Part shown: positions 1 to 27,865 of the stretch, in pieces | Position numbering within the stretch: position 1 is the first letter of the stretch | How the letters are laid out: each line of letters begins with the position of its first letter | From: Paramecium tetraurelia | Taxonomy: Eukaryota | DNA length: 27,865 nucleotides | NCBI GenBank assembly: GCA_000165425.1 | Contig: CT868219.1 | Location: 500,728 to 528,592, forward strand | Reading direction: 5' to 3' | Made by a program: the position numbers and the translations under genes | The notes under the pieces: model-generated | Database searches by the model: none | What the model was told of the DNA's origin: nothing | Seen by the model: the letters and a program-made list of their open reading frames with translations, nothing else

Positions 1-963
1 CCATTTCTTAGCATCTACATCCAATACAAAAGTATCATCAACTAATCTACTTGCTGTTCTGTTACCACCTTCTTTCGAAGTTACCAACTTGTCCACCAAA
101 AATGAAATATTTCCATGATGGAATAGATGGCACCATAATACCTGCCATATTCCACTTAGGTATTTCATGTGATATTTCTGGATCTACCCAACTATTATTA
201 TTAATATCATATATGATGACATTTTAAAATTGCGAAATTTGATTCCATCCGCCAAAAATCATGAGTAAATCATTCTATCCCATAATTTAAGAATTGTGTC
301 CTCCTCTAGGGTCAGGTGGTGTTCCACTAGGTTCTAATTGTGACCATTCAAAACTTTCACAATCTAAAACATATAAATCATTGAATGATTTAGTTGCATA
401 TCCAACTCCTCCATGTCCTCCGAAAACATACACTTTGTTCTTATGAAATGTTGCTGAATGATTTCCTCTTGGTTCTGGTGCACCAATCTTAGATTCAGCA
501 TTTTTAGGTTCCCCAGTTACTTTTTAATTGGGTGGTTAAGACCATTAGAAATTAGTAGTTCTTAAGATGAATGTGTCATTAAAACGGAGATTTGATGTAT
601 AGAACCCACCAAAAATAAGCATTTTCTCAGGAGTAATGGCGCATGCTGCATGATTTGTTCTTGGCAGTGGTGGATCACCAGAACATTATACTAACTTCCA
701 TTCACAAACATTTGGTGCTACTCTCAACGAATATACTTATATGTTAATTACAATATCTACCTTAATTATTTGGTGCTATCTTTGTATTTTTCTTTTCTGC
801 ATCTGGTTTCTTCTCGCTGTCTAATCCTCCAAAAAGAATGTGAGTTTTTCCAACAGTTACAAAAGTATGACCTGATCTAGGTGCTGGAATTTGTCCAGAT
901 TGCTTCACTTATACCCAAACTAATGGTTGTGGCTGTAAAAAGATATGAACATATATATACCAT
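1..963 (-). CDS. DYH5: 5' part (N-terminal kelch beta-propeller) of an outer-arm axonemal dynein heavy chain, Tetrahymena DYH5 / Chlamydomonas alpha-HC type; runs off the window
   Basis: Ciliate-code translation with introns 933-960 and 736-760 gives MPQPLVWVQVKQSGQIPAPRSGHTFVTVGKTHILFGG...PLPRTNHAAC...MLIFGG...PEPRGNHSAT...VYVFGGHGG...PDPRGGH...VPSIPSWKYFIFGG. These are kelch repeats matching my recollection of the DYH5 N-terminus. The motor domain is not in the window. Confidence 0.85.
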
Positions 964-1063
964 CTGTAATTTAAAAAAAAAAATTAATAATATCATACCA
1001 TTCCTATTCATATCACTTAAATAACTATTATATAGTAAATAAATATCATATATCTTTAAAAAT

Positions 1064-1556
1064 TCAAATTCTTTTTTGTACCTTGCCTTTCTTTTCATTG
1101 TATTCATCACTAGAAGTCATTGGAGAATGATACCCTCCTTCGCTAAACTATGTTAAATATTATTTACCCTTTTTGAAATCTCACATATTTACTATTTTTC
1201 TTTGTTCTTCTAAAATGATATTCTTTTTTTTCTTCTCCGCCTCCTTCATTCAAAACTGATTTTTAAGTTCCTGTTGTCTAAATTGGTTGTGAAATTTCTT
1301 AAACAAATGGCGATGTCTTGCTACTCTATGAAAATATTCTGTCATTCGGATTTATCTTGCCTTTCTTTTACAAATTTCCACCCAATTTAGAATTCTTCAT
1401 ACTCAAAAATCCTTCCCATCCTTTTATCACATTACCAATATGACCTGTTTCTTCCAAATATCTTGTTTCCTCGTCAAATATACTCTTCTCCAAATTTTTG
1501 AGTTCATTCTCTAAAATAAACTTCTTTTCAACAAGGTCTTAGTATCTCTTATCCAT
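1064..1556 (-). CDS. EAF6: Chromatin modification-related protein EAF6/MEAF6 (NuA4 histone acetyltransferase subunit), 155 aa
   Basis: MDKRYQDLVEKKFILENELKNLEKSIFDEETRYLEETGHIGNVIKGWEGFL...KINPNDRIFSQSSKTSPF carries the EAF6 signatures LxxLExxIxxxExxYLEET-GNxIKGW and DRIFSxSSxTSP. One 25-nt intron (1143-1167); TGA at 1064-1066. Confidence 0.88.
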
Positions 1557-1588
1557 TAATATATATATATATTTATATAAATTATATA

Positions 1589-2278
1589 TCATTATTTTCT
1601 TAGATATTATTCTAAATAGTATTATAGAGGACAGTTCTTTAATTCAAGAATCTACTCTATAGTAAAGAATTCAAATCTAATATCTAATTTTATAATTATC
1701 TTCGATCATCAATTTATGAATATTCTCATTAAATCAAATGCTGTTAACTTTCTTTGAGTGCTTAATCTGTGAGATAATTATGATTCTAGATGTCAAAAGT
1801 TTCCAGGCTTCAAATAAATCCTTATTTAATACCTAAACTAAATATGCTTATTTATAGATATTTTTCTAATATTAAAATTAATAAAGTACTTTCTTATTTT
1901 CTTCTAGTAGTCTAATTTTTTTTCTTAATTACTCCTCCAACATATTTAAGTTTTATCTTGATTTTTATTATCTAATGTTATTAATTTCTCATTCAATGCA
2001 TTGATTTTGTTGATATGGGTTAAATTTTATTAATTATTTCCTAAGCTTTTTATAGAGTTAGAAATTTTAGAACTGTTTGTTTCTTTATATTTGATTGTCT
2101 CATTTTAACTTATAATTTTAGCTAAGCTTAAAGATACATTTAAATCTAGTGCTAATAAAATGCTGATTCATGATTTAAGCACCCTAATTTTATTTAAGAA
2201 ACTCAAGTATATTACAATTATTAAAAATAATTATTAATATCTAAGGTACTAATTTTTTTCCTTATATCTGTTTCTCAT
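1589..2278 (-). pseudogene. Probable degenerate coiled-coil gene remnant
   Basis: The A-rich minus strand has a plausible 24-nt intron and coding-like stretches (MLEEQLRKKIRLLEENKK...VLNKDLFEAWKLL). TGA stops interrupt every frame. Boundaries approximate. Confidence 0.3.
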
Positions 2279-2408
2279 AATGCAGATATATTATTATTTA
2301 ATCCTATTGTAATAAAATATGTAATTACAACAATGCAAAATTTAAATTTATTAAAAAACATTATGGTAATTTAATGGTTTAAAAAATAATAATTTTAGCA
2401 ATATACTA

Positions 2409-2822
2409 TCAAATTATCATAATCGTGCTCACTTTACTATATCCAATCATATTTTGTTTTAGAAAATCATTCTTAATGATAACTTTAGTTTAATTTGATG
2501 ACAGAAAACATGAATTGATTTTCTACTTAACTTACTCTTCATTATCATTCGGAGATATTTTTAGAAGAGGCAGTGATGTATTTTTGTTGTTAGGAGTAGT
2601 AGTAGTGTAATTAGAATGTGGTTTGGTTCTATATTTAAGATTAATATTTTCTAATTGTGTATTGATTCTTGCAGCTTATAAAATTGGAGGCAAAGGTTAA
2701 GAAATTTGATCGCTGTAATCTTCTGTTTTATGAACTTATCTTTTAGTTTTCTTCCTATAGTATTTCAATTGACCACCATAGCAGATAATGTATTTTTTAT
2801 TTAGAATCTAATTTTTATTCAT
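2409..2822 (-). CDS. Hypothetical basic protein, 137 aa
   Basis: Intronless ATG..TGA frame MNKNQILNKKYIICYGGQLKYYRKKTKRQ...QPLPPILQ...MIGYSKVSTIMII*; no recognisable domain. Confidence 0.55.
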
Positions 2823-2840
2823 TAATATTTATATATTAAT

Positions 2841-3695
2841 ATGTATGAAGATTATGATTTCTCTAAAGATGAAAAATGGAATCTCTATATTAAATCAGCT
2901 GACAATTCAATGTACTATATCAAGTATACTTAGATCTAAGGAAAGAATGGAATATTTAAAATAGATTTGGTATAAGGAAAATGTGAACAGAAAGCATCAA
3001 ATTGACAATAATAAAATATCAAATGTTAAAGAGGAATCTAAATTACCATATTATATTTATAGTACTGAGAATATATTCAAAATGTCATTTATGCTTTTAC
3101 TGTTTATGCAAGGAGTAGCTTAGATATTTGGATATCTTTTCAATTTTTTAGCATTGTAAAGACAAATACGAAATACTTAAATTTAATAGAGAAAACAATA
3201 TGTGAAGCTTTTGATAAATAATGAATTCTTTCATAATTTAGTGTTTTTGTTCTTATTTCACTTTTTTGAGAGAATGCACAATATTTTCATATATAGTCCA
3301 ATTCTTATGCACTCCTGGGTTGGTATTTCAGAATTTCTATTCCTCCATCATAAATCAATATACGAAAGTAGCAAATTTTTGTGATAATTAGTTTAGGAAT
3401 GCAACAATATATAGATAAAACTAAGTAAAATAAGGAACTTATTATGATACAAAAATAAAAAATTGAAATTATTTTGTTTCCAGCCCTTTTGTTTGCAAAA
3501 TTCTTCTTTGATATAGGTAATTGGATATTAGTAATATTTTATCTCATTTTTTTAAAAATGAAATACCATACAAATAAGAGGTCTAAAGTAGCTTGGATTT
3601 AAATTGATTATTTTATAGAATCCCATTTGCCTATCATTATTGTTTCTGCCTATAGAGAATTCAGATAAATTGCTGTACATTTCTTTGTGGATTGA
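2841..3695 (+). CDS. TMEM33/Pom33 (UPF0121) family ER/nuclear-envelope membrane protein, 267 aa
   Basis: N-terminal YDFSKDEKWNLY...ERMEYLKQIWYKENV motif like plant TMEM33 homologues, several hydrophobic helices and FYLIFLKMKY. Introns of 22 and 29 nt give an intact frame to TGA 3693-3695. Confidence 0.7.
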
Positions 3696-3869
3696 TAAAT
3701 TTATTATAATGTAATCCAAGAATTCAATTTATAAAATATCTAATTAGAATTGAATATTAAATGCTCTTCCTGATTTAATATTATTATGATAAATTTATAT
3801 TTCAACTCCAGAATATATTTCAAATGTTTTTGTTAAAAGTATACTTATTTAAATAATAATAATTTAAAT

Positions 3870-4220
3870 ATGCGTTTTAGAGTGATTCTAGTGGTTTTCA
3901 TTGCTTTGGTTTTTGGCTATAATAAAAAGGACTCTTGCTAGAATATCTAAAAGTTTACCTATGATGAATGGGATGCGAAATTAATGTGCCCCAATCCTCT
4001 AGCTCCAATTCTAGAAACTTAGAATATACCAAAGGCAAAATGTAGCAGATTTAAACCTATTTTTGATTCTTCAAATAGAAAATTGAATACTCAAGATGTT
4101 GAAGAACTTAGATAGAAAATGAAATAGAGGCAAGAAGGAAATCTAAAATTTGATCACGATCAACAATATAAGTAGTATAAGGAATAATAAAATAAGTAAT
4201 AAAGAAAGGATGATTTATGA
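3870..4220 (+). CDS. Small ER-lumenal protein with signal peptide and C-terminal KDDL, 116 aa
   Basis: MRFRVILVVFIALVFG-YNKKDSCQ...LMCPNP...AKCSRF...QQRKDDL*; intronless. Confidence 0.8.
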
Positions 4221-4243
4221 TGAAATGTCTACTCTATAATTAA

Positions 4244-5947
4244 TCATTATTCTTTTCTCTCACCTCCCCAACAAAAAAACTATTGAAAAAAAGAGGGTTT
4301 CTTTTATTCTAACTATTATTATTAAGTCTTTTATTTTGTTAATTATTAAGTCTACGATTAGTTTGTTAGTGCATTTTATTGATAATTTTATAGAGTTTGG
4401 GATTTCTCCAATACTTTAAAAGTAATTTCAATATCCGTCATATAAGATAATTAACCCGTCCATTCATCGGCTTCTTGTATTGTTGATACTCTAAATTGCT
4501 ATTGAACTGTATTTTAATCATTTACCTAACATTAAATTTCTATAGATTACAATAATTGTGAACATTCGATTACATTACTCAATTGTTGAAATAGATTTCA
4601 ATTCAATATTTGAATATTCTTCAGTATCAACTAATTCCCAAAATAAAGCATGTTCCTTCAATGTAAGTATAACATTTTTCCATTGGGTTGCATTAATCTT
4701 CTTTTCAACTTAATTCTCTAAAATAGTTTTTCCCTTCAGATTAATAATTCTTCTTTTACTATCCTACATTTTATAGACAGGTATTTAATTAGTTCTACTT
4801 ACTTAAACAGGCATACTATTATTAATTTGTTAACATTTAATGATATAATCATGGAGTTTCTTAGCATCACTTAAATAAGGAAAAATTAATTCGAATACTC
4901 GACCATTGAACATAAAATTTATTTGATATTCATTAGTAACACTAAACCTCAAATTTTAGATTTAGTATAATTCTATAGTTGTCTCTATTACACTAATACA
5001 TATAATTATTACTTGTCAATGTTGCTAAGTTGTTTTCATATTTTAATAAATTTATAGTATCCAAAGTATATTATTAAGGAATGAACTTAATAAATTAATG
5101 AATCTAGTCTAAAGATTCAATACTTATGGAAGTAAAAAGCAACATCCATCTCTTCTTTTTAACTAATGGATTCTTTACAGACTTTTTTTCAACTAACAAT
5201 CTCAAAATAAACTCTTTGTTCTTATATTTTACTAAATATTACTTTATCACCCATAGCTTCAATTGTCTATTAAATATAGGATGATTTAATTAGTGAACTT
5301 TATGTATCTTGTGTTTTTTATTGAATAATATTAGATAAAATTTCTTCTCTTCTCAAATAAAATTAAATAATTGTTTGTATAGGTATTTCATGCCTTGAAA
5401 ATATTTATTGATTACCACTTAACCTTATTCATAGTGGATAATTCAGACTTAGTTTTGGACATTTAATTAAATGGTACTTTCAAAATGTCTAGCTGAAAAT
5501 CAAACATTATAAATACCCATTTTTCCTTTATTTCCTTGCTTTCTGCTTTTAACTAAAATTTTCTCTAACCAACATGAATAACAAACTCGTTCTTATTAGG
5601 ATCTAAATAATCCACTTAAACAATATTCTATTTTATTATTACTCCTTTATAATTAGATATTTCTAAATACCTTTTGGTTGATAAGGAGGTAGTAGAATAT
5701 CTAGTTAAAATTGAATCATTAATTTTTATATGGCTTAGGAGATTTGTTATGATATCTGTTTCATCATTTGCCGTTAATTTCAATAATTAATGTTTGGTTA
5801 TTCTTACAATTACTTTGTTATTAGATTAATTATTAGGTTTGATTTGATAAATTACACACCAAGACTTCATTTCAGATGTTAATTTAGTACTATGATTTAA
5901 ATAGTATAAATCTAGAATCAGGTTCTATCAACTTAAAAATTACTCAT
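4244..5947 (-). CDS. Protein with multiple PH-like domains
   Basis: PH-type segments NEFVIHVGQRKFQLKAESKEIRKKWV, KKKRWMLLF...NGRVFELIFPYLSDAKKL and QWKNVILTLKEHALFW...QFRVSTIQEADEWT; several 20-32 nt introns; ends FFCWGGERKEQ*. Start 5947 assumes a 32-nt first intron; the alternative ATG is at 5870. Confidence 0.6.
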
Positions 5948-6024
5948 AAGATATATAACCTAAGTAAAATTACAGTTTTTGTTCGTATAAATATTCTTAT
6001 ATATAATTTAAATAAGAATAAAAA

Positions 6025-7310
6025 TCAAAAAATTCTAGTTTTTATTTTTTTATCTATTAATCCTTTGACAGCATTGCTATCATAAAACTTTTCTGCGAAG
6101 GAGGATTATTAGGATTCAGTGTTCAAATTCTTAGACACGTAAGATCTAATAGGAAAAAACCTATACTTATTAAAAGATGATCTATATTATCCTTCAAAAC
6201 TTTATTTAGTACTAAATAATCTCGGACTAACCGGTCTTATCAATTTTGAAGGCACAGAATAATGCGATTAAAAAAAATGTTATGAAGTAGTTTCTTTAAT
6301 TAAAGATTAGGCATTCTCGCAAAATGGTCCTCTAGATGCTTATATAAAAATACAATTTAATGTGCTTTTGTAATTCAACTTTATCAGTTTTAATTTATTT
6401 AAAATTTTTGGAATAATTAGTTTCTGCAATAAAGGGTAAGGTTGACTACTATTTAGGGGACAATTATTAAGTAACTTTACCTGGATATTGGCCCTTCCAA
6501 TTCATAAAATTTGAGTTGTATGTTGATAAGAATGTTGATTAGTTCAAATTAGGATTGTATTCTGGTTTAAAATTATCAACTTTTTCAGAGTTCTACGGTA
6601 CAAATTATGACTTAAATATTGAAAATGAATACATTATAAACACTCTTTTTTTATAGATAAGCCAAATTAGAAGCATAATACTATTCATATGCTTTTGATT
6701 AATTCAAAAGTGGTTGATCTGGGAGATGTTTAGACCCAGAATAATCTCTTGAATATTAAGTTGTTTATTTTTTGGGTTGATAATATTTAATTTCATTAAA
6801 ATTGATGTTCTTATTTAGTAAATCTTGTTGAGCTAATTCTAGTTTGCATTAACAAACTTTCAGTATACTTTGAAAATATTCTGCATTATTATTGACAACT
6901 TCTTCAATGGTTTAATTTTATTCCACTAAGTCCTTCCAAATTTCGTGCTCTAAAGGAAATATCTCAATCACTGCTTAATACAATGTTTTGCTATTATTAT
7001 CAACCAATTATTAGTCTGATGAGTTAATTAGTGGAAATTAGATAGTATTCAGTTTTTTATCTTCTAAAATTGAGTTATTGAGTGAAAGCTAGAATTAATT
7101 TTCTTATGGAAAATATGATTATTTTACATCATTGTGATCATCTCTAATGATAAGGTTATTTTTTATTTTTAATACTTTCCTTTTGATTGGAGATTGATTT
7201 CTTGATAATTCTTTAGAATTCATTTATTTATTTGTAGATAATGATGAATTATTCGTTCTTGAAAAGTCATTATTTGATAGTATTCTTTTAACTTCATCAC
7301 TAATGATCAT
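6025..7310 (-). CDS. SAXO/STOP (Mn-motif)-like putative microtubule-binding protein, 406 aa
   Basis: Intact frame after 22-, 22- and 21-nt introns. Repeated T/S-x-Y-xx-D/N-F/Y motifs (TTQYSRDY, FLSTYNSNFMNW, PFIAETNYSKNFK, KETTSQHFF, QYRSSFNKSY) follow a CxC. Confidence 0.6.
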
Positions 7311-7471
7311 TTATTTTTAATATAAGAGAATATATTTGTTTATGTGAGGGGGTTGTGTGTGTCTATGTAAAAGGAATGTGATAAAATACTTTGAATTATT
7401 CTATAAATGTTTATATACGATTAAGATAAAATATAAGCAAAAACAAAAGTTTATTATTATTTTTATTTTGG

Positions 7472-10333
7472 ATGAAAAGTAAACATGGATAAGCTCAATT
7501 AATAAACAAGTAAATTATGGGAGTGGGTGGAAATGGTGCTTTAGCTACACAAGTCATAAAAACAAAAAAGAGAGAATTCTAATATCAGCAAATCGATTAG
7601 TTACAGCAAAAGAAAAATTAGATTTTACAGCCCAACCAATAGAACAAGAAAGAGATTGCTGCTACGAAAATATTTAGATTTTTGTATAAAATTTATAAAT
7701 AGTATTATTTTAATAATCATTATTTAAGAAAAGAGAAATAACATCGGTATCGAAATTTTGTAATTGAAGAGTTGATAAATACCGAAAGAAATTATTTAAA
7801 TGATTTGAAATTATTAATTGTCATCTAAAGTTAAGTTAAACAATGGCTAAACAAACAATAAATTGAAATAATATTTAATAATCTCCAATAATTGTATGAA
7901 TTAAATAGCTCTTTTCTTTAAGATTTAGAAGGGTTTCTTCCTTATAACAGATCCAAATTATTAGGTCCAATAATCAAAGGATTAGCTCCTTTTTTTAAAG
8001 TGTATTTCCCATATTATGAAGGATTCAATAAATCTATGGCAACTCTTAAATAATGCATAAATGATAAAGAAGACTTCAGAAAATTTCTAAAAAATATGTC
8101 CTCAATCAAAGACTATAATAATTAAGATATTGACAGTTTTTTAATTAAGCCTGTTTAAAGGATACCCAAATACAATCTCCTCTTAGAAGACTTAATAAAA
8201 CATACTGACAAAATTCATCCTGATTATAAAAATTTATGCGAGAGTTTAGAACTTTTTAAAAATATAAACGATGATAACAACAAAAATATGGATAAATTTT
8301 TATCCAGTAAATTGTTTGATATGGAGAAATGGTTTGGAAATAAACTAAGCTAGAAATTAGTAGATACTAAAAGAAAATACATCACAGAACTTTTAACATC
8401 AATTTTAGATCAAACTAATAAAGTCATCATTGTGACTGCTTTTATTCTTAGTGATTTAATCATTATTGGAGAAAGATAGGAAAATCAATACCAATATATA
8501 TAGAGTGTATTTTTAGATGAACAAAGTGGATGTTTAGATGTAGAAAATTAATAACACCTTTAAAATATTTACATCTTATAGGGTATGAGAGGGTAATCAA
8601 TTACATTTATAGAACAGACACCAAATGATAAAATTGAAAAAATGGCTAAGTTACAAAAAATAATTCAAGAATGCAAAGAGAAATCAAAATATACCTTTTA
8701 AAGGCAAACAATTCGGGCAGGGTCTGAAATAAAGGTATAATTAAATAAGATTAAAGTGACTGTGTTAGGTCTTGATGAAAGACATGAAAATTTGAGTAGT
8801 TATAAAGTATATATAATTGAAGTTGGCATCGAAGAGGTTTTTTAGAAATTATTTTTAAGATTTAGTTAATGTATTAAAATTTAGGATTATATTAAAAAGA
8901 AATACCCAACGACCTAATTAAATTTCTTAAAATAAAATACAACTTTGAGTTTATTGAATGATTAAAAGGAAATTGAATCAAGGATGATCGCGATTCCTCT
9001 TTTTGTTTAATCTGTTCTAATATCTGATATTACAAGACAGAATCCATAAATTTTGAAGGACCTAGGATTACCTGAGAATTTTTATGATTTGCCATCTGAG
9101 GCTGATAATTTTAGGAATCAAAGAACAGGCAATCAAAAGGCACCTGATAGATTCAATTATGTGACTCCTACTAGAACACTGATTAAGACATTTGACTATG
9201 GAAATGATTAATAATCTCTTTAGAGTAATTAATGCAATCGTAGATTATTAAGCGCCTCCTCGATGATGAGTAGAAATATTACTTTAGTAGAAGAAAAAAA
9301 AAAGTAAAAAGAAAAGGATGCTATTTCAATCATAGTAAATCATGCTATACCTAAAGAAAAGCCTTGGGAATTTAATGTTAAAAATAATACTAAAGTGTTG
9401 CACGTATTAGACTAGATTTAGAAGGTAATGTAATTGCAATAAATATATGACTTTAAATTATATATTTATGACAATAAATCTAGAGTGAAAATATTGTAAA
9501 ATGATGAAAACATATGTGATTTATTTGGGGATAGCTTTATTTTTGCAAAAAAAAAGAAAGAGCTTTGGTTTAAAAAGCTCTTGTATTAAGATATAGAATA
9601 TGAGAAGACCTTGTTATAGGCTGATAGTGCTAGGATGAAACTTTTATATTACTAATTAGTTAAGGACATCTAAATTTCTACATTACCATTTCCAACTTAA
9701 AATTAATATATTAAATTAGCTGCCATTCATTTGTATTTATAGAACTGCAATCTCTCTTATAATGTCATACAATAAATCATCCCATCATCCATTTTATAAC
9801 TTAAGTAAAGAGAGTATTGGAATTGTGTTGTAACCTAAGAATTCAAGGAATTCAAGTCAGGTATTTAAAATACTTAATCCACACTAATTCAAATCAATGA
9901 AACTGAAGATATTGCAAAAGCTAAATCAAAAGGCATTTTTTCATCAATCATTCAATCTAATCAAAATCAATTTTCCTAAATTGAGAATGTTAATGTTGAT
10001 TCAACAAAAGTAATGATTCAGTTTATTTAAGAATGTTTGAAAAACGAATTTTGCATTTAATAATTATTTTCAATTGTTTGCAAAGAAACTTTGACTTTAT
10101 TTGGCGAATAAAACTTATTTCTGGGTATTGGTTATCATGGAATTCGACTCTATAGTAGCTCAAAGGATAGAATATGGGAAAAAATCGATAAACCACAATC
10201 TTTCAATGTTTTCCCAGGATCTATCGAAATTGGATTTAAAGGTAGGAAGCTTAAGTTTGAAACAAATTAAGGATTTCAAATCTAATCTTTGTTTGATGAA
10301 TATTAAGCAATCAAATCTTAGAATTAAGAATGA
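7472..10333 (+). CDS. RhoGEF (DH-PH) protein with an IQ-like motif, a PX domain and a C-terminal FERM-like domain, ~950 aa
   Basis: DH signatures RNFVIEELINTERNYLNDL and FLIKPVQRIPKYNLLLEDLIKHTDKIHPDY; PX-like YKVYIIEV...LRFSQ; FERM-like ELWFKKLLY...KLLYYQLVKDI...KLAAIHL...LKFETNQGFQIQSLFDEY. TGA at 10331-10333; optional 27-nt intron near 7702. Confidence 0.88.
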
Positions 10334-10405
10334 CATGTTATTTTACATATCATTATTATTTTATTATTGTTATTAATATTTTTTATGATCATATTCGATT
10401 CATAA

Positions 10406-11840
10406 ATGAAGCAAAATGAAAATATCGAAGATGAATCTGAAGATAAGTATGAAGTAAAAAGGGATATATTAGATAATTATATGTACCATTATTTCCTATG
10501 AGAAAAAAACCGTCATCAGGATCTAGTCAAATATCTTCACAATCCACATCATAATCAACTTAAATGCTTACCTAATATAGAAGTATGTAAGATTCAAACG
10601 AGAAAAGAGAATTAGAAGCTACAATAATAAAAGAACTCATGAAAGATAAACGATCATCTGAATTCTATGCTGTTCAAGAAAATTGGATTTCATAATATAA
10701 ATAATATTTATATCAAAATGGAGAAAGACCAGGAATTTTAGATAATAATAATTGTACTTAATACATAATTGTGAATGAGGCAGTTTGGATTTTTTTTAAA
10801 TAAGAATATAAAGCTCATCCAGAGATTATTTGCAGATAAAAACATTCAAGAACAAATGATAAAAGATCAAAAACAGTAGAACCTACTATAAATCGTTAAT
10901 CCTGCTCTAATTCTTAATCCAATTATGAGTTGCCTCTGATAGGGATGAAAAATGATTCTTATTATTGTTATATGCATTCTGGATTACAATCCCTCTTAAG
11001 TATAGCTGATCTGAATTATTTTATAATCAAATACATCTAAAGGATAAATAAATAATAACTAATAGACAAAAAAAAGGTAAATGGAGTTTCATTTACTTGG
11101 GCTTATTTCGAATTAATTGAATAAATCAAAGCAAGTACTATTCCTATTAAAATTAACACTATTAAAACTCTGATCATAAGTTAATTTCATCCAAAAAACC
11201 AGCACGATTGTCACGAATTCTTACTATATTTATTAGGACATATTGAAGATGAAATATTAAATTTCAACAAGGAAACTAAATCAACTTATATAAACTTTGT
11301 AGAGTAGATCTTTAAAGGTAGCAAACTTTATATTTAATAGGAAAGCTTTAGACAAACATTATATGTCAAAATTGTAAAAATAAAGTAAAGTAAATTGAGC
11401 CATTCCTCACTTTATCATTAGCCATTTCTCAATCCAAAAGTCTTGAATAATGTCTTGAAGAATTTCTAAAAGAAGAAACTCTCAAAGATTATAAGTGTAC
11501 AAAATGTCAGTCAACTTGCATAAAGAGCCTTCAAATTGTTTCTATTCCATCAATACTAGTATTACACCTGAAGCGATTTTAATTTTTACCCCAATGCCAT
11601 AAAAACAACAAAACAATAACATATCCTATTGATATCCTAAATTTTGGCAATAAAACTTATAGACTCAGAGCAGTTATTGTTCACACTGGGAATTTATAAT
11701 AAGGTCATTATTTCACATTTGCAAAAAGATATCACTAATGGTTTCTTTTTAACGATGAGACTGTGAAAGCAGTTACAAAAAAATAAGTACTTATGCAAGC
11801 AGCATATATCCTCTTTTACTAAATTAATGAGAATCCATGA
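10406..11840 (+). CDS. Ubiquitin-specific protease (peptidase C19) with DUSP-like N-terminal domain, 461 aa
   Basis: Cys box GMKNDSYYCYMHSGLQ, QHDCHEFL, zinc-ribbon CQNC/CTKC, LVLHLKRF and His box VIVHTGNLQQGHYF...WFLFNDETV...AYILFY. DUSP-like YIIVNEAVWIFFKQEY. Introns of 26 and 23 nt. Confidence 0.92.
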
Positions 11841-12366
11841 TTTTGAAATTCAAATATTCATTCATATATGGATTCCAAAGTGTATTAAATTTGTAAATTA
11901 AATAATGGACACTATATTTGTATATCTTTTTTTTTGATACATAGTTATAAATAAAATATTATTCAACTCAATTTGTTATTAAACTATTGAATAGTTTTAC
12001 CAAATTAATGAGTATTTTATGTTGGACTGTTGTTATGTTAGCGAAATTTATATAACTATTTTTCTCTTAAAAATAAGAAAGCTACCAAAATTGAAAAAAT
12101 AAAAATCTGAATGACAAAAATCTCTTATAAATTAATGATAGTACTATAGGAATAAAAAAATCCAAATCTACTTAGAAAAATAGTTTTCCTAAAGAAATGA
12201 TGGATACAATAAGTGTGTTTAAGTAAAATTGAAAAAGTAAATTTAAAAATAAGATTATTCAAAAACAAACAAATCTTATAATAATATAAGACTAAATTTA
12301 GTATTTTCAATATATTTCTTAATTCAAATTAGTTATAAAAATACAATTATATCTATTTATCTATTA

Positions 12367-12843
12367 NNNNNNNNNNNNNNNNNNNNNNNNNNNNNNNNNN
12401 NNNNNNNNNNNNNNNNNNNNNNNNNNNNNNNNNNNNNNNNNNNNNNNNNNNNNNNNNNNNNNNNNNNNNNNNNNNNNNNNNNNNNNNNNNNNNNNNNNNN
12501 NNNNNNNNNNNNNNNNNNNNNNNNNNNNNNNNNNNNNNNNNNNNNNNNNNNNNNNNNNNNNNNNNNNNNNNNNNNNNNNNNNNNNNNNNNNNNNNNNNNN
12601 NNNNNNNNNNNNNNNNNNNNNNNNNNNNNNNNNNNNNNNNNNNNNNNNNNNNNNNNNNNNNNNNNNNNNNNNNNNNNNNNNNNNNNNNNNNNNNNNNNNN
12701 NNNNNNNNNNNNNNNNNNNNNNNNNNNNNNNNNNNNNNNNNNNNNNNNNNNNNNNNNNNNNNNNNNNNNNNNNNNNNNNNNNNNNNNNNNNNNNNNNNNN
12801 NNNNNNNNNNNNNNNNNNNNNNNNNNNNNNNNNNNNNNNNNNN
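12367..12843. other. Assembly gap (477 N)
   Basis: Run of N. Confidence 1.
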
Positions 12844-13419
12844 TAAACCCATTCTCAATTCTAAACTAATTAGAAATTAGAAAATATGTTAATTATTTGT
12901 ATGAATTAAATAATTTAAAACAATAACATTATATATAAAGCATATCTATAGACATCCATAATATTGTTTAGAAGTATTTAATTAAGGTATTTAATATTAT
13001 ACTATTTTACATAGAAGATATAATAATATTGTAATTTTATGTTTAACTTGAACAAATATAAATATGAAAATAATTTATGATTTAACCAATATATTAACAA
13101 ATGAAGTCTGATAAATGATTAACTGAACGAAAGGGACAAAAGATATATAAAGATAAAAAAATGTTGAATATATGTAAATAATGAATGTAATATCCTTGAT
13201 GTATTATTATTCATTAATAAAAAGTTGTATGTATTTTAATCAAAAGAGATTTCCAGTGGATACCAATCATCAACTAAAGGGATTTAAGTTGAAAATGGAG
13301 AACAAAAACATAATAGTAAGCATAATGAATTTGATGAATTAAACTGATATTATTATCAGTGAAGAATAAAAATATTTTATTTAGTTTATATTAACAATAA
13401 GAATATTCTTGCATAAATC

Positions 13420-14430
13420 AGCAATCATTTCTAATTTTAATCTTCCTATCCATCTTTCCTTCCAAAGGTTTTTTCAAGGTATAATTTTGTTAATCTGCCT
13501 CTATTTGTTTAATTTTGGATGAATAATCTCTTTGTATTTGTTTTCTTTCAATCCAATTCTTTTTTTTAGTAATATATTAAGATATATACTGAATTTATCC
13601 TTGAGAAAAGATCTTAATATTGTAGTACTTATCAGGTTAATGTTTTTAAATTCTACCGCAATTCTTTTGTTAAATAGGAAGCGTCAACAACTCTTCAATT
13701 ATTTCATTTTTTTAACTGACTTCGATAAAACTCTTATTTATTCTTCATCTACATTTGGAACATAGATTTATCGAAAAGAATAACAAGTATTTAATCCGAA
13801 GCTATTATTACAAAGTAAGTTTGGCAAATACTTGCCTTAAAGTAGTAAATTAAAGTAGACGGATTCTAAAGAAGGAATAAATAGATCAGCACCTGATCAG
13901 GAGATCTTAAAATAGTCTTCTTCTTCTAAAAAATTATTTTACATTTTTTAAATAATTATTCTTTAATTATCTGATAAGAGTATGAAATTTAACAATTTAT
14001 AAGGAAAATTTTGAAATATAAAAATTGATTTTAGCAAAGTCATATATGTATTTTTGAGTTAAAGATATATATTTGAAGAAATTTGATTAAAATAATTTAT
14101 TGTATTTTTCATATGGCTACAAATACTTAACCAAGTAATTTCAATTGCAAATGTTGTAAAGGAATTGAGAAGCGCATGAATTATTTAATTTTTATAAATA
14201 TTAACCGATGCTATTCAGACATTATGATTTTTGCTTAAAAATTAAACAAAGGACTTCAATTGAAATGTATTAACTTAATAATACCGAAATCAACCCAACG
14301 CCATTGAAAGAAAGCAAGCTATTGATATAATCAATTGTTGAGCGTAAGTAATCAGAAATAAAAACATTCAAGAGCTTTTCACATCTTACAACTACTTTTA
14401 ACAATATAAATAATATAAATGAGAATCTAA
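13420..14430 (-). pseudogene. Probable degenerate gene remnant
   Basis: Long, nearly open minus-strand frames (e.g. ...FLEEEDYFKIS*SGADLFIPSLESVYF...) are broken by scattered TGAs and frame changes. No family recognised; boundaries approximate. Confidence 0.3.
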
Positions 14431-14502
14431 TTTATATAATGAATGTTTGTAATTTTGAAAAAATGATTCTCATAAATAGGAATTTAAAAAAACAAAATAT
14501 AT

Positions 14503-17500
14503 TCAAATAAGTTAACAGCAACTAGAATCTACTCTTTCAGTATTATGACTATTATTTTTCCTAATATCTATTACTTATTTTTTCTGGGGTTGAATTGCAT
14601 CTTAAATTACAATTCTAAATTTTTTGGTATTTTGTTATGTTAAAATTGCATCACTATTAGATTCTAAATATCTTAAGATTCTCAAAGAATCCTAAATTCC
14701 TCTTTTCCAATATTCGGACTCAGAGTTTGTCTCATAGTTACTCTCTAGAATTGATAATTTAACAATATAAGGACTTAATGCACCTTATTCAAAATCATCA
14801 TTATTATGGGGGTTTTGCATTTTAGCAAGTGCTATAGCTGCAAATTGAATTTCTCTCTCTTATTCAGAAGGAGAAACAAAAAATTTTTATTAAATTTTGT
14901 TTAGTGCTTACATTCTAATTTGAAACTTATTTTCTTTTGCTTTTTCAACCACATAATCTAATGCTGCATTTATAGCATTGAATGTTGTTCCTATAATTGG
15001 TACAGATCCCATGATAAATGAACCAGTGCTTGACATAGTTTTTAGAAAGTCAGCCACTTTTTCAGAATTACTTTCTATCATAGCATCTCTGTTTATTGTA
15101 AATAGATTAGTTGACATTAATTGCATTGCATGCAAATAATTATATAAGCGCCAAAATAAGGATTTATAATATAAAAATTATTAAAAGTTCTCTGGTTTCT
15201 TTAAAATATTTAATTCTTCTTCTAATTAGTAAGAATCTTATTCCTATAATTTCTAAACCTTAGATTCTAATTCTAAAATTTTTTCTTTTGATACCTTTGA
15301 CTCTTTTTCTAACTTATCATATAATGCTTTTACATCTTATTCTATTTTAAATAAGAAATCCAATATTTATTATTATTAATCCTTATTAATTTATTCATTA
15401 GTTGGTTTCATACCACTAGCCGCTTATTCTTAAATCTTATTGATTTCTAATAAAAATGCTTATTCTTATTATTAGTTAATTGAGTTATTTTTTGCTAATT
15501 GAGAAACATTGTTTTTTGCTATTTAAAATTGACTGTCAATTTCAGAAATCAACTTTAATTTACTTTAAATAAATCTAATATTTGCAGGTGAAAGATTTCT
15601 ACATTTGAATTTTGAATCAATAATTTATTCCAAGCAGCCTTAGGCTAATGAAAAAAAATTTTTAGCTTTAATGTAATCCTTTTGATGATAGTATAAACTA
15701 CCAAGATTAGTAAGATATAATGGATTCAAAGGATTTATTTCTATGGCCTTATTATAATCTTTGATAGCTAATTCTATTTTACCATCATTCATATACAAAT
15801 TACCTAGATATGTTGAATAATTAAACCTCTAGAATTATAAGTATCAGAATGAGCTTAATTTCGTTCTAATACTAGCATATAATCTTTTAGAGCCTTTTCT
15901 TTTTACCCCAAATTATAATATAAATTACCTAGATGTTTTTAACAATTATACCTCTATTATAAAGAGAGTTGACATATTTTGGGTTGAGATCGGTAGCCTT
16001 ATTATAGTCTTTAAATGCTTCATCCATTTTATTCAACTCTTTAAACAAAATGCCTGAACTAGATTAACTTCTTACCTCGACTATTATAAGCCTCTACATT
16101 TTAATTGTTAAGTTCAATAGCCTTATTAAAATCATTAAGGGCCTCTTGATTTCTCTCTTGTTTTCTAAATAAAACCCCTATTTTGATTGAGTAAATTAAA
16201 ACCTCTGTTACAATATTTATTGGAGCTTTAAGGATCAAGTAAAATAGACTTATTATAATCATTAAGGGCTTCTTAATCTAAGCCTTAATCGCTGAAAAGA
16301 TTAGCTAGGGTTATAACTGTAAATTAACCTCGATTATTATATGTGTTAGAATTATTAGGGTCTAATAAAAGAGATGTATTGAAATCAATCATTGCTTCTT
16401 TATCCTTTTCCAAATCATGGTAGATGTTACCTAAAAGAGTTTGGGTTAATTGTACCTCTGCTATTAAAGGCCTAGGCATTTTTAGGATCCAGTTCAATTA
16501 TTTTATCTAAATCATTCAACGCTTCTTAATATTTTTTTTATTTTTGATATAGCAATGCTTTGAATGATAATATAGCATACCTCTATTAAAATAAGCATTA
16601 ATGAATTGAGGGTCAAGATCAATAGCTTGTTGATAATCATTGAAGGCTTTCTCAGTTTGTCCCATTTTCTCCATTAAATCAGCTAAAAATACAAATCCAT
16701 AAAACCTCTGCACTTAAAGAGCTTAGCATCCTTAGCATTTAACTCAATTGTCTTATTAAAACTCTTTAAGGCATCCTCAATCTTTCCAAGTTCATCTAGT
16801 AAAATTCCTAGAATAAATATAAATAATGCCTCTATTATAATATGCACTTTAATAAGAAGGGTCTAATCCTATTGCATTATTGTAATCTTATATTGCTTTC
16901 TCTTTTTAACCTACTTCATCAAGTAAAATAGCTTTAATAACTTTGGTGAAATTAACCTCTATTGTAGTATGCTTCAACATTAGGATGTATTTATAGCATT
17001 TTATTGTATGAATTTAAGGCTTCTTCTTTCCTTCCAAGTTTTCTCAGAATGATTGCTTTGTAAAATTTGATTAAATACCTTGATTAAAGTAAGCATTTTT
17101 ATTTTCTGGGTCTAGTTATATAACCTACTAATAACTTAATAGAGCATTCTCTTCTTGTCCCAATTCTGTTAACAATAATGCTAAGCACAATTTAATAATC
17201 ACAATACCTTTATTATAGTGAGCATCCTTATTCGAAGGGTTTAATTCAATTGATTTAGTAAAATCCTATAAAGACTAAATTTTATTTTTCTCCATTAGAA
17301 GAAATCCTCTCCTAAAATAAGGATTGGCATTATTGGGATTTAGATCGATTAATTTATTGTAACAATTAATTGCCTCATCATTTCTACCAAGTTTTTTTAA
17401 TAAAATGGCTGGTCTATCAAATGACAAATACCTTAATTAGAATAAGCATCTTGTTCTTGTGGTTTAATCTCAATTATTTTCTAATAACTATTTATTGCAT

Positions 17501-18345
17501 CTTCATCTCTTCCCAAAGTATTTAAAATAATGGCTTGCTTTAGCTAAACGATTACCTAAATTATTGTAGGCATTCGCATCATTAGGATTTAAGCTAAGAA
17601 CCGTGTCATAATCTTTAACAGCATCTTCTAATTTGCCTAACTTATTTAAAGTCATTGCTAATAATAGATATAAATTAACCTCTATTAAAGTAGCAGTTTT
17701 CATGATTTGGATTGAGCTGGATTACGTTATTGTAATCTTTTAAAGATTCTTCATTATTGCCCAAATTTGAATTAATGATACCTATTTATAACGTCTTAAT
17801 TGTAAACCTCTTTGATAGTAGGCATTTATATATGTAGAATCTAATTCTATTACTTTATTTAAATCTTTAACAGCTTCTTCATTCTTTCCTAATTTGTATA
17901 AAGCAATTGATTTGTTGTAATATGCATTTACATAGTTTGAATCGATTTATATTACCTTTTAATAATCTTTTATAGCTTCTTCATTCTTATTTAAATCCAA
18001 TAATAAATTTGCTATAAATATCATGTATTCTTACCTCTATTTTAATAAGATTGGATTAAATTAGAATCAAGCTCGATAGCCTTGTAAAATCTTGTAACGC
18101 CTCCTAATTTAAATTTTATTCTTTGTGACACCATCCTATTTATTGCATTTTGATAAATGATACCTCTATACAAATATGCAGAAGCAAGCTTTGGCATTAG
18201 TGTTAGAGCCTTGTTTGCTTCCTAAATTGCTTGGTCAAATTTATTTTCTTTAAATAAATCCTTGAATTAAAAATAATTCTACATAGCTCAAATCTAGATG
18301 TTTGTATGCTTGATTTTGGTTAGCATTATCCTAGTTTTAAATCAT
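14503..18345 (-). CDS. TPR-array protein (~22 repeats, 20 exons) with coiled coil, helical C-terminal domain and CaaX box; one apparent frameshift, so possibly a pseudogene or sequence error
   Basis: Repeats of the form G/A-x6-G-x2-EEAxxDYxKAIELxPxxxxAYxNR; 19 introns of 22-28 nt; last exon 14503-15803 ends ERVDSSCCQLI*. Exon 3 is 101 nt instead of 102. Confidence 0.9.
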
Positions 18346-18595
18346 ATTTTTTGAGTTTTTCAAATTATTATAATCAAATAAAATATTTTTATATATTAGA
18401 TATAATGGCTAACTTTGTTAGAAACTGATTATATTCTATTAATCAAGGTATAATCAAAAAGAACATCTAATTATATCTTTAGTTATAAATATTAATTTGA
18501 ACTAAAAATGTATTATTATAATTAGAATGGTAATGATTTATTTAGATTAACAACAGAGCAAAAGTAAATTAAAAGATTGATAAATTATTATTATT

Positions 18596-19603
18596 ATGGA
18601 TTCAACTAACGTAGAGGAAATCTCATTAGATTATTTATCAAATACATCAGTTGAAAAGGACAGAGGGATCTCATAAACAGTGTAAAATTAACAAGAGTTT
18701 GATAATTTAAATGAAGATTTTTAAAACCTTGAAATTGTGTTGGAAATAAATGATATTATGAATGATATTTGGAACATTAAATTGGCAGAGAAATATGAAA
18801 AATCACTATAATACTATAGAGACTATAAAATAATCATAAATAAGTTGGATAAATATTTCAAAAACAACATCGAAAAAACTAAGATATTTATGTATCTAAC
18901 AATTGATAAATAAATTAAGTACACAGAAGAAATTGCTAATTTTTTTTACTATTTATTAATGAAGGATGTTAAAAGAATTTAGGCTAAACATATTATCAAA
19001 TATCTTGAATATTCAGCTGAAAAGCCAATTAAAGTAGATGCCTTTTAAATTTTTGCAGACAAATGTAATATCAGTCTCAGTGGATATAATTTGAGTGATT
19101 ATAAGAAGAAACCAGAAAAAACTAGATAAATATAAATTTCTTATAAATAACAAGATATTGTATTATTTTAAAAAAATACAATTACTTTACTTGATATTTT
19201 ATATAGAAATTAATATAATGAATTAGGAATTGCAATAGATCTACTTATGATAGGGGATTTTAGTATCGAGGAAGTTGTTAATGCAAAAGGTTAGTAAGTA
19301 GAAAGCTTTCATCAATCATATATCTTTAGGATTTATCAACAAACATTTCTGAATATGCACAAAACCCTTGAATTAAGATCAAAATGGTTTCATAAAGGAA
19401 CTCAATTGTAATTAGATACATTTCATGGACAAAATGTGCACTTAGTATCATTGCCAGAAGGTACTGAAAGGAGATCAAGATTGACATAAAGATTAAATAT
19501 TGCAAAAGGATAAATTTTAAGTAAGGGATATTATTAGAATAATAACGAATCGTTATCTTTCTATTCGTACCTTAAGAACCTTAAAGTAGATTAGATTAAA
19601 TGA
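18596..19603 (+). CDS. Intronless hypothetical protein, 335 aa, with possible degenerate tyrosine-recombinase fold
   Basis: Open ATG..TGA frame of 336 codons. The fold call rests only on motif resemblance (see findings). Confidence 0.75.
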
Positions 19604-19823
19604 TTTTTCAAAGGATTTAATCCTGATTAATGAAATAAATAATATATATTCAAATAGATAGATATATATTTGGGGAGAAGTATTATTAATATGATTCATG
19701 GGTTTTATTTTATTGTGTTTTTATTAGATAATTAGAATATTTTATAAAAAAAAAATAGTTGTTAAATAATTGTGAATAGGATGGTTTTGGATGAGAGATA
19801 TATTGGAGATATATATATGAGAA

Positions 19824-19842
19824 NNNNNNNNNNNNNNNNNNN
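19824..19842. other. Assembly gap (19 N)
   Basis: Run of N. Confidence 1.
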
Positions 19843-20243
19843 AAACTAAAGTTTGGATATTTAATCAGAATTATTTATTCTCATTTTATAATAATTTATT
19901 TTGTTTTCATCCTTTTTTCATTAGTTTTCATAAATAAAAAGTTATTTCAATACATTTAATAAGAAAATAATTAGTGATGATAAATGTAAAAATGGAGGAA
20001 GCGAATGGAGAAATTGATAGAATAATTAAAAAGAGTATAATAATTTCGAAAAGAATCTATGATTTAATATATATATGTTTTATCTTCTCCAGACAGGGTT
20101 GAATAATAATACGTTTATGATTAATAAATAAGAAATAAATTATTCTGATAATAACGAAAAATATTCAATCTTAGAATAAATTTTAGCAATAATATAATTA
20201 AATAATAAATGTAATGATGATATTGAATTGTGATAAATATTCA

Positions 20244-21812
20244 TCACCATTTGATTTCGCGGATTTGATATCTCTTGAGGTCTTCAACATAGGCTATCAG
20301 GTATTTGCCATCATTAGATAACGTTGCAAAAATCAAGTTTGTATCAAATTTTTATTTTGTAACAATTTGAAGATCGGCATCAGTGATCTTGATAATATAA
20401 ATATGTCGCTTAAATCTCACCAGAAATACTTTCTATAATTAATTATAGGTGATGGGATTAAGATGATAATCAACATATTATTCTTCATCAATATCCAATT
20501 AGAAGGCTTTCTATTAATTATTTTCAAACTTGCCATCTCTTTGCGATTTAAAGAAAAATATTTAATCATTAGTTTTTTAATCGCAGCCCATCCAAACAAA
20601 CTAGTCATCAGAAATGAAAGCAACTTTGGTACCATAAGTTATTTAATTAATTTCTTGAACAAATTTCCATTTTTGAGCTTAGTCATCCTTTGTCCAAATT
20701 AGAATTTTATTGTCTGCTCCACAAGTAACCATCTTATTTTCTTTTTTATTTAAGGTTAGATCAAATATTGTATTTTAATGAGTGTTCTCCAATGAATAAT
20801 TATAAATTAATTAATTTTAATTGAAATCCACGCTCCAAAAATCGATTTCGCAATTAGCACTAGCTAAAATCAATTCTGTTTCATTCTTATTTAAAACTAT
20901 GCAATTAGTCCATTATGCTGGTTTCTTTAAAAATTCCCATTCCTTTTCGTTCTTTTACTTCCAAATTATTAGAGATCCGCATTCTGCTGCAGATATAAAA
21001 CTGTTCTTTACTTTGCTACTAGTCACAATTCGTGTTACAGATAATGCATGACCATTAAGTTTTGCATGCTCTTACATATTTCCTTAATTGAAGTTCCAAA
21101 CTTTAATTTGTTTACCACATCCAGTAAAAAGAAATTCACTATTAAAGGTTAAAGTATAGCAAGGATCTCTTTATTTTACCGTCGTAATCAAATCTAAATT
21201 TAAAGGTTTATTTAATTCATCATAATTCCTTCTATAAAATTCTTGAGTTTTCTTTAGGACATTTTCTGACATTTTCTCTAGGTTAGATGGAAATGTTTCC
21301 AATTTTCTTTTCAATTTTCCAAATTAATTGATTATTTTTGATCTTATTTGCTTTACCTTTTCGTTTTCTTCTGTTGATTAATCCTTTGTTTAAATATAGA
21401 TTTCCAATTCCTCAAAGAAACTGTATTTTAAGTTTTTTTCTCTTTCACTTCTTAAAGAATCTGTTAATTTCTATACTATTTCTTTCATTGATTCAAAATA
21501 ATCATTTATTTTTTCCATAACACTATCAATATTCTTTTCTAAGTTTTTTGCATATTCTAAACTTTCCCCCCCAACAATAATATCTGTGTTTTCACATCTC
21601 TTTTTCTTTTCCTTCTTTCAAAATTTCGGACTACTGCTTCATAATCTTAGACATTAATATTTTGTTGTTCTTGCAAACACAAATTGCAGGCTAGTCTCTA
21701 ATTAGGGGTCTTTGTTTTGATCCATTATAACCTTTTCTGGCTTATTTTTATGCTGTTAGCAAACCAAATCAACAGGCGCATCGGTCATTTAAGATTTAAA
21801 GTCGGTGCTCAT
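20244..21812 (-). CDS. WD40-repeat protein with N-terminal CxxH...CxxC motif and coiled coil; the 5' end needs two cryptic introns or is frameshifted
   Basis: WD repeats FLFTGCGKQIKVWNF, LNGHALSV...GSLIIWK and HQNTIFDL...MVTCGADNKILIW; ends REIKW* at 20244. The unspliced frame has two TGAs near 21620-21642. Confidence 0.8.
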
Positions 21813-22026
21813 TAATTTTAATATTGAGTTATTGAATTCTATAAATCATTTTTATATCACATATCATTCTAATAAATATATTTATATATCAAGACATGAT
21901 TTAATTATTTATTTAACATTATAAAATATACCTAGCATTGAGAAATTATTTCTATGTCTCTTTAATAATTATCTACACATATATTTTAATGATTAATATG
22001 TTATTTATAACGATAAAACAAATAAA

Positions 22027-22891
22027 TCAAACTTATAAACCACGTGTATGCTTTTTAACTGTTCCAAAATACCTATCCCCAAAATCTCCTATTCCAGGAG
22101 CCAGATAATTAATCTCCTTTATCAGAATTGGATCAACTTGAGCTGTAATGATTTTAATATTTGGATGTTCTTTAAAGACTTTACTCAATCCTTATTCACA
22201 ACTAACCAAAGTTAAAAACATAATATTTTCTTCCTTTACACCATAATTTTATAATATCTTTAATGCCATACTTGCACTTCCACCTGTTCCGAGCATTGGA
22301 TCAACCAAAATAATTTATTACTCATGAATATTCTCTGGAAGTTTCTCAAAGAAATATTTTGGCATCGATGTCTCTTCGTTCCTTTGAATCAATATTTATC
22401 CAATTGATGCCCCTTAAATCACTCTTAAACCTTCATTTAAGAATGCATTTCCTGACCTAAGTATACTTACAATACAGATTCTAAAATAAATAAAATATCT
22501 ACTCTTCATCTGAGAATTTCACTTCATTTGCAGTATAAAACCCCAAAGGCGATTGTTTTACAGAATTCTTTTTTTATAATTGAGCCAAAGCTTATTCCAT
22601 TAAGATCCTAATCAATCTATCCGCATTCTTTCTGAATGACTAAAATATCTTTTATGAAATTACCACAATATCAGTATTAGCTTCTCTCATCAAAGATAAA
22701 ATGTGCTCAGTCTAATTTCGATTGAGAATAGATAAGTTTTCATGTTTTTTCAATAAGTTATGTAATTCATTTTCACTTAGAAAATTGTAATGCTGCAATC
22801 TATCCTGAGAATGGACATTCTAAGAACAAACTACAAAGGCCCCATTAACTAATCCTAAGCAGCAGGCTAACTTTGTGAGGTTTTTAAACAT
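22027..22891 (-). CDS. UPRT: Uracil phosphoribosyltransferase, 272 aa
   Basis: FRKNADRLIRILMEQAL, VSILRSG, IGQILIQRNEET, PRPP loop ILVDPMLGTGGSA and C-terminal YLAPGIGDFGDRYFGT. Introns 22640-22663 and 22481-22502. Confidence 0.96.
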
Positions 22892-23227
22892 TTCTTAATA
22901 TACAGCTAATTTCAATAATGTTTAAAATTGCTTAATAAAATGCTCAAACTTGCTGTCCTTTATTATTCATAATTTAGAACCAAACCATAAGAATTTGAAT
23001 AATTAATTTTTAATTAAATCAAATATCTTCTATATTATATCAGATCATAAATTTAATAATAACTAAGTTAATAACACACAGCAACACAGGAAGAATATTA
23101 ATATCTTGAAAATCATTTTGTAAGATAAAAATTAAAATTAATATAAATATTTAAGAATTAGAAATATTAACAAAATTTGTAAATTCAATGATTTTTTATA
23201 GAATTTTTTCAAGATAATTAAAATAAA

Positions 23228-24500
23228 ATGGGAAATAATTAGGCTAGTAACTCAAAAAAAAGGAAATCTGGAATATCAGCCTCATAATTTGGAGATATAT
23301 TAATTAAAACTGATAAATCATATTATTTCTCTGGCGAAGTCGTAATCGGTATTCTAGGTCCATTTACATATATAGGAAATATCTATTTGAATGTAATTAA
23401 AGATGGATTTCCAGGTTGCGTTGTGTACTTGAGAGTCTCTGGCAAAGAGAAATGTTAATGGACAGAAACAACAACAAACACATCATCAGACTCAGATGGG
23501 AACACAACTGAAAGTACATCTACTTCTACATATACTGGAAAGTCTTATATTTATTAACACAAGTTGGTAATACATAATTTTGAAAGTCCTTCACTCCCAT
23601 TAGGATAATTCGTATTTCCTTTTTAATTTTAACTTTTATCTCATCTTCCTAGTTCATTTTATTAAAATGACGTAGCATAGATTAGTTACAAAGTTAAAGC
23701 AGCTATTTAATCTAAGAAGTCCTCTTTAAATTGTATAATGAGCATTTAAAGATTAATCATAAGAGAACCATTAAGACAAAATACACAACCTTTGACTGGG
23801 AATATGTAGATTCATTCTTAGGATTGCTGCTTTCCAAGTGATGGGGTATTAAATATGTTCTATTTATAGGTTTGTCTCATCAATTGTAGTATAGACAAAC
23901 ATAATTATCTTCCAGGAGATGTAGCGCATTTAGAAATAAATATTGATAATTCGAGTTTAGATGAGCAAATTACTTCAATTTCTATTATTTTTTTGAATAC
24001 TTTGACATTAACTGATGATTCGGGTCGCTAAAAACTCTAAAACTGGATAGTTCAAAAGAATGAGATCTAAGGTGTTGGACCAAGAAGAAAGAGTTAAAAA
24101 AACGTACGGTTTCTTTTACAAAATAATAAATCACCTTAAGAAATATAACCATCAGCTAATGGCCGATTAGTAAATTCAGTGTATTCAATATTGATTAAAG
24201 TTAATCTAGAGTGTAAATTATATGATATTTTTAGCGGATTCATGTTGCTTCAAAGAGGATCCATTAATTACTTTTCAAATATAGATTGTTGCTGCAGTTC
24301 CTTAAAGTACGGATCCAGTTTTAATTGAACCTCCTGATTGGAATCCTTAAGTGTTTTCAATATAAAAAGTCTATCTTACTGATAGAAACAAGTAGACTGG
24401 AAAAATCTTAAATTAAGACGACTAAAATGGATAACATAAAAAAAATGACTGTATTAAAGGGAATTCAGTCCTTGATATCTAATAATAAATGCAGGAATGA
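23228..24500 (+). CDS. Arrestin-domain (alpha-arrestin-like) protein, 399 aa, predicted N-myristoylated
   Basis: MGNNQAS start; YFSGEVVIGNIYLNV, SGKEKCQWTE, PIGQFVFPFQFQLLSHLPSSF...ISYKVKA, IDKHNYLPGD, PSANGRLVNSVY, PPDWNPQ. Introns of 27, 24 and 22 nt. Confidence 0.88.
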
Positions 24501-25191
24501 TCATAATCATTTCTTTATCCAACTTTAAATTCGACATTAATTCAATAGGAAATTCTTTGTTAAAATTATATTTTCCAATATTATTATCTGTGATTTTTTA
24601 GTTTGTACTCCAGTGATTAACTATAATTTATTTTCTCATATAGAGTATTAATCTAGGAACAATCTAATTGTTTTTTTCCTGTCTAAACCAATATCCATTA
24701 TAGGATTTTTCTTAAATGTATTATTACACCATAAGATAATAGGAATAAAAGTCAAATACCAATTAATTAGCCTTTCAACCAAGAAAATTATACAGTAGTA
24801 TTTACCCAAATTAAAATTAAATTTAATGATAAGGCTCATAAAAGATTGGATTTTTTTTTATAAACCAATAAAATAACTGCATTTGATAACAATTTACTAT
24901 AAATATTGCTAGAGTGATTGATTTGAGTATTTCTTCATTAAGAAAACAAACTTTTTTGATAAAGAAAACGAAATGAGTATCTTTATATTTTATGTGTGTT
25001 TAGTGTTATATAATAATGTGATTTTGAAGAAATGCAGATAATTTTGGTACACAAATGATTTGAAAAAAATAAAATTGAAAAATGTGCTAACTGTTAATTC
25101 TATTTTATTGCAGTGCAATTAAAAATGGACTAAATATTTTATTTTATGAGTGTTTTATTTTTAATGGGGGCATTAAATATTCAATATATGC

Positions 25192-26984
25192 TCACCCGAT
25201 TGAGATAATTTGTGTTAATCTCATTTGTAGTAATTTCAAGTAGATGATATATTAATCTATTGTAGTATAATCAGGATCAATTTAATTTATTTCTAATCTC
25301 AGATCATTCATATCTAATTGGTCTTTTCCATTTTCCAACAATAAGTCTTTTTCATTAAGGCTGCGATTTAAGACTTTATTAATATCATCAGATAATTTAG
25401 TTATTAGATATTGGGGACAAGGGTAAACTACATTAGTGTCTAATGTAAGAGTGATTTTGAGTGTACATAGTCAATTTACTCTAAGTTATGGAACTTTAAT
25501 ATTCATTTGGCTTCCTACTCTGAACTCTTCATTTATTGATAACGGACTCATAGATTTCATACATATAAACCCATCATTTTTATCATATACACATTCCTCA
25601 GGGGATTCTGAAACAATATTTTTATTTCGAGAATTTAAAATATCATATCGTTTTATTGATCCTTACAAATCCTCCATTTATCTTGTTATTCTTATTGGAT
25701 TAATCAATATCTCAGTAATATCAAGAAAATTATCTATTAAGATTGACTAACTTAAATGTAATGGTCTGGAGACGGATGAAGTTATCAATTTATAAATGTT
25801 AAGTTCATCCTAAACTTTATTTTTATCATTGTTCATAAAATTGTTTTATTATTTTGATAAACAATTGGCTAAATGAAGTCTATAACTAATGCGTTAGAAA
25901 GGAAATAGAACCACGTCAAAGATGACTCTTAAGATTGTGAATAGTCCTCCAATTTTAGCGGCGACATCCATCAACGTCTAGTAGGTTATAAAATGTATTT
26001 TTTTCTTAGCATCTAAATTTAATTCAAACAAGGCAATATTATTATGATCTTCATAATTTAATGTACTGTCAATAGAGGTATTTTCATATTCAATACCTTC
26101 AATCTATTTTAGCTTGGGAAAGGAGTAAAAAGGGTTATATTCTATAAGACTTTGAGAATATTTATGATATATTCGAATATACTTTCCAACCTTATTAAAA
26201 ATCGGAGTCGAATCAATGCTTTATGCTTTTTCATATGGGGAGTCCTCTTATTCTTTATTGAAATAATGGAAAGAGTATGAGTAAAAAAGATTTGAATTTG
26301 TGATATATCTATCAATCTCATCAGTTGATGCACAATCTAATGGTTTAAGAAATAAATACTTGAATTCAAAGTGTTATTTTAACATCTTTATACTAGCCCT
26401 CCGAATTAAGTGAAATTTTCTAATTTTGATGATCCCTAGATTCTTATTTCAGGATTATTAATAAGATAATTCTCGTCTATACAATATGTAATATCTAAAT
26501 ATTTCTGTGGCACGTCCAACTATTAATATGATGTTTAGATTACTAAGGAAATATTGGAAGTGCGGTTTCCGCATATAATGCTTGGAATATTTACACAATT
26601 ATTTTCTCCATATTATTTTTTGCAAAAGTAAAAACTGATTGAAAATATTCTATTGTTATCGTTTGGAATAGGCTAACCCATACTGTCGACAAGTCCAGCA
26701 GCAAAGAGAAGTTCAGTGGAATGAAACGTATAACCCTATAAAATACTATTATTATTATATACATCTTCTGGATTAATTACTGCATCTTTTGAATTTAGGA
26801 CAGCATTTTTCCCTTTATTCATCTCTAGAATAAAAGAGTTACTAGAATATGCTAAAATAGTAAATAAAATTAGAGTCATTATTGCTCCAGTTTTCGTTCT
26901 GAATGCTGATTGACTATCAGCCTATAATCTGACTTCTTATCCAAAAATATCTAGTTTTCTCAGCTATTTAGAAATTAGTTCCAT
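25192..26984 (-). CDS. Ciliate-expanded two-transmembrane protein with large Cys-containing extracellular loop, ~572 aa
   Basis: LRKLDIFGQ...FRTKTGAIMTLILF (TM1), loop with YCID, QRCQN and CAS, then YQTLMDVAAKIGGLFTIL (TM2). Introns of 27, 24 and 23 nt give an intact frame. Confidence 0.8.
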
Positions 26985-27709
26985 TAGGTCAAGAGTTGTT
27001 TAAATATTAAAAATTATTAAAAATTATCATTATTATATTAGGTTAATATAAACAATAGGATATGGAAATGTAATTAATTTAAATAAAAGCTTATTAATAT
27101 ATATTAATAAAATTGAAACAATATTTAATTAAATAGGTATTCATTTTTACTTAAGTTATCAAATTAAGTTTGATATTATACTTTAGTATATGTAGGCGAC
27201 TTATTAGGATTCTCCTACAAATATTCTATTTAATAGTATTTTTTTTGCTGTTGGCTTTTGAAAAGATAGTGGAAAATGTTGTTTCATCCTAAATTTCAAT
27301 AATTAAATTAAATCTATTAAATAACTTTGATTAGTTAGTCTAGTAATGACTATATATGAAATTTATAAAAGGTTGTCAGAGCAATTGCATCCAATTTTAC
27401 ATATCGAATTTCAAATCCATTCTAATTAACCATTTTGTATTATATTTTCTAATTATGAATTCATGTCATTTTATGTGTGAATTTTCATAATAATAATAGA
27501 AGGATTGAATATTTTAGTATTTCGATTGTTTTAATTGAAACATACTTAAGTATTTATTTTTTCAAATAAAACCTGTCATCACAAGAGTTAAAATTACAGT
27601 TCAAACTACCTTAAAGGTTCATTCAACAAATTAGACAAGGTTCAAAAATTAAAAATAAAAAGTAATTCTCCTTCAAGATTATCTAAATTAAAAATTTTTC
27701 TTTTTCAAA

Positions 27710-27812
27710 GGGTTTGGGGTTTGGGGTTGGGTTTGGGGTTGGGGTTTGGGGTTGGGGTTTGGGTTTGGGTTTGGGGTTGGGTTTGGGTTTGGGTTTGGGG
27801 TTGGGTTTGGGT
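27710..27812 (+). repeat. Paramecium-type telomeric repeat tract (G3T3/G4T2), macronuclear chromosome end
   Basis: 103 nt: 8x GGGTTT, 5x GGGGTT, 3x GGGGTTT and a terminal GGGT. The G-rich strand runs 5'->3' outward. Confidence 0.97.
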
Positions 27813-27865
27813 AGCTAGACCCCGTGCTTGGCTTACAAAAGTGAGGTGAGAGGGATGTAGGTACG

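Follow-up and report, generated by a model that had tools for sequence, protein, structure and literature searches.

An Array of 102-nt, Phase-1 TPR Exons in a Paramecium tetraurelia Gene, the Probable Relic of an Old Exon Amplification

The window considered here, the whole 27,865-nt stretch of DNA that was analysed, contains a macronuclear gene of Paramecium tetraurelia which lies on the minus strand and is read in the ciliate code (TAA and TAG as glutamine). It consists of a long series of short TPR-coding exons followed by a single last exon that carries the end of the array and the C-terminal part; the reading unit and its exons are as follows.

14503..18281, minus strand: whole modelled reading unit, from the ATG at 18281 to the TGA at 14505-14503
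18164..18281, minus strand: exon 1, 118 nt from the ATG, first TPR unit, ending ..Y-R|G
18035..18135, minus strand: exon 2, 101 nt, not symmetric, shifts the frame
17808..18011, minus strand: exon 3, 204 nt, a pair of TPR units not split by an intron, Pfam TPR
17680..17781, minus strand: exon 4, 102 nt, one TPR unit, Pfam TPR
17556..17657, minus strand: exon 5, 102 nt, Pfam TPR
17432..17533, minus strand: exon 6, 102 nt, Pfam TPR
17208..17408, minus strand: exon 7, 201 nt, a pair of TPR units (34 + 33 aa), Pfam TPR
17079..17180, minus strand: exon 8, 102 nt, Pfam TPR
16957..17055, minus strand: exon 9, 99 nt, a 33-aa unit, Pfam TPR
16830..16931, minus strand: exon 10, 102 nt, Pfam TPR
16706..16807, minus strand: exon 11, 102 nt, Pfam TPR
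16581..16682, minus strand: exon 12, 102 nt, Pfam TPR
16456..16557, minus strand: exon 13, 102 nt, Pfam TPR
16329..16430, minus strand: exon 14, 102 nt, Pfam TPR
16203..16304, minus strand: exon 15, 102 nt, Pfam TPR
16076..16177, minus strand: exon 16, 102 nt, Pfam TPR
15952..16053, minus strand: exon 17, 102 nt, Pfam TPR
15827..15928, minus strand: exon 18, 102 nt, Pfam TPR
14503..15803, minus strand: exon 19, 1301 nt, intronless, coding for the final two TPR units and everything downstream of them (linker, C-terminal domain, stop codon)

The 17 internal exons measure, in order, 101, 204, 102, 102, 102, 201, 102, 99 and nine times 102 nt; 13 of them have exactly 102 nt, including the run of nine, and the thirteen 102-nt exons with companions of 204, 201, 99 and 101 nt are precisely what the first-pass annotation had described. 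At E ≤ 0.01, Pfam recognises a TPR in 16 of the 17, the 101-nt exon 2 being the sole one to yield no match. The units are tandem 34-residue helix-turn-helix repeats of the Pfam TPR_1/TPR_11 clan, and residues 1-26 of an exon align to TPR_1 positions 9-34, which places the exon borders 8 residues inside the Pfam unit. Equal-length exons divisible by three, together with a single intron phase at one and the same repeat position, give the locus the organisation of an exon-unit array. The symmetry that had been ascribed to the exons holds for those of 102 nt, any of which could be gained, dropped or skipped without disturbing the frame, but fails for the 101-nt exon, which is asymmetric and breaks the frame.

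The exons are separated by 18 short intervals of 22-28 nt, located by script, all of them in phase 1 and all following ..N-R|G.

18163-18136, minus strand: intron 1, 28 nt, GT..AG, phase 1
18034-18012, minus strand: intron 2, 23 nt, phase 1
17807-17782, minus strand: intron 3, 26 nt, phase 1
17679-17658, minus strand: intron 4, 22 nt, phase 1
17555-17534, minus strand: intron 5, 22 nt, phase 1, acceptor AAG
17431-17409, minus strand: intron 6, 23 nt, phase 1, acceptor CAG
17207-17181, minus strand: intron 7, 27 nt (3n), phase 1, no in-frame TGA if retained
17078-17056, minus strand: intron 8, 23 nt, phase 1
16956-16932, minus strand: intron 9, 25 nt, phase 1
16829-16808, minus strand: intron 10, 22 nt, GC..AG (not GT), phase 1
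16705-16683, minus strand: intron 11, 23 nt, phase 1, removed in public models
16580-16558, minus strand: intron 12, 23 nt, phase 1, removed in public models
16455-16431, minus strand: intron 13, 25 nt, phase 1, removed in public models
16328-16305, minus strand: intron 14, 24 nt (3n), phase 1, no in-frame TGA
16202-16178, minus strand: intron 15, 25 nt, phase 1, removed in public models
16075-16054, minus strand: intron 16, 22 nt, phase 1, acceptor CAG, removed in public models
15951-15929, minus strand: intron 17, 23 nt, phase 1, removed in public models
15826-15804, minus strand: intron 18, 23 nt, phase 1, removed in public models

In all 18 cases, the insertion point falls after the first base of the Gly or Ala codon that follows ..N-R, AG closes the exon on the donor side, and a codon starting with G is completed from the first base of the following exon on. 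The proposal of 18 consecutive phase-1 introns at one TPR position is borne out in phase and position for all 18 intervals; of the accompanying N-R-G|gt...ag pattern, the junction codon recurs at all 18 sites, while the donor of intron 10 departs from it. Intron density reaches 7.6 per kb, and the claim that it lies above that of the neighbouring genes is correct, as these are unbroken reading frames of 983, 457 and 378 codons; the 1301-nt last exon of the same gene also lacks introns. Introns are absent at 3 of the 21 unit junctions, among them the one inside exon 7, where the R-G junction is intact. Intron cores are 0.530 identical to one another as against 0.524 after shuffling, i.e., they show no likeness beyond chance. 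The 27- and 24-nt intervals are the two that are multiples of three and are free of in-frame TGA.

Removing all 18 intervals ends the reading frame after 176 aa. The cause lies in exon 2, the first half of which is TPR-like in the spliced frame and the second half in another frame; it looks like a 102-nt exon that has lost one nucleotide. Because 28 + 101 = 129 preserves the frame, intron 1 must probably stay in for an intact reading frame. With intron 1 kept and the other 17 intervals spliced, an ORF of 1125 aa is obtained, which comprises 22 classical TPR units, probably arranged as an N-terminal superhelix, a coiled coil, the C-terminal domain and a CaaX box. Were intron 10 left unspliced, a TGA would follow and the product would be a 432-aa TPR-only protein. 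The splicing status given here to introns 1, 7, 10 and 14 is putative.

The part of the protein that follows the repeats is encoded entirely by the last exon and comprises three elements.

15202..15588, minus strand: coiled-coil linker, predicted as a long-helix, three-helix segment (model residues 13-141 of the 373-aa query)
14518..15219, minus strand: all-helical C-terminal domain of about 200 residues, from predicted structure, with no Pfam family
14506..14517, minus strand: CaaX-type box at the C-terminus, with Cys at position -4

The C-terminal domain is modelled with a pLDDT of 81.9 and a pTM of 0.80, and searches for its fold returned no informative structural or sequence relative, the best structural match having a Z of 4.1. 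The C-terminal 373 aa match 56 clusters among 1.84 billion representatives. In the family thus delineated, TPRs were found in 27 of the 36 members scanned and an enzymatic or signalling domain in none of the 36; of 10 members looked up, all 8 that bear a species name are from Paramecium. Of 61 family sequences, 30 have Cys -4 and the remainder are mostly fragments; the residue is invariant in a five-sequence alignment. A STAND/NLR-like (NB-ARC-TPR) immune receptor was considered as an identity for the gene and was rejected, there being no NTPase or signalling domain here or in the 36 scanned family members. Two family members carry an OGT/SPINDLY-type name, which in both cases is a UniRef auto-label. 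Like the OGT and SPINDLY superhelices, the present protein strings together many canonical 34-residue TPRs without interruption, and a conserved Asn stands at the second position ahead of the Gly; unlike them, it has no glycosyltransferase domain, its C-terminal part being an unrelated helical domain with a CaaX box. In OGT, the ladder of conserved Asn residues lines the peptide-binding groove. The Paramecium protein could be a prenyl-anchored scaffold, in which a putative TPR groove would bind peptide partners at the membrane; prenylation, membrane location and peptide binding are all putative.

The public protein models of P. tetraurelia (736 aa) and P. octaurelia (704 aa) span exons 11-19 only, and both thus appear to miss ten upstream TPR exons. 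In both species, introns 11, 12, 13, 15, 16, 17 and 18 are removed exactly as drawn here, and intron 14 is kept as eight coding residues that are identical between the two; the first ~24 residues of the P. tetraurelia model are a wrong-frame reading of exon 10. Two lesions lie in the 5' half (exons 1-10), namely the 1-nt deficit of exon 2, offset only when intron 1 is kept, and the GC donor of intron 10, and these may explain why the public models start at exon 11. The locus could also be read as one in which only exons 11-19 make a functional protein, with exons 1-10 either a remnant in decay or the source of a second, TPR-only product, terminated just past the GC interval when this is left in. 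We hold this to be rather unlikely, despite several points in its favour: both public models begin at or after intron 10, retention of which stops the frame at 432 aa; the 101-nt exon 2 has no Pfam match; an orthologue of the N-terminal part (exons 1-10) was looked for and not found; and read depth rises to 4.88 in the last exon, compared with at most 0.91 in the TPR exons. That difference in depth is, however, expected, as 58-nt reads cannot cross the junctions of 102-nt exons and a 3' bias adds to it. Exons 3-10 run over 338 codons with no in-frame TGA, where the regional background (41 TGA per 2330 codons in three genomic frames) predicts about 6, and all of them score as TPR. The RNA reads at the locus, 11 and 39 from two oligo-dT libraries, always have their first mate on the plus strand, as a minus-strand RNA would give; bins as far as 17683 are covered, and same-strand reads fall in the bins holding exons 5 and 8-10. 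A separate downstream gene, for its part, would have neither intergenic space nor an in-frame start. None of the 50 RNA reads is spliced, so that the splice sites of exons 1-10 are read from the DNA.

Two systems of repeat-coding exons offer themselves for comparison. In Tetrahymena, the passages of Xiong et al. (2019, PMC6564038) consulted here describe LRR arrays of exactly 90-bp exons, for which a clonal amplification of the exon/intron unit was proposed, and date the first detectable expansion of these exons after the split between Tetrahymena and Paramecium; the two ciliate systems are therefore independent. They share tandem exons of fixed 3n length, a near-uniform phase and a split junction codon, and differ in that the repeat is here a TPR of 102 nt in phase 1 and there an LRR of 90 bp in phase 2; according to the same passages, Tetrahymena has thousands of young genes with nucleotide conservation and species-specific expansions, in contrast to the one locus with 54% exon identity described here. 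Among the candidate receptors of Ectocarpus, of NB-ARC-TPR/ROCO type, 21 TPR exons of 102 nt (34 aa) are mentioned in the part of Zambounis et al. (2012, PMC3341825) that bears on them. There, too, one repeat is encoded per equal-length, frame-preserving exon, but the main TPR exons are of 126 nt (42 aa) and adjoin an NB-ARC domain, and there is evidence of exon shuffling between loci; the Paramecium gene has no NB-ARC or signalling domain and its orthologue is colinear. That TPR genes of Paramecium have per-repeat exons is already in print: the legend of Fig. 8E in Vitali et al. (2019, PMC6771405) places an IES at the 5' end of nearly each of the "TPR coding exons" of P. tetraurelia, and a passage of Arnaiz et al. 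(2012, PMC3464196) attributes multi-copy IESs to TPR repeat expansion or recombination. The passages concerned do not mention the 102-nt length, the uniform phase 1 or the present locus, and the old identifier of the gene is absent from the two supplement files searched for IES-dense TPR genes.

As to the origin of the layout, the reading that we favour, and which we consider probable, is that of an ancient and now stable TPR array, joined to a linker, an all-helical domain and a CaaX box in a small family of which every named member comes from Paramecium, the exon layout being the fossil of an amplification. The ancestral unit would have been one 102-nt TPR exon in phase 1/phase 1 with its tiny intron, tandemly amplified long ago; the intron position would have been inherited ever since, with the intron lost at three of the 21 junctions, and the array would by now be stable, its exons some 54% identical, its introns sharing only splice signals and its sibling species having the same repeats in the same order. 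In the absence of residual intron similarity, duplication of the exon-plus-intron unit, which seems the best explanation of the layout, would be deduced from intron position only. The public models of the family agree with an intron position that is shared family-wide: unit-to-unit gaps are of zero length in 128 of 156 cases and insertions of 6-11 aa occur six times, five of the six lying exactly at the exon junction and starting with G, as expected of a retained 3n phase-1 intron; two of these five belong to other P. tetraurelia paralogues. A proto-splice site (..AG|G, from the conserved R/K/Q-G codons) might alternatively have drawn independent intron gains again and again to the same place, which would suit the AG exon end and the G-starting codon in 18 of 18 cases, the introns with no similarity beyond chance and the three intronless junctions, one of them (exon 7) with its R-G intact. 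It is highly improbable all the same: inheritance is a much more economical account than 18 separate events that all hit one and the same of 102 positions and spare the rest of the ~2.2 kb that code for TPRs. The final 1.3 kb of the gene, moreover, is intronless, paralogues carry insertions at this junction too, and in an array whose exons are down to 54% identity, introns as short as 22-28 nt would soon cease to resemble one another.

The first-pass annotation had gone further and seen in the array a rapidly diversifying sensor, that is, a fast-evolving recognition or immune-type receptor whose symmetric exons are actively duplicated, lost, swapped or skipped to vary its specificity, a mode of evolution proposed for the 90-bp LRR exons of Tetrahymena and the LRR/TPR exons of Ectocarpus. 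The uniform phase and the 102-nt length of 13 of the 17 internal exons speak for it, as does the variation in the family, with 1-16 repeat units in public models as against 22 here and from ~95 to ~1385 residues N-terminal to the C-terminal domain, though these length differences may partly be due to annotation truncation, as shown for this gene. The published passages on P. tetraurelia are also in its favour, since in one of them TPR genes harbour IES copies that arose as the repeats expanded (PMC3464196), and in the other they are the genes densest in IESs, retention of which changes with temperature (PMC6771405). The sequences themselves make active shuffling improbable. At the DNA level, the 102-nt exons share 45-64% identity (mean 0.537, maximum 0.637; 0.43 at third codon positions), and exons or introns still alike in DNA, as a recent clonal expansion would leave, were not found at the locus; this divergence and the intron cores at shuffled level point to the absence of recent duplication or conversion, and no pair of 102-nt exons exceeds 63.7%, whereas the young LRR exons of Tetrahymena retain nucleotide conservation in the passages cited (PMC6564038). 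In the P. octaurelia orthologue P0011, nine units (E12 to E19b) are colinear, with 28-34 of 34 residues identical, so that in this comparison of exons 11-19 with P. octaurelia no change of repeat number or order between close species was seen. Identity is 89.7% in the TPRs (297/331), 88.0% in the linker (132/150) and 93.5% in the C-terminal domain (201/215), and the 34 differences among the 331 TPR residues are scattered over 21 of the 34 positions; TPR identity is at least that of the linker and comes close to that of the C-terminal domain. Rapid diversification finds no support in these figures, and the repeat order shared with an orthologue, which the first-pass annotation had itself named as an observation that would count against it, is seen in part, for nine units. 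Nor is the word sensor sustained, as a search for NB-ARC, NACHT, ROCO, kinase, TIR or other signalling domains gave none, Pfam finding only TPR families in all exons.

On the favoured reading, of an old and now stable array, the locus is a clean ciliate example of an exon structure that records its own origin and parallels the independent 90-bp LRR exons of Tetrahymena. A "shuffling-ready" layout can outlast the shuffling, and because it persists after shuffling has stopped, exon symmetry by itself is no evidence for ongoing diversification. The locus also defines a family that combines TPRs, a domain of unknown fold and a CaaX box and that is so far, among named members, found only in Paramecium. 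A bolder extension, which we regard as quite improbable, would be a Paramecium-specific class of prenyl-anchored TPR proteins with a new-fold domain, in which each repeat, with its phase-1 intron and possibly a germline IES, serves as a cassette and the number and content of the repeats are varied somatically. The variation would come about by exon skipping, by optional retention of stop-free 3n introns (27 and 24 nt) or by temperature-dependent IES retention and, if this were true, a single gene would supply several membrane scaffolds that differ in their binding grooves. Intron retention in P. tetraurelia is thought to be policed by translation. With its GC donor and its stop-free 3n introns, the locus provides test cases for splicing.

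Eighteen short intervals, each a putative intron recognised by script, interrupt the minus-strand TPR gene (14503-18281; exons and introns are numbered from its 5' end), the first beginning at 18163 and the last ending at 15804. Their lengths range from 22 to 28 nt with a mean of 23.8, and every one starts after the first base of a glycine or alanine codon, directly behind ..N-R (or K/Q/L). The dinucleotide AG closes the exon side of the donor in 18/18 intervals; the donor itself is GT in 17/18 and GC in 1/18 (intron 10), while the acceptors are TAG (12), AAG (4) and CAG (2). The 17 internal exons measure, in order, 101, 204, 102, 102, 102, 201, 102, 99 and then nine times 102 nt, so that the 13 exons of exactly 102 nt counted in the first-pass annotation are recovered. 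Its description of gt..ag introns lying in a single phase holds for the codon position, which is the same in 18/18, and fails for the donor of intron 10. An alternative GT..AG interval of 40 nt would bypass this GC donor and keep the frame, but it would remove the conserved A-Y-Y-N-R-G with which exon 10 closes and was judged less likely. The regularity of exons and introns is correct and lies far beyond chance. Two of the intervals have a length divisible by three:

17181-17207, minus strand: intron 7, 27 nt, free of in-frame TGA; its retention would add nine residues and no stop
16305-16328, minus strand: intron 14, 24 nt, free of in-frame TGA; its retention would add eight residues and no stop

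Together with the GC donor, these stop-free intervals are useful test cases for splicing.

The window is AT-rich, with a GC content of about 0.23-0.29, and its reading frames are open only under the ciliate code; the very low GC in the 12-13 kb bin is caused by the longer of two runs of N. The neighbouring genes and gaps are as follows:

38-904, minus strand: neighbouring reading frame, Kelch-repeat protein
7382-10333, plus strand: RhoGEF; its FERM match is weak and falls below the cutoff
10453-11571, plus strand: neighbouring reading frame, ubiquitin hydrolase with a DUSP domain
12367-12843: assembly gap, N run of 477 bases
19824-19842: assembly gap, N run of 19 bases
20244-21617, minus strand: WD40 protein
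23192-24328, plus strand: arrestin-like protein

All five neighbouring frames contain long intron-free stretches, and no second TPR gene occurs among the 16 frames scanned in the window. Interval density reaches 7.6/kb in the array, against unbroken frames of 983 (RhoGEF), 457 (WD40) and 378 (arrestin-like) codons nearby, which bears out the higher intron density claimed for this gene; in the gene's own last exon (1301 nt) it falls to 0.

When each internal exon is scored alone, 16 of the 17, including exons 3, 7 and 18, match a TPR family of Pfam at E <= 0.01; the 101-nt exon is the only internal exon with no such match at this cutoff. Exon residues 1-26 fall on positions 9-34 of the TPR_1 profile, and an exon thus represents one repeat period, shifted by eight residues relative to the Pfam unit. 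The gene contains 22 units and 21 unit junctions, 18 of which carry an interval; the three junctions that carry none lie inside exons 3, 7 and 19.

The gene is not intact in the form first drawn: when all 18 intervals are removed downstream of the ATG at 18281, a frameshift arises at the 101-nt exon and translation ends after 176 aa. Retention of the 28-nt intron 1 (28 + 101 = 129) gives an intact ORF of 1125 aa that terminates at 14503. Failure to splice the GC interval of intron 10 would end the product after 432 aa. Exon 2 is TPR-like in its first half in the spliced frame and in its second half in another frame, and its sequence looks like a former 102-nt exon that has lost a single base. 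The segment made of retained intron 1 (28 nt) and exon 2 (101 nt), at 18035-18163 on the minus strand, totals 129 nt and exactly offsets this one-base deficit; such compensation may reflect an intron turning into coding sequence, or an indel in the assembly. Exons 3-10 run for 338 codons free of TGA; the background is 41 TGA in 2330 codons over the three frames of the region, a rate at which exons 3-10 should contain about six, which argues that the 5' half is not old junk. The start codon could be either of two. A second candidate ATG lies upstream at 18345 (18282-18345, minus strand), and it could be connected in frame with the TPRs by removal of a phase-0 GT..AAG interval of 22 nt.

Public gene models cover the second half of the array. 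The C-terminal exon retrieves a protein of P. octaurelia, P0011 (704 aa), at 93% identity; the public P. tetraurelia model P0074 (736 aa) belongs to the same 90% cluster and has the sequence of the window's exons 11-19, which identifies the window as macronuclear DNA of P. tetraurelia. Neither model begins before intron 10: P0011 starts inside exon 11, and the opening residues of P0074 (about 24) translate exon 10 out of frame and read on across the GC..AG interval (16808-16931, minus strand). Taken together, these two starts suggest that the public annotation lacks ten TPR exons upstream, a likely case of under-annotation. With exons 1-2 as query, only six weak TPR matches were returned, none labelled Paramecium, and no orthologue of this part was found. 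Intervals 11, 12, 13, 15, 16, 17 and 18 are removed in both models with borders exactly as found here; the 24-nt interval 14 is coding in both, as eight residues identical between the two species.

From two raw oligo-dT libraries carrying the same species label, 58-nt reads mapped to the region, 11 from one and 39 from the other. The first mate lies on the plus strand in all of them, which fits minus-strand RNA, and coverage extends over bins from 14582 up to 17683, deeper in the last exon; transcription of both halves of the gene from the right strand is indicated. Among these 11 + 39 reads, no joint rose above the listing threshold, and no indels or variants were listed. Two contig runs were also searched: one gave no matching contig, the other just a pair of fragments, 18 and 21 nt long. 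None of the runs listed as containing the stretch is catalogued as RNA. Twelve unlabelled runs (contigs of about 27-50 Mb) contained 0.47-0.67 of the sampled words, where a completely spliced mRNA should by calculation give 0.73 and exons 11-19 by themselves 0.50; these shares are suggestive and were set aside, two such runs having shown nothing usable on alignment.

Symmetric one-repeat exons had led to the proposal of a shuffling-ready, rapidly diversifying recognition protein, and the two analogues cited for it are real. In the Tetrahymena study, tens of thousands of LRR exons of exactly 90 bp, more than 96% of them separated by phase-2 introns, are explained by repeated clonal expansion (PMC6564038); the Ectocarpus study describes candidate receptors in which each exon encodes one repeat, among them TPR exons of 126 nt (124 exons) and of 102 nt (21 exons) (PMC3341825). 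The gene itself does not bear the proposal out, as its orthologue is colinear over the comparable units, TPR divergence there is not in excess and no sign of recent exon duplication was seen. The thirteen 102-nt exons have DNA identities of 45-64% (mean 53.7%), their third codon positions are 43% identical where base composition alone gives about 30%, and intron cores show no excess likeness (identity 0.530 vs 0.524 when shuffled); nothing in the exon and intron DNA within the gene points to a recent duplication or to conversion. The nine comparable units (those of exons 12 to 19) are colinear with the P. octaurelia orthologue, 28-34 of 34 residues being identical in each. In the TPR part 297/331 residues (89.7%) match this orthologue; the linker matches at 132/150 (88.0%), the C-terminal domain at 201/215 (93.5%), and the 34 TPR differences fall on 21 of the 34 repeat positions. 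Fixed repeat number and order, named beforehand as speaking against diversification, are found together with unexceptional divergence in the comparable half of the array, as judged from residue identity rather than dN/dS. Paralogues P0012, P0002 and P0003 gave no resolution of unit-by-unit orthology, best matches stacking on a few consensus-like units.

The most likely reading of the array is that of a relic of ancient amplification, in which a unit of exon plus intron would have been multiplied and the present exon layout handed down, in a TPR family so far known only from Paramecium. The layout does not testify to a sensor that is diversifying at present. Exons that each encode one repeat have already been seen in TPR genes of Paramecium: Vitali et al. 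report TPR genes as the most IES-dense of P. tetraurelia genes, and their Fig. 8E legend mentions TPR coding exons, nearly all with an IES at the 5' end (PMC6771405), while multi-copy IESs are ascribed to TPR repeat expansion or recombination (Arnaiz et al., PMC3464196). The literature searches turned up no account of the 102-nt, phase-1 pattern; a mention in supplementary files is possible.

With the last 373 residues as query, 56 clusters were matched among 1.84 billion representatives; of 10 members looked up, 8 were named and 8/8 are from Paramecium. TPR families occur in 27 of the 36 members scanned, and no enzymatic or signalling domain in any of the 36. In public family models the gap from unit to unit is zero in 128/156 cases. 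Insertions of 6-11 residues between units number six, and 5/6 lie exactly at an exon junction with Gly first, as expected if a phase-1 interval with a length divisible by three were retained; two of them come from P. tetraurelia paralogues. In the public models of the P. tetraurelia paralogues P0012 and P0003, insertions of 7-8 residues open with Gly at the precise R|G border between units, and they resemble phase-1 introns of 3n length that were never spliced out of the models. Across the family, the intron position seems older than the paralogues. Family models contain 1-16 TPR units, compared with 22 in this gene, a spread that may partly reflect truncated annotation, as it does here.

Directly after the TPRs, a bundle of long helices is confidently predicted (373-aa model: pLDDT 79.4, pTM 0.65), for which VIA-align, over residues 4-128, returned nothing but helical bundles of a generic kind (the best Z, 11.7, does not reach what the tool treats as meaningful for helical proteins). 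The protein ends in two elements:

14518-15219, minus strand: all-helical C-terminal domain (238 aa modelled alone: pLDDT 81.9, pTM 0.80)
14506-14517, minus strand: CaaX-type box at the protein C-terminus

The domain has no Pfam family and no sequence relative in the PDB (best E-value 0.86). Foldseek gave no match at E <= 0.001 for the 373-aa or the 238-aa model, and in the VIA-align comparison of the domain with 48,161 PDB representatives no chain reached Z 5 (best Z 4.1); as modelled, it may represent a new fold. A likeness to the Bcl-2 family, seen in weak rows only (E above 1, TM about 0.2), was dropped. Cysteine at position -4 is present in 30/61 family sequences, most of the others being fragments, and is invariant in a five-sequence alignment, which points to lipid anchoring common to the whole family; from the CaaX-type box and this cysteine we infer a prenylated, membrane-anchored TPR scaffold. 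The likely ten under-annotated upstream exons and a CaaX-ended C-terminal module of no known fold are of value beside the array itself. Family proteins often have one or two extra cysteines just upstream of the CaaX-type end.

Follow-up and report, generated by a model that had tools for sequence, protein, structure and literature searches.

The minus strand of the window, by which we mean the whole 27,865-nucleotide stretch of Paramecium tetraurelia DNA that was analysed, carries a gene for a 1125-residue protein in which a long TPR array is followed by two long helices, an undescribed all-helical domain and a C-terminal CaaX box. The protein is probably a prenylated, membrane-tethered TPR scaffold or tether with the undescribed domain positioned proximal to the membrane. 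The gene model, the strand of transcription and the conservation of both the C-terminal domain and the CaaX box are established here.

The gene and its transcript

Under the ciliate code (NCBI table 6) the minus strand displays a stop-to-stop frame of 446 amino acids at 15843..14503, which contains YYKSLFWRLYNYLHAMQLMST and GSFIMGSVPIIGTTFNAINAALDYVVEKAKENKFQIRMQALNKI and closes with the C-terminal sequence SSCCQLI followed by TGA at 14505-14503. TGA is the sole stop codon in Paramecium, and the Gln of the terminal CQLI is itself encoded by TAA (14514-14512). In the last exon (15803-14503, minus strand) the final TPRs are followed by two long helices, an all-helical domain of about 200 residues and the SSCCQLI tail. 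A preliminary description of this DNA had proposed TPRs leading into a coiled-coil stretch, a helical domain and a CCQLI end, and this layout is real under table 6. The stretches quoted in that description are also present, although the feature lies on the minus strand and the segment given as ending in NKIL actually reads NKIQQKFF.

Spliced alignment to the orthologue P0001 and to four paralogues places the whole coding region at 14503..18284 of the minus strand, from an ATG at 18284 to the terminal TGA, with 17 introns and 1125 codons. The assembled model contains no in-frame TGA, given that one base is allowed at 18083/18084. TAA and TAG, read as Gln, account for 61 of the 1125 codons, and the GC content of the window is 25.6%. 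All 17 introns are in phase 1 and 22–28 nt long. Spliced alignments and the open frame position introns 1 to 6 at 18163-18136, 18034-18012, 17807-17782, 17679-17658, 17555-17534 and 17431-17409, introns 7 to 12 at 17207-17181, 17078-17056, 16956-16932, 16829-16808, 16705-16683 and 16580-16558, and introns 13 to 17 at 16455-16431, 16202-16178, 16075-16054, 15951-15929 and 15826-15804, all on the minus strand. The intron at 16808..16829, as read from the sequence, starts with GC rather than GT. This GC-AG intron is required for the open frame, and its removal fuses "...YYNRG" to "ILLDELGK..." in a perfect TPR register. The public model of P0001 begins just downstream of the same intron, with residue 1 at 16781, and spans only the last 704 amino acids; it is probably truncated at the 5′ end. 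P0001 is 93% identical over residues 200–446 of the last-exon frame and shares the SSCCQLI end.

The gene is transcribed from the minus strand at a low level. Two oligo-dT RNA-seq runs contributed 11 and 39 reads, with every first mate on the plus strand; in most stranded libraries the strand of the first mate is opposite to that of the RNA. Most of them fall within 14534-15337, and a scatter of others extends as far as 17749. In these two runs (X23 and X24) no splice junction reached the reporting threshold, the depth being too low to reveal any junction, among them that of the GC-AG intron, or the 5′ end. A further run, X18, presumed to be RNA, contributed no reads.

The frame breaks at a one-base gap in the window (18083..18084, minus strand), and spliced alignment called a frameshift at 18083-18086 with three of the four guide proteins. 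This break, the GC start of one intron, the start of the public orthologue model at the equivalent of 16781 and the absence of RNA reads over 17750-18400 would suit a decaying pseudogene or a gene restricted to the 3′ part, from about 16781. Both are very unlikely. An independent DNA contig (run X8, same organism label, depth 23.3) carries an extra A behind 18083 on the plus strand, the sole gap between contig and window over the 4 kb from 14400 to 18400, where no other letter differs. With one base added at 18083/18084 the frame is open to its end, and all 17 introns preserve the repeat register. Upstream of 16781, RNA reads occur in bins up to 17616-17749. Identity to the orthologue is 89–95% in the region that the public model covers. 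We conclude that the locus is a nuclear gene of an aurelia-group Paramecium, intact and expressed at a low level.

The repeat array and the C-terminal domain

The TPR array occupies 15649..18284 of the minus strand and comprises about 21 units of 34 amino acids, as defined by the repeat register of the assembled model and by Pfam. All 14 upstream minus-strand ORF pieces (18287-15788) match TPR families, and TPR_1 in the last exon scores 46.3 bits against a Pfam cut-off of 27.8. Within the last-exon frame the Pfam TPRs are confined to residues 12–65, and residues 66–446 match no Pfam family at E ≤ 1. A conserved post-TPR linker (15589..15675, minus strand; residues 57–85 of the frame) displays the consensus "...NLSxxNIxxIxxKxxxLxxI" in alignments A5 and A6. 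It is followed by two long E/K/Q-rich helices modelled by AlphaFold2 (15202..15588, minus strand; residues 86–144 and 154–214), the segment previously termed a coiled coil. The pLDDT of these helices is about 60–80 in the monomer model of the 446-residue frame. E, K and Q make up 38% of the stretch, and its heptad score, a crude and uncalibrated measure, peaks at 0.5–0.6. A two-copy complex prediction for P0001 residues 325–704 scored 0.00, with its own fold uncertain and the alignment unused, and counts neither way.

The conserved all-helical C-terminal domain, of about 200 residues, lies at 14584..15201 of the minus strand as delimited by phmmer, hhalign and AlphaFold2. Its motifs are YYKSLFWRLYNY, (I/V)P(I/F)(I/V)G..F..IN.ALD, KE.KF..R and G..D.L.IL.YLE.N, of which (I/V)P(I/F)(I/V)G..F..IN.ALD is the most conserved and forms a Gly-rich hydrophobic stretch that lies partly in a low-confidence loop. 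Among 1.84 billion representatives phmmer returned 59 matches to the domain at E ≤ 1e-3; P0035 and P0046, which are repeat proteins with 16 and 10 short matching segments, were excluded from the family counts. The Paramecium group and the distant group of the family align by hhalign with a probability of 98.5% (E 2.7e-15) over 197 columns. The domain is the best-kept part of the protein, with 94.7% identity to the orthologue against 89.4% for the TPRs. N-terminal TPR-type families accompany it in 30 of the 35 family proteins scanned; the paralogues differ in their number of TPRs and range from 445 to 1010 amino acids in length.

AlphaFold2 models the domain with 11 helices (pLDDT 80.5, pTM 0.78). 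Foldseek against the PDB gave no match at E ≤ 1e-3 (best E 0.46, TM ≤ 0.26), VIA-align against 48,161 chains gave none with Z ≥ 5 (best Z 4.6), and the best hit in a viral structure library had an E of 0.24. Pfam, searched at E ≤ 10 with 18 sequences of the domain, revealed no family that matched two or more members, the best E being 0.02. NCBIfam held nothing near its cut-off for the domain, and the same was true of the PADLOC defence families, with a best E of 0.007 in one of six members. An Atlas search with P0001 residues 473–704 returned chance-level scores only (≤ 0.80). Word-index searches for longer relatives, which are weak evidence, yielded no match in one case and in the other a single match, the orthologue. 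The C-terminal part of VPS35, best in a profile search of PDB sequences (E 0.029, 17 bits), was treated as a chance hit. This is an undescribed domain without a Pfam family or a detectable solved or viral structural relative.

The preliminary description had likened the domain to the four-helix bundle of the MLKL N-terminus and had proposed an NLR-like receptor devoid of an NTPase. Taken as an immune receptor, the protein would sense a ligand with its TPRs and oligomerise through the coil, and an MLKL/HeLo-type bundle would disrupt the membrane. An all-helical domain that adjoins a probable lipid anchor and whose most conserved motif is Gly-rich and hydrophobic is compatible with such a function, as is the variation in TPR number among paralogues. 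However, about 11 helices spread over about 200 residues at the C-terminus differ from an N-terminal bundle of four or five helices, and the Foldseek and VIA-align scores given above provide no structural match. Bak and a Bcl-2-like protein emerged solely as Foldseek noise (E 1.3–1.8, TM ≤ 0.22). No 4HB or HeLo chain appears among the Foldseek or VIA-align rows, an absence that does not in itself exclude the fold. No NTPase was found in the last exon, the 14 upstream ORF pieces or the 35 family proteins, and the NLR reading is unsupported because the NTPase, the defining feature of NLRs, is missing. In addition, no PADLOC defence family comes near its cut-off, the TPRs show no hypervariability from one orthologue to the other and hydrophobicity peaks at 1.29, leaving an executioner of this type highly improbable. 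There is also little chance that the domain is a new membrane-active module, even when two forms of this idea are taken together. In the stronger form, ligand binding by the TPRs would drive the Gly-rich hydrophobic (I/V)P(I/F)(I/V)G loop-helix into the bilayer, within a ciliate-specific, NTPase-less, lipid-anchored sensor-executioner directed, for example, against intracellular bacteria. In the milder form, the domain would be a new fold that recognises a particular organelle membrane, and would mark out ciliate lipid-anchored tethers of a new class.

Relatives in Rickettsiales or other bacteria had also been suggested. The domain would then have come from endosymbiotic bacteria such as Rickettsiales, or have been exchanged with them, perhaps as an effector domain exploiting host prenylation. 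Bacterial effectors with a CaaX box do exist, and distant family members, P0025, P0033, P0038, P0049 and P0055 among them, lie on metagenome contigs, P0056 (E 1.9e-4) on one of 1.48 Mb, both of which speak for such an origin. Nevertheless, pattern scans run twice over the genomes of 185,579 prokaryote species, one genome each, matched the pattern 29 and 110 times and confirmed no relative; being seeded by patterns, they could miss distant relatives. A scan of viral contigs gave 321 pattern matches, again with none confirmed; alignments A3 and A4 served for these three scans. Clusters bearing an organism name (7 of the 30 looked up) are all Paramecium, and the domain has no NCBIfam family. The introns of the gene are typical of Paramecium, and Gln codons of the TAA/TAG type run throughout the domain. 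A metagenome scan with P0033 identified 11 loci that match its TPR part only (query residues 4–323), none of them over the C-terminal domain. Acquisition from symbionts or exchange with them is extremely improbable.

The C-terminal CaaX box

The protein terminates in a low-complexity tail (14506..14583, minus strand), disordered in the AlphaFold2 models of both the C-terminal domain and the 446-residue frame, that contains Cys442 (14520-14518) and the CaaX box C-Q-L-I (14517-14506). Cys443 is located exactly four residues from the C-terminus, with the stop codon directly after the box, position a2 is occupied by Leu, and the adjoining Cys442 constitutes a candidate second membrane signal. A CxxX C-terminus is present in 26 of the 59 family proteins, far above the 0.67 that their Cys content would yield by chance. 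Position a2 is Ile, Leu, Val or Met in 25 of these 26 tails, and 18 have a further Cys within the preceding 10 residues. Among the remaining eight, P0025, P0027 and P0034 are polybasic (KKIKKSRKCTLI, KTKKKSKKCNLI and KGKKEKRNGRCTIF, respectively). The CaaX Cys forms a nearly invariant column in alignment A6, the rows of which were mostly picked among CaaX-bearing members. The orthologue ends in CCQLI and paralogues at 43–49% identity end in KCNIQ and CCQIQ, so that a check for loss of the box among paralogues found it conserved in both. The family-wide pattern gives good support to the lipid anchor suggested in the preliminary description, as a prediction from sequence. A hydrophobic stretch of transmembrane grade is absent, the highest Kyte-Doolittle mean over 19 residues being 1.29, which leaves a lipid anchor as the sole evident way for the protein to attach to a membrane.

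Several observations go against an anchor or would instead fit a soluble TPR adaptor whose terminal Cys box, not lipidated, serves as a metal or redox Cys cluster or as a degron. CQLI has a non-aliphatic a1 and Ile as X. According to supplement file 7 of PMC9231725, it is predicted to be prenylated by two of four predictors (SVM-ESM-1b and PrePS) and is negative with FlexPepBind and Freq; the same file lists CNIQ and CTLI as prenylated by all four methods and CQIQ and CIIF by three. The training of these predictors was on the yeast farnesyltransferase and not on a ciliate enzyme. A terminal CxxX is lacking in 33 of the 59 family proteins, many of which are fragments, and the full-length Paramecium proteins P0014, P0015, P0024 and P0036 end otherwise. 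In five distant members the Cys box is internal, with 50–160 residues beyond it, an "EYDNP" extension being among the features of this arrangement, and multi-Cys tails such as CPCPYC and CCPCSC could bind metal. In contrast, the fixed Cys at −4, the nearly uniform aliphatic a2 and the substitution of polybasic tails for the extra Cys in several members are together a hallmark of prenylation substrates and not of metal sites, and a soluble adaptor is thus considered unlikely.

A putative lipid-anchored scaffold family

In the favoured reading of a prenylated, membrane-tethered scaffold, the superhelical array of about 21 TPRs would act as a protein-binding platform. The CaaX Cys would be prenylated and the neighbouring Cys subsequently palmitoylated, pinning the C-terminus to the cytosolic face of a membrane with the conserved domain adjoining the bilayer. 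The two E/K/Q-rich helices would form a stalk, projecting the TPR array to capture or organise partner proteins. We infer lipidation, a target membrane, partners and any activity of the C-terminal domain.

Ras proteins follow a two-signal rule, in which a palmitoylated Cys in H- and N-Ras, or a polybasic stretch in K-Ras4B, lies beside the CaaX box. The present family resembles them in the Cys at −4, the aliphatic a2, the extra Cys or Lys/Arg run just upstream and the flexible, hypervariable tail. Unlike Ras, it has no GTPase domain, its cargo is a 1125-residue TPR scaffold with a helical domain, and its lipidation is predicted. Tom70, Toc64/OEP61 and Fis1 also hold a TPR platform on the cytosolic face of a membrane through a terminal anchor and are likely the working analogy. 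The likeness is one of architecture. Those proteins have transmembrane helices and 3–11 TPRs, in contrast to about 21 TPRs, a lipid box, an extra conserved domain and no segment of transmembrane grade here. The long unbroken array of canonical 34-residue TPR_1/TPR_11 units is similar to that of OGT/SPINDLY, although no family member scanned has a glycosyltransferase domain; the automatic UniRef name "SPINDLY" of paralogue P0019 is a TPR artefact. With MLKL four-helix bundles, HeLo and RPW8 domains the C-terminal domain shares an all-helical nature and a plausible position near the membrane, but the searches gave no match in fold or sequence, the helices number about 11, and the domain is C-terminal, with an anchoring that would be constitutive given use of the CaaX box. 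As in STAND/NLR proteins with TPR sensor arms, the array is a possible ligand-binding part, whereas the central NTPase (NACHT or NB-ARC) that defines them is present neither in the gene nor in any of the 35 scanned family proteins. Farnesylated human Spindly and PEX19 are likewise helical adaptors, in which the C-terminal CaaX box is needed for recruitment to a target structure, but they show no homology to the family. The PEX3 chains 3mk4_A and 3ajb_A, from complexes of PEX3 with a PEX19 peptide, were discarded as Foldseek noise (E 0.93 and 2.0).

Database entries of the family bear no other name than "unnamed protein product" or "TPR repeat protein", and the portion of the literature on Paramecium or ciliate prenylation, CaaX and TPR proteins that was covered contains no paper on such a family. 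What defines it here is the combination of a long TPR array with a helical stalk, the conserved C-terminal domain and a CaaX box accompanied by second signals like those of Ras. The analysis also corrects a one-base frameshift in the window, identifies a GC-AG intron and reveals a probably 5′-truncated public orthologue model. The attractive account of an immune receptor and of gene transfer is unsupported and is removed. It would be worthwhile to determine the structure of the conserved C-terminal domain. To our knowledge, few prenylation substrates besides small GTPases are known in ciliates. Provided that the lipid anchor is real, the family members would be large prenylated scaffolds and candidates for organising the ciliate cortex or organelle membranes.

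Gene model, introns and genomic context

The closest protein in a collection of 5.8 billion proteins is the Paramecium octaurelia orthologue P0001 (704 aa, 93% identical), followed by paralogues of P. tetraurelia (49%) and P. octaurelia (43%). In spliced alignment to the window, P0001 residues 1–704 map to 16781–14506 of the minus strand with seven introns of 22–25 nt and zero frameshifts. Four paralogue guides carry the TPR array further upstream and are concordant on nine of the ten additional introns; the tenth, at 16829–16808, was placed by reading the sequence and not from the guides. The whole coding model extends on the minus strand from the ATG at 18284 to the TGA at 14503, with 17 introns of 22–28 nt, and 1125 codons are open once one base is added at 18083/18084. 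All 17 introns (15804–18163, minus strand) are in phase 1 and occupy one fixed position within the 34-aa TPR unit, so that exon plus intron recurs with a period of ~125 bp; the array seems to have grown by duplication of these exon-plus-intron units. Between 18287 and 15788, each of the 14 ORF pieces on the minus strand matches TPR families and shows no other type of domain. The intron at 16829–16808 begins with GC instead of GT, so it is the one GC-AG intron among GT-AG ones. The public model of P0001 starts just downstream of the equivalent point, which suggests that this model is 5′-truncated, probably by about 420 aa. At the site of the one-base frameshift, 18083/18084, a DNA contig from another study (public run X8, depth 23.3), which spans the whole 4 kb and is otherwise identical to the window, carries exactly one extra base; the missing base reflects an error of assembly or else a frameshift specific to the strain.

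Two oligo-dT RNA-seq runs yielded 11 and 39 reads, all with the first mate on the plus strand, an orientation that in most stranded libraries denotes RNA from the minus strand. The TPR gene is thus transcribed, but weakly. Coverage peaks over the C-terminal domain, thins to scattered reads as far as 17749 and is too shallow to reveal any splice junction. The ORFs around the gene specify a RhoGEF that weakly matches FERM-M (7472–10333, plus strand), a DUSP+UCH ubiquitin hydrolase fragment (10498–11571, plus), a WD40 protein (20244–21518, minus) and an arrestin-like protein (23228–24328, plus), an ordinary gene-dense macronuclear context. A 335-aa ORF (18596–19603, plus), divergent from the 5′ end of the TPR gene, is without a Pfam family at E ≤ 1e-3, and a 477-N run at 12367–12843, a scaffold gap, lies between the DUSP/UCH gene and the 3′ flank of the TPR gene.

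The putative C-terminal lipid box

Under table 6 (the ciliate nuclear code) the last-exon frame, from stop to stop at 15843 to 14503 of the minus strand, comprises 446 aa and ends in VDSSCCQLI followed by the TGA at 14505–14503, the Q of the CQLI box being encoded by TAA. Every string quoted in the preliminary description is present in this frame, and its account of the sequence features is therefore correct, apart from a strand left unstated and one misread residue. Pfam places TPR families at residues 12–65 of the frame and finds no family in the other 380 residues, even at E ≤ 1. The part of the preliminary interpretation that stands is the putative lipid anchor at this C-terminus, where comparison of sequences points to a selected motif: 26 of the 59 family proteins end in CxxX, against 0.67 expected from their Cys content, and 25 of these 26 have I, L, V or M at a2. 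At least one further Cys lies within the ten residues before the box in 18 of the 26, and among the eight without it P0025, P0027 and P0034 are polybasic. A Cys at exactly position −4, an aliphatic a2 and either an extra Cys or a basic run correspond in combination to the classical two-signal pattern known from Ras and other prenylated proteins. No transmembrane-grade segment was detected in the window protein by a 19-residue hydrophobicity scan, the top 19-mer (1.29) being the conserved IMGSVPIIGTTFNAINAAL stretch. In the yeast-trained predictor rows of supplement file 7 of PMC9231725, CNIQ and CTLI are each called prenylated by 4/4 methods, CQIQ and CIIF by 3/4, and CQLI, the box of the window protein, by 2/4; CQLI is thus a plausible prenylation box, not a textbook one. 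Two observations weigh against the anchor. The other 33 family proteins have no terminal box; many are fragments, but some are full-length Paramecium members. Five distant members (P0040, P0044, P0049, P0059 and P0060) carry an internal CaaX-like box (CEMF, CIVM, CIIF, CQIF, CVLL), followed in P0044, P0049 and P0060 by a common (Y/H)DNP(F/I)(L/I) stretch and 50–160 more residues. The internal box could reflect processing, read-through or the addition of a domain.

The C-terminal domain and its family

With the last 232 aa as query, phmmer against 1.84 billion cluster representatives returned 59 matches at E ≤ 1e-3, 20 at ≤ 1e-10 and six at ≤ 1e-30. P0035 and P0046 were dropped as unrelated repeat proteins. 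Pfam scanning of the 35 longer matches placed TPR-type families N-terminal to the match in 30 and no family in four, the last being a dropped repeat protein. None of the 35 contains an NTPase, the module that defines NLRs, and the NLR-like receptor proposed earlier is accordingly not supported. The matches form two groups. The first is Paramecium (octaurelia, tetraurelia, pentaurelia, primaurelia and bursaria), to which all organism-labelled clusters belong (7 of 30 looked up, plus the three closest Paramecium proteins). The second is distant, derives from metagenome and run assemblies, includes uninterrupted proteins of ~1700 aa and is Gln-poor (3–7%, versus 8.2% in P0001). Judged by profile–profile comparison (probability 98.5%, E 2.7e-15, 197 columns), both groups carry one conserved domain. 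It is the best-kept part between the window protein and its orthologue, with 94.7% identity, where the TPRs reach 89.4% and the stalk 88.8%. P0056, a distant domain relative of 237 aa (E 1.9e-4) without TPR or CaaX, lies on a 1.48-Mb metagenome contig and is the only hint of the domain outside small protist contigs.

The AlphaFold2 model of the domain, from a 41-row alignment, is confident overall (pLDDT 80.5, pTM 0.78) and displays about 11 helices, with low confidence around residues 41–44, 60–67 and the tail; residues 60–67 directly precede the conserved (I/V)P(I/F)(I/V)G motif. Foldseek found no PDB match at E ≤ 1e-3 (best 0.46, TM ≤ 0.26), VIA-align over 48,161 representative chains gave no Z ≥ 5 (best 4.6, below the level usual for unrelated helical models) and the best E in a viral structure library was only 0.24. 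The best E among PDB sequences was 0.029, Pfam at E ≤ 10 revealed no family common to two of 18 domain sequences, and NCBIfam and PADLOC gave nothing close to cut-off. The region is therefore described as an undescribed helical domain without a detected relative, and is not claimed as a proven new fold. The suggested MLKL-like executioner role draws no support from structure or sequence, and the domain is ill matched to it in size, number of helices and position. AlphaFold2 applied to the full 446-aa frame (pLDDT 72.7) predicts helices at 86–144 and 154–214 after the TPRs, in a stalk stretch that is 38% E/K/Q; in shape this fits the coiled coil of the preliminary description. For exchange of the domain with bacteria, also raised previously, no bacterial relative came to light: two pattern-seeded scans, each covering 185,579 prokaryote species genomes, and a viral contig scan, all of limited sensitivity, confirmed none. 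The gene also has Paramecium-type introns and TAA/TAG Gln codons throughout. The limited sensitivity of the scans, together with the distant homologues from metagenome contigs, one of them of 1.48 Mb, leaves exchange a small probability.

A putative membrane-anchored TPR scaffold

The gene is intact and transcribed, its TPR, stalk, domain and CaaX architecture is conserved, and the box is under strong selection. The box Cys would be prenylated and the adjoining Cys palmitoylated, thereby fixing the C-terminus to a membrane on the cytosolic side. The conserved domain would then rest against the bilayer, and the stalk would hold out the TPR superhelix, about 21 units long, towards its partners. 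It is rather probable that the protein is a lipid-anchored scaffold or tether working like membrane-anchored TPR docking proteins, although here the anchor differs and an extra domain is present. No report of such a family was found in the literature searched, and the names given in databases are either generic or, as with 'SPINDLY' and 'PilF', artefacts of the TPRs. From its sequence the protein is rated a putative prenylated peripheral-membrane scaffold with an undescribed conserved domain, a finding that would gain in significance if the domain proves to act on membranes or to recognise an organelle.
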